Part shown: one piece after another, positions 1 through 64,000 of the stretch
How the letters are laid out: every line of letters begins with the position of its first letter
Numbering within the stretch: the stretch's first letter is position 1
Assembly (NCBI RefSeq): GCF_965641715.1
Contig: NZ_OZ282455.1
Length of the DNA: 64,000 nucleotides
Source of the DNA: Escherichia coli
GTDB taxonomy: Bacteria > Pseudomonadota > Gammaproteobacteria > Enterobacterales > Enterobacteriaceae
Reading direction: 5' to 3' (one strand)
Made by a program: the position numbers and the translations under genes
Notes under the pieces: generated by a model
Told to the model about the DNA's origin: nothing
Database searches by the model: none
What the model saw: only the letters and a program-made list of their open reading frames with translations

Positions 1-1077
1 GTGTATAAATACACGGCACAATCGCTCCGCCATAAGCGACAGCTTGTGGCAGGTCTGAAGAATACTCCATATAACGCAGTACACTGGAGTCAGTTAGCAC
101 CCGAAGAGCAGATCCGTTTCTGGGAAGACTATGAAGCGGGAAGGGCGACCACTTTCCTGGTTGAACCGGAAAGGAAGCGCACGAAGCGTCGTCGTGGTGA
201 GCACTCCACCAAACCCAAATGCGAAAATCCGTCCTGGTATCGTCCTGAGCGCTATAAGGCGCTGAGCGGGCAGCTCGGGCACGCCTACAACCGTCTGGTG
301 AAAAAGGACCCGGTGACCGGCGAGCAGAGCCTGCGCATGCACATGTCTCTGCATCCTTTTTACGTGCAGAAACGAACGTATGCCGGTCGCAAATATGCTT
401 TCCGTCCGGAAAAACAACGCCTCCTCGATGCCGTCTGGCCGGTTCTGGTCAGCTTCAGTGATGCGGGCACACATACCGTAGGCATGAGTGTTTCCCGTCT
501 GGCCAGAGAAATCAGCCCGAAAGACAGCAAGGGGAAGGTTATTCCGGAACTGGAAGTGACGGTCTCCCGCCTTTCCCGTTTGCTGGCCGAACAGGTACGT
601 TTTGGTGTGCTGGGTGTTTCAGATGAAACCCTGTGGGACCGTGAAACCCGCCAGCGTCTGCCACGCTACGTCTGGATAACACCGGCAGGCTGGCAGATGC
701 TGGGCGTCGACATGGTAAAACTTCACGAACAGCAGCAGAAACGACTGCGTGAAAGTGAAATCCGCCAGCAGCTCATTCGGGAAGGTGTTCTGCGTGAGGA
801 TGAAGATATCTCCGTACATGCGGCCAGAAAACGCTGGTATCTGCAGCGCAGTCAGGATGCGCTGAAACACCGTCGTGCGAAAGCAGCAGCCAGTAAGCGC
901 GCCAGACGCCTGAAGAAACTGCCTGCCGACCAGCAGATTCATGAGATGGCAGAGTATCTCAGGAAGCGTCTGCCTCCGGATGAAGCCTATTTTTGTTCCG
1001 ATGACCATCTGAAGCGAATGGCCATCAGGGAGTTGCGTCAGCTTGAACTGACGCTGGCTGCCCCGCCACCGCACTAG
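1..1077 (+). CDS. plasmid replication initiation protein (IncFII-RepA/RepZ-like family); 5' end may lie upstream of window
   Basis: ORF begins at window edge (GTG), 358 aa, basic C-terminus; followed by ~900 bp non-coding origin-like region with DnaA box; family assignment by motif-level resemblance only. Confidence 0.5.
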   Translation: MYKYTAQSLRHKRQLVAGLKNTPYNAVHWSQLAPEEQIRFWEDYEAGRATTFLVEPERKRTKRRRGEHSTKPKCENPSWYRPERYKALSGQLGHAYNRLVKKDPVTGEQSLRMHMSLHPFYVQKRTYAGRKYAFRPEKQRLLDAVWPVLVSFSDAGTHTVGMSVSRLAREISPKDSKGKVIPELEVTVSRLSRLLAEQVRFGVLGVSDETLWDRETRQRLPRYVWITPAGWQMLGVDMVKLHEQQQKRLRESEIRQQLIREGVLREDEDISVHAARKRWYLQRSQDALKHRRAKAAASKRARRLKKLPADQQIHEMAEYLRKRLPPDEAYFCSDDHLKRMAIRELRQLELTLAAPPPH

Positions 1078-1079
1078 AC

Positions 1080-1980
1080 AGCACCATTCCCTCAGCACTG
1101 AATCATCACCAGCCCCTCCGGGGCTTTCGGCGCTGGTTCCGCTCAGCCCAAAATCCGCAGTAATCACCTTAAATCCCCTCAGAGGGGCATATCTGCCCAT
1201 AAAACCACGCATCAGTCATCAGAACATGGCCACGTTGTTTCAGTTATCCACATAAATCCGCAAACAAAGAACTTTAAGAAGCTGCAAACCTGAAACAGCA
1301 AACCTGCAATATAGTCTTAACCCCATTATTTAATCCCCTGCGTTGCTTCGCCGCAGGGAAAATCTTTATCTCTGAGACCACTGTGAACAAATACAAAGAG
1401 GCCTTCGCTTGCAGCGGCCAAGGCCGCGCCGCTCAGAATCTAAAAGCACCTCCCACGCTGACGCGCGGGCCCCGAACCTCACCGTTCTGAAACCACAACA
1501 AAAAAACATCAGGAATAAAAACACCACACAAACGCAGCACCGTGCCCACCCCTCATAACTGAAAAGCGAGGCCGCCCCCGCCCAAAGGGCGGGAACAACA
1601 TCGCTTTTAATTATGAATGTTGTAACTACACCTCATCATGGCTGTCAGTGTTCTGGCTGGAAGTATCGAGTACACGCTCGTAAGCGGCCCTAACGGCCCG
1701 CTAACGCGGAGATACGCCCCGACTTCGGGTAAACCCTCGTCGGGACCACTCCGACCGCGCACAGAAGCTCTCTCATGGCTGAAAGCGGGTATGGTCTGGC
1801 AGGGCTGGGGATGGGTAAGGTGAAATCTATCAATCCGTACCGGCTTACGCCGGGCTTCGGCGGTTTCACACCTGTGCTACATGTAACCACCGTATGCCGC
1901 CTTACATGCGCTGACGCGCATTATTTGCCTTGTTCCGTCTGAAAGTAATCACTATGATTAAATATGATTAACAACTAATC
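1080..1980. other. putative replication origin/control region downstream of rep
   Basis: Non-coding; DnaA-box TTATCCACA at 1244-1252; GC-rich hairpin cccgccc-aaag-ggcggg around 1566-1590; position relative to rep matches IncFII/I-complex oriR layout. Confidence 0.35.
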
Positions 1981-1984
1981 GGAT

Positions 1985-2269
1985 ATGCAAATGAAAAACA
2001 ATACCGCACAGGCAACAAAAGTCATTACCGCGCATGTGCCATTACCTATGGCTGATAAAGTCGACCAGATGGCCGCCAGGCTGGAACGCTCCCGGGGCTG
2101 GGTTATCAAACAGGCGCTTTCTGCATGGCTTGCCCAGGAGGAGGAGCGTAATCGCCTGACGCTGGAAGCCCTGGACGATGTGACATCCGGACAGGTTATC
2201 GACCATCAGGCTGTACAGGCCTGGGCGGACAGCCTCAGTACTGACAATCCGTTACCGGTGCCACGCTGA
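1985..2269 (+). CDS. ribbon-helix-helix antitoxin (ParD/RelB-like, YacA-like)
   Basis: 94 aa; stop overlaps start of downstream RelE/ParE-like toxin (TGATG); typical antitoxin-first operon. Confidence 0.6.
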   Translation: MQMKNNTAQATKVITAHVPLPMADKVDQMAARLERSRGWVIKQALSAWLAQEEERNRLTLEALDDVTSGQVIDHQAVQAWADSLSTDNPLPVPR

Positions 2270-2544
2270 TGGAACTGAAGTGGACCAGTAAGGCGCTTTC
2301 TGATTTGGCGCGGTTATATGATTTTCTGGTGCTGGCCAGTAAACCTGCGGCCGCCAGAACGGTGCAATCCCTGACACAGGCACCGGTCATTCTGTTAACT
2401 CATCCACGTATGGGAGAACAGTTGTTTCAGTTTGAACCCAGGGAAGTCAGACGGATTTTTGCTGGCGAGTACGAAATCCGTTACGAACTTAATGGCCAGA
2501 CTATTTATGTATTGCGCCTGTGGCACACACGAGAAAACAGGTAG
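2269..2544 (+). CDS. RelE/ParE-family toxin (YacB-like)
   Basis: 91 aa; C-terminal ...YEIRYELNGQTIYVLRLWHTRENR typical of RelE/ParE fold; translationally coupled to upstream antitoxin. Confidence 0.7.
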   Translation: MELKWTSKALSDLARLYDFLVLASKPAAARTVQSLTQAPVILLTHPRMGEQLFQFEPREVRRIFAGEYEIRYELNGQTIYVLRLWHTRENR

Positions 2545-2573
2545 ATTGTGTGTGGGGACAACTTAACATAGCC

Positions 2574-2654
2574 GGGGTCGTTTGCGGGAGAGGGCGAAAT
2601 CCTACGCTAAGGCTTTGGCCAACGATATTCTCCGGTAAGATTGATGTGTTCCCA
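2574..2654. repeat. Tn5393 terminal inverted repeat (strB-proximal end)
   Basis: Sequence recalled from Tn5393/RSF1010 strB-flanking region; Tn3-family GGGG start. Confidence 0.65.
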
Positions 2655-2679
2655 GGGGATAGGAGAAGTCGCTTGATAT

Positions 2680-3516
2680 CTAGTATGACGTCTGTCGCAC
2701 CTGCTTGATCGCGGCCGCGATAGCTAGATCGCGTTGCTCCTCTTCTCCATCCGCGTTCCAAGCTGCGGAAAGGCACCCATAAGCGTACGCCTGGTCGAGC
2801 AGGCGACGCGGATCGACGTCCAGCGCACGAGAGAATGCGTCCGCCATCTGTGCAATGCGTCTAGGATCGAGACAAAGGTCGTCTCTGTCAGCCGGATCGT
2901 AGAACATATTGGCGGCGCCAAAGCCCACTTCACCGACCAGACCGACGGGATCTATCACCAGCCAGCCGCGACTGGAGAACATGATGTTTTCATGATGCAG
3001 ATCGCCATGTAGCCCACGCAGTTCCGAGGCATTGCTCATCATTTGATCGGCTATAATCGCCGCGTGGACGTAGTCAGTTTGACAACCTGCGTTTTGATCA
3101 TCGCGCGCCCGCTGAAACAAAGCTGCAAAGCGATCCCGGATCGGGAGAAGGGCAGAAGGCAGGGGTTCCTCAGATGCGGCATACAGCTTCGCCATTAGTT
3201 CCGCTGCAATTTCGGTCGCCTGGTAGTCGCCGTGCTCGGCAACGATGTGAGAGAGCATTCGCTCCCCGGCATATTCGAGCAACATCAGATTGTTCTCACG
3301 ACCGAGCAACCGGACTGCTCCCCTCCCATTGCGCCATACCAGATAGTCGGCCCCGCGCAGTTCATCAGCAATGTCTTCTATAGGTTTCAATCCCTTGACG
3401 ATTGCAGGAGTCCCGTCTGGCAATGAAACTTTCCAAACGAGGCTGGAAAAGGTGTCCGCAATGAGAACAGGTTGCGAAACGTGCCAATGAGCAGGAAAAA
3501 CAGGCGGCATGAACAT
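2680..3516 (-). CDS. strB: aminoglycoside 6-phosphotransferase APH(6)-Id (streptomycin resistance)
   Basis: Translation from internal Met MFMPPVFPAHWHVSQPV... to ...AAAIKQVRQTSY matches StrB as recalled. Confidence 0.95.
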   Translation of the reverse strand: MFMPPVFPAHWHVSQPVLIADTFSSLVWKVSLPDGTPAIVKGLKPIEDIADELRGADYLVWRNGRGAVRLLGRENNLMLLEYAGERMLSHIVAEHGDYQATEIAAELMAKLYAASEEPLPSALLPIRDRFAALFQRARDDQNAGCQTDYVHAAIIADQMMSNASELRGLHGDLHHENIMFSSRGWLVIDPVGLVGEVGFGAANMFYDPADRDDLCLDPRRIAQMADAFSRALDVDPRRLLDQAYAYGCLSAAWNADGEEEQRDLAIAAAIKQVRQTSY

Positions 3517-4319
3517 CAACCCCAAGTCAGAGGGTCCAATCGCAGATAGAAGGCAAGGCGTTCGCGGTCGGGGGCTTCGATCCCCAATACATTGAATAGG
3601 ACAGCGAAGGCGCGCTCTGCTTCATCTGGCGCTGCCCAGTTCTCTTCGGCGTTAGCAATCATGAGTGCCAAATCGGCATAGCGATCTGCTGTTCCGAGCC
3701 GCCCAAGGTCGATCAGACCCGTGCATTGAAGAGTTTTAGGGTCCACCATGAAGTTCGGCATGCAGGGATCACCATGGCAAACAACCATATCGGTGCGCTC
3801 TTGGTCGAGCCGCACCGGTAGCTCTCGTTCGACACGAGCCAAAAGATCGAGCTGCGGCGTACTCTTGTCCTCGTCCGGTAAGAAGTCGGGATTGACGGCA
3901 TTGCGGGACACCACATCAACGGCGCGTCCGAACATTCGCGACAGCCTGCGCTCAAACGGACATTGATCAACCGATAGGCTGTGAACAGCGCCAAGTTGCT
4001 GCCCCATTGACGGCCACGCTTTGAGCAAATCCGCTCCAGACAGATCAGCCGCCGGTACTCCCGGAATTGCCGTTATCACCAAGCATGCACCCTCCTGTTC
4101 CTCCTGCCAGTTGATCACCTCGGGGCAAGCCACACCTCGACCTTTGAGCCAAATGAGGCGGTCACGCTCTCCAGCGAGCTCACCGCGGCGGGAAGCAGGT
4201 GCGATTTTCGCGAAGGCATGCCCGTCACCACGTCGAAAAACAAAATCACCAGATTCTCCGCCTCTGACAGGCAACCAGTCAGAATGCGATTCACCAAAAA
4301 AAATATTAGTTCGATTCAA
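3516..4319 (-). CDS. strA: aminoglycoside 3''-phosphotransferase APH(3'')-Ib (streptomycin resistance)
   Basis: Translation (L/M)NRTNIFFGESHSDWLPVRGG...RLDPLTWG matches StrA; TTG start at 4319; six-frame ORF extends artificially upstream to 4505. Confidence 0.93.
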   Translation of the reverse strand: MNRTNIFFGESHSDWLPVRGGESGDFVFRRGDGHAFAKIAPASRRGELAGERDRLIWLKGRGVACPEVINWQEEQEGACLVITAIPGVPAADLSGADLLKAWPSMGQQLGAVHSLSVDQCPFERRLSRMFGRAVDVVSRNAVNPDFLPDEDKSTPQLDLLARVERELPVRLDQERTDMVVCHGDPCMPNFMVDPKTLQCTGLIDLGRLGTADRYADLALMIANAEENWAAPDEAERAFAVLFNVLGIEAPDRERLAFYLRLDPLTWG

Positions 4320-4425
4320 TGGAGGTTCCTTCAGTTTTCTGATGAAGCGCGGAGGTGGCTCAACCTGCGAAAAGAAACGAGTTGCTATGGACTTGCACCG
4401 GTTGTGTTCCGGTCTATCTCTCATT

Positions 4426-5283
4426 TTAAGCGGCTTTTTTCTCAAATGCCACCGGCGATTTCCAGCCGAGTGTTGAATGTCTTCGGCGTGGATTATAAAA
4501 GCCATTTATATATTCGAAGATTGCAATCTCAATATCTCGCCTTGTTTGCCAGTGTCTGCGCCAAATCAACTCAGCCTTTAATGATTTAAAGAAGCTTTCT
4601 ACTGCGGAGTTATCAAAACAATTGCCTTTCCCGCTCATGGACGGCAGCAATTGATGTTTGAGCAGTAGCTTTTGATATTCATGAGCGCAATATTGGCTCC
4701 CACGGTCTGTGTGTTGAATACAACCCGGTGGTGGTTTGCGTAAAGCCAACGCCATATTCAGTGCCCTTAATGCAAGATCCTGCTTTAATCGATCACCTGT
4801 TGCCCAGCCAATCACGCGACGGGAATACAGGTCAAGGATAACAGCAAGATAGACCCATCCTTCTCTGGTCCAAACATAAGTGATATCGCCTGCCCATTTC
4901 TGGTTGGGTGCGCTTGCGCTAAAGTCTTGTTTTAATAGGTTCGGTGCAATGTTGAAGGTATGATGACTATCCGTTGTCCGTTTGAATTTACGCGTTCGAA
5001 CAACTGTAATGTTATTCTGGCGCATCAAACGTCCAACCCGACGCTGCCCAACCTGCAGGCCCAGCGCTTTCAACTCTTCTGTCATACGCGGCCTACCATA
5101 GCTCCCCAAACACAACCGATGCTGCTCACGTATATGCGCTAGAAGTATAAGATCACGACGCTGGCGCAGTGATGGAGGACGGCGTTTCCATGCACGTAAA
5201 CCACGATCTGTTACGCCCATCAAACGACATATGCGTGAACGTGAGAGAGAGCCACGGTAATCCGTAATAAACTGAAATCTCAC
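4426..5283 (-). CDS. IS3-family transposase OrfB (DDE integrase domain)
   Basis: 285 aa; motifs ...NQKWAGDITYV...HTDRGSQY...NSAVESFF... typical IS3 OrfB; start overlaps orfA stop. Confidence 0.85.
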   Translation of the reverse strand: MRFQFITDYRGSLSRSRICRLMGVTDRGLRAWKRRPPSLRQRRDLILLAHIREQHRLCLGSYGRPRMTEELKALGLQVGQRRVGRLMRQNNITVVRTRKFKRTTDSHHTFNIAPNLLKQDFSASAPNQKWAGDITYVWTREGWVYLAVILDLYSRRVIGWATGDRLKQDLALRALNMALALRKPPPGCIQHTDRGSQYCAHEYQKLLLKHQLLPSMSGKGNCFDNSAVESFFKSLKAELIWRRHWQTRRDIEIAIFEYINGFYNPRRRHSTLGWKSPVAFEKKAA

Positions 5284-5533
5284 AGCTTTTGTACTGCGAA
5301 AAATATTGCTGCCTTTTTTAATATCTCCCTCTCCTCCCGAAGGATACGGTTCTCTTTGCGTAAACGTTCATTCTCACGCAGAAGATCAGTGTCTTGGGTA
5401 GGAATTTTAGTTTCATCGGAAATTGATGCGATCCATTTCCCAAGCGTGGAAAGCCCAATACTTAAATCTGACGCAACTTGACGGCGTGTTAAGCCACTAG
5501 TGAGTGCTATGCGAACTGCATCACGCTTAAATT
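5280..5533 (-). pseudogene. IS3-family OrfA, N-terminally truncated
   Basis: HTH/leucine-zipper OrfA-like sequence ...FKRDAVRIALTSGLTRRQVASDL... without start; upstream in-frame codons are encoded by the Tn1722-like IR. Confidence 0.55.
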
Positions 5534-5571
5534 GGGGAGCCCGCAGAATTCGGAAAAAATCGTACGCTAAG
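5534..5571. repeat. Tn1721/Tn1722-type 38-bp terminal inverted repeat (tnpA end)
   Basis: GGGGAGCCCGCAGAATTCGGAAAAAATCGTACGCTAAG. Confidence 0.85.
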
Positions 5572-6283
5572 GTTTTCCGGGCATCCGTAAGGGCCGAAAC
5601 TTCCCGTCTTCCAGTCTGCGGCTCTGCCGCCAGACGTAATCGCCGGTTAGGTTGATGTGCTCCCAGCCCAGCGGCGACAGGAATTGCAGCAGCTCGCCGT
5701 CCACCGGCTTGCCGGCCTCGACCAACCCCTGGGTGGCGCGTTCCAGGTACACCGTGTTCCACAGCACGATAGCCGCCGTCACCAGGTTGAGGCCGCTGGC
5801 CCGGTAGCGCTGCTGCTCGAAGCTCCGATCCCTGATTTCCCCAAGGCGGTTGAAGAACACCGCCCTGGCCAGCGAGTTGCGCGCCTCACCTTTGTTCAGG
5901 CCGGCATGCACGCGGCGGCGCAGTTCAACACTTTGCAGCCAGTCCAGGATGAACAGCGTGCGCTCGATCCGGCCCAGCTCGCGCAGGGCCACGGCCAGTC
6001 CGTTCTGGCGCGGGTAGCTGCCGAGCTTGCGCAGCATCAGCGAGGCGGTGACGGTGCCCTGCTTGATCGAGCTGGCCAGGCGCAGGATGTCGTCCCAGTG
6101 GGCACGCACGTGCTTGATGTTCAGGGTGCCGCCGATCAGCGGGCGCAACGTCGGGTAGGCTTGCACGCCCTGCGGCACGTACAGCTTGGTTTCGCCGAGG
6201 TCGCGGATGCGCGGCGCGAAGCGGAAGCCTAGCAGGTGCATCAGGGCAAAGACGTGATCGGTGAAGCCGGCCGTGTCGGTGTA
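5567..6283 (-). pseudogene. tnpA: Tn1721-like TnpA, C-terminal fragment (split by Tn2 insertion)
   Basis: Translation ...[13 protein letters not shown]...[12 protein letters not shown]... is the Tn21-subfamily TnpA C-terminus; stop inside terminal IR. Confidence 0.85.
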
Positions 6284-6321
6284 GGGGTCTGACGCTCAGT
6301 GGAACGAAAACTCACGTTAAG
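6284..6321. repeat. Tn3-family 38-bp terminal inverted repeat (tnpA end of Tn2)
   Basis: GGGGTCTGACGCTCAGTGGAACGAAAACTCACGTTAAG. Confidence 0.95.
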
Positions 6322-9300
6322 CAACGTTTTCTGCCTCTGACGCCTCTTTTAATGGTCTCAGATGTCCTTTGGTCACCAGTTCTGCCAGCGTGAAGGAATA
6401 ATGGCCGAGCATATTGATATGTCCGTGGCAAAGCGGGGAGAGGCGTGCGATATCTTCATCATTCAGTGTTTCACCCTGCGCCCGGAGATGATCCAGGGCT
6501 GCCTGCATATAAATAGTGTTCCATAACACGACGGCGTTAGTGACCAGCCCCAGTGCGCCCAGTTGATCTTCCTGACCGTCGGTATATCGTTTTCTTATCT
6601 CACCTTTTTGACCGTGACAGATGGCTCTGGCAACGGCATGGCGACTTTCTCCCCGATTAAGCTGGGTCAGAATGCGCCGGCGGTAATCTTCATCATCAAT
6701 ATAATTAAGCAGATACAGCGTTTTGTTGATGCGCCCCACTTCAATGATTGCCTGAGTCAGTCCGGAAGGACGTTCACTTTTCAGCAATGAACGGACCAGC
6801 ACTGAAGCCTGTACTTTGCCCAGCTTCAGGGAGCCAGCGGTCCGGATCATTTCGTCCCACTGAAGGACTATTTTTCGGGGATCTGATTGCCCTCTGGCAA
6901 TATCATTCAGCACGCCATAGTCGGCATCATGGTCCATTCGCCAGAAAACCGAAGCACCGGCATCAGCCAGGCGTGGAGAAAACTGGTATCCCAGCAGCCA
7001 GAAAAGGCCAAAGACAAGTTCGCTGGCACCTGCTGTATCGGTCATAATTTCGGTTGGATTCAGCCCGGTCTCCTGTTCCAGAAGACCTTCCAGCACAAAG
7101 ATAGAGTCCCTCAGCGTCCCCGGTATAACGATGCCATGAAAGCCGGAATACTGATCGGACACAAAGTTGTACCAGGTGATCCCTCTGTTATTACCAAAGT
7201 ATTTGCGGTTCGGTCCGGCATTGATTGTTCTGACTGGCGTAACAAAGCGCATTCCATCTGCAGATGCCACTTCTCCTCCACCCCATATCTGTGCCAGTGG
7301 CAGCGTTGCCTGAAAATCAACCAGTCTGGCATTAGCGCTGGTGATAGTTTCAGCCCGCAGATAGTTCGCTTTTGTCCAGTTCAGCCGGTGTCGGGTCAGT
7401 GCAGGAACATTTGATCTGATCAGTGGTTCCAGACCGATATTGCAGGCTTCAGCCATCAGCACGGCGCTGATGCTGACGGGCAGATCATCAACTCTGGCAC
7501 TGGCTTCACTAGCATGGAAAAACTCATCAGCAAATCCGGTATGGGCGTTAATTTCGAGCAGCAACTCCGTTAAATCCACCGGAGGGAGTAGATCACTGAT
7601 CATTTTGCTCAGTCGTTTCAGACTGTCCGGCTCATCAAGACTGGCGAGGGGAGAAATTGTCAACCGGGGCTTCGGGCCAGAAACATCGAGTTCGACAGCC
7701 TCATTTTCGCAAAGACGTGCAGCAACCTGTCTGTAACGACTATCAAGCTGATGACCCAGAGATTTTATTGCTTCCTGCGGGTCTGTCGGGTGCCCCAAAG
7801 AACGATAAACCTTAATCCGGTTTGCCTGCCAGTCAGCACCCTGTAGTAATCTTGCACGAGGATCTCCCCACCGGTTACTGCCGGTAACGTAGACATCCCT
7901 CCGCCTCAGACTATCCTGCAGTTTACTGAGAAAGCAGAGCGTGTATCCCCTGCGGGTGATATGTTTTTCCTTGTTAATCACCAGCCGTTTCCATGACCGA
8001 CTGATAATTTCCGTTGGTGCGTCGTCAAAAAACTGCCGCCGTGAGCTGAACTCCCGGCTGAGGTAGTCACAGGCATTCAGAGTGGTAACCCCGGCAGGTG
8101 CGGATGAAAATTTAACGGTATTCAGCAGATGGGGCAGGAAACGACGAACGCGCCCGTACTGCTCCACCATTTCTTCATGAAAATTATCGTCTGAGGGCCG
8201 GGCAATTTCACGGACAAGCGTGATGATTTCAGCCAGCTTTTGCCTTGGGATGTAGCTGAACACCTCAGCACGAATCGATTCGTCCGGTGTTTCTTCTTTC
8301 AGCAGGTACGAACATGCGCTGGCGAGCGCCAATGCAGATTTATCCAGATCCTTCAGCGAGCGGAGCCGTTTTTTCTGCCCAATCTTTCTGGCGTCACGGA
8401 TGATAACGGCCAGCATGGCGTCCAGAACGTCCAATGCATCATCCAGCGCCAGCGTTTCCCATGCAAGGACAAAGGCAACCAGAACCGCCATCCTTTTCTG
8501 CGGTGACATCCTGGCAATATTGAACACCGAAGTCATACCAGCATAACGTGCGAGATTTTTCAGGCGCACAGCCGGGAGTGTACTCAGGTTTTCAGCATGC
8601 AGGCCAAAATCGTTCAGAGTTTTCCAGCGTTCAATTGCTTCATTAAACGCCGGACCACTGATGGTCACAGGGCCCTTTTTCAGTGATTCCAGTAAAGACA
8701 GGCGGCTGCAATCAGTTGGCCCCAGCAGCATCTCCAGCTGTGAACGCTGTTCGGCTGACGGTATCAGTGCCAGTTTGTTCCACAGGCGCAACGTCGCCTT
8801 TTCCCTTACCTCTGAAATCAACCGGGTCAGCGTAGTGGCTCCGGGGAGAATAATACGATGTTGCATAAGCCACCCTGTCGCCAGATCGAAAAGCAGGCCA
8901 GGACGTTCGTTGCTTATCCAGCTCCGGGTATATAAAAGACGGGTAAGGCGAAATGTCCAGGGCCAGGCAAATTCACGATACTGATAGTGCTGACGTATCA
9001 GCGCTGCATGCTCACGGCGGGTATTTTCCCTCTGACCGTATTCTGCAAGAACGGTGATATCACGAATCCCGAGCTGTCTGGCGGTAAAATGCCGGACGCC
9101 GGAAGGAATATGATTCATATCGGTGAGGAAGGTGCCCAGAAAACGGACACATCCAATTTGCAGGGCAATGCCCAGACGGTTGTGATCACCTCTGCTTTTT
9201 CCGATAAATTCCTTGTCTGCTTCATCAAGGTGAAAATATCGTGCCAGCTGAAGCTCATCCGGTTCACCGGTGAATCTGCCATAGCTTTCAGTCTGCTCAG

Positions 9301-9322
9301 TGGTCAGAAAGTCAACGGGCAT
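6317..9322 (-). CDS. tnpA: Tn3/Tn2 transposase TnpA
   Basis: 1001 aa from MPVDFLTTEQTESYGRF... to ...LKEASEAENVA; six-frame ORF is extended 53 codons upstream. Confidence 0.95.
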   Translation of the reverse strand: MPVDFLTTEQTESYGRFTGEPDELQLARYFHLDEADKEFIGKSRGDHNRLGIALQIGCVRFLGTFLTDMNHIPSGVRHFTARQLGIRDITVLAEYGQRENTRREHAALIRQHYQYREFAWPWTFRLTRLLYTRSWISNERPGLLFDLATGWLMQHRIILPGATTLTRLISEVREKATLRLWNKLALIPSAEQRSQLEMLLGPTDCSRLSLLESLKKGPVTISGPAFNEAIERWKTLNDFGLHAENLSTLPAVRLKNLARYAGMTSVFNIARMSPQKRMAVLVAFVLAWETLALDDALDVLDAMLAVIIRDARKIGQKKRLRSLKDLDKSALALASACSYLLKEETPDESIRAEVFSYIPRQKLAEIITLVREIARPSDDNFHEEMVEQYGRVRRFLPHLLNTVKFSSAPAGVTTLNACDYLSREFSSRRQFFDDAPTEIISRSWKRLVINKEKHITRRGYTLCFLSKLQDSLRRRDVYVTGSNRWGDPRARLLQGADWQANRIKVYRSLGHPTDPQEAIKSLGHQLDSRYRQVAARLCENEAVELDVSGPKPRLTISPLASLDEPDSLKRLSKMISDLLPPVDLTELLLEINAHTGFADEFFHASEASARVDDLPVSISAVLMAEACNIGLEPLIRSNVPALTRHRLNWTKANYLRAETITSANARLVDFQATLPLAQIWGGGEVASADGMRFVTPVRTINAGPNRKYFGNNRGITWYNFVSDQYSGFHGIVIPGTLRDSIFVLEGLLEQETGLNPTEIMTDTAGASELVFGLFWLLGYQFSPRLADAGASVFWRMDHDADYGVLNDIARGQSDPRKIVLQWDEMIRTAGSLKLGKVQASVLVRSLLKSERPSGLTQAIIEVGRINKTLYLLNYIDDEDYRRRILTQLNRGESRHAVARAICHGQKGEIRKRYTDGQEDQLGALGLVTNAVVLWNTIYMQAALDHLRAQGETLNDEDIARLSPLCHGHINMLGHYSFTLAELVTKGHLRPLKEASEAENVA

Positions 9323-10043
<721 letters not shown>

Positions 10044-10149
10044 TACGCCTATTTTTATAGGTTAATGTCATGATAATAATGGTTTCTTAGACGTCAGGTG
10101 GCACTTTTCGGGGAAATGTGCGCGGAACCCCTATTTGTTTATTTTTCTA

Positions 10150-11086
<937 letters not shown>

Positions 11087-11195
11087 CTGTCAGACCAAGT
11101 TTACTCATATATACTTTAGATTGATTTAAAACTTCATTTTTAATTTAAAAGGATCTAGGTGAAGATCCTTTTTGATAATCTCATGACCAAAATCC

Positions 11196-11233
11196 CTTAA
11201 CGTGAGTTTTCGTTCCACTGAGCGTCAGACCCC
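11196..11233. repeat. Tn3-family 38-bp terminal inverted repeat (bla end of Tn2)
   Basis: CTTAACGTGAGTTTTCGTTCCACTGAGCGTCAGACCCC. Confidence 0.95.
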
Positions 11234-20889: not shown

Positions 20890-22023
20890 ATGCATTTTTA
20901 TGTGGATGAAACCGGTCATACCGGTCCCAATCTTTTTGACCGTACCCAGCCTGTGCTTTCCTACGGTGTGCTTTCCTCACCGGATGACCTGGACAAGGTT
21001 GCCGAAGCCGATCTTGCTGCCTTGCGTAAGAAACTGGGAGTGCAGCGCCTGCACGCCGCAGAGCTTGGCATGCACCGCCTTGATGAGGTGGTTGATACGC
21101 TGCTTGTCCTGCAAAAGAAGCACCGGATACGGTTTGATGTCTGGCAGGTCGTTAAACGGGATCACGCCATTATTTCGTTCTTCGATCAGGTGTTCGATCA
21201 GGGGATGAATCCTGCAGTGCCCAGGGTTGCCTACTGGACCCCCTTTCGTTACCCGCTGCTACTGAATCTGGCAAGCCTGTTCGATAATGAGCTGGCTGAA
21301 AAAGCGTGGCGTGCCCGCCTCGAAGCCCATGATGGAAGGTCCTCATCTCTGTTCAGTGAGGTCTGCAGTGAGCTGCTTGCGCGCGCTCATACCCTGGGGG
21401 ACCGCCGTTACATTGAATTGATTACCGATGCGTTGTCCTGGGCGATGACCCACTTTGACGAACTGGGATATAACTGCAAAACCGGTAAACAAAAGCTGCA
21501 GATCATGCCCAATATGGTTGGATTTCAGTTCGTATTGCGCGGTATCTGTTCCCGCCTGGGAGCACCAAATCGCAAAGCCGACATCGTTGTGGACCAGCAG
21601 TCACAGTTCAACACCACCCAGCGGGAGCTGAGGGAGTTCTATTACCAGATACGTGAGATGCCGTGGGCACACGGTCCCGGTTTACCGGTCATGGATGTGA
21701 CGAACATGCCGGCTGAACCGCTGGTCTTCCAGTCGGGTACAAAAAGTGCAGGGCTGGAGCTGGTTGATATATATCTCTGGATCTTCAAACGCTTTATGGA
21801 AGGGAAGGAGTTAACCAGACCCCTTACCCGCCTGGTTTACACCAATCGCAATACCGGCAGGACGGACAGTGTCTCCCTTCAGTCGGTGGCTAAACGATCT
21901 AAGGAGTTTCTTGACAAACTGCAGGAGCCAACGGCAGAAATGATGAAAAAGGCGAGGGAATACCGGGATCAGGAAGAGGTAAGGCGGCTGGAACATCGGG
22001 TGCAAATCCTGCCGCCATCCTGA
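20890..22023 (+). CDS. DUF3800-like protein
   Basis: N-terminus MHFYVDETGHTG matches the Y(I/V)DE(S/T)G signature of DUF3800; RBS AAGGA upstream; six-frame ORF extends artificially to 20782. Confidence 0.45.
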   Translation: MHFYVDETGHTGPNLFDRTQPVLSYGVLSSPDDLDKVAEADLAALRKKLGVQRLHAAELGMHRLDEVVDTLLVLQKKHRIRFDVWQVVKRDHAIISFFDQVFDQGMNPAVPRVAYWTPFRYPLLLNLASLFDNELAEKAWRARLEAHDGRSSSLFSEVCSELLARAHTLGDRRYIELITDALSWAMTHFDELGYNCKTGKQKLQIMPNMVGFQFVLRGICSRLGAPNRKADIVVDQQSQFNTTQRELREFYYQIREMPWAHGPGLPVMDVTNMPAEPLVFQSGTKSAGLELVDIYLWIFKRFMEGKELTRPLTRLVYTNRNTGRTDSVSLQSVAKRSKEFLDKLQEPTAEMMKKAREYRDQEEVRRLEHRVQILPPS

Positions 22024-22181
22024 TCCGGCAGGTTGAGTACACACAAAAGTGGAAGCGGCCGCGACGGGATGATGCGTCTGTCCGGCATCTTCCGGAGGGC
22101 CAGAGCTCGAAATTCTGGCCGTACTTCACTTCTTCGTTGAAGCTCTATCTGTTCGCTGTGAGTCTCATATTTTTATTAAAA

Positions 22182-22922
22182 CTAAAGCAACTCATCAACA
22201 TAAGTCATGATGGAACGAACCAGATTTATGGCAAAACGGGCATCGGCTTCATTCAGCAAAGTTTCAGTAGGATGGGCCATACTGTAATTGTTGCGCAGGT
22301 TATTGATTCCATGAAGTATTGCGGCAGAAGACTTCAACATTTTAAACACATCTTCATTTCTTCCATCATCCGGCAGAGCCTTAAGATGTGCAGTTATCAG
22401 GGAAAGCAATCCTGGTACATTGTTATTTGTACTATTGGTCGCAATTCCATGGTTTGCGCACATTTGTCTTAATGAAGCATGAAGAGCAGTATGGACACGA
22501 TCATAAGCCCGGTGTGGGCCATTTTTCTGAAGCAACACTTCCGCATCTTCTAAGGCCTGGTAAATATTTTCATTCACATTTTTCACTGGCGCTGCAGAAA
22601 CGTTTCTTTGTCCATTCTGATTAACAATGTCCTTTATTTCATTGAATAAATCATTATCGGTATTGCTGATATAGCGTTGAACATTATCCAGCGCCCAGAT
22701 TTTAGAAAGGTTATCAGCATCCCTGGCCAGGGTAGTTTCTATGGCAGCGATGGCCACCCCTTTCAGTTGATCGTTACCCCATTCAACATGCCTGTAGAAT
22801 TGATTCAGCCCCGCAGGAACGTCTTCACAATCGGTAACAGCAAAAAGCTCCCTCCAGTCACCGCTGTTAAATTTTAATGCCAGAACTTTGGCCAATTTTA
22901 TTTGAGAAACTTTATCCAACAT
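22182..22922 (-). CDS. HEPN / Abi_C-like protein (AbiJ-like candidate)
   Basis: C-terminal ...ILHGINNLRNNYSMAHP... fits HEPN R-x(4-6)-H motif in Abi_C-like context; last gene of a 4-gene operon. Confidence 0.45.
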   Translation of the reverse strand: MLDKVSQIKLAKVLALKFNSGDWRELFAVTDCEDVPAGLNQFYRHVEWGNDQLKGVAIAAIETTLARDADNLSKIWALDNVQRYISNTDNDLFNEIKDIVNQNGQRNVSAAPVKNVNENIYQALEDAEVLLQKNGPHRAYDRVHTALHASLRQMCANHGIATNSTNNNVPGLLSLITAHLKALPDDGRNEDVFKMLKSSAAILHGINNLRNNYSMAHPTETLLNEADARFAINLVRSIMTYVDELL

Positions 22923-22957
22923 ACTGGTCCCTAATAGTTTGTACTTCTCAGTTGAGA

Positions 22958-23746
22958 TTACCGGAACGGAGTCTCAGTAAATGAAATCCGTGTACTGGTA
23001 TACCCCCTGCTCTGCAACAGGAATGAAATCCCGTCCATCATCATTGCTCTGTTACTGCGGGGACCAATTCTGATGTTTGTCAGTGGCAGCTTGTCTTTTG
23101 CTTTAATGATCAGATATGGCACCAGACCGTTATCATTGACACGAAAATTGACACCCTCATAAGGGCTGTCCGGGAGGATTACCATCCGGAACTCCTGCTC
23201 CTCTTTGAAACCGTCATTCTTGAAAAAAGGCGGCAGGCTGTGTGCCAGTCTGGTTGCCTGAATCATCTCATGCATTACATCTGCATTTATTGCCGCCTGA
23301 ACCTGTGGCTGACGAAAGAAGGCGAGGATTTCGTTCCGGGCTTCAACCGTGGAATCCTCTTTGGTATAGAGTACCCGGTTTTTAAACACCTGATATTGAG
23401 TTAATTCCAGGGAGGCAAGCAGCTCTTCATCATCAAATTCCAGGCACACGCCCTGAGAGCTGCCATAACCCCGCCACTGGCTTAACAGGTCGGGTTCGAG
23501 ACAGAACGACACGTTATAGACATGAGCAGCCCGGTGCATTCTGAAGTGCGTCAGTGCCTGTTCGATGAACTTCAGGGTTTTCGGGTTAAAGTCGTCCCTC
23601 AGGTACTGCAGGGCATTCTCAAGGCAGTTCATTCCGTGAGTCAGCTCATTGCTGTCATTGAGGAAGGAAAAGTGCGTCGCCCACAGTGAGCCTGATTCGA
23701 TGATGCCCTTCAGTCCGTTCAGGTCAGTGTAATGATAAATCTTCAT
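22958..23746 (-). CDS. DUF2971-like protein
   Basis: N-terminus MKIYHYTDLNGLKGIIESGSLWATHFSFLNDSNE matches DUF2971 signature (HYT ... LW ... LND..E); ATG overlaps upstream stop (ATGA). Confidence 0.5.
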   Translation of the reverse strand: MKIYHYTDLNGLKGIIESGSLWATHFSFLNDSNELTHGMNCLENALQYLRDDFNPKTLKFIEQALTHFRMHRAAHVYNVSFCLEPDLLSQWRGYGSSQGVCLEFDDEELLASLELTQYQVFKNRVLYTKEDSTVEARNEILAFFRQPQVQAAINADVMHEMIQATRLAHSLPPFFKNDGFKEEQEFRMVILPDSPYEGVNFRVNDNGLVPYLIIKAKDKLPLTNIRIGPRSNRAMMMDGISFLLQSRGYTSTRISFTETPFR

Positions 23747-24363
23747 CTGGCAGCCTCCTGACTGTCCGGGCCCTGTTCGCACTCAGTTTTCTGCATGTCA
23801 GACAGAAACGGGAACGCCTTAAAAGCGGCTTCCCTTGCTTCTTCTATGGACTGTTCCCAGGCCTGCCAATCCGGATCTGCCGCCAGCGTTTCCTCCGCGG
23901 TATCGCGTAACCAGGCATACAGCGTATCGCCACCATCGAGATCAACCTGGCGGGTTTTTACAGGGCCTTCATGCTTCATGATATTGCGTAACAGCTTACC
24001 AAGCTGCCCGTCAGACTCGACAGGTTCGGCAGGAATGTAGTCCGGATATTCGTCGAACTGGTCCAGCGTCAGATCGGTGTACTCCCCGTCCAGCAATACG
24101 ATGACATGCGCGTGAACCGTTGAGTTTTCCGCTTCATGAAAGTCTGCGTTCCCCTGCATAAAAATGATGCAGGGATGGCATCCCTCAGTATCCATCAAAT
24201 ACTGCGCCAGTGTGTTGCTGGCCAGGTCGCAGCTGCCGTGCGGGAAATTCCTGTGTTCCGTTTCCCAGCGAGGAAACCGACGGCACTCGTCAGCCCGCTC
24301 ACCGGCGGCAAGCTCCAGCGCCCGTCGAAAGGCTTTTATACGTAATAGTCTTTCCGGTCTCAT
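23743..24363 (-). CDS. hypothetical protein (acidic C-terminus)
   Basis: 206 aa; start overlaps kfrA-like stop (ATGA) and stop overlaps DUF2971-like start. Confidence 0.4.
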   Translation of the reverse strand: MRPERLLRIKAFRRALELAAGERADECRRFPRWETEHRNFPHGSCDLASNTLAQYLMDTEGCHPCIIFMQGNADFHEAENSTVHAHVIVLLDGEYTDLTLDQFDEYPDYIPAEPVESDGQLGKLLRNIMKHEGPVKTRQVDLDGGDTLYAWLRDTAEETLAADPDWQAWEQSIEEAREAAFKAFPFLSDMQKTECEQGPDSQEAAR

Positions 24364-24971
24364 TTCTTCACCTTCCCGTCCTGGCGGGCCAGGGCCAGCA
24401 GTTCTGCCTGAAGCTGACGGCCGTCCTCCCGGGACTCCTTCAGCTCCGCCTTCGTGTCCTGCAGCTGTGCCGCCAGGTGTTCGCCGGTGGCGGTCAGGCG
24501 GGCCACCTGCTCGCGCAGCGGCAGCGCCTCCGCGCGCAGATCGCGCACCTCCTGCAGCAGGCGGTCACGCTCGGCCACCACCTCGCGCAGCACCGCCAGC
24601 TCGCTTTCCAGGGTGGCCACGCTCGCCAGCGCCTCATCCCGTTCCTGGTCGGCCTGTTCAATGTCCGCGTCGGCCTGCTCGCGCGCCGCCAGGGTCCCGG
24701 CTTCAGCCTGCCTGACGGCCGCCTGCCACAGCAGCCCCAGCTGGCCGGTCAGGAGCTCTGCCAGCTCCGGCGGCAGGGGCGTGGTCTGCTCAGAGGCCTG
24801 CTCGCGCCGTCGGGCGCGGAACGCGCGCATTACCGGGGAGATATGCGACAGGGAGCCGCCGCCGAGGTGCTGGCGCACCTGCTCGTTGGTCGGGTTCAGG
24901 GTGCCGGCGGCGATCAGGGCGGCAGCGGCGTCTTCAATGCGGCGGACGGTGTCCGGGGAGAGGGTGGTCAT
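24360..24971 (-). CDS. KfrA-like coiled-coil DNA-binding protein
   Basis: N-terminal ...TVRRIEDAAAALIAAGTLNPTNEQVRQHLGGGSLSHISPVMRAF... resembles KfrA N-domain, followed by long Ala/Glu/Leu-rich coiled coil. Confidence 0.5.
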   Translation of the reverse strand: MTTLSPDTVRRIEDAAAALIAAGTLNPTNEQVRQHLGGGSLSHISPVMRAFRARRREQASEQTTPLPPELAELLTGQLGLLWQAAVRQAEAGTLAAREQADADIEQADQERDEALASVATLESELAVLREVVAERDRLLQEVRDLRAEALPLREQVARLTATGEHLAAQLQDTKAELKESREDGRQLQAELLALARQDGKVKK

Positions 24972-24974
24972 GGT

Positions 24975-25110
24975 CTGGCTCCGTTTTTACAGGGAATGAC
25001 GTCATCGTACGCCCGGTGTAAAAAATACACAATACACAAAATACAGTTAATACATACAATACAATAAATACATATCGTACATACAATACAGTATGTACAT
25101 ACACGCCTTC
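24975..25110. promoter_or_regulatory. promoter region with reiterated ATACA/TACAA motifs upstream of kfrA-like operon
   Basis: ...aatacacaatacacaaaatacagttaatacatacaatacaataaatacatatcgtacatacaatacagtatgtacatacac... Confidence 0.35.
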
Positions 25111-25512
25111 CCTTTTCCCGTTCAGATCCGAAAACTCCAGGTTCCGGATCCGCGGATCCTTCGCTGCCGCCCGCTGGTCCGCTTTCACAGGATGTGGTGT
25201 CCCGCTCCGCTGACATGACACTGTATGTTGTGTTTCTTCCCGTGTTCCCGAGCCAGTCATCAGCGGCAGAAAAGATCGCTTCGCTTATTCACTGATCCTG
25301 ATTCACTTCCGGAAAGTTGTAAATACGCAGTAAATCGGATCATCTGAAAACCACTGTTCGATAATTTAATGGAGTGGTTATATGCCTGATTATTATTTCA
25401 ATATGTGAAATTCATTTTTGTGAAAGTCACTTTCTCAACAGAGTAGCACTCATCTGGCGATGATTGAGGTGTGGTAAAATTGCACGGCTAACTATTCAAC
25501 TGAGGAAATGAC

Positions 25513-25863
25513 ATGTTTACTGCATTCAATGAGAGAAATGATTTCAGTTATGCTTTTGAAAAAATTCGCAATGCGATTTCCGCGCCAGGAGAAAATAATG
25601 TTTATGCTGCCACAGAATTAGGTCTTGGCATTCTGCTCCGTAAATACGAGCAGTTTCGCCGGGAGCTGGATGTGGCCGGTGAGCTGGGAAACTGGGAATA
25701 CGATCTCGATACCTACAATCACTGTATTGCGGTGCTGCAACGTTACTTCACTGGCAATCCATCCGGACTGACAGAACGTGACGCCCGGATTTACAGTCAG
25801 TACCTGCAGACTGAGCACAAAGGGTTTGTGAAGCTGGCTGAAGAACTGGCGGCTGACCGCTGA
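25513..25863 (+). CDS. hypothetical protein
   Basis: 116-aa ORF; forms pair with downstream 202-aa ORF. Confidence 0.35.
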   Translation: MFTAFNERNDFSYAFEKIRNAISAPGENNVYAATELGLGILLRKYEQFRRELDVAGELGNWEYDLDTYNHCIAVLQRYFTGNPSGLTERDARIYSQYLQTEHKGFVKLAEELAADR

Positions 25864-25932
25864 ATACATACAGTAGGCGGGATTTCCGGATAAGGTACCG
25901 AACCGGGGCTGTTAAAAGATTCTGGAGTTGAA

Positions 25933-26541
25933 ATGAAAAAGGGAAAAACGTTAGAACCGGGGCTGCTGGCCAGCGACAGCGACTGGCACAATAATGCCTG
26001 CCTGAATTACATGCCGGATCATGGTACAGCTTACACCGAAGGTTACAGGCGAGCTGCTGATATTCTGATTAACCACATTGATGAATCCGGGCGGGACCAG
26101 GATTTTCTGGTTTATCCGGTGTTGTTTCTCTACCGACATCACTTGGAGCTCCTTATCAAACAAATTATCGGACTGGCCCTTGCACTGGCAGAAGACCCGG
26201 ATAAACACCAGTACAAAAAAGATGACCATAACCTGAATAATCTATGGCCGCTGGCACAAAAGCTGATCCTGGAAGTTGATGACAGCTACCGGCCTTCCGA
26301 TTTTAAAATCGTCAAAGAGGTGGTTAAAGCTCTTCACCAAGCGGATGAACGGGCGACAGATTTCCGATATGCCAGGAGAAATGACGGCACCCGGAGCCTT
26401 GAAGGAATTCATTACGTCAACACCCGCCGCTTTGGGGAAAAAATGGGAGAGGCTTCCGATTTACTTGACGGGGTCGACAATGGCCTCCGGTACCTGCTGG
26501 ACTGTAAAGCCGAATGGAATCAAATTCTGGACAGCTTCTGA
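25933..26541 (+). CDS. hypothetical protein
   Basis: 202-aa ORF; no domain recognised. Confidence 0.35.
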   Translation: MKKGKTLEPGLLASDSDWHNNACLNYMPDHGTAYTEGYRRAADILINHIDESGRDQDFLVYPVLFLYRHHLELLIKQIIGLALALAEDPDKHQYKKDDHNLNNLWPLAQKLILEVDDSYRPSDFKIVKEVVKALHQADERATDFRYARRNDGTRSLEGIHYVNTRRFGEKMGEASDLLDGVDNGLRYLLDCKAEWNQILDSF

Positions 26542-26608
26542 CAGCCAGAAACGGCGCGAAAAATCCATCAGACTTACCTGAACAACTAATGATACTGAGA
26601 TACCGATC

Positions 26609-27391
26609 ATGACTGGCCTCATACCTTCAGCTACTTCTCAGGGCCCAATGGCCGCCCTGCCAGTGACCATCGACTATCCCGCAGCACTGGCCTTGCGGCA
26701 GATGGCGCTCGTTCAGGACGAACTACCGAAATACCTGCTGGCGCCGGAAGTGAGCGCCCTGCTCCACTATGTGCCCGATCTGCACCGTAAGATGCTGCTG
26801 GCCACCCTCTGGAATACGGGCGCCCGCATTAACGAGGCGCTGGCGCTTACTCGAGGGGATTTTTCGCTGGCACCGCCATATCCGTTCGTACAGCTGGCCA
26901 CGCTGAAGCAACGTGCCGAGAAGGCTGCCAGAACAGCAGGACGTCTGCCCGCCGGCAGTCAGGCCCATCGTCTGGTTCCGCTATCAGACAGCCAGTACGT
27001 GAACCAGTTGGAAATGATGGTGGCCACGCTGAAGATTCCGCTCGAGCGACGTAATAAGCGTACCGGCAGAACCGAAAAGGCGCGTATCTGGGAGGTCACT
27101 GACCGGACGGTACGGACCTGGCTGAATGAAGCAGTGGAGAATGCGGCCGCTGACGGGGTGTCATTCTCTGTGCCGGTTACCCCACATACTTTCCGCCATT
27201 CCTACGCGATGCATATGCTGTATGCTGGTATTCCGCTGAAGGTGCTGCAGAGCCTGATGGGGCACAAGTCGATTAGTTCGACAGAGGTGTACACGAAGGT
27301 GTTTGCGCTCGATGTGGCAGCAAGGCACAGGGTGCAGTTTTCGATGCCTGAGTCCGATGCTGTCACAATGCTGAAAAACAGACACGCATAA
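26609..27391 (+). CDS. tyrosine site-specific recombinase (ResD/XerD-like multimer resolvase)
   Basis: C-terminal catalytic region ...HTFRHSYAMHMLYAGIPLKVLQSLMGHKSISSTEVYT... with conserved R, H-x-x-R and Y. Confidence 0.75.
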   Translation: MTGLIPSATSQGPMAALPVTIDYPAALALRQMALVQDELPKYLLAPEVSALLHYVPDLHRKMLLATLWNTGARINEALALTRGDFSLAPPYPFVQLATLKQRAEKAARTAGRLPAGSQAHRLVPLSDSQYVNQLEMMVATLKIPLERRNKRTGRTEKARIWEVTDRTVRTWLNEAVENAAADGVSFSVPVTPHTFRHSYAMHMLYAGIPLKVLQSLMGHKSISSTEVYTKVFALDVAARHRVQFSMPESDAVTMLKNRHA

Positions 27392-27528
27392 GTCACAAAT
27401 CATAATTATGAATTGTGATTTATTCTATAAAAGAAGAGACCACTGCAATATGTGATCTCTTGTATGCAAGGGTGCTTAAACAGTGTGAATTCACAAGTGT
27501 GATTTCATAAGTAATAACTTCTTGATTA

Positions 27529-27804
27529 TTACGTTAGTGTTTTTAAGTATTGCTCAAGGGCTACTCTGACGATGGCACTTACATTTTTTGGATCTTTACC
27601 ATTGCGTTTATTCCTCAATGCCAGATCTTCTATTGTGACAAGCATGCTTTCACCAAGAGAGATTGTCGTCCGACATTGTTTTTCTGGTTCGGGTTTTTCC
27701 GGCGCGCCGTATGGTTTATCCGCAAGGCGCTGAGCCAGAGCCTCTGCTTGTTCTACCGTAACTGCAGCTCTGTTTAATGCTTGCTGGCTGGGTTTCTTCA
27801 CCAT
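27529..27804 (-). CDS. ParG-like small partition/centromere-binding protein (RHH candidate)
   Basis: 91 aa, overlaps 3' end of ParA-family ATPase gene; C-terminal ...VSAIVRVALEQYLKTL. Confidence 0.45.
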   Translation of the reverse strand: MVKKPSQQALNRAAVTVEQAEALAQRLADKPYGAPEKPEPEKQCRTTISLGESMLVTIEDLALRNKRNGKDPKNVSAIVRVALEQYLKTLT

Positions 27805-28442
27805 GGGCCAAATACCTCATTCATTAAATGTTCAATTTCTGCTCTGGCTGCTGTATTGTTCGTTTCTACTACACCGGTGCCGTTGCTCATGCAATCGCGA
27901 TAGACTTTTCTGAAACAAATAACTGAATCCAGGACTTGAATTGTTGGGAATTCTTCAAGATATTCAAGGAATTCTTTTCTCTCATTTCCCCTCAAAACCG
28001 GATTGGTTGTTGCCATACTTTGTAAACAATAAACCTTAAGTTCCGGGTTAAGGTTACGCATTGCGTCTATCTGTTGTTCTAGTTCTGTAAGAGTATCCAG
28101 ATCTGGTTGAGAACACTGTAGTGGCGCAATTATTTGATGTGCGACAACTCCACTCGTTATGAATTCCTTTGAGTTTCTTCCTGCGACATCCACTATTACA
28201 TCATCGAACTTTTCATTCAGAGCCTGTAGTGTTTGTGTCAGGTTATCAAATTTCTCAACAAGGGTTATTGCTGGTAACAGTCCTGCAGCTTCTCGTTCCG
28301 CATGATGTTTTGCGGCTGTTCGTTGTAGATCTCCGTTTAACAGGCAGACTTCCCTTCCTTTATTTGCGAGAGCAATAGCCAGGTTTGATGCAATGGTAGT
28401 TTTCCCTGAACCACCTTTGTTCCCACCAACTACAGTAATCAT
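27798..28442 (-). CDS. ParA/ParF-family partition ATPase (small type Ib)
   Basis: Deviant Walker A MITVVGGNKGGSGKTT; ~214 aa from internal Met. Confidence 0.75.
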   Translation of the reverse strand: MITVVGGNKGGSGKTTIASNLAIALANKGREVCLLNGDLQRTAAKHHAEREAAGLLPAITLVEKFDNLTQTLQALNEKFDDVIVDVAGRNSKEFITSGVVAHQIIAPLQCSQPDLDTLTELEQQIDAMRNLNPELKVYCLQSMATTNPVLRGNERKEFLEYLEEFPTIQVLDSVICFRKVYRDCMSNGTGVVETNNTAARAEIEHLMNEVFGPW

Positions 28443-28670
28443 TGCAACCTCATAAATGTGATGTGTGAAGTATGATGATATTTTGACACGGTAACCTGAT
28501 GTGTCAACATGCATTCATATTTATGAAGTATGAAATATGAAGTGTGTCATGTGATGTAATAAATATTACTTGTGTTTTGTGATTTCATAACTATGATAGT
28601 GCTCAAATTGAGTATTACCTTGCAACCAGAAACAGTGATTTACTCAGATTGAGTATTTAAGGGGCTATAG
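28443..28670. promoter_or_regulatory. divergent par promoter / candidate centromere repeats
   Basis: AT-rich, reiterated TGTGAT and ATGAAGT motifs; GTGATTTCATAA occurs here (28589-28600) and at 27508-27519. Confidence 0.4.
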
Positions 28671-29642
28671 ATGAACGTATACTGCGATGATGGTTCAACA
28701 ACAATCAAGTTGGCATGGAATGACAATGGGAAAATCTGTAAGTCGTTGTCGCAAAACTCATTTCGTCATGGATGGAAGGTTGACGGGTTAGGGATTCGCC
28801 AGACATTTAACTATGAACTGGATGGTAAAAAATACACGTATGATGAAGTTAGCAACCAATCTATTCTTACGACTCATATTGAGTATCAATATACGGATGT
28901 TAACCTGTTAGCTGTGCATCACGCTTTACTGAATAGTGGATTAGCGCCTCAGCCTGTATCATTGACTGTGACTTTGCCTATCAGTGAGTTCTACACGAAA
29001 GAGTGTCAAAAAAATGAACTCAACATTCAGCGTAAAATTGAGAATTTAATGAGGCCGATTCGTCTTAATAAAGGCGATGTTTTCACCATTGAACACGTTG
29101 ATGTGATGCCTGAATCATTGCCAGCTGTGTTTTCTCGTCTGGTCATGGATAAAGTTGGTCAGTTCGAAAAATCGCTGGTAGTTGATATTGGCGGCACTAC
29201 GCTTGATGTTGGTGTTATCGTTGGTCAATTTGACTCTGTAAGTGCCATTCATGGTAATTCTGGCATTGGTGTGTCTTCAGTTACGAAAGCTGCAATGAGT
29301 GCATTGCGCATGGCATCCAGTGATACCAGTTTCCTCGTTGCAGATGAATTGATTAAACGTCGTAATGACCCGGACTTTGTTCGGCAGGTTATAAATGACG
29401 AAACAAAAACTGATCTGGTCCTTAATACCATTGAGGGGGCTATTGCCAGTCTGGGGGAGCAAGTAGTCAATGAGCTCGGTGATTTTCATCATGTGAATCG
29501 TGTTTATGTTGTCGGTGGTGGGGCCCCGTTGATCTATGATTCGATAAAAACGGCATGGCACCATCTTGGGCAAAAAGTAGTGATGATGGAGTCGCCACAG
29601 ACAGCACTGGTTGAAGCTATCGCGGCTTTCAAAGAGGAGTAA
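28671..29642 (+). CDS. parM: actin-like partition ATPase ParM/StbA
   Basis: MNVYCDDGSTTIKLAWNDNG...VDIGGTTLDVGV...VVGGGAPLIY aligns with R1 ParM (MLVFIDDGSTNIKL... IDLGGTTLDI ... VIGGGAELI). Confidence 0.85.
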   Translation: MNVYCDDGSTTIKLAWNDNGKICKSLSQNSFRHGWKVDGLGIRQTFNYELDGKKYTYDEVSNQSILTTHIEYQYTDVNLLAVHHALLNSGLAPQPVSLTVTLPISEFYTKECQKNELNIQRKIENLMRPIRLNKGDVFTIEHVDVMPESLPAVFSRLVMDKVGQFEKSLVVDIGGTTLDVGVIVGQFDSVSAIHGNSGIGVSSVTKAAMSALRMASSDTSFLVADELIKRRNDPDFVRQVINDETKTDLVLNTIEGAIASLGEQVVNELGDFHHVNRVYVVGGGAPLIYDSIKTAWHHLGQKVVMMESPQTALVEAIAAFKEE

Positions 29643-29646
29643 TATT

Positions 29647-30039
29647 GTGGACGATGAACGGAAAAGGAAAAAATTCACACTTTATCTGCATCCGGAAAAA
29701 GCTGCAGACTCTCAAACTTTGGAAGCGATAGAGTCCGTTCCGCGTTCTGAGCGTGGTGAGCTGTTCCGGAATGCATTTATTTCTGGAATGGCGTTACACC
29801 AACTTGATCCTCGCCTGCCTGTATTGCTGACTGCCATTTTGAGCGAGGAGTTTTCAGCAGATCAGGTTGTAACCTTACTCAGTCAGACGACAGGATGGAA
29901 GCCTTCTCAGGCCGATATCAGAGCTGTGTTGACTGAACTCGGTGCTTTGCAATCTGCTGAAAAAATGCCTCCTTCTGCTACTGATTCGGTGCAGGAGGCA
30001 ATGAATGATGTGCGCCTTAAAATGCAAAAATTATTCTGA
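29647..30039 (+). CDS. parR: ParR/StbB adaptor protein
   Basis: GTG start after RBS GAGGAG; ...SVPRSERGELFRNAFISGMALHQLDPRLPVL... resembles R1 ParR. Confidence 0.7.
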   Translation: MDDERKRKKFTLYLHPEKAADSQTLEAIESVPRSERGELFRNAFISGMALHQLDPRLPVLLTAILSEEFSADQVVTLLSQTTGWKPSQADIRAVLTELGALQSAEKMPPSATDSVQEAMNDVRLKMQKLF

Positions 30040-30043
30040 TATA

Positions 30044-31315
30044 TCAGAATGAAGCAATGGGGATCTCAGTCCATTGTGTTGTATACGAAGGCGAGAGCAT
30101 TTCCCGTTTCATTTGCCATTCAGGGGCGGTTCCTCGCCCCGCAAACCACACTTTCCCTTTTCCAGACTGGTTCAGTTCATCGAGTGTTTTCATTAACTTT
30201 TCGCTGTTTTTACGGGGCTGGATCTCATCAAATAATCCCGGCTGCGCTATACCCGATGGTGTGAAATCAGCCAGCATGACTCCTGCCTTCATATAGCGGT
30301 ACCCTTCACGCCAGACATGGTTTAACGCTCTGCATGCTGCGGCAATAATGTCCCGGCTGTCCTGTGTGGGTAATGGAAGCTTTTCCACAGCGGCATTGCT
30401 GTAACAGGGTTCTTTTACTGCAAAGGGGGATGTCCGTACAAATGTCGTCACCTGCCGGCAATACTGACGCTCCCCACGTAGTTTCTCTGCGGCCCGCTCT
30501 GCATACTGAACAACAGCCTGGTGCATGGCATCTTTGTCTGTGATTCGTTCACCAAAACTGCGACTACAGACAATCTGCTGTTTTGCCGGTGGTGCTTCTT
30601 CCAGGGATATGCAGGACTCGCCGTTGAGTTCGCGTACCGTACGCTCAAGAATGACGCTGAAGTTTTTCCGGATGAATGCCGTGTTAGCCTGCGCCAGCTG
30701 CAGTGCTGTGTTAATACCCAGCGCATTCAGCTTTTCCGTCAGTCTGCGTCCTACTCCCCAGACCTCACCAACTGGCTGCAGCCCCAGTAGCTTCAAGATC
30801 CGATTACGGTTTTCTGCCGTCAGCGCGACCACACCGGAAAACTGTGGCCATTGCTTTGTTGCCCACTGTGCACTTTTAGCCAGCGTTTTTGTAGGCGCAA
30901 TGCCCACCCCCATGGTGAGTCCTGTCCAGCTTTTTACCTGTTCCCTGAGCTGATGACCAAAAAACTCCGGAGAGATGCAATGATTTATCCCCCGCAAATC
31001 AATGAACATTTCATCAATTGAGTAGGGCTCAACTGCGGGAGAAAGCGACTCCAGAACAGCCATAACCCGTTGGCTCATGCTGTGGTACAGCGCATAATTG
31101 CTGGAAAATACATGTATTTTCTTCTCCAGGCGCATTTGTCTCACCTGAAACCAGGGCTGCCCCATTCTGATGCCAAGGGCTTTTGCCTCCGGGCTGCGCG
31201 CGATCACACAGCCATCGTTATTGCTGAGTACGATGACCGGTTCGTTGCGAAGGTCCGGGCGGAAAACTTTTTCACATGAGGCGTAGAAACTGTTGATATC
31301 AGCCAGTGCAAACAT
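30044..31315 (-). CDS. umuC: error-prone DNA polymerase V catalytic subunit (UmuC/ImpB/MucB family, Y-family polymerase)
   Basis: 423 aa, MFALADINSFYASCEKVFRPDL... conserved Y-family N-terminus. Confidence 0.9.
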   Translation of the reverse strand: MFALADINSFYASCEKVFRPDLRNEPVIVLSNNDGCVIARSPEAKALGIRMGQPWFQVRQMRLEKKIHVFSSNYALYHSMSQRVMAVLESLSPAVEPYSIDEMFIDLRGINHCISPEFFGHQLREQVKSWTGLTMGVGIAPTKTLAKSAQWATKQWPQFSGVVALTAENRNRILKLLGLQPVGEVWGVGRRLTEKLNALGINTALQLAQANTAFIRKNFSVILERTVRELNGESCISLEEAPPAKQQIVCSRSFGERITDKDAMHQAVVQYAERAAEKLRGERQYCRQVTTFVRTSPFAVKEPCYSNAAVEKLPLPTQDSRDIIAAACRALNHVWREGYRYMKAGVMLADFTPSGIAQPGLFDEIQPRKNSEKLMKTLDELNQSGKGKVWFAGRGTAPEWQMKREMLSPSYTTQWTEIPIASF

Positions 31316-31752
31316 CAGCGTAACTCCCGCGTCCTGTGTATCACGTGAGTGACAACACCAAAAATACAGATGTTTTCCGGATACAGTGTGCGGAACTCCG
31401 GGCTGTCTGAAACCGGCTCCAGTGCCGGGCGTGGGCGCAACAGCAGTCGTTTGACGGTGAACTCACCGTCGATCTCAGCGATAACGATGTCCCCGTGTTG
31501 TGGTTTTTCGGCCCTGTCCACTACCAGCAGATCACCATTCTGCACGCCAGCCTGGTTCATCGATTCACCGCTGGCGCGCAGAAAGAAGGTGGCTGCAGGT
31601 CTGCTGATGCAATAGCTGTTCAGATCCAGTTCCTGCTCAGCATAATCAGTGGCAGGCGAAGGAAAACCGGCCTGGCAACGATCGGCAAACAACGGTCGCA
31701 CGTAACTGTCATCGCCTGAAGGGTCAGCCGGACGGTGATAAACGGTACTCAT
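31315..31752 (-). CDS. umuD: UmuD/ImpA/MucA family protein (LexA-like self-cleaving)
   Basis: 145 aa with S24 peptidase signature ...RASGESMNQAGVQNGDLLVVD...; coupled to umuC. Confidence 0.9.
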   Translation of the reverse strand: MSTVYHRPADPSGDDSYVRPLFADRCQAGFPSPATDYAEQELDLNSYCISRPAATFFLRASGESMNQAGVQNGDLLVVDRAEKPQHGDIVIAEIDGEFTVKRLLLRPRPALEPVSDSPEFRTLYPENICIFGVVTHVIHRTRELR

Positions 31753-31997
31753 GCTGCAGGCAGCCAGCTGTCGTCCTGCCAGATTTCTTCCAGCAGAGAC
31801 AGGATACGTTCTTTATCCTTGTCGTTGCGGGCTCCTGTGACAGATACAGACGGGGCGCTGCCCTGGTCTATACGCAGCCAGATTTCCGGGTAGTGTGGTT
31901 TCAGACGTTGTTCGATTTCATTCTGTAGCGCCTGAAGTGTGCCTGATTTGAGGTTTTTTGTGCTCTGGCGGTCGAAAAGAATTTCAATGCGGATCAT
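31749..31997 (-). CDS. dinI: DinI-like protein (ImpC-like)
   Basis: 82 aa from MIRIEILFDRQSTKNL...; first gene of dinI-umuD-umuC-like operon as in IncI1 impCAB. Confidence 0.75.
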   Translation of the reverse strand: MIRIEILFDRQSTKNLKSGTLQALQNEIEQRLKPHYPEIWLRIDQGSAPSVSVTGARNDKDKERILSLLEEIWQDDSWLPAA

Positions 31998-32020
31998 GTT
32001 CTCATCTCCCTTTTCTATTG

Positions 32021-32036
32021 CTGTATGCATATACAG
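32021..32036. promoter_or_regulatory. LexA (SOS) box upstream of dinI/umuDC-like operon
   Basis: CTGTATGCATATACAG = CTGT-N8-ACAG palindrome, 24 bp upstream of ATG at 31997. Confidence 0.8.
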
Positions 32037-32390
32037 TATTCTAATAACTGAATCCACACACAGTCAAATGTCATTATTGTGACTAAAAAACGCTCAATTC
32101 TCTGAGCGTGTGGCTGTATGCCTGCTGTGGACTGCTGTGTCCAGCTTATCCACAGCATTTTGCGCACGGTTCTGTGGACAAAATACCTGGTTACCCAGGC
32201 CGTGCCGGCACGTTAACCGGGCTGCATCCGATGCAAGTGTGTCGCTGTCGCCGGCCTCCTCACCCGGTCACGTTTCGTCGTTCCTCCTCCACGCGCTGCG
32301 GCTTCGGGGCCGCACCTGCATTCGTATGCGGTCGCCCGGTTACAGGTGCGGCACGGCCTGATGGAGGCCGCATGTGAGAGGAGAATTCCC

Positions 32391-33317
32391 ATGCCAAACT
32401 GGTGCTCGAATCGTATGTATTTTTCTGGTGAACCGGCACAGATCGCTGAGATTAAACGACTGGCCAGCGGCGCAGTCACACCGTTTTATCGCCGCGCCAC
32501 AAATGAAGGTATTCAGCTGTTTCTGGCCGGAAGTGCCGGACTTCTGCAGACCACTGAAGATGTGCAGTTTGAACCGTGCCCCGGACTGACGGCTGCCGGA
32601 CGTGGTGTTGTATCGCCGGAGAATATCGCGTTCACACGCTGGCTGACACACCTGCAGAACGGTGTGCTACTGGATGAACAAAACTGCCTGATGCTGCATG
32701 AACTCTGGCTGCAGAGCGGTACTGGACAGCGTCGCTGGGAAGGATTACCGGACGATGTCAGGGATACCATCACCGCACTTTTCACCGCAAAAAGAGGTGA
32801 CTGGTGTGGCTTCTGGAGTAACGAGGATGTATCGGTGTGGTGGAACCGTCTTTGTGACAACGTACTGCCGGAAAAAACCATGCCGTTTGACCTGCTGACG
32901 GTTCTGCCCACCCGCCTGGATGTTGAAGTGAATGGCTTTAACGGTGGTGTTCTGAACGGTGTTCCTTCTGCATATCACTGGTATACGGAACAGTATGGCG
33001 TGAAGTGGCCTGTGGGGTATGAGGTGAATATCAGCAGTCAGGGAGACAACTTCATTCAGGTTGATTTCGACACGCCGTGGTGTCAGCCGGAAAGCGACGT
33101 TATTGCAGAATTAAGCCGCCGTTTCAGCTGCACGCTGGAGCACTGGTATGCCGAACAGGGCTGTGATTTCTGTGGCTGGCAGTTGTATGAGCGCGGAGAG
33201 CTCGTTGATGTGCTGTGGGGGGAACTGGAATGGTCTTCCCCGACAGATGACGATGAGCTGCCGGAAGTCACCGGACCTGCGTGGATAGTCGACAATGTGG
33301 CGCATTATGGCGGATGA
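32391..33317 (+). CDS. conserved plasmid hypothetical protein
   Basis: 308 aa from MPNWCSNRMYFSGE... with RBS GAGGAG upstream; Cys/Trp-rich. Confidence 0.45.
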   Translation: MPNWCSNRMYFSGEPAQIAEIKRLASGAVTPFYRRATNEGIQLFLAGSAGLLQTTEDVQFEPCPGLTAAGRGVVSPENIAFTRWLTHLQNGVLLDEQNCLMLHELWLQSGTGQRRWEGLPDDVRDTITALFTAKRGDWCGFWSNEDVSVWWNRLCDNVLPEKTMPFDLLTVLPTRLDVEVNGFNGGVLNGVPSAYHWYTEQYGVKWPVGYEVNISSQGDNFIQVDFDTPWCQPESDVIAELSRRFSCTLEHWYAEQGCDFCGWQLYERGELVDVLWGELEWSSPTDDDELPEVTGPAWIVDNVAHYGG

Positions 33318-33700
33318 AGTATGACGGAGACGGGCGGGAAACCGCCCGTTTCTTTTCCGACAAAGGATGTCGCCGTGCTCCTCTTTTTACTGCGCCGGCT
33401 GACGCGGCGCGGCATAAACGCTGCCTGTGGTCAGTGTCCCGCGTCCGGCGGGCACGGGACGGGCGCTTTTACCGCTCCCGGCTGGCGTCGGTGACAGTGT
33501 ACGCCAGCCCGTCGCCCTTTTCTGATGAACGCCCTTCAAGCCGCTTTCGCGGCATAACCTCGCCGTCAAAAAGACGACGGCTGCGGTATTCCACGGTCGG
33601 CCTGACCCGTTACCGGACGCGGTGAACAGCCCACAGGCAGCGGGGAACGGGCGCCACAGGGGTGCCCTCCCGGTGCCCTCTGTAAGAGAAGGAGTTTTGT

Positions 33701-34384
33701 ATGTCCCGTTTTATCCAGGGTAACTGCGTGCGTGTTATGGCCACGTTTCCGGGCAATGCTGTCGATTTCATCCTTACCGACCCGCCATATCTCGTCGGTT
33801 TTCGTGACCGACAGGGGCGTACCATCGCCGGCGATAAAACCGATGAATGGCTGCAACCGGCCTGTAATGAAATGTACCGCGTACTCAAAAAAGACGCGTT
33901 AATGGTGAGCTTCTATGGCTGGAACCGCGTCGATCGCTTTATGGCCGCCTGGAAAAATGCGGGATTCAGCGTGGTTGGCCACCTGGTCTTCACCAAAAAC
34001 TACACATCGAAGGCCGCATATGTGGGCTATCGCCACGAATGCGCCTACATCCTGGCAAAAGGCCGTCCACGTCTGCCACAAAACCCGCTGCCGGACGTGC
34101 TGGGCTGGAAATATTCAGGCAATCGCCATCACCCGACGGAAAAGCCCGTTACCAGCCTGCAACCGCTGATTGAGAGCTTCACACACCCGAACGCAATTGT
34201 GCTGGACCCGTTTGCAGGCAGCGGCTCAACCTGCGTCGCCGCCCTCCAGTCCGGACGCCGGTATATCGGTATCGAGCTGCTTGAGCAGTATCACCGTGTC
34301 GGGCAGCAACGCCTTGCCGCCGTGCAACGGGCCATGCAGCAGGGGGCCGCGAATGATGACTGGTTTATGCCGGAGGCTGCGTAA
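33701..34384 (+). CDS. orphan DNA methyltransferase (DPPY-motif, N6-adenine/N4-cytosine type)
   Basis: ...VDFILTDPPYLVG... and ...LDPFAGSGST... (AdoMet-binding); no adjacent restriction endonuclease gene. Confidence 0.8.
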   Translation: MSRFIQGNCVRVMATFPGNAVDFILTDPPYLVGFRDRQGRTIAGDKTDEWLQPACNEMYRVLKKDALMVSFYGWNRVDRFMAAWKNAGFSVVGHLVFTKNYTSKAAYVGYRHECAYILAKGRPRLPQNPLPDVLGWKYSGNRHHPTEKPVTSLQPLIESFTHPNAIVLDPFAGSGSTCVAALQSGRRYIGIELLEQYHRVGQQRLAAVQRAMQQGAANDDWFMPEAA

Positions 34385-34606
34385 ATGAACTATGCCGGAC
34401 ACGAAAAACTTCGCGCCGAAGTGGCGGAGGTGGCCAATGCCATGTGTGACCTGCGTACAACCATGAATGAGATGGAGCGGCGGTACAGCTTTAATGCTGA
34501 CACCCTGCCGGAACGTCTGGTGCGTCAGACGTTGTTTCGCGCAAACCGCCTCCTGATGGAGGCATATACCGAAATTCTTGAACTGGATGCGTGCTTCAAA
34601 GATTAA
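34385..34606 (+). CDS. hypothetical small protein
   Basis: 73-aa ORF immediately after MTase stop. Confidence 0.35.
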   Translation: MNYAGHEKLRAEVAEVANAMCDLRTTMNEMERRYSFNADTLPERLVRQTLFRANRLLMEAYTEILELDACFKD

Positions 34607-34618
34607 GGAGGAGACGAA

Positions 34619-35053
34619 ATGTACGGAACATGCGAAACGCTCTGCCGTGAGCTGGCAGCAAAGTATCCGGGAAACACGCCGCTGATGCTGCTTATCTGGT
34701 CCCCGGAAGAGATTCAGGCACTGGCCGACGGTATGGAAATTTCTCTGACCGATCATGAAATCAGGACTGTCCTGGCGCACCTGGAGGACATCCCGGAAGA
34801 CCAGCGGACTGAGTCCGGTATTTCTTCCGCCGCGGCGATGGAGATTATCAGCAACGTGAGCGAAAACCGCCTGGTGACCGTCCCTGCTGAACTGCTGGCG
34901 TCCCTGATTCAGACCGCTGAACAGGCACTGTGGAAACGTGAATGGGCCGCCCGTGATAACGGCCTTGCCGTCCCGGAATGTGTTACCCGCCGTCAGGCAG
35001 TGATTAATCAGGCCCGCACCCTGCTGAAAAACAACACACACGAAAACAACTGA
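34619..35053 (+). CDS. DUF1380-like leading-region protein
   Basis: 144 aa; paralogous to ORF 36762-37184 (shared ...[13 protein letters not shown].../...RQVTVPAVMLEKV...). Confidence 0.45.
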
Positions 35054-35103
35054 TGTTATCGCCGCCTGCCCTGCGGGCGGCGATACAGGGAGAACGCTTA
35101 ATC

Positions 35104-35874
35104 ATGAACAAAACGCTGAATGCACTGGTTTGTCGTCACGCCCGTAACCTGCTGCTGGCGCAGGGCTGGCCGGAAGAGACGGATGTTGACCAGCGAAATC
35201 CGAACTATCCGGGCTGGATCAGCATTTACGTGCGGCTGGATGCGCCCCGGCTGGCGACGTTACTTATCAACCGTCACGGCGGCGTACTGCCGCCGCTCCT
35301 GGCCTCCGCCATTCAGAGACTGACCGGAACCGGGGCGGAACTGGTACTGTCCGGCAGTCAGTGGCAATCGCTGCCGGTACTTCCGGCAGACGGAACGCAG
35401 GTGTCTTTCCCGTATGCCGGAGAATGGCTGACCGAAGACGAAATCAGGGCTGTTCTTGATGCGGTGCACGATGCGGTACGAAGCATCTGTTACCAGGTGG
35501 CAGACGATGCGCGGCGTATCCGTGCGGCGCTGACCACCACCGGTCAGACGTTGCTGACCCGCCAGACGCGCCGCTTTCGCCTGGTCGTGAAGGAAAGCGA
35601 TCACCCCTGCTGGCTCGATGAAGATGACGAAAACCTGCCCGTGGTGCTCGATGCCATCGTGAACCGGGGAGCACGTTTTTCGTCGGTGGAAATGTACCTG
35701 GTCAGCGATTGTATTGAGCATATCCTGTCCAGTGGGCTGGCCTGCGATGTGCTGCGTATACCTGATGAATCGCCCCGCCGCTGGTTTGACCGTGGTGTTC
35801 TGCGGGAGGTGGTCCGGGAAGCCCGGACCGAAATCCGCAGCATGGCGGATGCCCTGGCAAAAATCCGGAAATGA
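35104..35874 (+). CDS. hypothetical protein
   Basis: ORF from MNKTLNALV...; 256 aa. Confidence 0.4.
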
Positions 35875-35930
35875 TGACACTGGCGGGGAAAATCCCCGCC
35901 TTTTTCCTGCCGGTCCCCGGACAGAGCACA

Positions 35931-36280
35931 AAGGAAGTCGCCGCCGGCTCCGCTTTACCCGGCCATGCAGAGCATGGCCTTGTGGTTTTCAGTTATGTGG
36001 CCTCAGCGTCGTGTGCGGGCTGTGCCGTGCCTCCATCTTAGCCGGGCTGGCGTTGATGCAAGGGTACGCTTCGCCGCTGCGGTCACCCGGTCCCTCCTTC
36101 CCGTCTGCCGTGATTTTCCGGTCGTTCACCCGCTCAGATTTCGCGGTCTCACCCTCCAACTCCCGCCAGCCGTGTGCGTCAGGCTGCGGCTTCCCTTGCG
36201 CCCCTGCATCCCCGCCTTATCGCCCGGCTTTTCTGGAGGCACGGCACCGCCCGGTGTCGCGGAATATGTGAACAACGGAG
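35931..36280. repeat. leading-region dispersed repeat, family A copy 1 (ssDNA-promoter/Frpo-like candidate)
   Basis: ~350 bp nearly identical to 42876-43225; GC-rich with internal hairpins; immediately upstream of klcA. Confidence 0.6.
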
Positions 36281-36289
36281 GAAAACATC

Positions 36290-36715
36290 ATGCAATATGC
36301 GAAACCTGTCACTCTGAACGTTGAAGAGTGCGACCGTTTGTCTTTTCTGCCTTACCTGTTTGGCCAGGATTTTCTGTATGCCGAAGCGTCTGTATACGCG
36401 CTGGCGAAACAAATGATGCCGGAATATGAAGGCGGATTCTGGCACTTCATCCGCCTGCCGGACGGTGGCGGTTACATGATGCCGGACGGTGACCGTTTCC
36501 ACATGGTGAACGGTGCAAACTGGTTTGACCGTACCGTGAGTGCTGATGCCGCAGGCATCATCCTTACCTCCCTTGTGATTAACCGCCAGTTGTGGCTGTA
36601 CCACGACAGCGGGGATGCAGGACTGACCCAGCTTTACCGGATGCGCGATGCGCAGTTGTGGCGTCACATCGAATTTCACCCTGAATGCAACGCGATTTAC
36701 GCAGCACTGGACTGA
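36290..36715 (+). CDS. klcA: antirestriction protein KlcA/ArdB family
   Basis: 141 aa [25 protein letters not shown]... ; size and position typical of KlcA/ArdB. Confidence 0.6.
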
Positions 36716-36761
36716 TTAACGGACGGGGCGGCAATGCCGCCCCTGTAAAGGAGACGAGAAC

Positions 36762-37184
36762 ATGTACTGTACTGTTAAAGAAATTATCCGTGATGTACTG
36801 GATACAGACGTGCCGGACAGTGAATGCGTTTTTGCCGTGGTGCTGACCCGTGGGGATGTGCGTCACATAGCCCAGGACTGGAGTCTGACAGACGATGAGC
36901 TGGAAACCGTCATGCAGCGGCTGGACGATGCCTTTGAATATGGTGCGGATGTCAGCGTTGTTCACGGCGTTGTTCGTGAACTGATGGAAGAAAAGCGCGC
37001 CAGCCGTCAGGTGACAGTCCCGGCGGTGATGCTGGAAAAAGTGATGGCGCTGGCAGGCAGTGAAATGAAGCGCCTGTATGCCGTCGGGAGTGAGAACGGG
37101 GGCGACGGTGACGCATTCGTCAGGGAGGAACGCGAAGCAATGGACGTTGTGTTACAGGCGCTGGACGGGGAGACGATGTCATGA
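36762..37184 (+). CDS. DUF1380-like leading-region protein (paralog of 34619-35053)
   Basis: 140 aa; shared motif with 34619-35053. Confidence 0.45.
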   Translation: MYCTVKEIIRDVLDTDVPDSECVFAVVLTRGDVRHIAQDWSLTDDELETVMQRLDDAFEYGADVSVVHGVVRELMEEKRASRQVTVPAVMLEKVMALAGSEMKRLYAVGSENGGDGDAFVREEREAMDVVLQALDGETMS

Positions 37185-37372
37185 ATATCAGCACAGAAAC
37201 CCGCGAAATTCTGCGCAATTACAAAGCCGTGATTAATGCGCGGCGTCGTGAAATGGGGCAGAAACCGCTCACCACTGCGCAGATTGTTGATGAAATCTGC
37301 GATTTTGTGGCGAATCAGCAGGCGGTTTTCCTCGGTGGTCACTATATCCTTCAGGGCAGCAGAAACAGGTGA
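37181..37372 (+). CDS. hypothetical small protein
   Basis: 63 aa; ATG overlaps upstream stop (ATGA). Confidence 0.35.
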   Translation: MNISTETREILRNYKAVINARRREMGQKPLTTAQIVDEICDFVANQQAVFLGGHYILQGSRNR

Positions 37373-37574
37373 TACAGGGCAGGCGGTAGAGGCCGCCTGT
37401 CAGCCCGCGCGAAAACCCCTGGCAGGCTGACGCCTGCCGGAAATGCGGGGTGCAGCGCCTGCGGCGCTGCCGGCCCGGCTTTCCGGTCAGAAGGTAGTGT
37501 ATGGCTGTATGCAGGGAACAGGTGTGATATTCCGTGACACTGTCACTGTTTCTGGCTGTCTTTTATTGCGCCCA

Positions 37575-38075
37575 CTTCGGCTCCCGGCTGCCTGGCGGCA
37601 TCCGGTCGTCAGGCCCGACTCCGACAGGCAGCTGCTGGCGCACCCGCCAGTCTCCGCCGAACCCGCTGGCGCGGTTTCGGGCTGCCGCTACGGTCCGATG
37701 CGTGAAAACCCGGCTTGCAGCGACCGTTCCGGTCGCGCCGCCCCTGTCGCGCCGTGACCTGCGCTCCCTGCACACCTGACGGTGTGTGAGGAAACTGCGC
37801 CTGATGGCGCAGCAGTCTTCCCTCCTGCCGCCACCCCTGCGGCCTGTTTCCCGCTGTGGACTTTCCGGGGGGCAGACGTAACCCCCTCCCGTTCCATCTG
37901 TCCAGGGTGAGATGCACCGGCCACAAAATTTTTAGCCATGAACCCGGCTAAAAATTTTGCGTCCGCCCCCGGACAGCTGTCCCGTGAGGCGGTAAACGGG
38001 CCCCCATCGGAAAGGTCCACTGCGGGGAGAAACCCCTGTGAAGTGGACGGCAGGAGGAGCTTTCGCTCCTCTGAA
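37575..38075. repeat. leading-region dispersed repeat, family B copy 1 (ssDNA-promoter/Frpo-like candidate)
   Basis: ~500 bp highly similar to 43919-44415 and partly to 46950-47295; immediately upstream of ssb. Confidence 0.6.
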
Positions 38076-38140
38076 GGGGCACATGAACGTCCCGTCGCCG
38101 GTATCCGGTTTATCTCACATCTTTCAGTCAGGAGGTTCTT

Positions 38141-38668
38141 ATGAGTGCACGTGGTATCAACAAGGTCATCCTCGTCGGGCGTCTGGGCAATGATCCGGAA
38201 GTCCGTTACATCCCCAACGGGGGCGCAGTGGCAAACCTGCAGGTGGCCACATCAGAAAGCTGGCGTGACAAACAGACGGGGGAGATGCGGGAGCAGACGG
38301 AATGGCACCGCGTGGTGCTGTTCGGCAAGCTCGCGGAAGTGGCAGGTGAATATCTGTGCAAGGGTGCGCAGGTCTACATCGAAGGTCAGCTTCGCACCCG
38401 TAGCTGGGAAGATAACGGTATCACCCGTTACGTCACTGAAATTCTTGTTAAGACCACGGGCACCATGCAGATGCTGGGGAGTGCACCACAGCAGAACGCT
38501 CAGGCGCAACCGAAGCCTCAGCAGAATGGGCAGCCACAGAGTGCTGACGCGACGAAAAAAGGTGGCGCGAAAACGAAAGGCCGTGGACGTAAGGCCGCGC
38601 AGCCCGAGCCTCAGCCGCAACCGCCGGAGGGGGAGGATTACGGGTTTTCAGACGATATCCCGTTCTGA
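38141..38668 (+). CDS. ssb: plasmid single-stranded DNA-binding protein
   Basis: [33 protein letters not shown]... OB-fold N-terminus; acidic tail ...DDIPF. Confidence 0.95.
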
Positions 38669-38686
38669 CTGGCCTGACTGTGATAA

Positions 38687-38959
<273 letters not shown>

Positions 38960-39011
38960 GAGAGGTGCCGGACGCGCGAACGTCCGGCAGGACATAAGCA
39001 ATTATAAGGGG

Positions 39012-40976
39012 ATGATTATGCCTGTAACGAAGTGTGAACCAGAAACCACCCGCAAAGCAAGCCGTAAATCTGCAAAAACGCAGGAAACAGTCCTGTCTGC
39101 CCTGCTGGCGCAGACGGAGGAAGTGAGCGTGCCGCTGGCCTCACTGATTAAGTCACCGCTGAATGTGCGCACGGTGCCGTATTCTGCGGAGTCCGTCAGC
39201 GAACTGGCAGGGTCCATTCAGGGCGTCGGACTGCTGCAGAATCTGGTCGTGCATACCCTGCCTGGTGAGCGCTACGGTGTCGCCGCAGGTGGTCGCAGAC
39301 TGGCAGCACTCAATATGCTGGCTGAGCGTGGAATCATTCCGGCTGACTGGCCTGTCCGCGTGAAAATTATTCCGCAGGAACTGGCGACGGCTGCATCGAT
39401 GACCGAGAACGGTCATCGCCGGGATATGCACCCTGCCGAACAGATTGCCGGATTCCGCGCAATGGCGCAGGAAGGCAAAACAGCGGCACAAATCGGTGAT
39501 TTGCTGGGCTATTCACCCCGCCACGTTCAGCGAATGCTGAAACTGGCAGACCTTGCGCCTGTCATCCTTGATGCGCTGGCAGAAGACCGCATCACCACAG
39601 AGCACTGTCAGGCGCTGGCGCTGGAGAACGACACCGCGCGTCAGGTGCAGGTGTTTGAAGCTGCCTGTCAGTCGGGATGGGGCGGAAAACCGGAAGTACA
39701 GACCATTCGTCGTCTGGTGACCGAAAGTGAAGTGGCGGTGGCGGGGAACACTAAATTCCGCTTCGTGGGGGCTGATGCCTTCTCGCCAGATGAACTGCGC
39801 ACTGATTTGTTCAGCGACGATGAGGGTGGCTATGTGGACTGTGTTGCGCTCGATGCCGCCCTGCTGGAAAAACTCCAGGCTGTTGCAGAGTACCTTCGGG
39901 AAGCTGAGGGCTGGGGATGGTGTGCCGGACGCATGGAGGCCGTTGGTGAGTGCCGTGAAGATGCCCAGGCATACCGCAACCTGCCGCAGCCGGAAGCAGT
40001 GCTGACGGAGGCGGAAGAAGAACGCCTGAACGAACTGATGGCACGTTACGACGCACTGGAAAACCAGTGTGAGGAATCTGACCTGCTGGAAGCAGAAATG
40101 AAGCTGATGCGCTGCATGGCGAAGGTCAGAGCGTGGACGCCGGAGATGCGTGCCGGAAGCGGTGTGGTGGTGTCCTGGCGTTATGGCAACGTGTGTGTCC
40201 AGCGTGGTGTGCAGTTGCGCAGCGAGGATGACGTGGCTGACGACGCTGACCGCACGGAACAGATGCAGGAGAAAGCGTCAGTGGAGGAAATCAGTCTGCC
40301 ACTGCTGACGAAAATGTCTTCCGAACGCACGCTGGCAGTCCAGGCGGCACTCATGCAGCAACCGGACAAATCTCTGGCACTGCTGGCATGGACGCTCTGC
40401 CTGAATGTGTTTGGCAGCGGGGCGTACAGTAGTCCCGCCAGAATTTACCTGGAATGTGGGCATTACTCACTGACCAGCGCTGCGCCGTCAGGGAAGGAAG
40501 GTACCGCATTCATGGCGCTGATGGCAGAGCACTTTCGCCTTGCTGCCCTGCTGCCGGATGAATGGGAACGGGACATGACGACGTTCCTGTCACTCAGCCA
40601 GGAGGTGCTGTTATCCCTGCTCAGTTTCTGCACTGCATGCAGCATCCACGGCGTTCAGACCCGTGAGTGTGGTCACACGTCACGCAGTCCGCTGGACTCG
40701 CTGGAAACCGCCATCGGCTTTCACATGCGCGACTGGTGGCAGCCGACAAAAGCAAACTTCTTCGGACACCTGAAAAAGCCGCAGATTATCGCAGCCCTGA
40801 ATGAGGCAGGACTGTCCGGTGCCGCACGGGACGCGGAGAAGATGAAGAAAGGTGATGCGGCTGAACATGCAGAGCACCATATGAAAGACAACCGCTGGGT
40901 TCCAGGCTGGATGTGTGCACCACATCCACAGACAGATGCCACTGAACGCACCGATAACCTGGCTGATGCCGCCTGA
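39012..40976 (+). CDS. ParB-like nuclease domain protein (leading region)
   Basis: ~654 aa; N-terminal ParB/Srx-like region ...LIKSPLNVRTV...GLLQNLVVHTLPGERYGVAAGGRRLAALNM... Confidence 0.7.
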   Translation: MIMPVTKCEPETTRKASRKSAKTQETVLSALLAQTEEVSVPLASLIKSPLNVRTVPYSAESVSELAGSIQGVGLLQNLVVHTLPGERYGVAAGGRRLAALNMLAERGIIPADWPVRVKIIPQELATAASMTENGHRRDMHPAEQIAGFRAMAQEGKTAAQIGDLLGYSPRHVQRMLKLADLAPVILDALAEDRITTEHCQALALENDTARQVQVFEAACQSGWGGKPEVQTIRRLVTESEVAVAGNTKFRFVGADAFSPDELRTDLFSDDEGGYVDCVALDAALLEKLQAVAEYLREAEGWGWCAGRMEAVGECREDAQAYRNLPQPEAVLTEAEEERLNELMARYDALENQCEESDLLEAEMKLMRCMAKVRAWTPEMRAGSGVVVSWRYGNVCVQRGVQLRSEDDVADDADRTEQMQEKASVEEISLPLLTKMSSERTLAVQAALMQQPDKSLALLAWTLCLNVFGSGAYSSPARIYLECGHYSLTSAAPSGKEGTAFMALMAEHFRLAALLPDEWERDMTTFLSLSQEVLLSLLSFCTACSIHGVQTRECGHTSRSPLDSLETAIGFHMRDWWQPTKANFFGHLKKPQIIAALNEAGLSGAARDAEKMKKGDAAEHAEHHMKDNRWVPGWMCAPHPQTDATERTDNLADAA

Positions 40977-41027
40977 TGAACAACCACACCGCCCCGCCGG
41001 AGACGGGGCGGCAGCAAGGGAGATACC

Positions 41028-41465
41028 GTGATGAAAACTGAACTGACCCTGAATGCCCTGCAGTCCATGAACGCACAGGAATATGAAGATATCCGTGCTG
41101 CGGGAAGCGATATGCGCCGTAATCTCACTCACGAGGTGATGCGTGAAGTGGACGCACCGGCTAACTGGATGATGAATGGCGAGTATGGCAGTGAGTTCGG
41201 GGGCTTTTTCCCCGTCCAGGTTCGTTTCACGCCAGCCCACGAACGTTTCCACCTGGCATTATGTTCGCCGGGAGACGTCTCTCAGCTCTGGATGCTGGTT
41301 CTGGTGAATTGTGGTGGACAGCCTTTCGCCGTCGTTCAGGTGCAACATATCTTCACGCCTGTCGCTATCAGTCACACGCTGGCGCTTGCCGCGACACTTG
41401 ATGCGCAGGGGTACAGTGTTAACGACATCATCCATATCCTGATGGCAGAAGGAGGTCAGGCATGA
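41028..41465 (+). CDS. psiB: plasmid SOS inhibition protein PsiB
   Basis: (M)[27 protein letters not shown]... matches PsiB. Confidence 0.9.
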
Positions 41466-42181
41466 GCGCACGTTCACGGGCACTGATCCCCCTCAGCGCA
41501 GAGCAACAGGCCGCCATGCAGGCTGTGGCTGTCACCGAACAACGTCGTCGTCAGGGACGCACACTTTCAGCATGGCCTTATGCCAGCGCTTTCTTTCGCT
41601 GCCTGAATGGCAGTCGCCGGATTTCGCTGACCGATCTCCGCTTTTTTGCTCCTGCGCTGACGAAGGAGGAATTTCATGGCAACCGTCTCCTGTGGCTGGC
41701 TGCCGTGGATAAACTGATTGAAAGTTTTGGTGAAGTCTGTGTTCTTCCCCTGCCATCCGATGCGGGGCATCGTCTGTTCCCGTCCGTTCCTTTTCGTGAA
41801 GGTGAGCGGCGTCGTCAGAAAACCACGCTGACAGAGCAGAAATACAGCCGCCAGCGGGAACGTGAGGCAGAACGACGGGAACTGGAATACCAGACATGTT
41901 TTGCTCAGGCGCAGATTGACCTTGCGTTTCATACTCCCGCCACGGTCGGAAGCTGGTTGTCCCGCTGGTCTGGTGTTGTTGAGGAGCATGATCTGGAAAC
42001 GATTTTCTGGGGGTGGTGCGGGCGTTTTCCATCACTGTCATCATTTGACCGGTTTTTCTGGCAGGAGGAACCACTCTGGCGGCTGATTTTTGAAGCCGGT
42101 GAGGCCGGTCGTGGTGCACCGGTACAGGTACGTGCACTTGAGCAGTGGATGATCCCGAACAAGCTGGAGAACGCAATATGA
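41462..42181 (+). CDS. psiA: plasmid SOS inhibition protein PsiA
   Basis: 239 aa, overlaps psiB stop; [22 protein letters not shown]... Confidence 0.85.
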
Positions 42182-42774
42182 TGAAATCAGACGAACAATA
42201 TCACGTTCCCGTGTGGATGCGACCTCTGTTGCCGTTGCTCTGCAATACCGGTGGTAATGATCCGGAGGAACTGCTGAATGATACAGAAACCACCGCCAGT
42301 GCGAATATTGTCCGTTATGTACTGATAGTTGCAGTGCGGTCGCAGATTGATCTGCTGCAGCTACTGTACAGGAAAGGACTGTTGCGCACAGAGATACCAG
42401 GTGGCTTTTCACCGGAAGAAGCGCAGGAACTCCTGGATAATCTGGTGCGCAGCCATATCAGCAAGGCGCTGTCGGGTGAGCGAATGGCAGCCCGTGACAG
42501 AAATGCCGATCTGACCTGGATTCGCCAGCAACTGGTCGATGCCGCCTGGTTTGTCCGTGCCACACTGGAAGCGCATGGGATGGGCGTCGGAAATGAGAGT
42601 CCCTCTGCTCCGCCGGAGACAATGCCGGACATACAGACACGGGAACTGGTTATGTTGATCAAGCGACTGGCATCATCGCTGAAAGCGGTGAAACCCGACA
42701 GTAGCGTGGTGCGTGAAGCGCAGGACTGGCTGTGCGACAGAAAACTTGTGGATATCACAGATATTCTCCGGTGA
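42178..42774 (+). CDS. hypothetical protein
   Basis: ORF from [13 protein letters not shown]..., start overlaps psiA stop. Confidence 0.4.
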   Translation: MMKSDEQYHVPVWMRPLLPLLCNTGGNDPEELLNDTETTASANIVRYVLIVAVRSQIDLLQLLYRKGLLRTEIPGGFSPEEAQELLDNLVRSHISKALSGERMAARDRNADLTWIRQQLVDAAWFVRATLEAHGMGVGNESPSAPPETMPDIQTRELVMLIKRLASSLKAVKPDSSVVREAQDWLCDRKLVDITDILR

Positions 42775-42875
42775 ACCAGACATGTATATTTTACGCAGGG
42801 ACACGCCGATCATGATCGTTTCATATCAGGGGTGGTCTGGAGGTCATGCGGCGTGTCCTCTGCACTCGCCGGAAT

Positions 42876-43225
42876 AAGGAAGTCGCCGGCGGCTCCGCTT
42901 TTACCCGGCCATGCGGGGCATGGCCTTGTGGGTTTTCAGCTCTGTGGCCTCAGCGTCGTGTGCGGGCTGTGCCGTGCCTCCATCTTAGCCGGGCTGGCAG
43001 GGATGCAAGGGTACGCTTCGCCGCTGCGGTCACCCGGTCCCTCCTTCCCGTCTGCCGTGATTTTCCGGTCGTTCACCCGCTCAGATTTCGCGGTCTCACC
43101 CTCCAACTCCCGCCAGCCGTGTGCGTCAGGCTGCGGCTTCCCTTGCGCCCTGTGCATCCCCGCCTTATCGCCCGGCTTTTATGGAGGCACGGCACCGCCC
43201 GGTGCCGCAGAACATGTGACTATGG
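42876..43225. repeat. leading-region dispersed repeat, family A copy 2
   Basis: Near-identical to 35931-36280; immediately upstream of ardA. Confidence 0.6.
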
Positions 43226-43236
43226 AGGATTCGGGA

Positions 43237-43737
43237 ATGTCTGTTGTTGCACCTGCTGTATACGTTGGAACCTGGCACAAATACAACTGTGGAAGTATCG
43301 CCGGACGCTGGTTTGACCTGACCACGTTTGATGATGAGCGCGACTTTTTCGCCGCCTGCCGTGCTCTTCACCAGGATGAAGCCGATCCTGAACTGATGTT
43401 TCAGGATTATGAGGGATTCCCGGGGAATATGGCCTCTGAATGCCATATCAACTGGGCCTGGGTTGAAGGCTTCCGCCGGGCACGGGATGAAGGCTGCGAA
43501 GAGGCTTATCGTCTCTGGGTGGATGATACCGGTGAGACGGATTTTGACACCTTCCGCGATGCCTGGTGGGGCGAGGCTGACAGTGAGTAGGCTTTTGCGG
43601 TTGAGTTCGTCAGTGATACCGGCCTGCTGGCTGACGTGCCGGAGACGGTGGCGCTCTATTTTGACTATGAGGCGTATGCGCGGGATTTATTCCTGGACTC
43701 CTTCACCTTTATTGACGGTCATGTGTTCCGTCGGTGA
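43237..43737 (+). pseudogene. ardA: antirestriction protein ArdA interrupted by in-frame amber codon (TAG at 43588-43590)
   Basis: N-terminal 117 codons [28 protein letters not shown]... ; after TAG the same frame continues 48 codons AFAVEFVSDTGLLADVPETVALYFDYEAYARDLFLDSFTFIDGHVFRR to TGA at 43735-43737 (total 166 codons = ArdA length). Confidence 0.75.
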
Positions 43738-43918
43738 TTTACTCCCCCGCTCCGGCGGGGGTATGGCCTGCCAGGCCGCCGGAAAACCCTGGCAGGCTTA
43801 CGCCTGCCTGAAATGCAGGAGGGCCGCGCCTGCGGCGCTGCCCTTCCTGCCCGTCATGGTGTGAGGCATTTTTCTGTTATGTCGTTTCTGTTGTTCTGAT
43901 TTCCGGAGGCGGGGACAC

Positions 43919-44415
43919 CTTCGGCTCCCGGCTGCCTGGCGGCATCCGGTCGTCAGGCCCGACTCCGACAGGCAGCTGCTGGCGCACCCGCCAGTCTCCG
44001 CCGAACCCGCTGGCGCGGTTTCGGGCTGCCGCTACGGTCCGATGTCTGAAAAACCAGGCTTGCAGCGACCGTTCCGGTCGCGCCGCCCCTGTCGCGCCGG
44101 AAACGGCGCTCCCTGCACACCTGACGGTGTGTAAGGCCACTGCGCCTGATGGCGCAGTCAACCCTTCCGCCGCCACCCCTGCGGCCTGTTTCCCGCTGTG
44201 GACTTTCCGGGGGCTGGAGTAACCACATCCCGTTTCAGCAGTCTAGGGGAAGATATACCGTCCACAAAATTTTTAGCCATAAACCCGGCAAAAAATTTTG
44301 CGTCCGCCCCCGGACAGCTGCCCCGTGACGTGGTGACGGACGCCCCATCGGAAAGGTCCACTGCGGGGAGAAACCCCGAAGAAGTGGACGGCAGAAGGGG
44401 CTTTCGCCCCTCCGG
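43919..44415. repeat. leading-region dispersed repeat, family B copy 2
   Basis: Highly similar to 37575-38075; upstream of ORF 44466. Confidence 0.6.
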
Positions 44416-44465
44416 GGAGCAACCGGTCGGCCCGGCGACCTGATTCAGCAGAAGGAGACGTTTTC

Positions 44466-44900
44466 ATGACAGTCAGCAGCACGATTTCCGTTTTTTGCCG
44501 CGACGGGGTGTTCCGTACCGTTTACTGCCACCTGCACGGGGAGCCGACCTGGAACGGTCGCATCCTGCATACCCACTATGCCACCGGTCAGCAGGCCGAA
44601 GCCCTGGTTGAACACGGTGATATCCGTTGCCTCGGTCCCCGTTGCGACAAACCCGCCGGGCATACGCTTCAGAACCCGGTGGACGGTGTGACGGCTTATT
44701 ACGGACGTGACAGTGGTTTCCGGATGGACAGTGAGGCGCGTGAGTACCGTTCTTTCAGGGAGGCTATTGCCACTGAAAGCACTGAAGAGGTGCGCTTCCA
44801 TTATGTGTTCATCGACGGCTACTGGAAGGTGATGTACCGCACGCCGGAAGGCTGGAAGATGAAAGCGCTCGCGCTGGCACTGCGTCGCTGTCCGAAATGA
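44466..44900 (+). CDS. hypothetical protein
   Basis: 144-aa ORF with RBS GAAGGAGA upstream. Confidence 0.4.
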   Translation: MTVSSTISVFCRDGVFRTVYCHLHGEPTWNGRILHTHYATGQQAEALVEHGDIRCLGPRCDKPAGHTLQNPVDGVTAYYGRDSGFRMDSEAREYRSFREAIATESTEEVRFHYVFIDGYWKVMYRTPEGWKMKALALALRRCPK

Positions 44901-44993
44901 AAAAAAGGCAGGGCGATAAACCCTGCCTCTCTCCGCCGGCGCTTCCCCGCCAGGAAGTCCGGCATCTCAATCACTATCTATGGAGATTATGCC

Positions 44994-45260
44994 ATGAGAC
45001 CATCAATTATCTTCGCAACCGCCGAGTATGTAAAGCGTCTGCGTGAAGAGTGCCTGCGGGAGAATAAACCCCTGCACCGCCATACCCGCTTCAGACGTCA
45101 GGAGCTGGCACAGGATGAGATTAACCCGGACGTCCTGGCGATGAGCGGCCATATCGCCAGACGCTGCAGTGAGCAGAAGCGGGTGCGTATCCCCGCTATG
45201 AAAGTCAGCGAATGGGGCCACCTGCTCCGCGCGCTTGAAATTGAGCGGGTCTGCCACTGA
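44994..45260 (+). CDS. hypothetical protein
   Basis: 88-aa ORF. Confidence 0.35.
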   Translation: MRPSIIFATAEYVKRLREECLRENKPLHRHTRFRRQELAQDEINPDVLAMSGHIARRCSEQKRVRIPAMKVSEWGHLLRALEIERVCH

Positions 45261-45324
45261 TTAACCCTTGCCGTCTGCCTGTGCAGGCGGCAGGATACGT
45301 TCAGACATCTCACCAGGAGGAACC

Positions 45325-46251
45325 GTGAGTAAGAAGAAAACCACCACGACGCCCACGCCGCATGATGCCGCGTTCCGGTCGTTCCTGGCGAATCCCGACG
45401 TCGCCAGAGATTTTCTGGAACTGCATCTTCCGGCGGAGTACCGGCAGTTGTGCGACCTGTCCACGCTGAAGCTGGAACCCGCCACCTTTGTTGAGCCGGA
45501 CCTGCATCAGTACGCCAGCGATATCCTCTGGAGTGTGAAAACCACCGGGGGTGAAGATGGCTATGTTTATACGCTCATCGAGCACCAGAGCACCGAAAAT
45601 CTGTACATGCCTTTCCGCATGTTACGTTACAGTGTGGCGGCGATGCAGAGACATCTGGAGCAGCACAAAACGTTGCCACTGGTCATTCCGGTGCTGTTCT
45701 ATCACGGTGAGCGCAGCCCGTACCCGTACAGCATGAACTGGCTGGACTGTTTTGAGAATCCGGCGCTTGCGGCTAAAATATACACAAAGCCGTTTCCGCT
45801 GGTTGATATCACTGTCGTTGATGACAATGAAATCATGAACCATCGCCGGATGGCCGCACTGACGCTGCTGATGAAGCATATCCGCCATCGTGACATGATG
45901 GAGCTGCTGGACAAACTCCCGCAGGTCATGGTGGAAATTTCAGACGAGCAGGTGCGTGTTCTGATTCATTACATCGTTAACGCAGGGGACTCTGTATCAC
46001 CGGAATTTATGCGGGCGCTGGCTGAGCGTCTGCCGCAGCATGAGGATAAACTGATGACTATCGCAGAACGTCTTGAGCAAAAAGGTCGCCAGGAAGGCAG
46101 GATGGAAGGACGCATGGAAGGACGCATGGAAGGAGCGCTTGAAAAAGCCCTGGCTATTGCGTGCCAGCTTCAGAAAATGGGGATGACGCCGGAGCAGATT
46201 AAGCAGGCTACCGGACTTTCCGATGACGAACTGAAGAAAATCACTCACTGA
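45325..46251 (+). CDS. Rpn (YhgA-like) family recombination-promoting nuclease / putative transposase
   Basis: GTG start after AGGAGG; ...FRSFLANPDVARDFLELHLP...YTLIEHQS... PDDEXK-type Rpn core; C-terminal tandem RMEG repeats. Confidence 0.7.
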   Translation: MSKKKTTTTPTPHDAAFRSFLANPDVARDFLELHLPAEYRQLCDLSTLKLEPATFVEPDLHQYASDILWSVKTTGGEDGYVYTLIEHQSTENLYMPFRMLRYSVAAMQRHLEQHKTLPLVIPVLFYHGERSPYPYSMNWLDCFENPALAAKIYTKPFPLVDITVVDDNEIMNHRRMAALTLLMKHIRHRDMMELLDKLPQVMVEISDEQVRVLIHYIVNAGDSVSPEFMRALAERLPQHEDKLMTIAERLEQKGRQEGRMEGRMEGRMEGALEKALAIACQLQKMGMTPEQIKQATGLSDDELKKITH

Positions 46252-46312
46252 GTAAACATCACAGCCCGGCAAAATGCCGGGCTTTTTTGTCAGCAGGAGC
46301 AGAGCAAACAGC

Positions 46313-46471
46313 ATGACGATTGCAGAACGTCTTATTCAAAAAGGCGCACTTGAAGTGGCGCGGGAAATAGCCTGCCGGCTGCGGGATATGGGCTGGACGC
46401 CGGAACGGATTCAGGAGGCAACCGGACTTTCCGGTGAAGAACTGAAAAAGCTGTTTCCTGATGAGCAGTAG
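46313..46471 (+). CDS. small protein homologous to Rpn C-terminal tail only
   Basis: MTIAERLIQKGALEVAREIACRLRDMGWTPERIQEATGLSGEELKKL mirrors Rpn tail MTIAERLEQKG...LAIACQLQKMGMTPEQIKQATGLSDDELKKI. Confidence 0.45.
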   Translation: MTIAERLIQKGALEVAREIACRLRDMGWTPERIQEATGLSGEELKKLFPDEQ

Positions 46472-46501
46472 CCTGGCATTCAGCCAGGCTGTGAATCACG
46501 C

Positions 46502-46753
46502 TCACACATCCTCTGCCGTTTCCCCCAGTTCATTTTCCAGTCGCCTGATGATATCTGCCTTACGCATCCCCTGCATGTGAGGCAGCAGGTCACGGACTGA
46601 AAGTGCCTGGGTGGTCCTCCAGACGGTGACGTCCACCTGTTCCGCATTTTCCCAGGCGTGCCATGTTCTCTGCGTCACGCCAAATTCTCTGGCCGCTTTT
46701 TCGCGTGACCAGAGCATGCTTTTTCGCCAGATTCGCAGTTCCCAGCCGGTCAT
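46502..46753 (-). CDS. putative HTH DNA-binding protein
   Basis: 83-aa ORF; ...SREKAAREFGVTQRTWHAWE... HTH-like. Confidence 0.4.
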   Translation of the reverse strand: MTGWELRIWRKSMLWSREKAAREFGVTQRTWHAWENAEQVDVTVWRTTQALSVRDLLPHMQGMRKADIIRRLENELGETAEDV

Positions 46754-46949
46754 AAAACACCTTTAAAAAAGTGAAAAAACTTCACTTTATTTTATCATCA
46801 TAATCACCAAATTAACGCGATAAATAAGTGTGAAAAAGTGAAGAAATTTCACTTTTTTTGCTTGTAAATGTCGTGCGGTTTTCTCTGTTTTCACCTGTGC
46901 GGGAGTGGTGTGCCAGTGACCACCACATGCCATTGTTGTGCCGTCGTTT

Positions 46950-47295
46950 TTCTTCAGTCGCGCCGTATGCGGCGCTCCCTGCACACCTTACGGTGTGTAA
47001 GGCCACTGCGCCTGATGGCGCAGCTGTCTCTGCCTGTCTGCCGCCGCACTGCGGCCTGTTCTCCGCAGACGGACTTTCCGGGGGTACATACATGACCACA
47101 TCCCGTTTCAGTCGTCCAGGGGAGAGATGTACCAGCCACAAAACTTTTTGCCGCAGGCGTCAAAAACTTTTGCGTCTGCCCCCGGACAACTGCCCCGTGA
47201 CGTGGTGAGCGTCCCCCGTCGGAAAGGTCCACTGCGGGGAAATCCCCGAAGACCCGGACGGCAGAAGGAGCTTCGCTCCTCCGGGAAATGACCTG
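46950..47295. repeat. leading-region dispersed repeat, family B copy 3 (shorter)
   Basis: Shares ~350 bp core with copies at 37575 and 43919; upstream of ORF 47330. Confidence 0.55.
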
Positions 47296-47329
47296 GCTGA
47301 CCCGGCAGTCGTGACGATGAGGAGACAAT

Positions 47330-48181
47330 GTGATGAATCAGACTTTACCCACTGCTGACCTGAATACTGCCGGCACGACAGATGTTATTCCGTCTGTGGC
47401 TATCGACCGCATCATCGCGCAGCGTAACGAAGGTATTGCACTGTTCATGCAGGCGATGGAATGCCTGGCGACAGCGCGCAAGATTCTGCTCGATGCGTCA
47501 GGTGATATTTTTCTTTACGGGTTTGAAGACTGCGTGACTGATTCCGTTCGTCGCATAGATAAACCGGAAGAAGCGAAAAGGAATATCACCCGTCTTGCCG
47601 ACCGGAAAATCTGGGATCGCCTGATGACAGATACGGGCATGTACACCTTCATGAGTTCATGCCAGCGTGATGAGTGGAACAGCCAGCTGATGAGCGACAC
47701 CTGTCCTGAAATCACCCTGGACAATGTACTGGCAACATTCCGCCATCTGAATGCCTGCAAGATGCAGACATTTGAACAGGGACTGATTGATGTCTACCGG
47801 AAATTGTCATGGGATTACAGAACCAATAATCCCTGCCGTCTGGGTAAGAAAATCATTATTGAAAACCTGCTGTACCGCTGGAGTAACGGGCGTGTGACGC
47901 TGGACTGCAGCGGACGGGAGGCACTGGATGACCTGGTACGTCCGTTTTATCTGCTGGAGGGGCGCAACGTTCCTGACTTCAGGAACAGTATCGGGGCGCA
48001 GTATGGTGAATTTCTCGGGAACGGCGACAATGTCGGTAAGCTGTTAGAAGGGGAATATTTTACGGTGCGTGGCTACCAGAAAGGGACCGTACACATTGTC
48101 TTTAAGCGTTCTGACCTTGTTGAAAAACTGAATGATATTATTGCACGGCATTATCCAGGTGCATTGCCGCCACGAGTCTGA
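47330..48181 (+). CDS. hypothetical leading-region protein (first ORF inward of oriT)
   Basis: 283-aa ORF preceded by RBS GAGGAG. Confidence 0.4.
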   Translation: MMNQTLPTADLNTAGTTDVIPSVAIDRIIAQRNEGIALFMQAMECLATARKILLDASGDIFLYGFEDCVTDSVRRIDKPEEAKRNITRLADRKIWDRLMTDTGMYTFMSSCQRDEWNSQLMSDTCPEITLDNVLATFRHLNACKMQTFEQGLIDVYRKLSWDYRTNNPCRLGKKIIIENLLYRWSNGRVTLDCSGREALDDLVRPFYLLEGRNVPDFRNSIGAQYGEFLGNGDNVGKLLEGEYFTVRGYQKGTVHIVFKRSDLVEKLNDIIARHYPGALPPRV

Positions 48182-48266
48182 TTAAACAGAAAAGCCCTGG
48201 TATTTATGCCGGGGCTTTTTTTTCTGTAATCATCATAATCTCAGAACACGATGTGACATTGTCACA

Positions 48267-48608
48267 TCAATTGTTGTTCATATCGATGCCATCTTTCCTG
48301 CCTGAATCTGTCTTTTTAGGTGCTGTTTTAGAGGAAGAACGGCGGGATGGTTTTTTCGATTCTGCTTCCCGAATAATGTCACGAAGTGCCTTCTCTCCTA
48401 CTTCATACCCTGCATTTTTGAGCGTGTCACGAACATCTGCCAGTGTATAACCCTTTGTCCTTACCAGGACAATAATGTCATCACGAATGGCATCAAGAAA
48501 ATCACGCAATGTTTTCCGTTGAGCGGTGAGATCTGGCAATTCCGATAAAGCAGCTTTTGCCAGCTGGATGTCATCATCTGAGTAAAATTTTTTAGAAGCC
48601 ATTGGCAC
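48267..48608 (-). CDS. hypothetical basic protein (possible DNA-binding)
   Basis: 113 aa, Lys/Arg/Ser-rich C-terminal tail; adjacent to oriT. Confidence 0.35.
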   Translation of the reverse strand: MPMASKKFYSDDDIQLAKAALSELPDLTAQRKTLRDFLDAIRDDIIVLVRTKGYTLADVRDTLKNAGYEVGEKALRDIIREAESKKPSRRSSSKTAPKKTDSGRKDGIDMNNN

Positions 48609-48639
48609 TTTCTCTCCGTTTCATGTTGAAGTCTGATTT

Positions 48640-48835
48640 TATCATCAAAAACTGACTCCTGGCAGGGCTGCGCCCTGCCTCTGCCGTCTGCATAAGACTA
48701 TGATGCACAAAAATAACAGGCTATAATGGCCTGAAAAACGGGACAGGATGTGCAATTGTAATACCGTCACACGCGACGCTATTACAATTGCCATCTGGTC
48801 AGGGCTTCGCCCCGACACCCCGTAAGGAGCCTGAA
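48640..48835. other. origin of transfer (IncI1-type oriT) region
   Basis: Immediately upstream of nikA; inverted repeats GGCAGGGC-TG-CGCCCTGCC (48661-48679) and perfect 12-bp IR GCAATTGTAATA(48752-48763)/TATTACAATTGC(48780-48791). Confidence 0.7.
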
Positions 48836-49168
48836 GTGAGTGATAGTGCGGTAAGAAAGAAAAGTGAGGTACGGCAAAAGACAGTTGTCAGGACACTCAG
48901 ATTCTCTCCTGTTGAGGATGAAACCATCAGGAAAAAAGCTGAAGATTCCGGACTTACTGTATCTGCTTACATCCGAAATGCAGCACTGAATAAGCGAATT
49001 AACTCCCGTACAGATGATGCTTTTCTGAAGGAGTTAATGAGACTGGGAAGGATGCAGAAGCATCTGTTTGTTCAGGGAAAAAGAACCGGTGACAAGGAAT
49101 ACGCAGAAGTGCTTGTTGCCATAACCGAACTTACAAATACATTGCGTAAACAGTTAATGGAAGGTTGA
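48836..49168 (+). CDS. nikA: relaxosome accessory protein NikA (RHH)
   Basis: GTG start after AAGGAG; VSDSAVRKKSEVRQKTVVRTLRFSPVEDETIRKKAEDSGLTVSAYIRNAAL... matches R64 NikA. Confidence 0.9.
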   Translation: MSDSAVRKKSEVRQKTVVRTLRFSPVEDETIRKKAEDSGLTVSAYIRNAALNKRINSRTDDAFLKELMRLGRMQKHLFVQGKRTGDKEYAEVLVAITELTNTLRKQLMEG

Positions 49169-49178
49169 GGATTCTCCG

Positions 49179-51878
49179 GTGAATGCAGTCATTCCAAAAA
49201 AGAGAAGGGACGGCAAGTCTTCGTTCGAAGACCTGGTATCCTACGTCTCTGTCCGGGATGACATGACCGATGAGGAACTGGATTTATCTTCTTCTTCGCA
49301 GGCTGAACAACCGCACCGAAGCCGTTTCAGTCGCCTTGTTGATTATGCGACACGTCTTCGAAATGAGTCATTCGTGGCGCTGGTTGATGTCATGAAGGAC
49401 GGCTGCGAATGGGTCAACTTTTATGGTGTCACCTGCTTTCATAACTGTACTTCTCTTGAAACTGCCGCTGCAGATATGGAGTACATTGCCCGGCAGGCAC
49501 ACTATGCAAAAGATGACACTGATCCTGTTTTTCACTACATTCTTTCCTGGCAGTCACATGAAAGCCCGCGTCCGGAACAGATTTATGACAGTGTACGTCA
49601 TACGCTGAAATCACTCGGCCTTGCCGACCATCAGTATGTCTCTGCCGTGCATACTGATACAGATAATCTGCACGTCCATGTGGCTGTTAACCGGGTACAC
49701 CCTGAAACGGGTTATCTGAACCGGTTATCCTGGAGTCAGGAAAAACTCAGTCGTGCCTGCCGTGAGCTTGAACTGAAGCATGGTTTTGCTCCGGATAACG
49801 GTTGCTGGGTCCATGCACCGGGAAATCGTATCGTTCGCAAAACCGCCGTTGAACGTGATCGCCAGAACGCGTGGACACGCGGGAAAAAACAAACTTTTCG
49901 CGAGTATGTCGCGCAGACAGCGGTCGCTGGTTTACGCAGTGAACCTGTAAATGACTGGTTATCCCTGCATCGTCGTCTTGCGGAAGATGGTCTGTACCTG
50001 TCTCAGATGGACGGAAAATTTCTGGTGATGGATGGCTGGGATCGCAACAGGGAAGGTGTACAGCTTGACTCGTTTGGTCCCTCCTGGTGTGCAGAAAAAC
50101 TCATGAAAAAAATGGGTGACTACACGCCAGTACCAAAAGACATTTTCAGCCAGGTGGAAGCACCAGGACGCTATAATCCGCACTTCATTGCCGCTGATGT
50201 TCGCCCGGAAAAAATCGCTGAAACAGAAAGTCTGCAGCAGTATGCCTGTCGTCATCTTGGAGAACGTCTGCCGGAAATGGCACGGGAAGGACGGCTGGAA
50301 AACTGCCAAGCTATTCACCGCACACTGGCTGAAGCGGGATTATGGATGCGTGTTCAGCATGGTCACCTGGTTATCTGTGACGGTTATGATCATAACCAGA
50401 CTCCCGTTCGTGCTGACAGCGTATGGTCGCTGCTGACGCTCGACAATGTGAATCAACTCGATGGTGGCTGGCAGCCTGTACCAACAGATATTTTCCGCCA
50501 GGTTACGCCAACAGAACGCTTCCGTGGTCGTCGTATGGAGAGCTGTCCTGCGACCGATAAAGAATGGCACCGTATGCGTACAGGCACGGGGCCGCAGGGG
50601 GCTATCAAACGCGAACTGTTTTCTGACAAAGAAAGTCTGTGGGGATACAGCATCAGCCATTGTAGCCCTCAGATTGAAGAAATGATCACACAGGGTGAGT
50701 TTACCTGGCAGCGTTGTCATGAGCTGTTTGCACAACAGGGACTGATGCTACAGAAACAACATCACGGGCTTGTTGTCGTTGATGCCTTTAATCATGAGCA
50801 AACGCCGGTGAAGGCCAGCAGCATTCATCCTGATCTGACACTGGGGCGTGCAGAGCCACAGGCCGGACCTTTTGTGAGTGCCCCAGCAGATTTGTTTGAC
50901 AGGGTGCAACCTGAAAGTCGCTATAACCCGGAGCTGGCTGTCAGTGACAGGTACGGGGTCAGCAGTAAACGTGACCCAATGCTGCGCCGGCAGCGACGTA
51001 AAGCCAGAGCTGAGGCCCGTGCTGACCTGCGTGCCCGCTATCTGGCATGGCGTGAACAATGGCGTAAACCAGATCTGCGTTATGGGGAACGTTGTCGGGA
51101 AATTCATCAGGCATGCCGTCTGCGGAAGTCACACATTCGTGCGCAGTACGATGATCCGGCATTACGTAAGCTGCATTATCACATTGCAGAAGTTCAGCGA
51201 ATGCAGGCATTGATCAGGCTGAAAGAAGACATCAGGGATGAGCGACAGAAACTTATTGCTGACGGGAAGTGGTATCCACCCTCTTACCGTCAGTGGGTCG
51301 AAACTCAGGCTGCTCAGGGAGACAGGGCTGCTGTATCGCAGCTGAGAGGCTGGGATTATCGCGATCGCCGTAAAGACAGGTCACGCACAACGACGACAGA
51401 CCGCTGTGTCGTGCTTTGTGAACCGGGCGGAACGCCGGTATACGGTAATACCGGTGATCTCGAGGCCCGTCTGCAGAAGAACGGGAGTGTTCGTTTCCGT
51501 GACCGTCGGACGGGAGAGTTTGTCTGTACGGATTATGGTGACAGGGTTGTTTTCCGTAATCACCATGACCGCAATGCGCTGGCAGATAAACTGGATTTGA
51601 TTGCACCGGTATTATTCGGGCGTGATCCTCGCATGGGTTTTGAACCAGAAGGAAACGACAAACAATTTAACCAGGTCTTTGCTGAAATGGTTGCCTGGCA
51701 TAATGTGACAGGCCGTACCGGTCACGAAGACTACAGGATTACGCGACCGGACGTGGATCATCACCGTGAAGGAAGTGAACGCTACTACCGCGATTATATC
51801 GCGGCGAACAGCAACGATGACGCATCACTGCCTCCGCCGGAGCAGGATAAACGCTGGGAACCGCCTTCTCCAGGTTAA
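49179..51878 (+). CDS. nikB: relaxase NikB (MOB-P family)
   Basis: 899 aa; N-terminal relaxase motifs ...YILSWQSHESP... and HTDTDNLHVHVAVNRVH (3-His motif). Confidence 0.92.
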   Translation: MNAVIPKKRRDGKSSFEDLVSYVSVRDDMTDEELDLSSSSQAEQPHRSRFSRLVDYATRLRNESFVALVDVMKDGCEWVNFYGVTCFHNCTSLETAAADMEYIARQAHYAKDDTDPVFHYILSWQSHESPRPEQIYDSVRHTLKSLGLADHQYVSAVHTDTDNLHVHVAVNRVHPETGYLNRLSWSQEKLSRACRELELKHGFAPDNGCWVHAPGNRIVRKTAVERDRQNAWTRGKKQTFREYVAQTAVAGLRSEPVNDWLSLHRRLAEDGLYLSQMDGKFLVMDGWDRNREGVQLDSFGPSWCAEKLMKKMGDYTPVPKDIFSQVEAPGRYNPHFIAADVRPEKIAETESLQQYACRHLGERLPEMAREGRLENCQAIHRTLAEAGLWMRVQHGHLVICDGYDHNQTPVRADSVWSLLTLDNVNQLDGGWQPVPTDIFRQVTPTERFRGRRMESCPATDKEWHRMRTGTGPQGAIKRELFSDKESLWGYSISHCSPQIEEMITQGEFTWQRCHELFAQQGLMLQKQHHGLVVVDAFNHEQTPVKASSIHPDLTLGRAEPQAGPFVSAPADLFDRVQPESRYNPELAVSDRYGVSSKRDPMLRRQRRKARAEARADLRARYLAWREQWRKPDLRYGERCREIHQACRLRKSHIRAQYDDPALRKLHYHIAEVQRMQALIRLKEDIRDERQKLIADGKWYPPSYRQWVETQAAQGDRAAVSQLRGWDYRDRRKDRSRTTTTDRCVVLCEPGGTPVYGNTGDLEARLQKNGSVRFRDRRTGEFVCTDYGDRVVFRNHHDRNALADKLDLIAPVLFGRDPRMGFEPEGNDKQFNQVFAEMVAWHNVTGRTGHEDYRITRPDVDHHREGSERYYRDYIAANSNDDASLPPPEQDKRWEPPSPG

Positions 51879-51914
51879 AAAAAAGGCCGCGCCAGAATCC
51901 GGCGCGGCCACTGT

Positions 51915-54206
51915 TCAGTACATTCCGTCCCAGTCCGGACGGTTGGTTTTTTTATGATGAAACCCGTTTACAGGACGCCCTGTCGGGTGGTTATTGTCCT
52001 GTGGAAGCGTTAACAGGTTTATACCTGCTCTTTCTGCTCTCACTGATATCTGATTTTCCTCTTTTGTTTCAGGTAGTTCTGGTCTGTTCAGCGTGATATA
52101 GCGAATTCGTCGCTCTTCCCGTGTGGTCGTTTTAAGCGTATTCACCGCTGTTTCCCACAAGGCACTTTCACGTGCGTTGATATCTGTGTCGTACTCTTCC
52201 AGCATTGCCATAGCCGCCTGACGTCCTGCAATGCGTTGCTGGAATGTATCCACGATCGTGTGCGGCTCTGTGCGAATTTTTCGTCTTTTTCTGGAGGGTT
52301 TTGCAGTCAGGACGCCAATGATGGCACTGACATTTTCCGGTGACGGTATTCGACGTTGAGTAGTACGGGGAACAAGACGGCGGAGACGGTCCAGGCGTGG
52401 CGCATCCACGCTGATATACCTGTTTATAACAACGGGATCGCTGCTGCAGCTTTTCTCATCGTCAGGGATGAAGAATGATGCTGATGGTACGGTTTCTCCC
52501 CGGAAAATAGAAAAGAACTCGCCAGGATGAAGTTCAATCAACTCCTGAACATTTATCTTGCTTTCCATCAGGATGCTGATTTGTGGGCTGTCAATCCATG
52601 ATTCACCAAATATGCCGTCCTGACGCTGCAGGTTGTTCATTCTCGCCCTGGCTTCTTCACCGGCGGCGCTTTTCAGCGTTCTGGCCGTACTACCCTCGCT
52701 GACAATCCTGCCGGCAAATTTTGTCCCCGTGTTCTGCATCAGTGTTGCAGTATTCGTGGCTGTTGTCTGTCCTTCTATACGTTCCTGGTCCTGTGCCATC
52801 AAAATCAGAGCAAAATCCAGTGAACGCACCTGAGTGGCTTCCACAGCAATACGGTCCGTATAGTATGCCCCCACTTCATCAAGGAAACACAGATAAGGGA
52901 AACGCCCCTTATATTTTTTGACTTCCAGTGCATCGGAATCAGTTCCTTCGAGGCGGTAGCCCAAATCACGGGCGAGAATCATACTTTTCTGGGTGATAAA
53001 CATTCGTCCAAGAGCAGACGTTGTATGCGCTGATGTATCCAGAGCGGGGATCATTACCATCAGAATCCTGTCGCTGTGAATGCTGTCACGGATATCGATA
53101 TCACCGGAATCTTCAGCAAAAATATCCCCGAATGCTTCCGTGAATGTGCTGAAAGTTTCAGAAAACTGCCCGGAGAGATAAGCATGTTGTTTTCTGGGTT
53201 CTTCCGTCCAGGCTGATGGTGTCCTGACCAGCGACAGGTCGAAACCGGGAACGTCCTGAAGGTAGTTACGTAACGGTGCGATAGCTTCTTCCGGCCACTG
53301 ATCATCGAGGCCACGACAGTAAAGTTTGGCCATCCCTTCGAGAGTCATATGTTCACGGAGCATCTGCAGCGACATTGTTTTGCCTTCGCGCACACACCAG
53401 AATTTAGTACCAAATACCAGTGCCTTATTCATGGCAATGGCCCGGGACTGCCACTCGCCCCCCTGGACGTTCTGGGGCAGCATTGACTGCATTGTCTCCG
53501 CTGTGAATGCCTCAGTGCTGTAACAGAAGGGATTCCAGGTATTTGACTGAGGACGCGTTTTTTCACCACTCAGAATGATTTCACTGCGGGATTTTCCTCC
53601 GTTCATGAAGTTAATGACTTCCACATCGTCTTCACGTCCAAAGCGTCTGGCCAGATACCAGATCGTTCTTGCCGTATCATTCTGTGCCTTGCCATCGACA
53701 AGGGTGAATCCTCTTGCCCAGCAAAGTGGGTTAATCGCCCAGGCAAAGATGGTTTCCGTTTTACCGCCACCGGTGGTGGCGAAAAACATTATATGGCGGG
53801 TCAGATCGTCCATACTCAGCCATAACTCCCTGCCAATATCCCTGACGCGTTGATAACCAACATAGAATATGCCGCTGGCCGGTGATTCCAGAATGACCTC
53901 ATACTGGAACAGGGTTGGCCAGAAGCTGAAAAGACTTCTTTTAATCATTCTGTCCTGTGACGGGTCAGCACATTCCAGCGTCATGGGCATACGAAGAGGG
54001 CAGCGCCATCGCTGCAGACTAAATACCAGCATTGTTATCAGTGTGAACAACAGACATGCCGGTAATGCAAGTGGCCAGATAAAACTGGCCACAAGACTTG
54101 CCACCAGGCAAAAGCCATAGATATTGAGACTCTGGAGTGCATTCCAGACAGGATTTCCCCAGGCTGTACGGTGTAAAAGCTCGGGGTTAACGCGATGTTC
54201 ACTCAT
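51915..54206 (-). CDS. trbC: type IV coupling protein TrbC (DotL/IcmO-like ATPase)
   Basis: 763 aa; N-terminal TM segments; Walker A FFATTGGGKTE. Confidence 0.8.
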   Translation of the reverse strand: MSEHRVNPELLHRTAWGNPVWNALQSLNIYGFCLVASLVASFIWPLALPACLLFTLITMLVFSLQRWRCPLRMPMTLECADPSQDRMIKRSLFSFWPTLFQYEVILESPASGIFYVGYQRVRDIGRELWLSMDDLTRHIMFFATTGGGKTETIFAWAINPLCWARGFTLVDGKAQNDTARTIWYLARRFGREDDVEVINFMNGGKSRSEIILSGEKTRPQSNTWNPFCYSTEAFTAETMQSMLPQNVQGGEWQSRAIAMNKALVFGTKFWCVREGKTMSLQMLREHMTLEGMAKLYCRGLDDQWPEEAIAPLRNYLQDVPGFDLSLVRTPSAWTEEPRKQHAYLSGQFSETFSTFTEAFGDIFAEDSGDIDIRDSIHSDRILMVMIPALDTSAHTTSALGRMFITQKSMILARDLGYRLEGTDSDALEVKKYKGRFPYLCFLDEVGAYYTDRIAVEATQVRSLDFALILMAQDQERIEGQTTATNTATLMQNTGTKFAGRIVSEGSTARTLKSAAGEEARARMNNLQRQDGIFGESWIDSPQISILMESKINVQELIELHPGEFFSIFRGETVPSASFFIPDDEKSCSSDPVVINRYISVDAPRLDRLRRLVPRTTQRRIPSPENVSAIIGVLTAKPSRKRRKIRTEPHTIVDTFQQRIAGRQAAMAMLEEYDTDINARESALWETAVNTLKTTTREERRIRYITLNRPELPETKEENQISVRAERAGINLLTLPQDNNHPTGRPVNGFHHKKTNRPDWDGMY

Positions 54207-55269
54207 GGCCAGACTCGCTGTCGGTGGTTTTCAGGAATAAATTAAGCGTGCCAGTTTCCTGCAGAATTCCTGTAGGCAGATGCCAGCCGGTGTCGGACAG
54301 CACCCATGGGGTACCGGCAAATCCGAACTTACGGAAGGCGACATTGTTAACATCAATCGCAGCTCTGGCTGCTTTCAGGCATGTTTCATCTGCAGGCGTT
54401 GTTTCTTCTGATGGCGTCATCATTCCGTTATCTGCGGAATACAGTCGGTGCCAGCCGGCAGCACGTTTCTGAGCATCTTTTTCACACAGCAGTGGTGCCA
54501 CACGGTCGGTGGATTCCTCTCCACCAATAACTGAAACCGGGTAGATAACGACATTGAAGTCGCTGGCCAGGCGTTTTAAGGCCGGCTCCAGAAGTCTGCA
54601 GTTAGGACAGGCAGGATCGAGAAATGCGAACAGGGTTCGTTCATGACCGGATGACAGGTTGATGGTAAACATGCCCCGATCGGCGTTCCGCTTCAGAACA
54701 GTAGCCAGATTATGTCGCGCAGCTGCGGCTTCCGGATTTTTGCTTGTGATTGTTTTCTCCGGGACCTGGACGTCTTTTTTCGGGGGAACCGGGAGTTGAA
54801 TGCCTTCATTTAATGGCACAGTGTGATTCAGGTGAGGGGGTAGCAGTCGTGGCTCACCTGCTGTCTGTACTGCTTCAGGCGTTGTATCATCCCAGAATAC
54901 ACGATCAACATAGCGGAACAGAGAGAAGCCAATCGTTGCCATTACGAACAGCACAACGCTGGCGATTATGCCACGGAACAAAGGTGTTCTGCTGAAGCGG
55001 CGTTCCATCAGATATTCAAGGCGCAGGCAGGAATCAATAGCTGTAAGTATCTGGTCAGCGTTATGCTCCTGTTTATCAATCAGGACGGTTTCTCTGTTAC
55101 GGGTGCCCATGGCGTCAAAGGCTATATGAATCAGTTGATTATTTCGTGTTACCAGCCCTGACAGGGCATCCCGTGGAAGGACGGCAATAATTTCTGTCCT
55201 GCCATCCGGCCAGATTGCCTGCACGGAAATATGTTTTGCAATGCGTGTTGCAAAGTACTCGATTGTCAT
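54199..55269 (-). CDS. trbB: thiol:disulfide interchange protein TrbB (DsbC-like)
   Basis: 356 aa; thioredoxin motif CPNC; overlaps trbC start. Confidence 0.75.
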   Translation of the reverse strand: MTIEYFATRIAKHISVQAIWPDGRTEIIAVLPRDALSGLVTRNNQLIHIAFDAMGTRNRETVLIDKQEHNADQILTAIDSCLRLEYLMERRFSRTPLFRGIIASVVLFVMATIGFSLFRYVDRVFWDDTTPEAVQTAGEPRLLPPHLNHTVPLNEGIQLPVPPKKDVQVPEKTITSKNPEAAAARHNLATVLKRNADRGMFTINLSSGHERTLFAFLDPACPNCRLLEPALKRLASDFNVVIYPVSVIGGEESTDRVAPLLCEKDAQKRAAGWHRLYSADNGMMTPSEETTPADETCLKAARAAIDVNNVAFRKFGFAGTPWVLSDTGWHLPTGILQETGTLNLFLKTTDSESGHE

Positions 55270-55287
55270 TTTCAGTTCTCCGGATAA

Positions 55288-56496
55288 TCAGAATTCGTTG
55301 TCTGTAGCAGGTGTGCGGGGCAGGATGTCGTCGGTGAGGGACCAGTTGGTCAGGATGCGGCGTTTCCGGTCGCGATCTGGTTGTGGTTCATCCCAGATAA
55401 GACCGAGACTGAGCATATCCCGCCGTAAGCCTTCCACCGCTTCATCAACACAGGGTTCAGGGCAGGGAAGACCAAAACGCATGGCTTCGGCCTCTGCACG
55501 TGCAACGGCCACCACGCCAGCGCCTTCAATAAATCCTTTCGTGGTATTGGCGCGGTGTAATGCATAAAACAGCGTCCTGTCCACGCCTTTCAGCCAAATC
55601 CAGTTGGGTGGCGTAAGCCGCAGGTCATGTGCATACAGCCAGACCAGCCCACTGCGGACGTAGCGATGTTGTTTCAGCCATTGCTGTGCTCCGTTGCTTT
55701 TAATCACTCTCTGGAAAGCTGATTTGGCCAGTGAATAAACAGGGGTACAGAATTTCCCACTGTCCCGTTTGCTTTTAATTCTGCATGAGAGGTTCAGTGT
55801 ATCCATGAGCTTTAATGCTGCCTTACGATCATCCAGGAAATACTGAAGACCAAATATGGCAAAGAGCGCTTTTTCATGTGGTGCCATGTCTTTCCAGGAC
55901 GTTAAAGGTTTACCCAACTGGGCCATGAAACATCGTCTTGCAGCTGCAACATCGAGCTGCATATTGGTGATGAGAGTATGCTGCTCGACAAATGCTTCCG
56001 GGGTGAGAGCAACCCGCCGTTCAGGTCGTTTGCCACCATGAAAGAGTTTTTCCGGATCACCATCTGCCAGTACAGGGGCGATAGCAGGGGACAACGAAGC
56101 AAAGATGTGTGGCAGTCGGGTAATATCTACTGGTCTGCGGGTGAAACGGCTTTGTCCCGGATGTTGATACCATTCCCACAAACACCAGAGTGTCACAGGT
56201 AAGAGGTACATCCACAGAATACCTATGGTCTGCTCCATGACGTTAACCCACTGGCTATAGCTTATGTTGGCGGCGTTGTTACCGGTCATGGCAAGCAGGT
56301 TGTATCGTGGTGCTGCATAGTTATGAAATGGCCCCCAGTCGACCAGTCCCCATAAGGTATGAAGAATCAGGCAGCTGGCGTAAACCACTTCCGGCAAGAA
56401 TAACCATATGACGAATAGCAGCAGGATAAGAAGGACACCAACAGCGCCCCATATCTGCATAGGATCTTCTGCGACAGGCTGTCGATTGTAAGACAT
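55288..56496 (-). CDS. trbA: conjugal transfer membrane protein TrbA (DotM/IcmP-like)
   Basis: 402 aa, N-terminal TM helices; position upstream of trbB-trbC. Confidence 0.7.
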   Translation of the reverse strand: MSYNRQPVAEDPMQIWGAVGVLLILLLFVIWLFLPEVVYASCLILHTLWGLVDWGPFHNYAAPRYNLLAMTGNNAANISYSQWVNVMEQTIGILWMYLLPVTLWCLWEWYQHPGQSRFTRRPVDITRLPHIFASLSPAIAPVLADGDPEKLFHGGKRPERRVALTPEAFVEQHTLITNMQLDVAAARRCFMAQLGKPLTSWKDMAPHEKALFAIFGLQYFLDDRKAALKLMDTLNLSCRIKSKRDSGKFCTPVYSLAKSAFQRVIKSNGAQQWLKQHRYVRSGLVWLYAHDLRLTPPNWIWLKGVDRTLFYALHRANTTKGFIEGAGVVAVARAEAEAMRFGLPCPEPCVDEAVEGLRRDMLSLGLIWDEPQPDRDRKRRILTNWSLTDDILPRTPATDNEF

Positions 56497-56726
56497 GACA
56501 AAGTCTCCATTTCTGGAATTTAAATCAAACGGAAAGGTTAAAAATTTATTTGCAGGCGATAAGAGCTAACCAGAGGAATTAGCCGTGCGATAAAAGGATT
56601 GTTGCAGATACGAAAGTCGTTAGAATAGCTGCGGGCGCTTGAGGCTGTATGCCGAAAGCGTTTTGTGGACGGTATACAGCAGAAAGCCCCTGGAGATTTT
56701 TTTATCAATCAACCAAGGGCTCTACT

Positions 56727-56933
56727 GTAATGCCTAGACAACATTATAGTAGCCCGATAACCGCCGTAAGGCAATGGAGGGGCTATGATGCCACAGCGAA
56801 CGTTTTTAATGATGTTAATCGTCATCTGTGTGACGATTCTGTGTTTTGTCTGGATGGTGAGGGATTCGCTTTGCGTACTCCGGCTCCAGCAGGGAAACAC
56901 AGTGCTTGTGGCAACGTTAGCCTACGAAGTTAA
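56727..56933 (+). CDS. pndC: PndC (Mok-like) overlapping reading frame of hok-type toxin locus
   Basis: ORF overlapping pndA in another frame, as for mok/hok. Confidence 0.4.
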   Translation, partial: VMPRQHYSSPITAVRQWRGYDATANVFNDVNRHLCDDSVFCLDGEGFALRTPAPAGKHSACGNVSLRS

Positions 56934-56940
56934 ACGTTAA
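56788..56940 (+). CDS. pndA: Hok-family type I toxin PndA
   Basis: Translation MPQRTFLMMLIVICVTILCFVWMVRDSLCVLRLQQGNTVLVATLAYEVKR (50 aa); below the ORF-track length cut-off. Confidence 0.85.
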   Translation: MPQRTFLMMLIVICVTILCFVWMVRDSLCVLRLQQGNTVLVATLAYEVKR

Positions 56941-57011
56941 CGGGCAACACGGCGGCAGGTTTTCTGCCGCCGCTTTGTTGCGAAGGCTGACCTCATTGCG
57001 CCCTTTCTTCT

Positions 57012-57263
57012 TCAATGAAGCGTATCCGGTATTGTTTCATTTCCCCTGAAGCCGATTAGCTCCAGCCGAATGCCTTTGCCATCGGGGGCCACGTTCTGCA
57101 TTTCGCAGATACCACGTCGGGTCATGAGTGTGAAGGCTGTCATTGCCAGCATGGCTAACGCGTTTTCCTCGCTTCCGCTGCGTTTCTCGAGAGCATCGGC
57201 AATTTCTTCTATGCTCCCCACCTGAAAGCAAGAGTCGAATTCTTTACTCCACTTTTCTGACAT
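57012..57263 (-). CDS. hypothetical protein
   Basis: 83-aa ORF. Confidence 0.3.
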   Translation of the reverse strand: MSEKWSKEFDSCFQVGSIEEIADALEKRSGSEENALAMLAMTAFTLMTRRGICEMQNVAPDGKGIRLELIGFRGNETIPDTLH

Positions 57264-57422
57264 CGGATTTTCTCTCTGTATTTATGGGTAGTTATCGAAC
57301 TGAATGTGCCAGTTTTTTCAGGAGACGGCAAAGTTGAGATGATTGGTTCTGATTCAGAGCATGAGTTTCCTCGGTGTGACGGGCATGTCGGGCGGATTTT
57401 GAGAAACAACAGATGTAAAAAA

Positions 57423-57448
57423 ACCGACTGGTGAGGTCGGTTTTTTTA
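57423..57448. terminator. bidirectional rho-independent terminator
   Basis: AAAAAA-CCGAC-TGGTGAG-GTCGG-TTTTTTT hairpin flanked by A- and T-tracts. Confidence 0.65.
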
Positions 57449-57761
57449 CTGTTCCGTTACAGAGTGGGTGGCCCTGACCGGAGGAAATCTCTTTTCAACT
57501 AACGTTCTTATAATAGCGAGCTGTTCATTTGATAGCAACCATCCTTATAATCCGCAGGTTAGCTCTGTCTGGCGACACTTCTGCCGTGATATCCATCGGG
57601 ACTATGGATGCAAGATTTTAAGTCCTGGCTGAACAAACAGGTGGTGCTGTGTTCAGTGCTCTGGCAGGAGGAAGTCTCTTTTCAACTAACACTGAAAGTG
57701 CCGTTGTGACAGGCAATGTAAGAGTAAGCAACGGTGATTTCCTCCAGTGATGGAGAAGCGG

Positions 57762-57857
57762 ATGATTAATCTGTTAATCATCGTTCTCAGGGCAGTAGTT
57801 GCCGTTGCAAACGCGCTGATTGCTGTTCTGGAACTGATCCGGGAACTTGTCGACTGA
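57762..57857 (+). CDS. small hydrophobic protein (31 aa), candidate membrane peptide / type I toxin-like
   Basis: ATG preceded by GGAGAAG; MINLLIIVLRAVVAVANALIAVLELIRELVD; two ~25-bp direct repeats GGAGGAA(A/G)TCTCTTTTCAACTAAC upstream (57480-57504, 57668-57692). Confidence 0.35.
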   Translation: MINLLIIVLRAVVAVANALIAVLELIRELVD

Positions 57858-57921
57858 TAAGCCTGGAAACGTAACTAAGGGCAGGGAGTTACCGCTTCCT
57901 GCCCTTTAACAAAAAGAGATC

Positions 57922-58098
57922 TCACGTTAAAAATTTGTACCCTTCTTTAACTTCCAGTGCCTGCTCCTTTGACTCAAACATCAGTCTTGTTTTCCCGGGA
58001 ACACCCCATGAAATGTATTCAACATCTATCCACCATTTTCCATATTCTTCATATGGCCCGGATATTACTTTTTTGACAAAGGCGTCTACCAGATTCAT
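57922..58098 (-). CDS. hypothetical small protein
   Basis: 58 aa from MNLVDAFVKKV... with RBS AAGGA 8 nt upstream. Confidence 0.35.
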   Translation of the reverse strand: MNLVDAFVKKVISGPYEEYGKWWIDVEYISWGVPGKTRLMFESKEQALEVKEGYKFLT

Positions 58099-58483
58099 TA
58101 TTTTTTCCTTTTTGTGTTGAAAATAATTAATGCCAGAGCACAGCGAAAATAATGAATGCGCTGGCTGTGATAATTGCGATTTTCTCCCATATGATATTTT
58201 TCTCATGGGGGATTCTACGGAGATTATTTCTTCGCATTGAGATACCGGTATTCATGTTTTATCTTGGACTTTTGTTTTGTTGTCTGTCTGGCAGGCTGTT
58301 CTGCGCCCGTTTGTGACAAGGTTAGCTTATGGGGTTAAATGGTCACGGACATCATGCGGACGGTTCCCTGTCACATGCCATCTGGTTTTTTCATTCAAAT
58401 TGAGAGATATTGCTAAGTTGAGTCGCTTGCGATAGTGGACTCCTGTTTGTAAGTGAGTGCCATTGTTTATTTCATGAAGAGGA

Positions 58484-58699
58484 TTGATTATGAGCATGCC
58501 TCCTGCGATAGCTAATACTTTCTTGTTTGAAATGATGAAGAGTAAATCAAAAGACGTTACACTTGCTGCGATCTATGCATTAGGTGAAGGCCGGTGTCAG
58601 GCGGAGAACATTACTCGTGAATTACATAGATTGAGTCAAAGTGATGATATGGAAATAAAAATTGCTGCGATTAAAGCACTTGGTCGAATTTATCGGTAA
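58484..58699 (+). CDS. small HEAT-repeat-like protein
   Basis: 71 aa; two ...AAI(Y/K)ALG(E/R)... repeats typical of HEAT/PBS-lyase repeats. Confidence 0.35.
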   Translation: MIMSMPPAIANTFLFEMMKSKSKDVTLAAIYALGEGRCQAENITRELHRLSQSDDMEIKIAAIKALGRIYR

Positions 58700-58770
58700 C
58701 GGCATAAGTTATCTGTTGTAATGAACAAAAGCCGGCTCATTTGAACCGGCTGTTATGGAGGGAGCTTATC

Positions 58771-59445
58771 TTAAAATACTTCGGCTACAGGCATGCCTGC
58801 AATCTGCTCCCACTCCTTACGCTTCTCCTGAATTAGGCGAGGAAAGTCGACAGGGTAATCATATCCTCTTTCTGCCATTGCATGCATTGTATCCGCCATC
58901 ATTTTGGGATGGATGCATCCTGACGGAATTGAGACCATTGGTATATTTATGTATTTTGTATAAATCTCTAGTGTCTTGGCGTCGGTCACAGTGCGTGTGA
59001 AGTTGTCAATGTCAAAGCCGATAATATCCATTATATTTCCAGGGTAAGCACGAGCATACAGCATAGTGCCTTTTTTGGTATCCACGCCAAAATAGACGCC
59101 CTGAGTAAAAGACAGTCCCTCATATTCTTTGTCAGGTGAATAAAAACCGGTGTTTTTTATCTCCGCGACAATTTTTTTTATTTTGTCTTTTCTTGAGCTT
59201 GCTCGGGAATACATCAATATTGCAGGGGCAATTAGTAAAAACAGACAGACGCAAGTATAAATATAATCTTCTTGCGTCACATATCTTGAAGATGTAATGG
59301 AGAGCACTCCGAAAAGAATAAAAATGGATAACACTGGTATGCTTATGAAATATATAAATCTAAGGGCGTAATATAATGTCCACCAAGCAGGATATCTATT
59401 GATTGTTTTTACCATTTGCATAATAAACCCTCCATAAACACTCAT
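58771..59445 (-). CDS. excA: entry (surface) exclusion protein ExcA-like inner-membrane protein
   Basis: 224 aa, two N-terminal TM helices; position between pnd and traY as in R64. Confidence 0.5.
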
Positions 59446-59494
59446 CGATATTTTAATGCGATTGAGTGTTTATGGCAAGGTTGTTTTATTAAAA

Positions 59495-61732
59495 TTATCC
59501 TTTTATTCCATCTTTATTATCATCCTTTGTGACATTTTTTAGTCTGTCCTCTCTAACTCCAGGGCTGTGTCTAATATTTCTATTAGAACCTGCAAAAATA
59601 TCTTTTACTGATGAGGTGAGGTTGCCAAGAGTATTTACACCATCTCTACCACCCAAGAAATTGATAACATGGTCAGGAAGATATGCTTGTAAAGCAAATA
59701 TTGCAGCTACAGACGTTGTACACATACGGGCGTAAATTAGCAGGAACCCGGCAAGGCTGAATATCCCTGTTAATGATTTTACCTGTACGTTAACTAGTGC
59801 TGCGCCAAACAGTGAGTTTAATATTGTGCCGACGGCAATGATGGCGACAGAGGCAAAAAAGAAACCGAATACCATGAGAGGTGGTCTTATCATGCTGTCA
59901 ATTAAGTATATATATCCGTAAGCTGCTCGACTTCCTCTGTCCTCTGATGTTCCTAGATGTGTTGCTGCCCACAGAGGCCCGGCGGTGCATCCTATTAATA
60001 CGCTTACTATCCAGTTCCCAATGCCTGTCATCCAGAAAATGAATGGTATAAATGGTAGGTAAATTGATAAGGAAAAACCCGCACAAAACAACAGGAACAA
60101 CAAGAAATATATTGGGGGAGCTGCAGCATCCAGCAGAGCAACAAATCCTTTAGGTAATCCAGAGAACAAATTAACAGCCTTTCCGAAAATAGAGTTATCA
60201 CCCATTGTCGCGAGAACTCTGACAGTTGTATATCCTGTCCAGAGAATTTCTGTTGTACCCAATGTATAATCGCCGATGTTTTTCATCTTAATTAATGGGT
60301 TAACTTGGTTGCTGGTTGTTCCTGTTCCTGACCATTCAGTAGCAGCTTGGTTTGTCCATTTTAATATGGTTGGCGCTATACTTTTCATGACCACACTTTG
60401 TGGGTCTGTGCTATTAGCTGCATTACTTTCATCTTGAGTTGTTATCGTTCCTATCGTTGGAGTATATGTGGAGTTCTGCAATTGAGTCTTGTATGCCCCC
60501 ATAACAGCACTAAATAAATCAGTATCGCCAACTTCCCCAAGTGATGACATTGAAGTTACAGCTGGAGCTCGGTCTGCCAGCTCTGCCAGACGTTGGTTAG
60601 CAGTGGCAAAGGTCTGATACCACGCGCCAAGCGTCACCCATCCATAGGTTGTGAGATAAGACTTGAGAGCTTCTTTCCTGGATTGTTCTCCGTTATCAAT
60701 AGGTAATGATTTTTGTACAGCACGTTCATACTCGTCGGCTGCTCTCTGAATCCGTGTCTCGATATCCGGCAATGTTCCGTTGCCAGAATTTCTTTTTTCC
60801 AGAAATGTTGTCACAAACTCACTGGCAGCGTTGTCCATGTCGCTAATCATATTATCCATGGCTGCACGTTGTGCTGAGATAACACCGCTGTATTCGTTTT
60901 TACTGAAGGGATTAAAGAATTTTCCAATCGTCGATTGATCTGTTGTTCCGTTTCCTTCTACTGACAGGCTGGCTGAACCACAGATACCGCTGCCATTGGA
61001 TACCGTGACAGTGTAATTACCACTGGCGGTTTTAGCTGATTCTGTCATCAGTGAAGTCGAGGATTTGACCGTCTGATTAAAATCATTTAGTCCTGCGTTA
61101 ACCGCATACTTACACAGTTCCATTTCAAAAATGCCACGCGCTGCTGTTCGTGTGGATGCCTGAACTGGCTGTACAGTCATTGAATAACCATTTGCGATAT
61201 TATCAGCGGCAAGTTGCACCATCACATTGGCGGACCCAACCCCCATTATCGATGCGCCCCATAACATAATGAGCTGAGCGATACTCCAGCCATTTCCGGT
61301 TGGAACGATCATCAGAAAACCTGCAACGACACTCAGTGTGCCGACGATATCGCGTCCGGTGCTGAATACCTGTCCCTGATGCCCCGAACGCACAACATGA
61401 CGGATACCAATGAACATAAACCAGACAACGGCAAGTACGGCGATGATACTGTTGAACGCCCCGAACATGCTTCCGATCAGAGTGGGGGCGCTGGTTGACA
61501 GTGGATTGGTGACTACATCACCGAATATCGTGACCAGCGCCTGACGGGACAGATCGTCAGGATTGGTTGCGGCAGACACAATATCCTGATAGGTCACTGA
61601 AGCCATTGCCGGCAGTGAGGATATAGCAAGGCCTGCACAGAGTGCGCGAAGTAAAATTTTCACAGTAACTCCGGAATAGAATTGCGTATGGGCAAAGGCC
61701 ACACAGGATTTAATTAAGGGGGATGGCGACAT
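59495..61732 (-). CDS. traY: conjugal transfer integral membrane protein TraY (DotA-like)
   Basis: 745-aa polytopic membrane protein; gene order traW-traX-traY-exc. Confidence 0.75.
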   Translation of the reverse strand: MSPSPLIKSCVAFAHTQFYSGVTVKILLRALCAGLAISSLPAMASVTYQDIVSAATNPDDLSRQALVTIFGDVVTNPLSTSAPTLIGSMFGAFNSIIAVLAVVWFMFIGIRHVVRSGHQGQVFSTGRDIVGTLSVVAGFLMIVPTGNGWSIAQLIMLWGASIMGVGSANVMVQLAADNIANGYSMTVQPVQASTRTAARGIFEMELCKYAVNAGLNDFNQTVKSSTSLMTESAKTASGNYTVTVSNGSGICGSASLSVEGNGTTDQSTIGKFFNPFSKNEYSGVISAQRAAMDNMISDMDNAASEFVTTFLEKRNSGNGTLPDIETRIQRAADEYERAVQKSLPIDNGEQSRKEALKSYLTTYGWVTLGAWYQTFATANQRLAELADRAPAVTSMSSLGEVGDTDLFSAVMGAYKTQLQNSTYTPTIGTITTQDESNAANSTDPQSVVMKSIAPTILKWTNQAATEWSGTGTTSNQVNPLIKMKNIGDYTLGTTEILWTGYTTVRVLATMGDNSIFGKAVNLFSGLPKGFVALLDAAAPPIYFLLFLLFCAGFSLSIYLPFIPFIFWMTGIGNWIVSVLIGCTAGPLWAATHLGTSEDRGSRAAYGYIYLIDSMIRPPLMVFGFFFASVAIIAVGTILNSLFGAALVNVQVKSLTGIFSLAGFLLIYARMCTTSVAAIFALQAYLPDHVINFLGGRDGVNTLGNLTSSVKDIFAGSNRNIRHSPGVREDRLKNVTKDDNKDGIKG

Positions 61733-61759
61733 GCCAGTGGTACTGGCATCTGGACGTGA

Positions 61760-62344
61760 TCAGTATTGTTTACTGGTTACGGCAATTAATGTGGCATTGC
61801 GCCAGCCATTGCGGTCGTTCAGAAAATCACGGAAAGTCCCCTGCTCGGGTTCGCTGACTTTTCGTTCATGCAACTGCCAGAGGCGGTATGTAACAATCAG
61901 TGCTCTGGAAGCACAAAGAGCGACGCCTGACAGTATCAACACAAGAGTGCTGATGGCGCGTACCAGAGTCGTAAGAGGTAATGAAGAGGCGGCAAAGAGC
62001 ATACCACTGAGAAACAAAGCGATGGCCAGCAGACTCCAGCAACAGAATCGCCATACTGTTCTGCGCCGGCGGAAACGACGATCCAGATCGTCTACTGACA
62101 TATGGCTGGCCTGCAGAGCTTCTTCCCACGTGAGGTGGAGTTGCGCCTTTTTATTATTTACCTGACGAAATCTGTCCAGCCTGCGTTTTTGTTGTTCCAG
62201 CATATGCTGTACAGAATTCGTTATCAGGCGAGTCTCCATCAGAGGAACAAAAATGTTAATAATCCCCCGGGTGGCTATGCGGGTTATGGATGGTGATTTT
62301 TTGACGTTTTTCGTCTGGTCTGAATTTTCCGGTAACTTATTCAT
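61760..62344 (-). CDS. traX: conjugal transfer protein TraX
   Basis: 194 aa with central TM helices; position. Confidence 0.6.
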   Translation of the reverse strand: MNKLPENSDQTKNVKKSPSITRIATRGIINIFVPLMETRLITNSVQHMLEQQKRRLDRFRQVNNKKAQLHLTWEEALQASHMSVDDLDRRFRRRRTVWRFCCWSLLAIALFLSGMLFAASSLPLTTLVRAISTLVLILSGVALCASRALIVTYRLWQLHERKVSEPEQGTFRDFLNDRNGWRNATLIAVTSKQY

Positions 62345-62372
62345 TTTTTCAGTCCTGTTCTGACGTCAGCTT

Positions 62373-63575
62373 TCAACGTGCGTTTGCCTGATTGATTGTT
62401 TTCTCAAGGCTACCGAGTTGTTTTTCATAATACTGGCGGGCGGTCAGAGCCAGTTGCTGTCCAGAGATGACATTACCCTGGCGGATCTGTTCTTTCAGGT
62501 CGTTCAGTTGCCAGTTCATTTGCGCAGTGATTCTTACCAGTTCACGGAGCAGGTTATCTCCCTGCATTTCCTGTAAATCCACCAGGTATGCTGTGTTGGC
62601 GTAGCGCCGGCCAGCCTCAAAAGCTTCAAACTCACGGGTACTCATATATCCCCGTGCTTTTGCTTCTGGTGAAGCCACCTGGTCGAAGTAAGCGGCCGCT
62701 GAGTCTGACTGCAGTGTTTCAGCCAGTGCTTTACGTGTGCTTTCATTAGGCGTGCTGTCAGCAATCAGCGTCAGTTGGGGATTCGACGCAGAATCAATGA
62801 TGCCGTTGTATTCGTTCTGGAGTCCGACGTAGGTTCGCCCACTCTGGGTATTCACTTCTCCTTTACCCAGAGCACGACCGGCAGAGGGGCGGGAAGTGTT
62901 TTTCATGTAAGCCGTCGCTGCATCTATTTGCTTCTGATCCCATGTCAGTGCTGCAGGTGTGTCCGCTGTACCTGCGCCGTGGTAAATCGAGCGTACCTGA
63001 CTGTCTCCACCTGGTATTTCGCCCACAGAAGGACAAACGGCGGTTCCTCCAAAACGTGCATATTCTGCTTCTGTACAGTAACTGGCGTGTATGGCCGCGC
63101 CATCATAAGCTTCCCGCACGGGAGAGTTTGCTGCGCTGGCCAGACGGTCGCGGATGCTACGGTTGCTCACACCGCCACCTTTACTGAGTTTTGAGGCTGC
63201 GGATGCTGAGGCACTTTTGCTTTCTGTTGCAATCCCTGATGCGGATTCACTGCAGATGGAGTCTGGCACGGTGAAGCTTTTCCGTGCCTCCTCGAGGCGC
63301 TGAGTTTCATTACTGAAAATCATCTGCTGACGTGTCGCCTGTCCGTTCTGGGCAATGACACTTGCCAGCTTTTCAGAGTTCTGATTGATAGCGGTACCCG
63401 TGGCTGTCTGGGTACTCAGTATGTTGCCAAGGACATCTTTGATGGCTTCCATTCTGGGGATGACCTGCTCTTCAACAGGCCGGCTGGCGACGACGGTGAC
63501 TGAATAAGCATGAGCCTGGCATGCCGTTCCACTCAGGGTGGCTATAAGGGCTGCGAGTAATGTTTTTCTTTGCAT
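62373..63575 (-). CDS. traW: conjugal transfer lipoprotein TraW
   Basis: 400 aa; signal peptide with lipobox LSGTAC (MQRKTLLAALIATLSGTACQA). Confidence 0.65.
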   Translation of the reverse strand: MQRKTLLAALIATLSGTACQAHAYSVTVVASRPVEEQVIPRMEAIKDVLGNILSTQTATGTAINQNSEKLASVIAQNGQATRQQMIFSNETQRLEEARKSFTVPDSICSESASGIATESKSASASAASKLSKGGGVSNRSIRDRLASAANSPVREAYDGAAIHASYCTEAEYARFGGTAVCPSVGEIPGGDSQVRSIYHGAGTADTPAALTWDQKQIDAATAYMKNTSRPSAGRALGKGEVNTQSGRTYVGLQNEYNGIIDSASNPQLTLIADSTPNESTRKALAETLQSDSAAAYFDQVASPEAKARGYMSTREFEAFEAGRRYANTAYLVDLQEMQGDNLLRELVRITAQMNWQLNDLKEQIRQGNVISGQQLALTARQYYEKQLGSLEKTINQANAR

Positions 63576-63967
63576 TTTATTGTCTCCTGCTCGGGATGGA
63601 GCACAAGGTCAGGAAGGCTGTCGTATTTTCTGTTTTCAGGTAGTGGGGCCAGTGGGAAACACTGAAATCGCCTGGTGATATAACCTTTCCTGTTCCGGTT
63701 ATCGATGATGCTGAAAGAACGACGTCTGACGCGCCGTAAGGTGGAAGGGTCAGTATCCATAACAGGCCAGTCACCGGCACTCAGTGCCGGCGTTCCGGGA
63801 ACGGATGGCCATAACCAGGTATCATCGGACATCAGCGAAGCCAGCGGTGAAGGGAGTATCCACTGGATGACATGCTGAACGTCGAATGGTGCTTCATCCG
63901 GGACAGAAACCTGCCATATTGCCGTTGTTATCAGCTCATCTGTGCTGGACGGCAACAACAACCGCAT
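63542..63967 (-). CDS. traV: conjugal transfer protein TraV-like (start near window edge)
   Basis: 141-aa ORF overlapping traW start; position in tra operon. Confidence 0.45.
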   Translation of the reverse strand: MRLLLPSSTDELITTAIWQVSVPDEAPFDVQHVIQWILPSPLASLMSDDTWLWPSVPGTPALSAGDWPVMDTDPSTLRRVRRRSFSIIDNRNRKGYITRRFQCFPLAPLPENRKYDSLPDLVLHPEQETIKCKEKHYSQPL

Positions 63968-64000
63968 GCCTGTAACCTTTCCCTGTGTTCTGGCATCCGA

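Follow-up and report, generated by a model that had tools for sequence, protein, structure and literature searches.

A resistance island that begins almost directly behind a plasmid replication gene and a toxin-antitoxin (TA) pair raises the question of what this replicon and this pair are, and whether their contact with the island means more than that all three lie on one molecule. We analysed a stretch of 64,000 nucleotides of Escherichia coli DNA (hereafter the window), in which positions are counted from the first letter and stranded features lie on the plus strand unless stated otherwise. The backbone in front of the island, positions 1–2573, was 99.5% identical over 2573 bp to plasmid pSAN1-1727, and 296 PLSDB records covered at least 80% of this query and carried rep, ori and the TA pair together; the homology to about 300 IncI1-type plasmids stopped exactly at 2573. 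The relatives that we inspected (pSAN1-1727, pCE0032f2 and pSAG-76334) were typed by MOB-suite as IncI-gamma/K1, MOBP and MPF_I, and apart from the island the rest of the window was IncI1 backbone with stability, leading, nikAB and trbABC regions. We put at roughly 85% the probability that 1–2573 combines two units, the basic replicon of a conjugative plasmid of the IncI1 complex and, behind it, a type II TA cassette of ParDE type. Judged from the sequence, chance is ruled out by the family E-values given below and by the 99.5% identity to known plasmids across all 2573 bp; the replicon, the TA pair and the Tn5393 end at the island edge were all known already, and their arrangement is ordinary.

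The replication gene was assigned as repZ (repA in RefSeq; 46..1077), which is complete in the window and encodes an IncI1-type replication initiator of 343 aa with a GTG start. RepZ covered the full NCBIfam equivalog model RepA_IncFII_LM (315 bits for a cutoff of 70, E 4.8e-94), differed from WP_000907873.1 by one residue (D193E) and was present in its exact 343-aa form on at least 1000 public contigs, so that the replication gene named in the preliminary description of this DNA is borne out and is not a fragment of an unrelated gene. The same description had regarded the N-terminus of rep as unresolvable because the ORF runs to the window edge. Frame 1 is open from base 1 to 1077, and the 358-aa ORF that it yields is the longest reading frame only; the CDS start given by RefSeq in relatives corresponds to GTG 46 of the window, and the annotation of pESBL, made by identity to R64, agrees with this geometry, with a repY of 90 nt and a repZ of 1032 nt overlapping by 13 nt (PMC4288162). 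The predicted RepZ start is therefore GTG 46, as placed by RefSeq and supported by the pESBL paper and by the geometry of repY, and the N-terminus falls within the window. Public databases contain the 358-aa form as well, and base 1 is exactly where many deposited IncI1 sequences begin; for annotation, this means that a 358-aa 'RepZ' counted from base 1 should be read as over-extended.

The leader peptide and antisense RNA had been expected further upstream, which was correct in part. The start codon of repY precedes the window by 32 nt, and the promoter and the Inc RNA region with its target stem-loop (2885–2945 in the relative L002) also fall before window position 1. However, the 3′ end of repY, a 29-aa leader peptide, is inside the window at 2..58 (the last 18 codons and a TGA stop at 56–58), where it translates to CINTRHNRSAISDSLWQV followed by the stop; the whole ORF in L002 occupies 2969–3058 and reads MKPYQRFNPVQCINTRHNRSAISDSLWQV. 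This stop lies inside repZ and gives a 13-nt overlap with the repZ start (46), as in pESBL. The 3′ end of the Rfam element PK-repZ, the RNA element for translational control of repZ, is also inside (1..33, model positions 118–150). Since only 33 of the 150 positions are present before the window edge cuts the element, it scored 35 bits (E 3.3e-05) against a gathering score of 44, whereas the full PK-repZ in L002 (99.1% identical) scored 194.5 bits at 2885–3033 and ended at window position 33. The remnant at 1–33 retains the CGCC tract, whose pairing partner, the GGCG loop, lies further upstream.

This anatomy is shared with the basic replicon of ColIb-P9/R64 (inc-repY-repZ-CIS-oriV) in the 343-aa RepZ, the 29-aa repY, the 13-nt overlap, the PK-repZ element as far as it is present, the non-coding CIS/oriV spacer after repZ and the gene order, and no structural difference was found in the window. 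Only 45 nt precede the start codon of repZ in the window, so that the Inc RNA region, on which incompatibility and replicon typing by PlasmidFinder are based, falls outside it; moreover, R64 is of I1-alpha type, whereas the inspected relatives are IncI-gamma/K1 by MOB-suite. By analogy with the ColIb-P9 literature, RepZ would start replication at oriV just downstream, acting in cis via CIS, and its synthesis would need translation of the repY leader, which would open a hairpin and lead to a pseudoknot beside the repZ ribosome-binding site, the step that Inc antisense RNA would block. This mechanism is transferred from ColIb-P9, with which the window shares the homologous anatomy only.

Behind repZ follows the non-coding CIS-oriV-ter region (1078..1920), to whose sub-elements functions can be ascribed by homology. 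Its 840-bp spacer was ~98% identical to the spacer of a YacAB-type IncI1 plasmid until window position ~1918, and no CDS was annotated in the spacer in either of the relatives L001 and L002. A perfect match to the DnaA-box consensus was read at 1244..1252 (TTATCCACA), which we take, from the established consensus, to be a putative DnaA box. A structured single-strand priming signal (G-site) was not seen at 1630–1900, where the fold was indistinguishable from shuffles (z = +0.4 and −1.2). The homology with YacAB-type IncI1 plasmids ended (~1918) at a terminator-like hairpin (1906..1921; ATGCGCTGACGCGCAT, then a T-rich tail), which forms the left edge of an exchangeable TA cassette.

In this cassette, the antitoxin gene (1985..2269) encodes a ribbon-helix-helix (RHH, CopG/ParD-like) protein of 94 aa (Pfam RHH_1, E 1.2e-10, residues 14–51) identical to WP_001178089.1, and the toxin gene (2269..2544, stop codon at 2542–2544) encodes an intact ParE-type protein of 91 aa (Pfam ParE_toxin PF05016, E 7.7e-17), the two genes sharing one base (TGATG). 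These family matches confirm that an intact pair of the RelE/ParE superfamily follows the rep gene, as had been described. A search for anti-phage defence systems with PADLOC returned no matches. Copies of the toxin at least 95% identical were found in ~1650 PLSDB plasmids; yet for a cassette carried so widely, no paper testing the exact 94-aa/91-aa pair was found in the literature searched.

The pair at this position that has been studied by experiment is YacAB, which is ParDE-I of the IncI1 plasmid pJIE512b (Kamruzzaman and Iredell 2019, PMC6614396). It shares with the window pair the locus immediately downstream of oriV, the architecture in which a short antitoxin gene overlaps the gene of a ~91-aa toxin, a toxin of the ParE family, and the vicinity of a resistance region, to which the pair of pJIE512b is 'closely located'. 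On the other hand, a 3′-5′ exonuclease gene follows YacAB, whereas what usually comes after the window-type pair is a 92-aa ORF of no assigned function. We considered whether the window pair is itself YacAB/ParDE-I and rejected this: in comparison with a plasmid carrying ParDE-I at 100%, the toxins were 25% identical and the antitoxins had no detectable similarity, the published ParE-I primer was absent from the window, and the window toxin gave no match to NCBIfam YacB; DNA homology, too, stops at ~1918. The published search for ParDE-I had used a criterion of at least 80% nucleotide identity (PMC6614396). By these comparisons, the window pair is an alternative cassette at the YacAB locus, and the IncI1 site carries one of two unrelated ParE-type cassettes (296 PLSDB records with the window type and 491 with the YacAB type) or none. 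The published data on toxicity, SOS, tolerance and stability are those of YacAB and not of the window pair, and the ParDE-I/YacAB phenotypes (antibiotic and heat tolerance, stability) are not transferable to plasmids with the window-type cassette. The Shigella pINV literature was also checked for the window pair; its yacAB is of the YacAB type, judged by the primers, and its RelBE of the P307 type.

The occupancy of the site also bears on whether the pair does anything for its plasmid. An unlikely reading is that the pair is a passenger or a decaying relic with no measurable contribution to plasmid maintenance, and that stability is owed instead to partition systems and to the type I system pnd; elsewhere in the window or in close relatives, partition genes and a pnd region do occur. 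Frameshifted, unannotated copies of the toxin were counted in ~980 PLSDB plasmids, indicating that the toxin is dispensable in some lineages; some IncI1 plasmids, pESBL among them, have no TA pair at the locus (PMC4288162), and in mice pJIE512b could be cured despite its analogous pair (PMC5330492). Against this, both predicted ORFs are intact here, so that the pair is not visibly broken, and the exact sequences occur on ~1000 contigs for the antitoxin and at least 1000 for the toxin. The toxin family is also strongly conserved across Proteobacteria, being constant at 91 aa and 75–82% identical in Aeromonas, Photorhabdus, Pseudomonas, Burkholderiales and Rhizobiales, and this length and identity argue for selection on the toxin protein. 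In addition, rep, ori and the pair were kept together in the 296 IncI1-type records.

Taking the pair as an intact ParDE-type module, we asked of the structure model which side of the RelE/ParE superfamily the toxin belongs to. The AlphaFold2 model (pLDDT 91.9) gave 21 best Foldseek matches in the PDB that were all ParE toxins (TM 0.76–0.86), followed at ranks 22–50 by RelE, YoeB and HigB structures (TM mostly 0.45–0.70, probability near 1). Its elements run in the order of a short strand, two long helices and a four-stranded sheet without a C-terminal helix, an order that we recognise as the ParE arrangement. The toxin and the antitoxin matched both partners of each of two solved ParE/RHH complexes, 6XRW and 7ETR, whose antitoxins were the nearest solved relatives of the antitoxin, and these ParE-class complexes were the two PDB sequence matches of the toxin. 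It is quite improbable, by comparison, that the toxin acts as a ribosome-dependent mRNA endonuclease of RelE type instead of a ParE-like gyrase poison, even if both mechanisms fall under PF05016 and under the RefSeq name 'RelE/ParE family toxin', RelE-type structures were retrieved with a probability near 1, and the C-terminal tail is rich in His and Arg (WHTRENR); the margin in TM, the class of the sequence matches and the missing C-terminal helix all speak for ParE. By its predicted fold the toxin is thus ParE-like rather than RelE-like, and of the label given to it earlier the superfamily stands and the RelE side does not.

The two solved systems, 6XRW (ParDE of P. aeruginosa) and 7ETR (SO_1444–SO_1445 of Shewanella oneidensis), combine an RHH/CopG antitoxin with a ParE-fold toxin, as here. 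The toxin resembled 6XRW with a structural TM of 0.79–0.80, whereas the sequence identity of the pair to 6XRW and 7ETR was only ~23–27%. We take the P. aeruginosa ParE of 6XRW to be a gyrase poison, and the 7ETR system to be prophage-borne. According to the PDB entry the 6XRW system is chromosomal, whereas the window pair is plasmid-borne.

Upstream of the antitoxin gene, a putative promoter of the TA operon was read at 1939..1971 (−35 CTGAAA, 18-nt spacer, −10 TATGAT); it matches the consensus weakly and was the sole promoter-like match in 1–2800, a count not above that in shuffles. It is overlapped by a tandem direct repeat of TATGATTAA (1953–1961 and 1963–1971), a candidate operator for the RHH antitoxin; this 9-mer occurred at those two sites only in the 64 kb, and two or more copies were seen in 1 of 100 shuffles. 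From the fold and the gene organisation, which can be observed, we infer the operator, toxicity, target and plasmid stabilisation as follows. The dimer of the RHH antitoxin would repress its own promoter via the repeats at 1953–1971, and its C-terminal part, by analogy with other ParDE systems, would neutralise the toxin; upon plasmid loss, the labile antitoxin would decay and the ParE-fold toxin would stop growth. The toxin would most probably act by poisoning DNA gyrase, a target suggested by the modelled fold, although not every ParE-fold toxin is known to inhibit gyrase.

We now turn to the contact with the island. The last IncI1 backbone behind the toxin gene is a stretch of 29 nt (2545..2573), after which uninterrupted IncI1 plasmids continue with TGCAGATATTAATTC..., whereas the window enters Tn5393 from the strB-proximal side, through an 81-bp terminal inverted repeat (2574..2654, GGGGTCGTTTGCGGGAG...), the left boundary of a resistance island at 2574–16128. 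The preliminary description was right that this repeat adjoins the pair; the spacing of 30 bp that it gave is 2574 minus 2544, and the actual gap is 29 nt. Compared with its counterpart on the left side of the complete Tn5393 that pSAG-76334 carries, the repeat had 4 mismatches in 81 bp, and strB, strA, IS1133 and tnpR follow it with 99.97% identity to the pSAG-76334 copy. At the right boundary lies a 38-bp inverted repeat (16091..16128, minus strand, GGGGGAACCGCAGAATTCGGAAAAAATCGTACGCTAAG on that strand), which we take to be of Tn1721 type, in keeping with the neighbouring TnAs1-family/Tn1721-type genes. The backbone resumes at 16129, which corresponds to 3838 of the relative L001, and 855 bp (2983–3837 of L001) are absent.

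The Tn5393 in the window is not an intact unit transposon. Its 81-bp repeat occurred in one copy only in the 64 kb, so that the second repeat is missing, and the island flanks differ (TAGCC and TTCTT), so that there is no 5-bp target duplication; in contrast, the Tn5393 in pSAG-76334 is complete and flanked by TATAA. As read from these boundaries, the junction arose by a rearrangement in which 855 bp of backbone were lost, and not by a clean Tn5393 insertion. The 92-aa ORF, a companion of the cassette in both IncI1 and IncF plasmids, lay within these 855 bp and is deleted here; a Pfam search with it found nothing, and if it belongs to the TA system, the module in this plasmid would be incomplete. 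None of 72,556 PLSDB records and none of 5,426 complete E. coli genomes spanned the junction (window 2300–2900), and this absence indicates that it has not spread.

Beyond the island, a gene at the yafB/fopA position (16639..17241, minus strand) encodes a 200-aa ProQ/FinO-domain protein (Pfam ProQ, E 1.4e-12), and in relatives a ProQ/FINO family protein is annotated at the yafB/fopA locus. In pCol1B9, Inc RNA is bound by YafB/FopA, which makes Inc and repZ pair faster (PMC7491321). The product of 16639–17241 is likely an RNA chaperone for Inc RNA and repZ mRNA, orthology being drawn from position and domain, and this likely role would place a component of replication control on the far side of the island.

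It had been proposed that linkage of the resistance region to both the replicon and an addiction module favours co-maintenance. The physical adjacency is real; the argument from co-maintenance has little content, because every plasmid gene is linked to the replicon and to the addiction modules. Put in full, this reading holds that the adjacency itself was selected, for example because any deletion derivative or mobilised segment with the replicon would also keep resistance. In pSAG-76334, pMRSN346355_120.3, pJIE512b and pESBL (PMC4288162), accessory DNA is indeed found no more than a few kb behind ori and the TA pair, and the zone downstream of ori and the TA pair often receives insertions in IncI1 plasmids. 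However, the insertion points vary among these plasmids, the exact junction was not seen in any PLSDB record or complete E. coli genome searched, repeated insertion is equally well explained by non-essential DNA between essential blocks, and the ProQ/FinO-domain gene, with its likely part in replication control, has been separated from repZ by the island. We consider selection for the adjacency improbable, and no sign was found of a functional coupling of the island to the replicon or the TA pair beyond the shared molecule.

That either the RHH antitoxin also acts on replication or read-through couples resistance expression to addiction is very hard to credit; the candidate operator repeat did not recur in the origin region. 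As for transcription across the junction, with the native 3′ flank lost, transcripts of strA-strB might run antisense into the toxin gene, or those of the TA pair antisense into strB, and no minus-strand terminator-like site was found between strB (2680) and the toxin stop codon (2544). As for replication, the PrpA antitoxin of the ParE-type PrpT/PrpA pair (7YCS) controls the copy number of its plasmid and binds to iterons of the origin, and 7YCS was among the lower-ranked structural matches of the toxin model.

The first 2573 nt of the window were 99.5% identical to the Salmonella plasmid pSAN1-1727 (megablast of 1-2620 against PLSDB), 295 further PLSDB records covered at least 80% of the query, and all matches ended at 2573. 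The inspected relatives were typed as IncI-gamma/K1, MOBP and MPF_I, i.e. the IncI1 complex, and over 30098-58239 the window and pSAN1-1727 were collinear through the stability, leading, nikAB and trbABC regions of the IncI1 backbone, showing that the window covers the initial 64 kb of an IncI1 plasmid. The preliminary description had placed here a replication gene, a toxin-antitoxin pair and a Tn5393 inverted repeat; since ORF, profile and motif matches agreed, these coordinates and gene calls are confirmed, and the interpretation built on them is partly supported. The parts are already known and their arrangement is ordinary. The useful yields were three: a corrected repZ start, the assignment of the toxin to ParE and not RelE, and a warning that the pair differs from YacAB/ParDE-I.

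The frame-1 ORF at the left edge (1-1077, +), which is open from base 1, scored 315 bits against a cutoff of 70 with the NCBIfam equivalog RepA_IncFII_LM (‘plasmid replication initiator RepA’). Its N-terminus had been regarded as unresolvable at the window edge; however, the RefSeq CDS of relatives places repZ (repA) at 46-1077 (+), with a GTG start at 46 and 343 aa, and the geometry of the leader peptide gene repY agrees with this start. In the plasmid pCE0032f2, whose upstream sequence is available, a 29-aa ORF (MKPYQRFNPVQCINTRHNRSAISDSLWQV) ends at the equivalent of window 58, and translation of window 2-58 gave its last 18 residues and stop codon. This ORF is repY. The resulting 13-nt overlap of repY and repZ is the same as in pESBL, where RepY (90 nt) and RepZ (1032 nt) were annotated by identity to R64 (PMC4288162). 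The actual repZ start is therefore 45 nt downstream of window base 1, and the 358-aa ORF from GTG 1 is merely the longest open frame. Because many deposited IncI1 records begin precisely at the base corresponding to window position 1 (PLSDB matches) and the 358-aa version of RepZ is also found in public databases (P0151, P0152), the window start suggests a record origin placed on an over-extended repZ ORF call.

The Rfam element PK-repZ was complete in pCE0032f2 (194.5 bits), and its last 33 nt correspond to window 1-33 (35 bits, 5'-truncated match), indicating that the window opens inside the translational-control region of repZ. All that the window lacks of this region is the repY start, the stem-loop targeted by Inc RNA, and the promoter, which lie upstream of it. 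In ColIb-P9, control by repY translation, pseudoknot formation and inhibition by the Inc antisense RNA is established. A full-length C4 antisense RNA (Rfam RF01695, 77.5 bits) was also observed in pCE0032f2 at 1945-2032 (-), approximately 1 kb upstream of the equivalent of the window start.

In pSAN1-1727 and pCE0032f2, the closest relatives, no CDS is annotated across the region from 1078 to ~1920, and its equivalent in a YacAB-type relative contained one short hypothetical CDS. The published IncI backbone order puts CIS-oriV-ter at this position (PMC6361801), to which the region corresponds. A perfect DnaA box (TTATCCACA) was read at 1244-1252 (+), and single-strand structure in 1630-1900, sought as a possible primase G-site, was no different from that of shuffled sequences.

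The pair follows as a 94-aa antitoxin ORF (1985-2269, +; Pfam RHH_1, E 1.2e-10) and a 91-aa toxin ORF (2269-2544, +; Pfam ParE_toxin, E 7.7e-17), which share one base (TGATG). At the left edge of the cassette lies a terminator-like hairpin (1906-1921, +), 3' of which a promoter-like site (-35 at 1939, -10 at 1963, +) overlaps a tandem repeat of the 9-mer TATGATTAA. This 9-mer is absent elsewhere in the 64 kb, and the tandem repeat is a plausible candidate operator for the antitoxin. At the sequence level, both proteins matched both partners of two solved complexes, P. aeruginosa ParDE (6XRW) and Shewanella SO_1444-SO_1445 (7ETR). The toxin was modelled by AlphaFold2 from 19 homologues (mean pLDDT 91.9), giving a short strand, a pair of long helices and a sheet of four strands. 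Of the earlier label RelE/ParE, the superfamily held but the RelE half did not, since the best 21 PDB matches of the model were all ParE-type (Foldseek, TM 0.76-0.86: P. aeruginosa, Mesorhizobium, E. coli O157 ParE2, M. tuberculosis ParE1, V. cholerae ParE2, PrpT and Caulobacter ParE1). Because RelE, YoeB and HigB structures ranked after these with lower scores, the fold favours a ParE-like action, i.e. the toxin would poison gyrase.

A ParE-type system already characterised in IncI1 plasmids is ParDE-I (YacA/YacB) of pJIE512b, for which Kamruzzaman and Iredell (2019) reported toxicity and its neutralisation, induction of the SOS response, filamentation, stabilisation of the plasmid, and tolerance of antibiotics and heat (PMC6614396). 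Identity of the present pair with ParDE-I was ruled out: The published primers had no match in the window, and comparison with pMRSN346355_120.3, listed as 100% identical for ParDE-I (PMC6614396), gave 25% identity between the toxins and no alignment between the antitoxins. In that plasmid yacA and yacB occupy the same place after a nearly identical rep-ori segment, and homology with the window breaks sharply at ~1918, by the hairpin (window ~1918-2573 compared with 1897-3401 of pMRSN346355_120.3). By sequence, YacAB and the window pair are thus assigned to two unrelated ParE-type cassettes. The site therefore has three states among IncI1 plasmids: YacAB with a 3'-5' exonuclease gene (rep-ori-yacAB in 491 PLSDB records), the RHH/ParE pair with a 92-aa ORF of no assigned function (296 PLSDB records), and no cassette, as in pESBL (PMC4288162). 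A search of the available literature found no paper testing this particular RHH/ParE pair; it should not be mistaken for YacAB/ParDE-I, and is seemingly without experimental study.

For the toxin, the antitoxin and the 343-aa RepZ alike, about 1000 public contigs or more hold an identical sequence under a generic name. At an identity of 95% or above, the toxin was present in ~1650 plasmids of PLSDB, from E. coli, Shigella, Salmonella and Klebsiella. A frameshifted copy (88.6% identity, with residues 13-91 split into two pieces; matches H95-H103) is carried by ~980 further plasmids, mostly IncF of Klebsiella and E. coli; it is unannotated in the PLSDB gene tables, which leave out pseudogenes. 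In one comparison plasmid (L006) this copy lies at 3501-3771, between IS26 and parM/stbAB. Across Aeromonas, Photorhabdus, Pseudomonas, Burkholderiales and Rhizobiales, conservation of the 91-aa toxin family is 75-82%. The cassette and the trailing 92-aa ORF also occur in an IncFIB/IncFII plasmid, where they lie beside metabolic cargo and away from any rep gene, indicating that the cassette moves independently of the IncI1 replicon. In IncI1 plasmids the 92-aa ORF comes after the toxin gene (pSAN1-1727 3059-3337), but it is deleted from the window; it had no Pfam or PADLOC match, and is a possible third member of the module.

The Tn5393 inverted repeat GGGGTCGTTTGCGGGAG begins at 2574 as a single occurrence in the window, and the 81 bp from there differ by 4 mismatches from the repeat at the left end of Tn5393 in pSAG-76334, where the transposon is complete. 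It is followed by strB, strA, IS1133 and tnpR, and no second Tn5393 repeat was found in the 64 kb. Whereas a 5-bp duplication, TATAA, borders Tn5393 of pSAG-76334, the window has no target duplication (island flanks TAGCC and TTCTT). The IncI1 backbone resumes only at 16129, immediately after the Tn1721-type repeat ending at 16128, and 855 bp are deleted (pSAN1-1727 2983-3837), which hold the 92-aa ORF and one further small ORF. At the yafA position, the backbone gene (16092-16622, -) is cut at its 3' end by the Tn1721-type repeat, into which its ORF runs, replacing the C-terminus (176 aa versus 164 aa in pSAN1-1727). Two different transposon ends and a deletion show that the island is a composite made by rearrangement and deletion. 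The exact left junction occurred in 0 of 72,556 PLSDB records and 0 of 5,426 complete E. coli genomes. Segments 5534-6284, 6284-11233 and 11234-16129 were all 100% identical to the IncN plasmid pTE_C_1, yet Tn3 (blaTEM-1) is placed differently relative to the flanking Tn5393/Tn1721 fragments than in pTE_C_1, which suggests recombination or re-insertion inside the island.

Linkage of the island to replicon and pair had been proposed to favour co-maintenance, an argument that says little, since linkage to the replicon is true of every plasmid gene. Accessory DNA lies near the origin or the pair in several IncI1 plasmids, at differing points: pSAG-76334 carries Tn5393::Tn3 ~750 bp further on than the window's island and in opposite orientation, pMRSN346355_120.3 carries IS26/ISApl1/blaTEM after yacC, and the blaCMY-2 region of pJIE512b is ‘closely located’ to ParDE-I (PMC6614396). 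R64 also bears a Tn5393-derived module (PMC6361801), cited for its presence alone. Accessory DNA at this place agrees with insertions being tolerated between essential blocks, rather than with selection for contact with the pair. At the yafB/fopA position, 16639-17241 (-) encodes a ProQ/FinO-domain protein, which the 13.5-kb island parts from repZ. In pCol1B9, FopA is reported to bind Inc RNA and to accelerate the pairing of this RNA with repZ mRNA (PMC7491321); with this gene beyond it, the island would lie inside an extended replication-control neighbourhood, not beside it.

What the first reader, a model, noticed from the sequence alone, without database searches (positions are those of the whole stretch)
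3516..5533. IS3-family element directly upstream of strA creates a read-through ORF and likely supplies the strA-strB promoter
The strA frame is open upstream to 4505 inside the IS, and orfB ends at 4426 on the same strand. Expression of strA-strB (TTG start at 4319) is therefore probably driven from within or through the IS, as described for IS1133 in Tn5393.
Basis: partly seen in the sequence, partly recalled or inferred. Interest (0 to 1): 0.3.

Follow-up and report, generated by a model that had tools for sequence, protein, structure and literature searches.

The report
Truncated IS1133 upstream of strA-strB
This is the well-known streptomycin-resistance gene pair strA-strB from transposon Tn5393 with a broken copy of insertion sequence IS1133 in front of it; the layout is common and already described, and whether the IS drives the genes here is plausible but could not be shown from sequence.

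Summary
The coordinates and ORFs are correct. On the minus strand lie strB (2680-3516), strA (3516-4319, TTG start), a 68-bp spacer, and an IS3-family element ending at 5533.

- **What the IS is.** It is IS1133, but only positions 87-1232 of 1232 bp, 100% identical to a full copy. A Tn1721/Tn1722-type transposon inserted into it. Its left inverted repeat, the whole region upstream of orfA and the first 7 orfA codons are absent from the window.
- **The 329-aa "read-through ORF".** It exists only mechanically. It starts at an ATG with no Shine-Dalgarno sequence, inside orfB but in another frame. StrA matches its 267-position family model end to end from the TTG.
- **The promoter idea.** It fits what is reported for Tn5393, but stays untested here. 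The two best sigma-70-like matches upstream of strA lie in the last ~150 bp of the IS, yet score no better than shuffled sequence. The spacer has no convincing match. No terminator separates strA from upstream transcription. The IS's own transposase promoter, if it lies in the missing 5' end as in other IS3 elements, cannot contribute.
- **How common it is.** The IS1133/Tn1721 junction occurs in 14 PLSDB plasmids and 26 of 5426 complete E. coli genomes.

Ordinary and already known.

The parts
2574..2654 (.). Terminal inverted repeat of Tn5393 at the strB end (the published repeat is 81 bp, from my knowledge); outer boundary of the strAB module against the plasmid backbone, 29 bp after the yacB-like ORF
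   Evidence: Sequence GGGGTCGTTTGCGGGAG... read. Database matches to strAB modules begin at 2573-2574. The 81-bp length was not measured here.
2680..3516 (-). strB / aph(6)-Id, 278 aa; its ATG overlaps the strA TGA by one base (TGATG)
   Evidence: NCBIfam APH(6)-I 385.9 bits. Annotated as an 837-bp CDS in identical records. Overlap read.
3516..4319 (-). strA / aph(3'')-Ib, 267 aa, TTG start preceded by AAGGA 7 nt upstream
   Evidence: NCBIfam APH_3pp_Ib 1-267 of 267, 637.7 bits. Sequence.
4320..4387 (-). 68-bp spacer: the native 65-bp Tn5393 tnpR-strA intergenic sequence plus TAG, which is the 3-bp IS1133 target duplication and also the tnpR stop codon
   Evidence: A full copy in L001 is flanked by TAG on both sides, and tnpR ends at the IRL. 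There is no sigma-70-like match better than 5.5 bits.
4388..5533 (-). IS1133 remnant, positions 87-1232 of 1232 bp; cannot transpose by itself (no IRL, no orfA start)
   Evidence: 100% identical to the full 1232-bp copy in NZ_CP029690.
4388..4415 (-). IS1133 right inverted repeat (24 of 28 bases match the IRL of the full copy), outer end at 4388
   Evidence: IRL and IRR compared by eye from the sequences returned.
4426..5283 (-). IS1133 orfB (DDE transposase part), intact
   Evidence: NCBIfam IS3 family transposase, 337.2 bits.
5280..5533 (-). IS1133 orfA remnant, lacking codons 1-7 and the start codon
   Evidence: Alignment to the full copy. Full OrfA reads MSLKHSDEFKRDAV...; the window begins at ...FKRDAV.
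5313..5319 (-). A AAA AAG programmed -1 frameshift motif between orfA and orfB; a hairpin follows at 5301-5278
   Evidence: Motif located. The hairpin was listed as 'terminator-like'. PGAP notes a 'programmed frameshift'.
4423..4452 (-). Best sigma-70-like match upstream of strA: -35 GTGGCA, 18 nt, -10 TAAAAT (overlaps the orfB stop); IS positions 1168-1197; a start site would fall near 4416
   Evidence: The only hit of the consensus scan and the top PWM score, 8.95. Not above the shuffle maximum (mean 9.7).
4505..4532 (-). Second candidate: -35 TTGAGA, 16 nt, -10 TATAAA
   Evidence: PWM score 8.31.
5534..6283 (-). Tn1721/Tn1722-type 38-bp inverted repeat (5534-5571) and the last 224 codons of its tnpA, reading toward the IS remnant and strA
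   Evidence: NCBIfam Tn3 family transposase, profile positions 750-954 of 954. IR located. Identical DNA is annotated 'transposon Tn1721 transposase' in JN102341.
6284..11233 (-). Tn2 (4950 bp, blaTEM) inserted in the Tn1721 tnpA with a 5-bp duplication GTGTA; its tnpA (6317-~9320) also reads toward strA
   Evidence: IRs, duplication, ORFs. The Tn3-family tnpA-tnpR-blaTEM-1 annotation comes from the related record.

Best explanation
The region is the right-hand part of a Tn5393-type streptomycin-resistance transposon (IR, strB, strA, native spacer). It is preceded by the 3' 1146 bp of IS1133, in the position and orientation classically seen in Tn5393.

A Tn1721/Tn1722-type transposon inserted into IS1133 between positions 86 and 92. 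The upstream half (IS head, tnpR, tnpA of Tn5393) was later lost. The remnant cannot transpose by itself.

strA and strB are translated as the normal 267-aa and 278-aa proteins. strA starts at the TTG, and strB is coupled to it through a TGATG overlap.

The spacer has no promoter-like sequence, so their mRNA most likely starts inside the retained 3' end of IS1133. The best candidate is -35 GTGGCA / -10 TAAAAT at 4452-4423, about 100 nt upstream of the TTG. Some transcription may also read in from further upstream.

Shown: identity, boundaries, truncation, nesting, and the absence of a terminator or spacer promoter. Inferred: which promoter is used.
For: - Identity and boundaries.
- Tn1721 insertion into IS1133: in AP026747 the two IS halves (1-91 and 87-1232) flank a complete Tn1721-type element with the 5-bp duplication AATTT.
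- The spacer is the native tnpR-strA intergenic sequence plus a TAG duplication.
- Of the 2.1 kb upstream on the strA strand, the two highest sigma-70 PWM scores both fall in the last 150 bp of the IS. The best match with its -10 in the spacer scores 5.5 and needs a 19-nt gap.
- No terminator or stable structure lies between orfB and strA (fold z = 0.2).
- Literature: an IS in Tn5393 raises streptomycin resistance relative to the IS-less form (PMC10333595, citing Sundin and Bender 1995). IS6100 drives strA-strB in Xanthomonas (PMC7986276). Tn5393e, with Tn6023 upstream of strAB, is streptomycin-susceptible. From my own knowledge, unverified here: Chiou and Jones (1995) attributed high expression in Erwinia to a promoter supplied by IS1133.
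- About 77% of sampled strA copies in complete E. coli genomes share only 32 bp upstream of the TTG. The gene therefore habitually depends on whatever lies upstream.
Against: - The hexamer matches are not statistically better than shuffled sequence (best 8.95; shuffle maximum mean 9.7, sd 1.6; 1 site found against 2.5 expected).
- No transcription start, expression or MIC data exist for this arrangement.
- The primary papers on IS1133-driven expression could not be read.
- Natural truncations that keep only 121 or 89 bp of the IS are confounded. They abut IS1 or IS10/ISVsa5, which (from my knowledge) can themselves drive outward transcription.
- Same-strand genes upstream (Tn2 tnpA, the Tn1721 tnpA fragment) could supply read-through.
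Confidence: 0.55

Rival explanations
1. Read-through: strA-strB mRNA comes mainly from promoters beyond the IS remnant. Transcripts of Tn2 tnpA, or starts within the Tn1721 fragment, would run through 5534-4388 into strA.
For: All of these genes are on the same strand as strA. Between 6400 and 4320 the scan finds only two weak terminator-like sites. One of them, at 5301-5278, is the IS frameshift hairpin.
Against: From general knowledge: Tn3-family tnpA is weakly expressed and repressed by TnpR. About 1.9 kb of largely untranslated RNA (a tnpA fragment without its start, orfA without its start) would be exposed to Rho-dependent termination. No strong promoter-like site lies in 5534-6400.
Confidence: 0.22
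2. The genes are poorly expressed or silent in this context, because the Tn5393 res/tnpR promoter and the IS 5' end are both gone.
For: There is a precedent: Tn5393e carries intact strAB yet confers no streptomycin resistance (Cain and Hall 2011, as reported in PMC10333595). No statistically convincing promoter was found.
Against: The same IS1133(87-1232)-strAB module persists unmutated, at 100% identity, in 14 plasmids and 26 E. coli genomes from many hosts. That fits, but does not prove, a selected function.
Confidence: 0.1
3. An IS-independent promoter lies in the 68-bp spacer downstream of the IS boundary.
For: A TTGAGC hexamer lies at 4363-4358.
Against: Its best partner is AAAACT at a 19-nt spacing, score 5.5. 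The majority sul2-strA type keeps only 32 bp upstream of the TTG and so lacks that hexamer. From my knowledge of Sundin and Bender 1995, the IS-less Tn5393 promoter maps to res, far upstream.
Confidence: 0.06
4. The 329-aa ORF (4505-3516) is translated, giving StrA an IS-encoded 62-aa N-terminal extension.
For: The frame is open from ATG 4505.
Against: There is no Shine-Dalgarno sequence before ATG 4505 (the upstream sequence is TTCGAATATATAA). The family model of 267 positions aligns from the TTG. An AAGGA box sits 7 nt before the TTG. An open stretch of 62 codons has about a 3-5% chance expectation. No inspected annotation calls the long form.
Confidence: 0.02

Closest known systems
Tn5393 of Erwinia amylovora pEa34 (IS1133 between tnpR and strA; called 'Tn5393a' in the Cain and Hall nomenclature). 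A complete example was examined here in E. coli pSD134209-1, NZ_CP029690.
   Same: Same IS, same orientation, same insertion point (TAG duplication at the tnpR stop), same 68-bp distance to the strA TTG. Identical sequence from IS position 87 through strB and the IR.
   Different: The window lacks IS1133 positions 1-86 and all of tnpR, res and tnpA. A Tn1721-type IR abuts the break.
Tn5393::IS1133::Tn1721 nesting, as in E. coli pO165_PV06-71_1 (AP026747), plus 13 other PLSDB plasmids and 26 complete E. coli genomes with the same junction
   Same: The junction IS1133(87)|GGGGAGCCCGCAGAATTC... is identical.
   Different: In AP026747 the other IS half, tnpR and tnpA are still present beyond Tn1721. 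In the window they are gone. The Tn1721-type element carries Tn2 and is flanked by AAATT and TTCTT, so it has no target duplication. The combination with Tn2 was not found in either collection.
R64-type Tn5393l/h/i (Tn10 inserted in IS1133) and the IS1-truncated variant (pHZ13-NDM)
   Same: An IS1133 3' remnant is retained directly upstream of strA. R64 is described as streptomycin-resistant through strAB (PMC4541600).
   Different: Only 89 or 121 bp of the IS is kept. The R64 type also has a different IS-strA junction, with 25-29 bp of the tnpR 3' end repeated.
Tn5393b (IS6100 in tnpR), and other IS-activated resistance genes in general
   Same: An IS upstream in the sense orientation is reported to raise strA-strB expression.
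   Different: It is a different IS family (IS6) at a different position. For IS1133 the promoter was not mapped in any source I could read.
RSF1010-type sul2-strA-strB
   Same: Identical strA-strB and the last 32 bp upstream of the TTG.
   Different: No IS is present. strA follows sul2, and this is the majority context in E. coli (about 77% of sampled records).

Membership tests
IS1133 (IS3 family) | Transposase of the IS3 family (OrfA plus a DDE OrfB) | tested here: met
   NCBIfam transpos_IS3: orfB 337.2 bits (cut-off 160); the orfA remnant matches profile positions 1-84.
IS1133 (IS3 family) | Programmed -1 frameshift (A AAA AAG) joining orfA and orfB | tested here: met
   Motif at 5319-5313 with a downstream hairpin. 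PGAP notes a 'programmed frameshift' in a related copy.
IS1133 (IS3 family) | Near-identity to IS1133 over its length | tested here: met
   100% identity over positions 87-1232 to a 1232-bp copy that PGAP labels IS1133. The GenBank M96392 reference itself was not available for comparison.
IS1133 (IS3 family) | Both terminal inverted repeats (TG...CA) and a 3-bp target duplication, i.e. a complete mobile element | tested here: not met
   Only the IRR (4388-4415) and the right-hand TAG are present. The IRL and the first 86 bp are absent from the whole window. It is a remnant of IS1133, not an intact member.
Tn5393 (Tn3 family) | strA-strB next to the Tn5393 terminal inverted repeat | tested here: met
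   IR at 2574-2654, strB and strA. Matches to Tn5393-bearing records are 100% identical.
Tn5393 (Tn3 family) | tnpA, res, tnpR and the second inverted repeat | tested here: not met
   BLAST of the Tn5393 tnpR/tnpA regions from L001 and L004 against the window gave no hits. It is a Tn5393 fragment only.
IS-supplied outward promoter for a resistance gene | IS immediately upstream, in the sense orientation, with no terminator in between | tested here: met
IS-supplied outward promoter for a resistance gene | Recognisable -35/-10 elements in the IS end facing the gene | tested here: inconclusive
   GTGGCA-18-TAAAAT (4452-4423) and TTGAGA-16-TATAAA (4532-4505) are the best matches in 2.1 kb, but they fall within the shuffle range.
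IS-supplied outward promoter for a resistance gene | A mapped transcription start in the IS, and IS-dependent resistance level | not testable with these tools
   This needs 5'-RACE, reporter fusions or MICs. Secondary literature reports only higher resistance when an IS is present.

The most novel reading that the evidence does not exclude
The last ~90 bp of IS1133 (IS positions ~1144-1232, window 4476-4388) may hold an outward promoter overlapping the orfB stop codon that no source I could read maps, and this may be the unit actually selected. That would explain why four different interruptions all preserve this segment next to strA: Tn1721 at IS position 87, IS903 about 930 bp from the IS right end, IS1 at position 1112, and Tn10/IS10 at position 1144.
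Probability: 0.3. Interest if true: 0.2.

Novelty: already known. Interest (0 to 1): 0.08.

Why it matters
The matter is practical rather than conceptual. Resistance prediction from genotype assumes that strA-strB is expressed. Tn5393e shows that intact strAB can be phenotypically silent when cut off from a promoter. Knowing whether the IS1133 3' remnant alone suffices would tell annotators when an IS1133-strAB module should be scored as conferring streptomycin resistance. Otherwise this is a routine mosaic of nested transposons on an IncI-type resistance plasmid.

Tried and rejected
- **Primary papers.** Chiou and Jones 1993 and Sundin and Bender 1995 were requested by PubMed id and PMC id and are not held. 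Cain and Hall 2011 is known to me only through citations in other papers. Eight full-text searches found no paper that maps an IS1133 promoter.
- **Tn5393e sequence.** GU562437 is not in the collections. The Tn6023 insertion point relative to strA therefore could not be checked.
- **Promoter prediction as proof.** Both the consensus scan and my PWM scan give best hits inside the IS, but not above shuffles. I rejected them as evidence of function.
- **Natural truncation series as a deletion analysis.** Variants keeping 121 bp (IS1-cut) or 89 bp (Tn10-cut) of the IS exist. They abut IS1 or IS10, which may themselves drive outward transcription, so the series does not discriminate.
- **A hybrid promoter across the IRR/spacer boundary.** The best score is below 0. 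Rejected.
- **A terminator or structured leader between orfB and strA.** None was found.
- **The missing IS head and Tn5393 tnpR/tnpA elsewhere in the window.** Absent.
- **The source plasmid.** No record in PLSDB or the complete E. coli genomes carries both junctions together.
Full report
**Observation**

- A 329-aa ORF runs from ATG 4505 to 3516.
- An IS3-type orfB ends at 4426.
- A TTG at 4319 starts a 267-aa product.

That product matches the NCBIfam APH(3'')-Ib model over 1-267 of 267 positions (637.7 bits, cut-off 600). The next gene, 2680-3516, is APH(6)-Id (strB). Its ATG overlaps the strA stop codon in TGATG. The orfB product is an IS3-family transposase (337 bits).

**What the IS is**

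A megablast against PLSDB shows the region is 100% identical to many plasmids. PGAP annotates the matching sequence there as an "IS3-like element IS1133 family transposase".

I aligned the window to a complete Tn5393-type copy (E. coli pSD134209-1, locus L001) and extracted that IS. The results are:
- The full element is 1232 bp and is bounded by imperfect inverted repeats: TGGACTTGCCTCGG... at the left end and ...CCGGTGCAAGTCCA at the right end.
- It is flanked by a 3-bp duplication, TAG, which is the stop codon of Tn5393 tnpR.
- The window carries positions 87-1232 only (4388-5533), without a single mismatch.

The IS therefore ends 68 bp before the strA TTG. The spacer is the native 65-bp tnpR-strA intergenic sequence plus the duplicated TAG.

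Missing from the window are the left inverted repeat, all 64 bp upstream of orfA, and the first seven codons of orfA. In other IS3-family elements the transposase promoter lies in that left end (my knowledge; not mapped for IS1133). The remnant retains the A AAA AAG frameshift site (5319-5313) and an intact orfB. It cannot make transposase from its own start codon, and it has only one end.

**How it was broken**

At 5534 the sequence becomes GGGGAGCCCGCAGAATTCGGAAAAAATCGTACGCTAAG. This is followed by the last 224 codons of a Tn3-family transposase. Identical DNA is annotated as Tn1721 transposase in JN102341, and PGAP labels it TnAs1 family.

In E. coli pO165_PV06-71_1 (AP026747, locus L004) the same junction is present. 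There, on the far side of a complete Tn1721/Tn1722-type unit (tnpA, tnpR, chemotaxis-like gene), lie IS1133 positions 1-91 followed by Tn5393 tnpR and tnpA. The pentanucleotide AATTT is present on both sides. A Tn1721-type transposon therefore transposed into IS1133 inside Tn5393.

In the window this element (5534-16128) also carries Tn2:
- Tn2 spans 6284-11233, is 4950 bp, and carries blaTEM.
- It has a perfect 5-bp duplication, GTGTA.
- The outer flanks of the Tn1721-type element do not match (AAATT versus TTCTT).

The IS head and the Tn5393 tnpR and tnpA are absent from all 64 kb. They were lost by a later recombination or deletion.

**How common it is**
- The IS1133(87)/Tn1721 junction occurs in 14 PLSDB plasmids and in 26 of 5426 complete E. 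coli genomes.
- The Tn1721-fragment/Tn2 junction is common; most of the ≥80%-coverage hits (130 genomes in all) are of this type.
- The two junctions together were not found in either collection.

**The "read-through ORF"**

The strA frame is open for 62 codons upstream, directly after an in-frame TAA.
- The stretch overlaps the end of orfB in a different frame, so it is not a fusion with the transposase.
- ATG 4505 is preceded by TTCGAATATATAA, with no Shine-Dalgarno sequence. The TTG is preceded by AAGGA at a 7-nt spacing.
- The family model starts at the TTG, and every annotation I inspected uses the 267-aa form.
- An open stretch of this length is expected about 3% of the time at IS composition, or 5% at uniform composition.

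I regard it as a by-product of mechanical ORF calling.

**The promoter question**
- The consensus scan of 2500-6400 finds one sigma-70-like site, on the strA strand: GTGGCA, 18 nt, TAAAAT at 4452-4423. It overlaps the orfB stop codon. One site was found against 2.5 expected in shuffles.
- My position-weight scan of the 2.1 kb upstream of strA ranks that site first (8.95) and TTGAGA-16-TATAAA at 4532-4505 second (8.31). Both lie in the last 150 bp of the IS. The maximum score in shuffled sequence averages 9.7, sd 1.6.
- The spacer has nothing better than 5.5, and that needs a 19-nt gap. Hybrid sites across the IS boundary score below zero.
- No terminator-like site or unusually stable structure separates orfB from strA (z = 0.2).

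Sequence therefore says three things. Transcription must enter strA from IS sequence or from beyond it. The best candidates lie near the IS 3' end. Prediction cannot establish that they function.

**Literature**

The primary papers are not held. What I could read is this:
- A 2023 review states that an IS in Tn5393 (IS1133 or IS6100) raises resistance relative to the IS-less form (Sundin and Bender 1995). It also states that Tn5393e, with Tn6023 upstream of intact strAB, does not confer streptomycin resistance (Cain and Hall 2011) (PMC10333595).
- The same review notes that "Tn5393a" denotes the IS-less form in the original naming and the IS1133-bearing form in another.
- A review of the IS6 family states that IS6100 drives strA-strB expression in Xanthomonas (PMC7986276).
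- R64, where Tn10 sits inside IS1133, is described as streptomycin-resistant through strAB (PMC4541600).

From my own memory, not verified here: Sundin and Bender placed the IS-less promoter in res, and Chiou and Jones (1995) attributed high expression in Erwinia to IS1133.

**Natural variation**

In complete E. coli genomes, an evenly spaced sample of 60 of the 1814 matching records shows the following upstream contexts for strA:

| Upstream context | Share of sample |
|---|---|
| Diverges 32 bp upstream of the TTG (sul2/RSF1010 type) | ~77% |
| Full IS1133 3' end | ~8% |
| tnpR-strA without an IS | ~5% |
| Only 89 bp of the IS, next to ISVsa5/IS10 | ~5% |
| Only 121 bp of the IS, next to IS1 | ~3% |

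The truncated forms were examined further. Both short remnants retain the 4452-4423 candidate. Their new neighbours may themselves drive outward transcription (my knowledge of IS10 pOUT and IS1), so this is suggestive only.

**Conclusion**

The finding is a correct description of a known arrangement, with two corrections. The IS is a 5'-truncated, immobile remnant produced by a Tn1721-type insertion. The long ORF is not a gene.

The mechanistic claim is plausible and in line with published work on Tn5393: strAB depends on IS1133 sequence for transcription. It is untested for this truncated context. The route from the IS's own upstream region is absent here. The remaining routes are an internal promoter near the orfB stop (my preferred reading, about 0.55) and read-through from the Tn2 and Tn1721 transposase genes (about 0.2). 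Silence of the genes (about 0.1) cannot be excluded.

Novelty: already known. Interest: low.

Noticed in passing
window 5534-16128: A Tn1721/Tn1722-type transposon (IRs at 5534-5571 and 16091-16128) carries a nested Tn2 (6284-11233, blaTEM ORF 10226-11086). Tn2 has a perfect 5-bp duplication, GTGTA. The outer element is flanked by AAATT and TTCTT, so it has no duplication. This implies recombination between two copies, or an adjacent deletion, that removed the IS1133 head and Tn5393 tnpR/tnpA.
   Followed up: partly
L006 3062-3120; L007 3286-3345; L009 (minus strand): A second IS1133-strA junction type occurs in E. coli, associated with R64/Tn10. The IS right end reads ...GGTGCAAG|ACCATGGAAAGCATGTTCTCGGACTTACGTAG|CAACTC. 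The last 4 nt of the IRR differ, and 25-29 bp of the tnpR 3' end is repeated on the strA side. The left end nevertheless has the canonical ACGTAG|TGGAC junction. This is not a normal 3-bp duplication, and its origin is unexplained.
   Followed up: partly
window 5547-5549 (L002 CDS 5854-6977; L003 CDS 10853-11976): PGAP annotates the truncated IS1133 transposase as a complete protein (WP_201789284.1). It uses an ATT start located inside the Tn1721 inverted repeat, which is probably an annotation artefact. A mechanical 160-aa ORF (5280-5762) likewise fuses the Tn1721 end to the orfA remnant.
   Followed up: no
window 4320-4351 versus E. coli genomes: About three quarters of strA copies sampled from complete E. 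coli genomes share only 32 bp upstream of the TTG with Tn5393 (sul2-strA type). IS1133-associated copies are a minority, roughly 16% including truncated forms.
   Followed up: partly
window 1-2573: The window starts with an IncI-type replication initiator ORF (1-1077) and a yacA/yacB-like toxin-antitoxin pair (1985-2544). The Tn5393 inverted repeat begins 29 bp after the yacB-like stop. No 5-bp duplication could be assessed, because the other Tn5393 end is missing.
   Followed up: no
window 5278-5301: The only 'terminator-like' hairpin inside the IS remnant sits 12 nt downstream of the A6G slippery site. It is more likely the frameshift-stimulating stem-loop typical of IS3-family elements than a terminator.
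   Followed up: no

Follow-up and report, generated by a model that had tools for sequence, protein, structure and literature searches.

A KfrA operon of an I-complex plasmid with two putative abortive-infection genes

We describe a four-gene operon on an Escherichia coli plasmid that, in the reading we favour and hold to be reasonably probable, is a composite: a self-repressing KfrA backbone pair (g1 and g2) and two autonomous abortive-infection genes (g3 and g4) would share one promoter. The parts all belong to known families. RefSeq annotates three of the four genes, and the domain combination was described earlier (BMC Genomics 2025, PMC12522546), so a first-pass annotation of this DNA is out of date in giving all four as lacking an assigned function; the find is sound and fairly ordinary.

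Results

Arrangement of the operon

The window, by which we mean the whole 64,000-nt stretch of DNA that was analysed, is an I-complex (IncI-gamma/K-type) conjugative plasmid, and the operon lies in its repA-parA variable region. The ORF list and the raw sequence place the four minus-strand genes as given in Table 1, and the two ATGA overlaps and the 35-bp gap described in the first-pass annotation are exact. Specifically, g1 and g2 have in common the ATGA at 24363-24360, g2 and g3 have in common the ATGA at 23746-23743, and 35 nt separate the stop of g3 from the start of g4. A Shine-Dalgarno sequence precedes every one of the four starts. ATGA overlaps are frequent in operons and are unremarkable alone. 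From the arrangement as a whole we infer that the four genes are co-transcribed as one tightly packed unit.

Table 1. Features of the operon and their positions in the window
Feature	Position	Strand	Length	Assignment
g1	24971-24360	minus	203 aa	KfrA-type DNA-binding protein
g2	24363-23743	minus	206 aa	predicted small transglutaminase/papain-like-fold protein, coupled to kfrA
g3	23746-22958	minus	262 aa	DUF2971, predicted DarT/Tpt1-like ADP-ribosyltransferase fold
g4	22922-22182	minus	246 aa	AbiJ family: AbiJ-NTD5 and C-terminal Abi_C HEPN
KfrA operator/promoter array	25024-25103	minus		9-nt repeats; promoter position inferred

All four reading frames are real genes, judging from a dN/dS of 0.05-0.29 and zero indels between the IncI-type and IncF-type copies, and the same alignments indicate that purifying selection acts on each of them. 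The genes differ in composition, GC content being 72, 55, 49 and 42% for g1, g2, g3 and g4 respectively, and between the same two types of copy their dS values differ 3-8 fold from gene to gene. No convincing terminator was found 3' of g4, either by the terminator scan or by folding of the 3' flank (no U-tract terminator, z = -1.4), and the terminator and promoter consensus scans did not rise above shuffled expectation. Among the neighbours, the genes at 25933-26541 and 19941-20630 gave zero Pfam matches, and PADLOC found nothing significant in six neighbour genes.

KfrA and its probable operator array

The labels KfrA-like, DUF2971-like and HEPN/Abi_C that had been proposed from the bare sequence for g1, g3 and g4 are all borne out by the Pfam check. 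For g1, residues 10-125 match KfrA_N (PF11740, 1.2e-21). The tail of the protein (approximately residues 95-200) appears alpha-helical and coiled-coil-like, with many weak Pfam matches to coiled-coil families over residues 95-197 and also weak matches to SMC/Rad50 coiled-coil arms.

Upstream of g1, 53-132 nt from its start, 9-nt repeats of the form TGTAYNNNN follow one another head to tail in an array of eight to nine copies, which the repeat finder recovered from their 9-nt spacing. Two of the repeats are exact copies of TGTATTGTA, and exact and one-mismatch copies of this sequence concentrate at 25024-25103. A phased 9-nt array of 5-9 copies also stands ahead of every other kfrA homologue that we examined (nine). 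In plasmid RA3, TGTATTGTA is the experimentally mapped repeat of the KfrA operator (OK), which there overlaps the -35 element of kfrAp, and three or more repeats (>=3) give >200-fold repression (PMC7783346). By analogy with RA3 KfrA, the product of g1 most likely binds the array and represses its own promoter.

A transglutaminase-like protein coupled to KfrA

The structure model of g2 confidently predicts a transglutaminase/papain-like fold, with a C-terminal helical bundle and an extra N-terminal helix around the core. In the alignment of the family the residues expected of such an enzyme occur in the right order, specifically C45 (>=90%), H86 (invariant) and D97/D101 (>=90%), making Cys45-His86-Asp97 a candidate catalytic triad. 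None of the named families, Tox-PLDMTX and Transglut_core among them, claims the protein: Pfam gave one insignificant match (YunG, E = 0.16), and there were zero NCBIfam, PADLOC or PHROG matches. NCBIfam was equally silent on g3 and g4, and for the distant matches of a g2 profile it yielded only one sub-threshold lasso B2 match and one QatA-like fusion, neither of them useful. Profile searches of g2 and of g3 against PDB sequences returned nothing significant, and for both proteins the fold comparison alone was informative. The likely role of g2 is that of a KfrA-associated accessory enzyme.

A DarT-like DUF2971 protein

Residues 90-188 of g3 match DUF2971 (PF11185, E 1.7e-10), a domain present in all of the 100+ homologues. 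The structure model predicts a DarT/Tpt1-like ADP-ribosyltransferase fold, with DarT structures as the top fold matches, and the H-Y-E(xE) triad is intact (H5, Y94 and E183/E185) and conserved in the family. The motifs YHYT (H5, Y6, T7), LWAT (W22, T24) and LND..E (N30, D31, E34) are likewise conserved, each of these positions being invariant or at least 90% conserved.

The start of this gene deserves comment. The mechanical ORF list begins it at GTG 23782, whereas AGGAGG stands 8 nt ahead of the ATG at 23746, the Met at which 57 homologues, down to 30% identity, begin. The 193-aa PGAP call found in RefSeq records is probably wrong, because the shorter version loses the conserved N-terminal motif.

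Homologues of g3 at 43-56% identity are monocistronic and occur in six different contexts. One lies between portal and gpA of a P2-type prophage, and others lie in int/AlpA islands, in D5-primase islands and on plasmids beside the same ResD-like recombinase. A tblastn search of 50,697 phage records with g3 yielded just three matches, all of them distant (26-29% identity), so close relatives are absent from sequenced virulent and temperate phage records. We also looked for a DarG macrodomain antitoxin beside g3 and found none, g2 having no Pfam match and g4 being AbiJ; the stand-alone homologues are without one too.

An AbiJ-type HEPN protein

In g4, residues 176-242 match Abi_C (PF14355, 9e-13), residues 8-76 match AbiJ_NTD5 (PF18865, E 3.9e-5) and the PADLOC AbiJ model matches residues 77-242 (5.5e-8); RefSeq labels the protein 'abortive infection family protein'. 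The motif LRN....H (R210, N211, H217) is invariant in the family, with R210-x6-H217 invariant in 19 sequences, and the three residues are kept even in a 20%-identical Abi_C protein. The close family comprises no more than 34 clusters at 90% identity and is entirely enterobacterial. Homologues of g4 at 44-76% identity have neighbours that include no DUF2971, KfrA or g2 gene. Neither g1-g3 nor the flanking genes contain a nucleotidyltransferase domain, which a HEPN-MNT partner would have.

Distribution of the genes among plasmids

Full-length copies in PLSDB plasmids number 498 for g1, 420 for g2, 92 for g3 and 91 for g4. Copies of the complete four-gene block, 88-99% identical in nucleotides, are found on IncI-gamma/K, IncF and other replicons, and their flanks differ. 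In Klebsiella-type plasmids kfrA and a variant of g2 are followed directly by the same convergent DUF3800 gene, and g3 and g4 are absent; kfrA and DUF3800 are ~93% identical between the plasmids, yet g2 is only ~48% identical there. Truncation is also common: pO157-like plasmids have kfrA-g2 and only a 64-codon stub of g3, some IncF plasmids have only a 3' stub of g4 truncated by IS1, and g3 or g4 is truncated in hundreds of plasmids that retain kfrA-g2. As judged from these remnants g3 and g4 are dispensable, which fits defence cargo and also genes of little value. Conversely, neither KfrA nor g2 is ever a neighbour of the g3 and g4 homologues at 43-76% identity, nor are these two ever neighbours of one another, and g2-type proteins occur with kfrA without g3-g4, and also alone.

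In sibling plasmids the same slot holds other defence-type cargo, namely DUF4238 in ColIb-P9 and an AAA ATPase, VapBC and a P-loop NTPase in R64. Separately, an S-4TM effector pair was seen near the ccdAB-integrase segment of IncF plasmids.

Several candidate relatives were discarded. A relative of g2 hidden upstream of the stand-alone DUF2971 genes, which would have pointed to a conserved g2-ART pair, was rejected since BLASTP found no similarity to g2. In satellite-like islands a pair of DUF2971 genes flanks a 205-aa gene, and this has no resemblance to g4. In Enterobacter islands an Abi_C gene lies 2 kb from a DUF2971 homologue; being 23% identical to g4, in opposite orientation and non-adjacent, it was not accepted as an orthologue and we treat the pair as co-residents of an island. 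Identity of the locus with the classical IncI1 Abi gene ibfA was considered too, and was rejected on the ground that the product of ibfA, an ATPase-TOPRIM protein, is unrelated.

Discussion

The composite nature of the operon is suggested by the plasmids that have kfrA-g2 without g3-g4, by the PLSDB counts, by the stubs, by the stepwise fall in GC content along the operon and by the unequal dS, while the autonomy of g3 and g4 is suggested by their more distant homologues, which are monocistronic or have unrelated neighbours. In such an operon transcription would most likely start in the 9-nt repeat array, and KfrA autorepression would keep expression of all four genes low and under tight control, with a probable burst upon entry of the plasmid into a cell that lacks KfrA. 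The conserved backbone pair would be g1 and the translationally coupled g2, to which g3 and g4 would be appended as independently acting, single-polypeptide abortive-infection effectors. On phage infection g3 would use NAD+ to ADP-ribosylate nucleic acid, its target being DNA, as for DarT, or RNA ends, as for Tpt1-type enzymes, and phage replication would be blocked as a result. In g4 the NTD5 domain would restrain the HEPN RNase until a phage cue, and cleavage of RNA would then arrest the cell. Together the two would provide layered, population-level protection of the plasmid host.

The first-pass annotation had proposed a defence or addiction module, and what stands of this is defence. A defence role of g3 and g4 is supported by their homology to Aristaios (PMC11381338) and AbiJ (PMC3710099) and by the prophage, island and plasmid hotspots in which such genes reside. 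The other defence-type cargo in this slot of sibling plasmids and the location of IbfA in the same variable region point the same way. A single module of four parts is not supported, given kfrA-g2 pairs without g3-g4, homologues that live apart, differing GC and dS, and the absence of an antitoxin-type partner. Some observations do not sit easily with a composite operon. The unbroken four-gene block across IncI, IncF and other plasmids is also expected of an integrated system, the ATGA coupling of g2 on both sides, to g1 and to g3, is unexplained by two independent passengers, and a DarT-like toxin without an antitoxin needs auto-inhibition. Moreover, Aristaios and lactococcal AbiJ are linked to g3 and g4 only by membership of a Pfam family, and because they are so distant the phenotype is not simply transferable.

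Some of these observations would be explained if g2, g3 and g4 acted together, whether or not KfrA takes part, for example if g2 processed, modified or restrained the ADP-ribosyltransferase and/or the HEPN RNase, or activated them on sensing a phage cue, with KfrA as a dedicated regulator. The translational coupling of g1, g2 and g3 with only 35 nt to g4, the persistence of the block without indels on replicons with differing flanks and the near-equal numbers of full-length g3 and g4 (92 and 91) all favour this, as does the comparison with the Klebsiella-type plasmids, where the change from ~93% identity in kfrA and DUF3800 to ~48% in g2 and no g3-g4 means that g2, g3 and g4 behave as one exchangeable cassette. 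However, all of the co-occurrence lies within one lineage (>=88% nucleotide identity) and may reflect common descent: at deeper divergence the three genes are never together, what lies upstream of the stand-alone DUF2971 homologues is not related to g2, g2-type proteins do without g3-g4, and the 3-8 fold differences in dS point to separate gene histories. On balance we regard joint action as unlikely. A more elaborate version, which we rate as quite improbable, is a system gated by KfrA itself, in which the very tight autorepression would serve as the sensor, expression would burst whenever KfrA is absent, titrated or displaced (for example by conjugative entry, phage-induced DNA changes or copy-number collapse) and g2 would license the ADP-ribosyltransferase and/or the AbiJ RNase by covalent modification or by processing. 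If true, it would be a new regulatory logic that joins a plasmid cytoskeletal/segregation factor to abortive infection.

Toxin-antitoxin systems have DarT and many HEPN proteins among their toxins, DarT structures are the top fold matches of g3, the genes are tightly coupled, and the locus lies among maintenance genes (ResD-like recombinase, ParA and ParM, with ccdAB in relatives). One could thus imagine post-segregational killing, with the ADP-ribosyltransferase and/or the HEPN protein as a stable toxin that is neutralised by g2 or by KfrA repression and so stabilises the plasmid. We consider this the least probable of the alternatives: neither a DarG macrodomain nor an MNT nucleotidyltransferase is at hand, the fold of g2 being transglutaminase-like, and the stand-alone homologues share no small upstream or downstream partner. 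Transcriptional repression, for its part, cannot kill once the genes themselves are gone, and loss of g3 or g4 from hundreds of plasmids that kept kfrA-g2 is hard to reconcile with a working addiction pair. Only slightly less remote is a role in conflict or establishment of the plasmid, in which the two enzymes would target rival plasmids or the defences of the host, or modify host or plasmid nucleic acid while the plasmid becomes established after conjugation, during a KfrA-free burst on entry. An autorepressed promoter of the KfrA type predicts zygotic induction on entry (from PMC7783346), and elsewhere in the window there is a leading-region anti-defence set (ardA, psiB, ssb and a methylase). 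But the operon lies ~24 kb from nikA/oriT, past impCAB and the partition genes and on the strand opposite to the leading-region genes, which places it outside the leading-region island and led us to down-weight an anti-defence reading. In addition, the P2-prophage and satellite-type slots in which g3 homologues occur are known to carry anti-phage cargo, and those DUF2971 and AbiJ proteins that have been tested act against phages (PMC11381338, PMC3710099). The composite operon with two defence genes is then the reading that we retain.

If g3 and g4 do defend against phages, two Abi effectors are present on resistance and virulence plasmids that are common in enterobacteria (IncI-complex, IncF), where they could make phage therapy less effective and influence the range of phages that the hosts tolerate; for IbfA, from the same plasmid region, an effect of this kind has already been shown. 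The operon would also offer test cases for a Gram-negative DUF2971 (DarT-like) ADP-ribosyltransferase working without an antitoxin, for the first testable AbiJ-NTD5 HEPN protein and for defence cargo under a KfrA autorepressor. Of practical use are the probable misplacement of the DUF2971 start codon in many RefSeq records and the slot between ydfA and the ResD-like recombinase, a recognisable hotspot for cargo.

Comparison with known systems

With its KfrA_N head and what may be a long helical tail, g1 resembles the KfrA proteins of IncU RA3 and of IncP-1 RK2 and R751, and like them it adjoins replication and partition genes; its tandem 9-nt TGTATTGTA repeats are identical to the OK motif of RA3. 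The differences are that the repeats number 8-9, all in one orientation, compared with 5 in RA3, that the partner is a predicted transglutaminase-like protein whereas the known partners are the all-helical KfrC or KfrB, and that this 203-aa protein, unlike RA3, RK2 and R751 KfrA, has defence-type cargo genes downstream. As for g2, it has no sequence-profile membership with protein-glutaminase, the SseI/PMT-C3 deamidases, LapG or McjB, and it differs from transglutaminase-like and papain-fold enzymes by its additional helical elements at both ends and in having neither a secretion signal nor a toxin context.

DarT is the DNA thymidine/guanosine ADP-ribosyltransferase of DarTG toxin-antitoxin systems; g3 is only 10-16% identical to it and has large helical inserts. 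Aristaios is a validated single-gene, Abi-type antiphage system with a DUF2971 protein from a lactococcal plasmid (PMC11381338). It shares with g3 the Pfam family, the predicted ADP-ribosyltransferase fold and the plasmid location, and the homologues of g3 also stand alone; Aristaios is, however, a 316-aa protein of Lactococcus whose link to g3 is the Pfam family only, with presumably low identity, and it is a single gene whereas g3 lies inside a KfrA operon. With AbiJ, g4 shares the Abi_C HEPN domain and its R..H motif, the AbiJ_NTD5 domain, the PADLOC match and a predicted sensor-plus-RNase architecture. The model of a sensor NTD with a suicidal HEPN domain was proposed for AbiJ in PMC3710099, where the prototype of the AbiJ-NTD5 subgroup is the E. 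coli protein w0043; lactococcal AbiJ itself is a distant relative of g4, related through Pfam-family membership only. Finally, IbfA is an ATPase-TOPRIM Abi gene of the IncI1 plasmids R64 and pUA1135 for which plasmid-borne abortive infection was shown experimentally (PMC12111858). Its protein is unrelated and ibfA is missing from that position in the window, but both loci occupy the repA-parA variable region of I-complex plasmids, beside homologues of ydeA/ydfA.

Position and surroundings of the operon

Conjugative IncI-gamma/K1 plasmids of E. coli match the 3.3-kb operon region at 99.9% identity, and Salmonella plasmids match it at 100% across 95% of its length. We placed the backbone genes by mapping ColIb-P9 proteins onto the window. 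From these positions the operon lies in the 'variable region' between repA and parA of I-complex plasmids, which is hyper-variable and to which the abortive-infection (Abi) gene ibfA has been mapped (PMC12111858). The operon is about 24 kb from oriT, on the strand opposite to the leading-region genes.

Features of the window around the four-gene operon
Feature	Position	Strand	Basis or remark
repA	46-1056		ColIb-P9 protein mapping
ProQ/FinO	about 16.6-17.2 kb		ColIb-P9 protein mapping
ydfA/ydeA homologues	18682-19526		left border of cargo slot
ydeA-like	18.7-19.3 kb		ColIb-P9 protein mapping
variable cargo slot	19527-26608		~7 kb
229-aa ORF	19941-20630	minus	phrog_30303
DUF3800 gene	20890-22023	plus	convergent with g4
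g4 (AbiJ-type)	22922-22182	minus	246 aa, ORF listing
g3 (DUF2971)	23746-22958	minus	262 aa, ORF listing
g2 (transglutaminase/papain-like fold)	24363-23743	minus	206 aa, ORF listing
g1 (KfrA-type)	24971-24360	minus	203 aa, ORF listing
inverted repeat GATCCG-N14-CGGATC	25125-25150		about 150-175 nt 5' of g1 start
divergent gene	25513-25863	plus	phrog_36524
divergent gene	25933-26541	plus	CARF-like, weak
ResD-like tyrosine recombinase	26609-27391 (26.6-27.4 kb)		ColIb-P9 protein mapping; right border of cargo slot
ParM-like gene	about 28.7-29.6 kb		37% identical to ColIb-P9 ParM
impCAB + methylase	from about 30 kb		ColIb-P9 protein mapping
ssb, psiB, ardA	38-44 kb		ColIb-P9 protein mapping
nikA/oriT	48.8 kb		ColIb-P9 protein mapping

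The recombinase is 78–91% identical among the compared plasmids and the neighbouring cargo differs: a DUF4238 gene with hypothetical genes in ColIb-P9, an AAA ATPase, VapBC and a P-loop NTPase in R64, ccdAB with an S-4TM effector pair in IncF plasmids, and a stand-alone DUF2971 or AbiJ homologue in others. The validated Abi gene ibfA lies just past ydeA/ydfA in R64, pUA1135 and one E. albertii plasmid, and the last of these also has the window's operon.

Four further genes share the slot. The DUF3800 gene has no PADLOC match; it is 93% identical beside a kfrA-g2 variant in plasmids without g3 and g4, and is frameshifted in one IncF plasmid (L017). The 229-aa ORF matches its phage family at 2.7e-34, has no Pfam or PADLOC match, and is 97% conserved next to DUF3800 in other plasmids. 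Of the two genes divergent from the kfrA operon, the one nearer g1 matches its phage family over its full length (2.5e-76), and the other has no Pfam match and a weak CARF-like PADLOC match (E 0.023). In IncF relatives ccdAB occupies this position.

Gene starts and protein families

The first-pass annotation had described four minus-strand genes encoding KfrA-like, unknown, DUF2971-like and HEPN/Abi_C-like proteins. Its coordinates agree exactly with the ORF listing, and in the raw sequence g1/g2 and g2/g3 each overlap at a stop/start ATGA, with the 35-nt spacer ahead of g4. All three family assignments hold: g1 matches Pfam KfrA_N (1.2e-21), with weak coiled-coil-type matches in its tail; g3 matches DUF2971 (1.7e-10) and phrog_1762; and g4 matches Abi_C (9e-13), AbiJ_NTD5 (3.9e-5) and the PADLOC AbiJ model (5.5e-8). 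Shine-Dalgarno-like purine runs precede all four starts. GC content falls stepwise from g1 to g4 (72, 55, 49 and 42%), and dN/dS of 0.05–0.29 between IncI- and IncF-borne copies shows purifying selection on each of the four genes. A terminator search inside and after the operon gave nothing convincing.

The start of g3 has been called in several ways. A mechanical ORF list takes an upstream GTG, and RefSeq often takes a site 69 codons downstream, but the ATG at 23746, which was also the first-pass choice, is correct because 57 homologues, down to 30% identity, begin there and keep the N-terminal YHYT/LW.T/LND..E block. This ATG has AGGAGG 8 nt upstream. The shorter 193-aa PGAP call (NZ_CP122641, L001 9959-10540; NZ_CP067236; NZ_CP025905) creates a 200-bp 'gap' and removes the conserved motif together with the catalytic-candidate His5, and judged from the alignment it is likely a mis-annotation; GenBank CP057321 has the full 262-aa protein.

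In the same 57-homologue alignment His5, Tyr94, Glu183 and Glu185 of g3 are invariant, corresponding to the H-Y-E(xE) triad described for the family (PMC12522546), and the structure model has pLDDT 93. In g4, Arg210, Asn211 and His217, which include the Arg and His of the HEPN motif noted in the first pass, are invariant, and an Abi_C protein of 20% identity has them too. The second gene, g2, has no match in Pfam, NCBIfam, PADLOC or PHROGs. Its AlphaFold model, built from 49 homologues, is nevertheless confident (pLDDT 89, pTM 0.83), and a Foldseek search of AFDB returns transglutaminase-like and McjB-like proteins. His86 is invariant in that alignment, and Cys45, Asp97 and Asp101 are at least 90% conserved. 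The family is small (278 representative clusters among 1.84 billion proteins) and its named members are nearly all enterobacterial.

A probable KfrA operator array upstream of g1

Upstream of g1, at a distance of 53 to 132 nt, are eight to nine head-to-tail 9-nt units, TGTAYNNNN, including two exact copies of TGTATTGTA. Every kfrA homologue examined, whether on IncF, IncI or other plasmids or in one chromosomal island, has this phased array in front of it, with five to nine copies. On the IncU plasmid RA3, TGTATTGTA is the exact repeat unit of the KfrA operator, whose repeats extend over the −35 box; autorepression there is >200-fold when at least three copies are present (PMC7783346). From this shared repeat we infer, by analogy, that the operon promoter lies within the array and that g1 is its autorepressor. 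If so, g2–g4 would be kept at low, controlled expression, with a brief burst when the plasmid reaches a new cell. The inverted repeat just upstream of the array is kept in nine of the ten kfrA loci compared; it may act as another operator, or else terminate or insulate the divergent unit.

One system or a composite

The first-pass annotation had treated the cluster as a single candidate defence or addiction module. Comparative genomics argues instead for a composite, on the basis of kfrA-g2 pairs without g3 and g4, stand-alone effector homologues, plasmid distribution and unequal divergence. Specifically, in Klebsiella-type plasmids a 268-aa g2 variant (48% identity) overlaps kfrA (93% amino acid identity) and has the convergent DUF3800 gene (93%) directly after it, as g4 does in the window. 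A chromosomal island has further kfrA-remnant/g2 pairs. An island on the Escherichia sp. ESNIH1 chromosome (L014, 1907-8153) holds one intact kfrA and two g2-like genes, one right after a kfrA remnant, together with MazE/PIN, DUF4145 (HEPN) and HEPN_RES_NTD1-RES genes, and looks like a defence-island setting for the pair.

Conversely, homologues of g3 at 43–56% identity stand alone, each behind an upstream gap of its own, and none of these loci has KfrA, g2 or an adjoining Abi_C gene; the genes 5' of them are unrelated to g2. One lies between portal and gpA in a P2-type prophage, the old/tin cargo position, and others lie in int/AlpA islands, in D5-primase islands and on plasmids beside the same ResD-like recombinase. 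Homologues of g4 at 44–76% identity likewise lack KfrA, g2 or DUF2971 partners. Metagenomic satellite-like islands (L023-L026, 5001-7580) carry, beside a D5-type primase, an unrelated 205–208-aa gene flanked by two DUF2971 genes that differ from each other (269 and 253 aa), which may represent a three-gene DUF2971 arrangement unlike the window's operon.

Among 72,556 PLSDB plasmids, full-length g1, g2, g3 and g4 occur in 498, 420, 92 and 91 respectively, and 79 carry at least 80% of the whole region. In about 340 pO157-like plasmids g3 is reduced to a 64-codon stub, and in about 385 plasmids, mostly IncF, g4 is reduced to its 3' end, cut by IS1 in the single IncF example examined. Between the IncI copy (22182-24971) and IncF copies (L039-L041) dS is 0.04–0.10 for g3, 0.15 for g1 and 0.26–0.36 for g2 and g4. 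Such a 3–8 fold difference among adjacent genes of one syntenic block indicates separate histories, and implies gene-scale recombination inside the operon.

We therefore favour, as the probable reading, a KfrA-autoregulated backbone pair (g1 and g2) to which two autonomous abortive-infection genes have been appended. In this arrangement g3 would use NAD+ to ADP-ribosylate nucleic acid, in the manner of DarT or Tpt1, and so block phage replication; in g4 an N-terminal sensor/inhibitor domain would let the HEPN RNase go upon infection, as proposed for AbiJ proteins (PMC3710099). Because g2 tracks kfrA and not the effectors, it is provisionally a KfrA-associated accessory enzyme, the least clear role of the four.

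What counts against a composite is that all four genes stay together, in one order and without indels, on replicons whose flanks differ (IncI-gamma/K, IncFIB/FIC, IncFIA and an untyped Citrobacter replicon); the block does move as a unit. All intact copies are at least 88% identical, however, and so represent one lineage. An integrated g2-g3-g4 system is unlikely given the partnerless g3 and g4 homologues, and we consider it rather improbable that KfrA gating and the transglutaminase-like g2 truly integrate the cluster into one system, though such a system would be of considerably greater interest. We give little weight to a plasmid-conflict or establishment function, even with the burst on entry that autorepression would allow, and slightly less to a toxin–antitoxin or addiction module.

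Comparison with known systems

Each component falls within a described family, and nothing in the cluster is outside known kinds. RefSeq already labels three of the four genes, the PADLOC AbiJ model matches g4, and a published domain combination agrees with the cluster in composition (PMC12522546). The lactococcal DUF2971 system Aristaios is validated, its single gene giving an Abi-type phenotype (PMC11381338). To these our analysis adds an operator array of the RA3 KfrA type, a placement of g2 by fold together with its conserved candidate triad, the match of g3 to the DarT fold, the evidence for a composite, the recombinase-adjacent cargo slot and the likely mis-annotated start of g3.

What the first reader, a model, noticed from the sequence alone, without database searches (positions are those of the whole stretch)
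24975..25110. Reiterated ATACA/TACAA motifs in the promoter of the KfrA-like operon
About 100 bp immediately upstream of the kfrA-like start are composed largely of imperfect ATACA-type repeats (atacacaatacacaaaatacag ... tacatacaatacaataaatacata ... tacatacaatacagtatgtacatacac). KfrA proteins autoregulate by binding repeats in their own promoter, so these are candidate operator sites.
Basis: partly seen in the sequence, partly recalled or inferred. Interest (0 to 1): 0.3.

Follow-up and report, generated by a model that had tools for sequence, protein, structure and literature searches.

The report
Repeated operator of plasmid KfrA repressor
A run of about nine 9-bp TGTAT-type repeats upstream of a plasmid kfrA-like gene is almost certainly where the KfrA protein binds to switch off its own promoter, because it carries the same 9-bp motif as the experimentally defined operator of plasmid RA3, so this is an ordinary new member of a known regulatory design.

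Summary
Window 25023-25104 holds 12 [A/G]TACA motifs, all on the + strand, and 8 of them sit in one 9-bp register. No other part of the 64-kb window has more than 3 per 90 bp, and none of 5000 shuffles matches it.

The gene reading away from the repeats (24971-24360, minus strand) is a true KfrA_N protein. Its helix-turn-helix is nearly identical to that of KfrA from the IncU plasmid RA3.

The published RA3 operator O_K consists of five 9-nt repeats, TGTATTGTA, overlapping the kfrA promoter. That exact 9-mer occurs twice in this array, and the other units are degenerate copies (TGTAY + 4 nt).

Thirteen homologues (eight enterobacterial, four with the RA3-type helix, one more distant Vibrio) carry TGTAT-type units upstream of kfrA. 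A sister plasmid without kfrA has none.

In all eight enterobacterial loci the last two units form a -35-like hexamer (TTGTGT), followed 16-17 nt later by a conserved -10-like TAnnnT.

Compared with RA3, the array is longer, runs in one direction only, varies in copy number, and abuts an rfsF-like recombination site.

Verdict: a new member of a known kind, of modest interest.

The parts
25023..25104 (-). Array of about nine 9-bp units. On the sense strand they read TGTAY + 4 nt: TGTATGTAC ATACTGTAT TGTATGTAC GATATGTAT TTATTGTAT TGTATGTAT TAACTGTAT TTTGTGTAT TG-TGTAT. Proposed KfrA operator of the O_K type.
   Evidence: The exact RA3 unit TGTATTGTA occurs at 25090-25082 and 25063-25055 and nowhere else in the window.
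25027..25032 (-). Candidate -35 hexamer TTGTGT, formed by the junction of the last two repeat units (TGTATTGTGTAT).
   Evidence: PWM scan. The same hexamer, T(T/C)GT(G/A)T, sits at the same aligned position in all 8 enterobacterial homologues. Position inferred; no transcription start data.
25004..25009 (-). Candidate -10 hexamer TACGAT, 17 nt downstream of the -35.
   Evidence: In alignment A2 this position reads TACGAT, TACACT, TAAAAT or TAAGGT; TA...T is kept in all 8 intact homologues while the flanks vary. It lies 38 nt from the ATG, against 36 nt for the RA3-type -10 TAAAAT in pMBUI7.
25022..25050 (-). Alternative promoter: -35 TTAACT (25050-25045), 17-nt spacer, -10 TATTTT (25027-25022), lying entirely within the array.
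   Evidence: Best-scoring sense-strand candidate in the window, but its -35 is poorly conserved in the homologues. Kept as an alternative.
24979..24982 (-). Shine-Dalgarno GGAG, 7 nt before the ATG.
   Evidence: Read from the sequence; conserved as GGAG in most homologues.
24360..24971 (-). kfrA-like gene, 203 aa. N-terminal HTH (helices 6-21, 29-36, 41-62) followed by one long alpha-helix (68-201).
   Evidence: Pfam PF11740, E 1.2e-21. BLASTP against IncU KfrA, E 1e-30. AlphaFold model with pLDDT 91.
23743..24363 (-). Second gene of the operon, 206 aa, no family match. Its start overlaps the kfrA stop by 4 nt.
   Evidence: Conserved downstream of kfrA in pO157 (84%) and in a Citrobacter plasmid (44%).
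25124..25151 (.). Neighbouring rfsF-like hairpin (AGATCCG...CGGATC). It is not part of the operator and marks the distal boundary of the kfrA cassette.
   Evidence: It is the only segment shared with the pifC-ccdA intergenic region of plasmid F. Homology breaks here in both directions.

Best explanation
The array at 25023-25104 is the operator of the KfrA-like protein encoded immediately downstream on the minus strand. KfrA dimers, each with an N-terminal helix-turn-helix and a long coiled-coil tail, would bind cooperatively to neighbouring 9-bp TGTAT(T)nnn units. The promoter-proximal units form the -35 hexamer of the kfrA promoter, so occupancy excludes RNA polymerase and the kfrA-orf206 operon represses itself. 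By analogy with RA3, the multi-unit KfrA-DNA complex may also contribute to stable plasmid inheritance. Shown here: the repeats, their 9-bp phase, their identity to the RA3 operator unit, the near-identity of the DNA-reading helix, and the co-occurrence of array and gene across lineages. Inferred: binding, the promoter position, repression, and any role in maintenance.
For: 1. The array is far beyond chance and strictly phased at 9 bp. The 9-bp period holds across 8 homologous loci: 35% of pairwise TGTAY distances are 0 mod 9, against 11% expected, and periods 7, 8, 10 and 11 show no such enrichment.
2. The RA3 operator O_K is five 9-nt TGTATTGTA repeats overlapping -35 and -10. EMSA and xylE reporters showed that at least 2 adjacent units are needed for binding and 4 for full repression, and that four units all in one orientation bind almost as well (PMC7783346). 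RA3 and pMBUI7 show exactly that sequence upstream of kfrA. The same 9-mer occurs twice in the window's array and nowhere else in 64 kb.
3. The residues reported as essential or DNA-facing in RA3 KfrA (N29, V32, R33, G39, S40, L41, S42, I44, S45, P46, M48, R49, R52) are all identical at the same positions in the window's protein.
4. Co-occurrence: TGTAT-type units are found upstream of kfrA in 8 enterobacterial plasmids of different backbones (IncFIA/FIB pO157, IncFII and untyped replicons) and in RA3, Vibrio and Halomonas plasmids with the same recognition helix. More distant KfrA_N genes have related TTGTA-type iterated or inverted motifs.
5. An IncI-gamma/K1 sister plasmid has the same adjacent rfsF-resD region but no kfrA, and it has no such units.
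6. A conserved -35 (formed by the last two units), a 16-17 nt spacer and a TAnnnT -10 are present in all 8 loci.
7. The array differs from that of pO157 by exactly 27 bp, i.e. 3 units, so the array changes length by whole units.
Against: There is no binding, footprint or transcription-start evidence for this plasmid or any enterobacterial homologue. W51, described as totally conserved and essential in RA3 KfrA, is F51 here. Only 2 of about 9 units match the RA3 9-mer exactly; the rest share only TGTAY. The array is unidirectional and lies mostly upstream of the likely -35, whereas in RA3 the units straddle the -10, so most units are not needed for simple promoter occlusion. Both promoter candidates score modestly: the consensus scan found none on this strand and the PWM scores are 8-9 bits.
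Confidence: 0.78

Rival explanations
1. The array is bound by KfrA, but its main role is architectural. It would serve as a loading or scaffold site for a KfrA filament that aids plasmid positioning or partition, acting like a centromere accessory, and autoregulation would be secondary.
For: In RA3, KfrA-O_K binding is required for stable maintenance, and KfrA interacts with the partition proteins IncC and KorB. The window's array has about twice as many units as full repression needs in RA3, and most of them lie upstream of the -35. Two partition systems, one ParA-type and one ParM-type, lie 3-4 kb away.
Against: No interaction data exist for this protein. Its tail (about 135 aa) is much shorter than RA3's. 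pO157 manages with a shorter array. This reading is compatible with the main explanation rather than exclusive of it.
Confidence: 0.15
2. The repeats are accessory sequences of the adjacent rfsF-like multimer-resolution site. They would be bound by the ResD-like recombinase, or by KfrA acting as an architectural cofactor for resolution.
For: In all 8 enterobacterial loci the array begins 19-21 bp from the conserved rfsF-like hairpin. The hairpin is a homology breakpoint. A ResD-like tyrosine recombinase is encoded 1.5 kb away.
Against: Plasmid F and the IncI-gamma/K1 plasmid L012 have the hairpin and resD but no repeats. RA3, Vibrio and Halomonas plasmids have the repeats with kfrA but no such hairpin upstream. 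The adjacency is also expected if kfrA cassettes are simply exchanged at rfsF.
Confidence: 0.05
3. The array is AT-rich, slippage-prone simple sequence with no specific ligand. It might act only as an UP-element, as curved DNA, as an H-NS target, or as a remnant of origin iterons.
For: The array is 24% GC next to a 72% GC gene. Copy number varies between plasmids. In plasmid F an AT-rich origin region (oriV1) lies beside rfsF (location of oriV1 from my own knowledge).
Against: The TGTAY core and the 9-bp phase are conserved while the spacer bases drift. The motif equals an experimentally defined operator unit. The motif co-varies with presence of the gene.
Confidence: 0.02

Closest known systems
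O_K operator of KfrA on the IncU plasmid RA3 (Lewicka et al. 2021, PMC7783346)
   Same: The 9-nt unit is the same (TGTATTGTA, exact twice). The 9-bp head-to-tail spacing is the same. The -35 hexamer is embedded in the units. The HTH residues of the cognate protein are the same. The -10 lies a similar distance from the ATG (about 36-38 nt).
   Different: RA3 has 5 units, 3 direct and 2 inverted, flanking the -10. The window has about 9 units, all in one orientation, mostly degenerate (TGTAY + 4 variable nt), extending about 75 bp upstream of the -35. The protein is 203 aa rather than about 350 aa, lacks the 35-aa tail repeats, and has F51 in place of W51. There are no kfrC, korA, incC or korB neighbours.
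Iterated operators of KfrA from R751 (IncP-1 beta) and pPOP15.9
   Same: An iterated short motif lies in the protein's own promoter, and the protein has an alpha-helical tail. The IncP-1 plasmid pLME1 shows TGTTGTA repeats upstream of kfrA.
   Different: The unit and its arrangement differ: a 7-mer, 2 direct plus 2 inverted. The recognition helix also differs (SFTTISEAM). IncP kfrA is additionally controlled by KorA and KorB.
KfrA of RK2 (IncP-1 alpha)
   Same: An autorepressor from the same Pfam family.
   Different: According to PMC7783346, its operator is a single imperfect 24-nt palindrome, not an array.
TubR-tubC type repeat arrays
   Same: An HTH protein would bind a run of short direct repeats to form a superstructure. 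The RA3 authors modelled KfrA dimers on TubR.
   Different: This is an analogy only. No homology was tested here, and no tubulin-like or other motor partner is evident.

Membership tests
KfrA-type plasmid proteins (Pfam KfrA_N) | N-terminal KfrA_N DNA-binding domain | tested here: met
   PF11740: E 1.2e-21, 78 bits against a cut-off of 26.1, residues 10-125.
KfrA-type plasmid proteins (Pfam KfrA_N) | Globular HTH head followed by a long alpha-helical tail | tested here: met
   The AlphaFold model has helices 6-21, 29-36 and 41-62, then a single helix 68-201, with mean pLDDT 91. Weak SMC/Rad50 coiled-coil hits.
KfrA-type plasmid proteins (Pfam KfrA_N) | Sequence-specific DNA binding and autorepression | not testable with these tools
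   Requires EMSA and a reporter assay.
RA3-type KfrA / O_K operator system | HTH (N29-R52) residues shown to be essential in RA3 | tested here: met
   N29, V32, R33, G37-39, S40, L41, S42, I44, S45, P46, M48, R49 and R52 are identical. The only exception is W51, which is F51 here.
RA3-type KfrA / O_K operator system | At least 2-4 adjacent 9-nt TGTATTGTA-type units in the kfrA promoter | tested here: met
   About 9 phased units, 2 of them exact, with the -35 embedded in the last two.
RA3-type KfrA / O_K operator system | Units in both orientations flanking the -10 | tested here: not met
   All units have one orientation. Only a single TACA half-site follows the array (TGTATTTTTTACA). RA3 data show that orientation is not critical for binding.
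RA3-type KfrA / O_K operator system | Genomic context kfrC-kfrA-korA-incC-korB and a tail of 35-aa repeats | tested here: not met
   Here the context is rfsF-like site / kfrA / orf206 / defence-like genes. Beyond about residue 160 there is no similarity to the IncU tail.
rfsF / ResD resolution site accessory sequence | Repeats present wherever the rfsF-like core and resD occur | tested here: not met
   Absent in F and in the IncI-gamma/K1 plasmid CP082504.

The most novel reading that the evidence does not exclude
In enterobacterial plasmids the kfrA array is always placed 19-21 bp from an rfsF-like crossover site. This might be because a KfrA filament assembled on the long unidirectional array works together with the ResD/rfsF system. 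It could act as an architectural filter for multimer resolution, or as a gate on the rfsF-mediated exchange of variable regions. On this reading the array would be a dual-purpose element rather than a plain operator.
Probability: 0.07. Interest if true: 0.6.

Novelty: new member of a known kind. Interest (0 to 1): 0.3.

Why it matters
The RA3 authors called the RA3 operator 'unique'. These results indicate that the same 9-bp code is reused, in longer and copy-number-variable arrays, by KfrA-like genes on several hundred clinically relevant plasmids in the collection searched, most of them enterobacterial (571 records with a tblastn match; examples include pO157, IncI-gamma/K1 and IncFII plasmids). 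That gives a ready, testable operator for an uncharacterised backbone gene of these plasmids. It also provides a natural series of arrays of different length (about 6-12 TGTAY motifs) for studying cooperative binding by KfrA. No new principle is revealed.

Tried and rejected
- **Simple sigma-70 consensus scan.** It found no promoter on the kfrA strand, only a + strand match (TACACA-16-TACAAT) inside the array. TACAAT is the reverse complement of part of the unit, so -10-like hexamers on the antisense strand follow automatically from the repeat. I did not interpret this as a divergent promoter.
- **An Frpo/ssi-type single-strand promoter or a structured RNA in the conserved stretch 25105-25382.** The DNA fold z-score was only -1.85 and there was no Rfam hit at E<=1. 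Rejected.
- **Co-variation between the variant recognition helix SLATIS (L006-L008) and CGTA-containing units.** Group B has 9 CGTAY among 37 units and group A has 2 among 59. This is suggestive, but it rests on three related loci, so I make no claim.
- **Other clusters of the motif in the window.** None were found.
- **Literature on KfrA operators in IncI, IncK or IncF plasmids.** Searches found nothing.
- **RA3 under accession DQ401103.** It was not in the collection; RA3 was later retrieved as NC_010919.
- **Identity of orf206.** No Pfam or NCBIfam family matched.

Full report
**What is there.** The window is part of an enterobacterial IncI-gamma/K1-type plasmid. It is 99.9% identical over 1.2 kb to E. 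coli plasmid NZ_CP122641.

The gene next to the finding lies on the minus strand (24971-24360, 203 aa). It matches Pfam KfrA_N with E 1.2e-21. Its stop overlaps by 4 nt the start of a 206-aa ORF with no family match (23743-24363).

On the sense strand, the sequence upstream of the ATG reads as follows: an SD (GGAG), a 51-bp non-repetitive leader, and then the array at 25023-25104.

**Checking the observation.** The quoted strings are present.
- Twelve [A/G]TACA pentamers lie in 25025-25103, all on the + strand (TGTAY on the kfrA sense strand). Eight share one 9-bp register.
- The window average is 0.145 per 90 bp, and the next-best 90-bp stretch has 3.
- None of 5000 dinucleotide-preserving shuffles of the 82-bp region reaches 12 motifs or 8 in phase.
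- Tandem Repeats Finder and the repeat finder report periods of 9, 18 and 27.
- The array is 24% GC, next to a gene of 72% GC.

The gene is on the minus strand. The array lies 52-133 bp from the ATG, not immediately upstream.

**What it is.** The key comparison is with KfrA of the IncU plasmid RA3. PMC7783346 reports that the RA3 operator O_K consists of five 9-nt repeats (TGTATTGTA), three direct and two inverted, overlapping the -35 (TTGTAT) and -10 (TAAAAT) of kfrAp. In that work:
- at least two adjacent units were needed for binding or repression, and four for full repression;
- four units in a single orientation bound almost as well;
- the HTH mapped to N29-R52, with N29, V32, R33, S40, L41, I44, P46, M48, W51 and R52 essential.

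I retrieved RA3 itself (NC_010919) and pMBUI7 (KC170284). Both show exactly that operator upstream of kfrA.

The window's protein is 41% identical to the IncU protein over 164 aa (E 1e-30). Across the HTH it is identical at every residue listed above except W51, which is F51 here.

The exact RA3 9-mer occurs twice in the array (25090-25082 and 25063-25055) and nowhere else in the 64 kb. The other units keep TGTAY plus four variable bases. An AlphaFold model (pLDDT 91) gives a three-helix head followed by a single 134-residue helix, which is the KfrA architecture.

**Comparative test.**
- Eight enterobacterial homologues on different backbones all carry TGTAY arrays at the same place. They are pO157 (IncFIA/FIB), a Salmonella IncFII plasmid, plasmids from Serratia (two), Leclercia, Citrobacter and Klebsiella, and an Enterobacter pseudogene copy.
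- Across the seven intact homologues together with the window's own array, 35% of all pairwise TGTAY distances are 0 mod 9, against 11% expected. Periods 7, 8, 10 and 11 show no such enrichment.
- Copy number varies: 6-12 TGTAY motifs per array. The window and pO157 differ by exactly 27 bp, which is three units.
- Plasmids from Vibrio and Halomonas with the same recognition helix have short, palindromically arranged TGTAT/ATACA units like those of RA3.
- More distant KfrA_N genes (IncP-1 pLME1, pCT14, and Vibrio and Methylocaldum plasmids) carry related TTGTA-type iterated or inverted motifs. This agrees with the literature statement that R751 and pPOP15.9 KfrA recognise iterated motifs whereas RK2 KfrA recognises a 24-nt palindrome.
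- As a negative control, an IncI-gamma/K1 sister plasmid (CP082504) shares the adjacent conserved region and ccdAB-resD but has another gene in place of kfrA. It has no such motifs.

The array therefore follows kfrA and not the neighbouring system.

**How it most likely works.** In the alignment of the eight loci, the most conserved part of the array is its proximal end, TGTATTGTGTAT. This contains a -35-like TTGTGT (window 25032-25027). It is followed after 16-17 nt by a hexamer that keeps TA...T in every intact locus while its flanks vary (window TACGAT, 25009-25004). That -10 lies 38 nt from the ATG, against 36 nt for the RA3-type -10 in pMBUI7.

An alternative promoter (TTAACT-17-TATTTT) lies wholly inside the array, scores similarly in the window, and is less conserved.

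With either promoter, KfrA bound to the proximal units would occlude RNA polymerase. I therefore propose cooperative binding of KfrA dimers to adjacent 9-bp units and autorepression of kfrA-orf206.

The distal units exceed what repression needs in RA3. They may increase cooperativity or build a larger KfrA-DNA complex with a role in maintenance, as RA3 data suggest. Binding, the promoter position and repression are all inferences for this plasmid.

**Rivals.**
- A mainly architectural or partition role is compatible with the data and cannot be separated from the main explanation here.
- An accessory role for the adjacent rfsF-like site is made unlikely by F and CP082504, which have the hairpin but no repeats, and by RA3-type plasmids, which have the repeats but no hairpin.
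- Non-specific AT-rich sequence is excluded by conservation of the core and phase while the spacers drift.

**Surroundings.** The stretch 25109-25382 is conserved in more than 4600 plasmids regardless of kfrA. Its hairpin (25124-25151, AGATCCG...CGGATC) is the only part shared with the pifC-ccdA intergenic region of plasmid F. Homology breaks at this hairpin on both sides, and a ResD-like tyrosine recombinase gene lies downstream of it. This fits the rfsF site that the literature describes as an exchange point in IncI1 and IncR plasmids. I did not see the canonical rfsF sequence, so the identification is by position and behaviour only.

**Novelty and score.** Iterated KfrA operators are known, and the RA3 unit is the same as the one here. 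I found no paper describing the operator of the enterobacterial KfrA-like genes. The differences from RA3 are the array's length, its single orientation, its copy-number variation, F51, and its adjacency to rfsF; these are variations on the known design. I rate it a new member of a known kind, with interest about 0.3.

Noticed in passing
window 25109-25382 (hairpin 25124-25151): A non-coding stretch conserved in more than 4600 plasmids independently of kfrA. Its GATCCG...CGGATC hairpin matches the pifC-ccdA intergenic region of plasmid F and is the homology breakpoint in both directions. It is probably the rfsF-type site of the downstream ResD-like recombinase operon.
   Followed up: partly
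window 24360-24971 against 25023-25104: There is an extreme composition contrast. kfrA is 72% GC, its operator 24% GC, orf206 55% and the window 52%, which suggests that the kfrA coding sequence came from a high-GC source.
   Followed up: no
window 20782-23782: Downstream of the kfrA operon lies a cluster of defence-like genes: DUF3800, an Abi_C/AbiJ-N-terminal-like protein and a DUF2971 protein. It sits in the variable region bounded by the rfsF-like site.
   Followed up: no
L006, L007, L008 (kfrA homologues from Salmonella, Citrobacter and Serratia): These three have a variant recognition helix (SLATIS instead of SLSHIS), and their arrays contain more CGTAY units (9 of 37, against 2 of 59 in the other group). 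This may be protein-operator co-variation, but the loci are related to one another.
   Followed up: partly
window 24984-24991 and 25017-25024: A perfect 8-nt inverted repeat (TTTTTACA / TGTAAAAA) brackets the candidate -10 and the leader. Each arm contains a TGTA/TACA half-site, which recalls the inverted units of RA3.
   Followed up: no
window 25513-27391: In the position where F, pO157 and CP082504 carry ccdAB upstream of resD, this plasmid has two unrelated ORFs (116 and 202 aa, no family match).
   Followed up: no
window 27529-29642: Two partition-type modules sit side by side: a ParA/MipZ-like ATPase with a 91-aa partner, and divergently a ParM-like protein with a stability protein.
   Followed up: no

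Follow-up and report, generated by a model that had tools for sequence, protein, structure and literature searches.

Four genes of two plasmid partition systems lie back to back between positions 27392 and 30039 of the window, that is, of the whole 64,000-nt (64-kb) stretch of Escherichia coli DNA that was analysed. The parM and parR genes (par1, type II) are read on the plus strand, and parA and parB (par2, type Ib) on the minus strand. The two cassettes diverge from a non-coding region, parC1. A second non-coding region, parC2, separates parB from a recombinase gene. The components are as follows.

26609-27391, plus strand: ResD-like tyrosine recombinase, 260 aa (Pfam Phage_integrase, E = 1.5e-18)
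27392-27528: parC2, 137 bp, 30.7% GC, downstream of parB, with 8 heptads
27529-27804, minus strand: parB of par2, 91 aa, ribbon-helix-helix (RHH), putative centromere-binding protein and repressor
27798-28442, minus strand: parA of par2, 214 aa, Walker-type (MinD/ParA-like) ATPase, type Ib
28443-28670: parC1, 228 bp between parA and parM, with both predicted promoters, heptads and ParR-type repeats
28671-29642, plus strand: parM of par1, 323 aa, actin-like ATPase, type II
29647-30039, plus strand: parR of par1, 130 aa, GTG start, putative centromere-binding adaptor

Proteins of the two cassettes

ParM matched the Pfam models StbA_N (E = 1.6e-64) and ParM C-terminal domain (E = 4.3e-44). It aligned with structures of R1 ParM, residues 2-295 on 2-293 (E = 2.8e-76), and was identical at 321 of 323 positions to the ParM of plasmid L004 (CP091396.1), which served as a proxy for pB171. 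The parM gene is preceded by a ribosome-binding site, AAGGGG, at 28659-28664. ParR matched Plasmid_stab_B (E = 1.1e-29) and was identical over its full length at 125 of 130 positions (96%) to PDB entry 2JD3, named 'StbB protein', which is the ParR of pB171 (PMC3074162). An alternative parR start, TTG at 29611, would give a 142-aa ORF.

ParA carries the Walker A motif MITVVGGNKGGSGKTT and matched the Pfam models MipZ, AAA_31, CbiA and ParA; its match to the NCBIfam model ParA_partition (E = 1e-33) fell under that model's cut-off. It was 99.5% identical (213/214) to L004 ParA. The parA ATG (28442) is preceded, at a distance of 4 nt, by a GAGG ribosome-binding site; the start of an alternative 238-aa parA ORF would be upstream of P2, the predicted promoter. 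ParB was identical to L004 ParB at all 91 positions. The only Pfam model that it matched at E ≤ 0.01 was RHH_1 (21.7 bits against a cut-off of 20.5, residues 45-88), with no ParG-specific family at that threshold. An AlphaFold model of ParB has helices at 17-29, 52-67 and 75-90, with a low-confidence linker after the first. The segment RTTISL, which precedes the latter two helices, is invariant in the relatives described below. One member of the 90% identity cluster of ParB is named 'Orf70 protein'.

The par2 proteins had been called ParF/ParG-like in an earlier note on this DNA. As a class, a small Walker ATPase with an RHH adaptor, this holds. As a family it was rejected: the match of ParA to ParF was weak (E = 3e-7), ParB matched only the generic RHH_1, a fold search with ParB gave no significant match (ParG 1p94 at E = 2.9), and phmmer did not find ParG among PDB sequences at E ≤ 1. 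The other structural claims of the earlier note stand. Specifically, ORF strands, Pfam matches and near-identity to the pB171 system bear out its back-to-back type Ib and type II cassettes, and its ORF coordinates for all par genes were exact. The AT-rich divergent region that it described indeed spans 228 bp, with a GC content of 32.5% against 52.1% for the window. The ResD-like recombinase that it placed next door was 88% identical (223/254) to the integrase whose gene follows ccdB without a gap in gene order in plasmid F. No ccdAB was found upstream of the recombinase gene in the window. The recombinase is a neighbour, outside the par machinery.

Heptads, promoters and ParR-type repeats

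The two non-coding regions, 365 bp together, are rich in a degenerate heptad, DTRTGAD, counted on either strand. They hold 19 of the 135 matches in the window, 11 in parC1 and 8 in parC2, where 2.8 and 1.3 were expected; none of 2000 first-order Markov simulations reached the observed counts. Heptad pairs exactly 7 bp apart number 12 in the 64 kb, and all are inside parC1 or parC2. The heptad is a candidate ParB site. The ParB repeats published for pB171 are said to be shorter (6 bp) and more numerous than the 7-bp count, and our heptad map may fail to correspond to the published repeat numbering.

Related repeats between the cassettes and downstream of the small DNA-binding gene had been described in the earlier note, and both places do carry them. 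The TGTGAT and ATGAAGT reiterations that it listed are variants of the one DTRTGAD heptad rather than separate motifs. TGTGAT is not enriched in the window overall (27 copies observed, 39 expected); six of the 27, all on the plus strand, lie within the 365 bp. A 12-mer that the note placed in both regions, GTGATTTCATAA, is indeed present in each, once at 27499-27510 and once at 28579-28590, and nowhere else in the window; the positions first given (27508-27519 and 28589-28600) were 9-10 nt too high. Allowing at most one mismatch, shuffled sequences contained 0.29 matches on average, and 3 of 100 shuffles reached two. The suggestion that the systems probably share sites or cross-talk gained support, as heptads overlie both promoters, consistent with published cross-talk.

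Plasmids of Enterobacter, Salmonella and Providencia carry relatives of the locus with 73-86% ParA/ParB identity, in which the divergent four-gene layout is kept and the conserved blocks of parC1 are found again. The heptad arrays of these relatives are cleaner in both parC1 and parC2: 3-11 heptads lie downstream of parB, the downstream arrays having 7-8 near-perfect tandem units. Comparison with such diverged relatives brings out a clean candidate for the ParB site: 7-bp units that follow one another without spacers, some direct and some inverted, in an organisation like that of the omega heptads of pSM19035. Compared with L004, parC1 differs at 4 of 256 aligned positions. Its elements are listed below.

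28449-28476: heptad block 1, units 28449(-), 28456(+), 28463(+) and 28470(+)
28480-28507, minus strand: P2, predicted parAB promoter, TTGACA, 16 nt, CAAAAT, with a TG extended -10
28514-28597: heptad block 2, twelve successive 7-bp slots in a single register
28570-28597, plus strand: P1, inferred parMR promoter, TTGTGT, 16 nt, TATGAT
28602-28613, plus strand: ParR repeat R1, CTCAAATTGAGT, just past the P1 -10 element
28643-28654, plus strand: ParR repeat R2, CTCAGATTGAGT, 41 bp after R1, just upstream of the parM ribosome-binding site

P2 is a promoter-scan prediction that scored 10 of 12 matches. Heptad block 1, a candidate P2 operator, sits between the -10 element of this promoter and the parA ribosome-binding site. 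One inverted and three direct units occupy the same position in all four relatives, and the block is the most conserved stretch of the alignment (A3). Block 2 has consensus units at 28514(-), at 28521, 28528, 28535, 28549 and 28577(+), and at 28584(-), and a near-match at 28591; it includes the second copy of the shared 12-mer and overlaps P1. At the position of block 2, the Salmonella relative has four perfect GTATGAA units. P1 was absent from the promoter-scan list because its -35 element matches at only three of six positions. Its position and conservation suggest that it is the parMR promoter. The TATGAT element is invariant across the relatives compared. L004 and the Enterobacter relative share the ACTTGTGTTTT block of the window exactly, and the other two have it in nearly the same form.

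R1 and R2 form a pair of CTCAnnnTGAGT repeats (direct-repeat family D7) that is unrelated to the heptads; at the sequence level, parC1 combines 11 heptads in a 7-bp register with a second, unrelated set of two repeats. In the window, in L004 and in the relatives from Enterobacter and Salmonella, R1 and R2 are 40-41 bp apart; three ParR-type repeats, spaced by 40 and 33 bp, are present in the Providencia relative. Two 10-bp ParR repeats have been described upstream of parM in pB171, and the CTCAnnnTGAGT pair fits these published sites.

Relation to pB171 and to other partition systems

[quoted passage not shown] Work by Ebersbach and Gerdes in 2001 and by Ringgaard et al. in 2007 is said to have defined it as par1 (parM-parR) and par2 (parA-parB) with parC1 and parC2, and the 2007 study reportedly demonstrated the shared sites and regulatory cross-talk of the two systems by experiment. 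Judged from its sequence, the locus in the window is this double par locus: par1 (parMR) and par2 (parAB) with a shared parC1, and parC2 downstream of parB. The assignment is based on the ParR match to 2JD3 and on the DNA of 27392-30039, which aligned to L004 without gaps at 98.9% identity over 2647 bp. The ParR encoded by L004 in turn matched 2JD3 at 129 of 130 positions (tblastn). The link to pB171 was thus made through the 2JD3 sequence and the proxy plasmid. We consider it very probable (about 93%) that the window holds a copy of the pB171-type double partition locus, with par1 and par2 both as described, on an IncI/K-type conjugative plasmid backbone. The double locus is already known and not new, and its discovery value is small, the idea of cross-talk and shared sites having previously been established for pB171.

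The same four genes in the same divergent arrangement are found in pB171; there, too, ~200-230 bp of shared intergenic DNA separate the cassettes, and parB is followed by a second non-coding region. Five ParR residues and, as estimated through L004, ~1% of nucleotides are changed here. The carriers differ: pB171 is an IncFIB virulence plasmid, whereas the locus here is on an IncI-gamma/K-type conjugative backbone and is adjoined by an impCAB/umuDC-like operon. The gene order in L004 is ccdA-ccdB-integrase-parB-parA-parM-parR. [quoted passage not shown]

Each half of the locus resembles other known systems in part. Like R1 parMRC, par1 has its adaptor gene after parM and a centromere that overlaps the promoter in front of parM. 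In R1, parC consists of ten direct repeats, in two blocks of five 11-bp units that flank the promoter; here only two repeats are present, spaced by 41 bp and both located after the inferred -10 element, and an R1-type parC architecture was rejected. Unlike R1, ParR here belongs to the Plasmid_stab_B (StbB) family and has an extra C-terminal helical domain (PMC3074162). Par2 resembles ParF-ParG of TP228 in pairing a small Walker ATPase that lacks an N-terminal DNA-binding domain with a small RHH adaptor that has an N-terminal tail; TP228 ParG is also a repressor, as proposed here for ParB. The TP228 centromere, parH, is made up of tetramer boxes and AT-rich spacers in one array, upstream only (PMC3130281), whereas the 7-bp units here are unspaced and occupy two sites, upstream and downstream. 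A TP228-type centromere was likewise rejected.

The delta/omega system of pSM19035 has an RHH adaptor that acts on contiguous, unspaced 7-bp heptads, direct and inverted, over promoters and at several sites per plasmid. The omega heptad is 5'-WATCACW-3' in the literature, and its reverse complement, WGTGATW, closely resembles the TGTGAT-type units here. Using phmmer, no sequence similarity was found between the par2 proteins and delta/omega. The delta/omega system is from Firmicutes and has no linked type II system, and omega also controls copy number and a toxin-antitoxin system. According to the literature, pB171 ParB, unlike omega, pairs centromere-carrying DNA fragments in the absence of ParA. 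The type Ib par locus of the IncI plasmid pESBL has arrays upstream and downstream of parAB, as here (PMC7602700). It differs in its parS octamer, GATAACAA, of which no cluster was found anywhere in the window, and in that no adjacent parMR has been described.

A working scheme for the locus can be drawn up in which the pairing of proteins with repeats, centromere function, ParA oscillation and cross-repression are taken from the pB171 literature; gene identities, near-identity to pB171, the position, register and specificity of the repeats and the conservation of the layout in relatives come from the present analysis. In par1, ParR would bind the two CTCAnnnTGAGT repeats just upstream of parM, and ParM would polymerise between plasmid copies bound by ParR and drive them apart. 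In par2, ParB dimers would cover the DTRTGAD arrays of parC1 and parC2, and the resulting complexes would stimulate and follow the nucleoid-bound ParA, spacing plasmids evenly over the nucleoid. The partition complexes would double as operators, with parAB shut off through the four heptads that separate the P2 -10 element from the parA start, and parMR through the ParR repeats that closely follow the P1 -10 element. As heptads overlie P1, ParB would also repress parMR, which is the published 'regulatory cross-talk'.

The extent of parC2 and other readings of the locus

We regard parC2, which is the same as in L004 except for a few substitutions, as the candidate second centromere of par2. It contains the following elements.

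27392-27419: distal heptad block, a near-match at 27392(-), then units 27399(-), 27406(+) and 27413(+)
27434-27461, minus strand: parAB terminator-like hairpin, 10-bp stem followed by CTTTTAT (terminator scan)
27483-27510: proximal heptad block, contiguous units 27483(+), 27490(-), 27497(+) and 27504(-)
27515-27527, minus strand: inferred IHF site, perfect consensus AATCAAGAAGTTA, with the parB stop codon on one side and the heptads on the other

The IHF site matches WATCAANNNNTTR at every position, as does just one other stretch of the 64 kb. IHF reportedly takes part in par2 partition, as Ringgaard et al. are said to have found in 2007. The proximal block contains the first copy of the shared 12-mer.

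The assignment of the distal part is less straightforward. Possibly, only the proximal stretch, 27465-27528, with four heptads and the IHF site, belongs to par2, and 27392-27464 belongs to the recombinase module. The distal stretch could then be a recombination core site, with inverted ~11-bp arms around ATAATTAT, plus a terminator, and its TGTGAT copies would be coincidental. Indeed, 27392-27464 accompanies the integrase gene in IncF colicin-M plasmids without parAB, with homology breaking at 27464/27465. The distal block is a palindrome that overlaps the recombinase stop codon (inverted repeat I3: 18-nt arms, 89% complementary, no spacer), and the TGTGAT copy at 27451 lies within the hairpin stem, 2 nt off the heptad register. 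However, the palindrome is made of four contiguous units that share the 7-bp register of the proximal block, 84 bp or 12 heptads away. The G/A differences between the window and L004 in the distal block exchange TGTGA and TATGA, which preserves the TRTGA core and the heptad consensus. The T-run of the hairpin is on the parAB strand only; folding the minus-strand RNA of 27420-27530 gave the identical 10-pair hairpin (z = -2.5), which is probably the parAB terminator. Moreover, the 88%-identical recombinase of plasmid F has an entirely different 3' flank, so the resD module does not require 27392-27464, and the colicin-M plasmids could hold the leftover of a deleted par2. On balance, we consider a par2 limited to the proximal stretch unlikely, but worth serious consideration. 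The presence of the distal block in plasmids without par2 makes its assignment to ParB less certain, and not all of parC2 need be centromere.

A further idea, which we regard as highly speculative, is that the distal stretch is not just the scar of a deletion but an orphan ParB-binding site in the colicin-M plasmids, or a site that physically couples ParB pairing to ResD-type dimer resolution. If it were an orphan site, ParB supplied by a par2 plasmid in the same cell could serve these plasmids or destabilise them.

The preferred reading, two partition systems that both operate as described for pB171, also has to be weighed against a passenger locus with one working system. Par1 might be a mere regulatory partner, or par2 might be silenced by cross-repression, with stability provided by hok/sok-type killing and conjugation. 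Consistent with this, deletion of the different par locus of the IncI plasmid pESBL barely cut stability, toxin-antitoxin systems and re-transfer compensating for the loss (PMC7602700). A sok RNA is present in the window, and the published cross-talk implies that one system can dampen the other. We nevertheless consider a passenger locus quite improbable: the four ORFs are intact and 96-100% identical to pB171-type proteins, and both repeat classes and both predicted promoters are intact. In addition, the four-gene unit is kept whole in other genera down to ~50-75% protein identity, which argues for selection on both halves and suggests selection on the pairing of the two systems.

Finally, that the repeats are autoregulatory operators only, or AT-rich low-complexity DNA, is scarcely credible: both regions are AT-rich and the heptads and ParR repeats overlap predicted promoters, but composition-matched simulations never reached the observed heptad counts, the strict 7-bp phasing is absent elsewhere in the 64 kb, the array downstream of parB has no promoter there to regulate and is kept in relatives, and both parC sites are treated as functional in pB171 (PMC4270457).

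In practical terms, the model locus is nearly unchanged in many sequenced enterobacterial plasmids. In PLSDB, ~1,000 plasmids carried a pB171-type locus, with Escherichia, Salmonella, Klebsiella and Shigella as hosts. In these plasmids the genes mostly carry no more specific annotation than 'MipZ', 'CopG family regulator' or 'hypothetical protein'.

Identity with the double par locus of pB171

The gene coordinates assigned in the earlier note, which was made from the sequence alone, were matched exactly by the open reading frames (ORFs) of the locus. The two operons, parM-parR (par1, type II) and parA-parB (par2, type Ib), diverge from parC1, a 228-bp region (28443-28670) with a GC content of 32.5%, as compared with 52% window-wide.

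Genes of the locus and Pfam assignments
26609-27391: integrase, 260 aa; Phage_integrase
27529-27804, minus: parB, 91 aa; RHH_1, 21.7 bits (cut-off 20.5)
27798-28442, minus: parA, Walker-type ATPase, annotated 214-aa form; MipZ, AAA_31, CbiA and ParA
28671-29642, plus: parM, 323 aa; StbA_N (E = 1.6e-64) and ParM C-terminal domain (E = 4.3e-44)
29647 (GTG, 130 aa) or 29611 (TTG, 142 aa) to 30039, plus: parR; Plasmid_stab_B (E = 1.1e-29)

Public records differ in the start of ParR, giving either the 142-aa form or the 130-aa form, which has the length of the crystallised protein. A 238-aa form of ParA, starting at ATG 28514, was rejected as this start lies upstream of the predicted parAB promoter, P2. 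Further, in the 214-aa form Walker A starts at residue 7, and a ribosome-binding site lies 5' of ATG 28442.

Using an AlphaFold model of ParB (5-sequence alignment, pLDDT 69), a Foldseek search of the PDB returned zero matches at E <= 0.001, with ParG at only E = 2.9. Monomeric RHH proteins with a disordered tail are poor queries for such a search, and the RHH assignment of ParB was therefore based on Pfam and the literature: according to PMC2441792, pB171 ParB belongs to the RHH proteins and has two parC sites. The description of par2 as ParF/ParG-like, based on the sequence alone, was borne out in that par2 works like TP228 ParFG as a type Ib system, but it does not extend to membership in the ParF/ParG family.

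The comparison with pB171 was made through two proxies. The first, PDB 2JD3 ('StbB protein'), is identified in an excerpt of PMC3074162 as ParR of pB171, and 125 of its 130 residues are identical to those of the window's ParR, end to end. The second, CP091396.1 (IncFIB, 68 kb), is one of 63 plasmids that matched 2JD3 at >= 99% in tblastn; its ParR equals 2JD3 at 129/130 residues and its gene order is ccdA-ccdB-integrase-parB-parA-parM-parR. Positions 27392-30039 were 98.9% identical to this plasmid over 2647 bp, gap-free. At the protein level, identities were 91/91 for ParB, 213/214 for ParA, 321/323 for ParM and 125/130 for ParR, and the intergenic region differed at 4 of 256 aligned positions. 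Judged by the match of ParR to 2JD3 and the near-identity to CP091396.1, the locus is the 'double par locus' that was originally reported for pB171; the membership tests on gene content, layout and repeats all gave a positive result. By their titles as cited, Ebersbach and Gerdes (2001) and Ringgaard et al. (2007) deal with this locus, and par2 is written parC1-parA-parB-parC2 in part of a later text from the laboratory of the pB171 double par studies (PMC4270457).

The locus of the window is already known and represents no departure from the pB171 system. In pB171, parC1 is said to be approximately 200 bp long and common to both operons, with ParR and ParB reportedly binding unrelated sets of direct repeats within it. 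ParB reportedly represses the non-cognate operon as well, and par2 function is said to be aided by IHF. The idea of shared, cross-talking sites, put forward in the earlier note, appears correct at the sequence level and equals what was published in 2007 for pB171.

Candidate ParB and ParR sites

The candidate ParB site, the heptad DTRTGAD, was searched for on either strand of the whole 64 kb.

Heptads, by start position and strand
parC1, block 1: 28449(-), 28456(+), 28463(+), 28470(+)
parC1, block 2: 28514(-), 28521(+), 28528(+), 28535(+), 28549(+), 28577(+), 28584(-); one register of twelve slots, 28514-28597
parC2, distal: 27399(-), 27406(+), 27413(+)
parC2, isolated: 27450(+)
parC2, proximal: 27483(+), 27490(-), 27497(+), 27504(-)

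Together, parC1 and parC2 (27392-27528, 3' of parB) span 365 bp and contain 19 of the window's 135 matches. The 11 heptads in parC1 and 8 in parC2 compare with 2.8 and 1.3, respectively, in composition-matched simulations, none of which (0/2000) reached the observed numbers. Moreover, all 12 heptad pairs spaced by exactly 7 bp in the 64 kb fall within the two regions. The detailed repeat mapping proposed in the earlier note yielded phased heptads in parC1 and parC2, and a separate ParR-type pair. The TGTGAT and ATGAAGT repeats reported there are real, but are one 7-bp unit seen in shifted frames or as variants, and not two motifs, as the TGA triplets of parC1 are spaced by 7, 14 or 28 bp. Similarly, two exact copies of the repeated 12-mer, GTGATTTCATAA, are present across the 64 kb (27499-27510 and 28579-28590), but both coordinates had been placed 9-10 nt too high.

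This organisation resembles that of pSM19035 delta/omega, a type Ib system that works like par2: the RHH protein omega has unspaced 7-bp units in both orientations over promoters, and its heptad, WATCACW, is the reverse complement of WGTGATW. Reading TGTGA as CRP half-sites was rejected by inspection: their spacing (TGTGA-N2-TCACA, 27484-27495) does not suit CRP, and RHH heptads better account for both the 7-bp phasing and the conservation. The octamer parS of pESBL (IncI), GATAACAA, was rejected as belonging to a different locus. It occurs in three scattered exact copies in the window and forms no cluster there even with one mismatch; any pESBL-type type Ib par locus must therefore lie outside the 64 kb, if there is one at all. 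Elsewhere in the window, more than three heptad-like matches come together at one place alone, 19597-19681; the four there (TTGTGAT, ATATGAT twice and ATGTGAT) span 85 bp, off the 7-bp register, and are probably due to chance.

A second repeat, unrelated to the heptads, has two copies with a spacing of 41 bp: CTCAAATTGAGT (28602-28613) and CTCAGATTGAGT (28643-28654). These candidate sites, R1 and R2, fit the two published ParR repeats. Although par1, the type II half, shares homology with R1 ParMRC, its centromere differs in having two repeats.

Promoters in parC1
28507-28480, minus: P2 (parAB), predicted by scan; TTGACA, 16 nt, CAAAAT, with a TG motif
28570 (TTGTGT), 16 nt, 28592 (TATGAT), plus: P1 (parMR), inferred from position and conservation

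Heptad block 1 lies between the -10 element of P2 and the ribosome-binding site of parA, the classical operator position relative to this predicted promoter. P1 was not among the predictions of the promoter scan; its TATGAT does not vary among the relatives, all of which carry the ACTTGTGTTTT block in identical or near-identical form. R1 begins 4 nt past the inferred -10 element, and the heptads at 28577, 28584 and 28591 cover the inferred spacer and -10 element. ParB bound to these heptads would repress parMR, and their position would provide a structural basis for this repression.

The distal segment of parC2

From parB outwards, parC2 comprises an IHF consensus, the proximal heptad block, a hairpin and the distal heptad block.

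Further features of parC2
27515-27527, minus: predicted IHF site, a perfect match to the consensus (AATCAAGAAGTTA), flanked by the parB stop codon and the first heptad of parC2; the 64 kb contain one other exact match
27461-27434, minus: predicted terminator-like hairpin, 10-bp stem, T-run on the parAB strand
Distal heptad block: palindromic, spanning the recombinase stop codon

The 73 bp following the integrase stop (27392-27464) contain the heptad palindrome and the parAB terminator hairpin. This segment recurs at 92-100% identity in IncF colicin-M plasmids that lack parAB (L002, 3501-3574; L003, 3501-3568), where it adjoins the same kind of integrase and the homology breaks sharply at 27464/27465. 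The neighbour previously called ResD-like is indeed a Phage_integrase protein, 88% identical to the integrase of plasmid F. Since the 3' flank of the latter is unrelated and lacks the segment, 27392-27464 does not, from this comparison, belong intrinsically to the resD module. We read it as distal parC2, remaining as a remnant in plasmids that lost par2; alternatively, it may be a recombinase site or recombination junction.

Conservation, distribution and neighbourhood

Diverged copies were found by blastn in plasmids of Enterobacter cloacae, Salmonella Karamoja and Providencia rettgeri. Compared with the window, their proteins were 74-86% (ParA), 73-86% (ParB), 69-80% (ParM) and 49-58% (ParR) identical. 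The divergent four-gene unit and the repeat architecture are retained in all three: one inverted and three direct heptads adjoin the parA ribosome-binding site, a direct heptad run, in Salmonella made up of four perfect GTATGAA units, occupies the middle of the region, and a conserved ACTTGTGTTTT...TATGAT block follows. ParR-type repeats number two, 40 bp apart, or three in Providencia. The parC2 regions were not alignable, and were therefore compared by motif counts only: the array 3' of parB has about ten GTATGAA in Salmonella and eight inverted TTGTGAA in Providencia. The RTTISL of ParB, its putative DNA-reading strand, is invariant among the relatives, which agrees with the conservation of the TRTGA core. 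ParR has diverged far more than ParM, ParA and ParB, yet its DNA repeats, CTCAnnnTGAGT, have been kept, as has their spacing of 40-41 bp.

In PLSDB, a 2.8-kb query of the locus matched 2511 records, 982 of them over >= 80% of its length; the par2 half alone matched 1686, 1036 of them over >= 80%. Most hosts were Escherichia, Salmonella, Klebsiella and Shigella. IncI-gamma/K-type conjugative plasmids gave the best matches, and in them, as in the window, the locus is flanked by the integrase and, at the opposite end, by an impCAB/umuDC-like operon. The labels used in matching records were 'division plane positioning ATPase MipZ', 'CopG family transcriptional regulator' or 'hypothetical protein'.

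In the window, an SOS-mutagenesis operon (30044-32057, minus) encodes umuC-like (423 aa), umuD-like (145 aa) and DinI-like proteins, the last labelled from the matching plasmid L001. It ends 4 nt past the parR stop codon, and a umuDC-type operon also adjoins parR in the Enterobacter and Providencia relatives. Upstream of the integrase, 25513-26541 contains two ORFs (116 and 202 aa) that are 'hypothetical' in matching plasmids; further upstream, L001 encodes an abortive-infection family protein and a DUF2971 protein. Finally, two RNAs scored above the Rfam gathering score: an AgrB-family antisense RNA (57415-57502, minus; 55 bits) and the sok antitoxin RNA (56633-56790, plus; 134 bits), which points to a hok/sok-type post-segregational killing locus.
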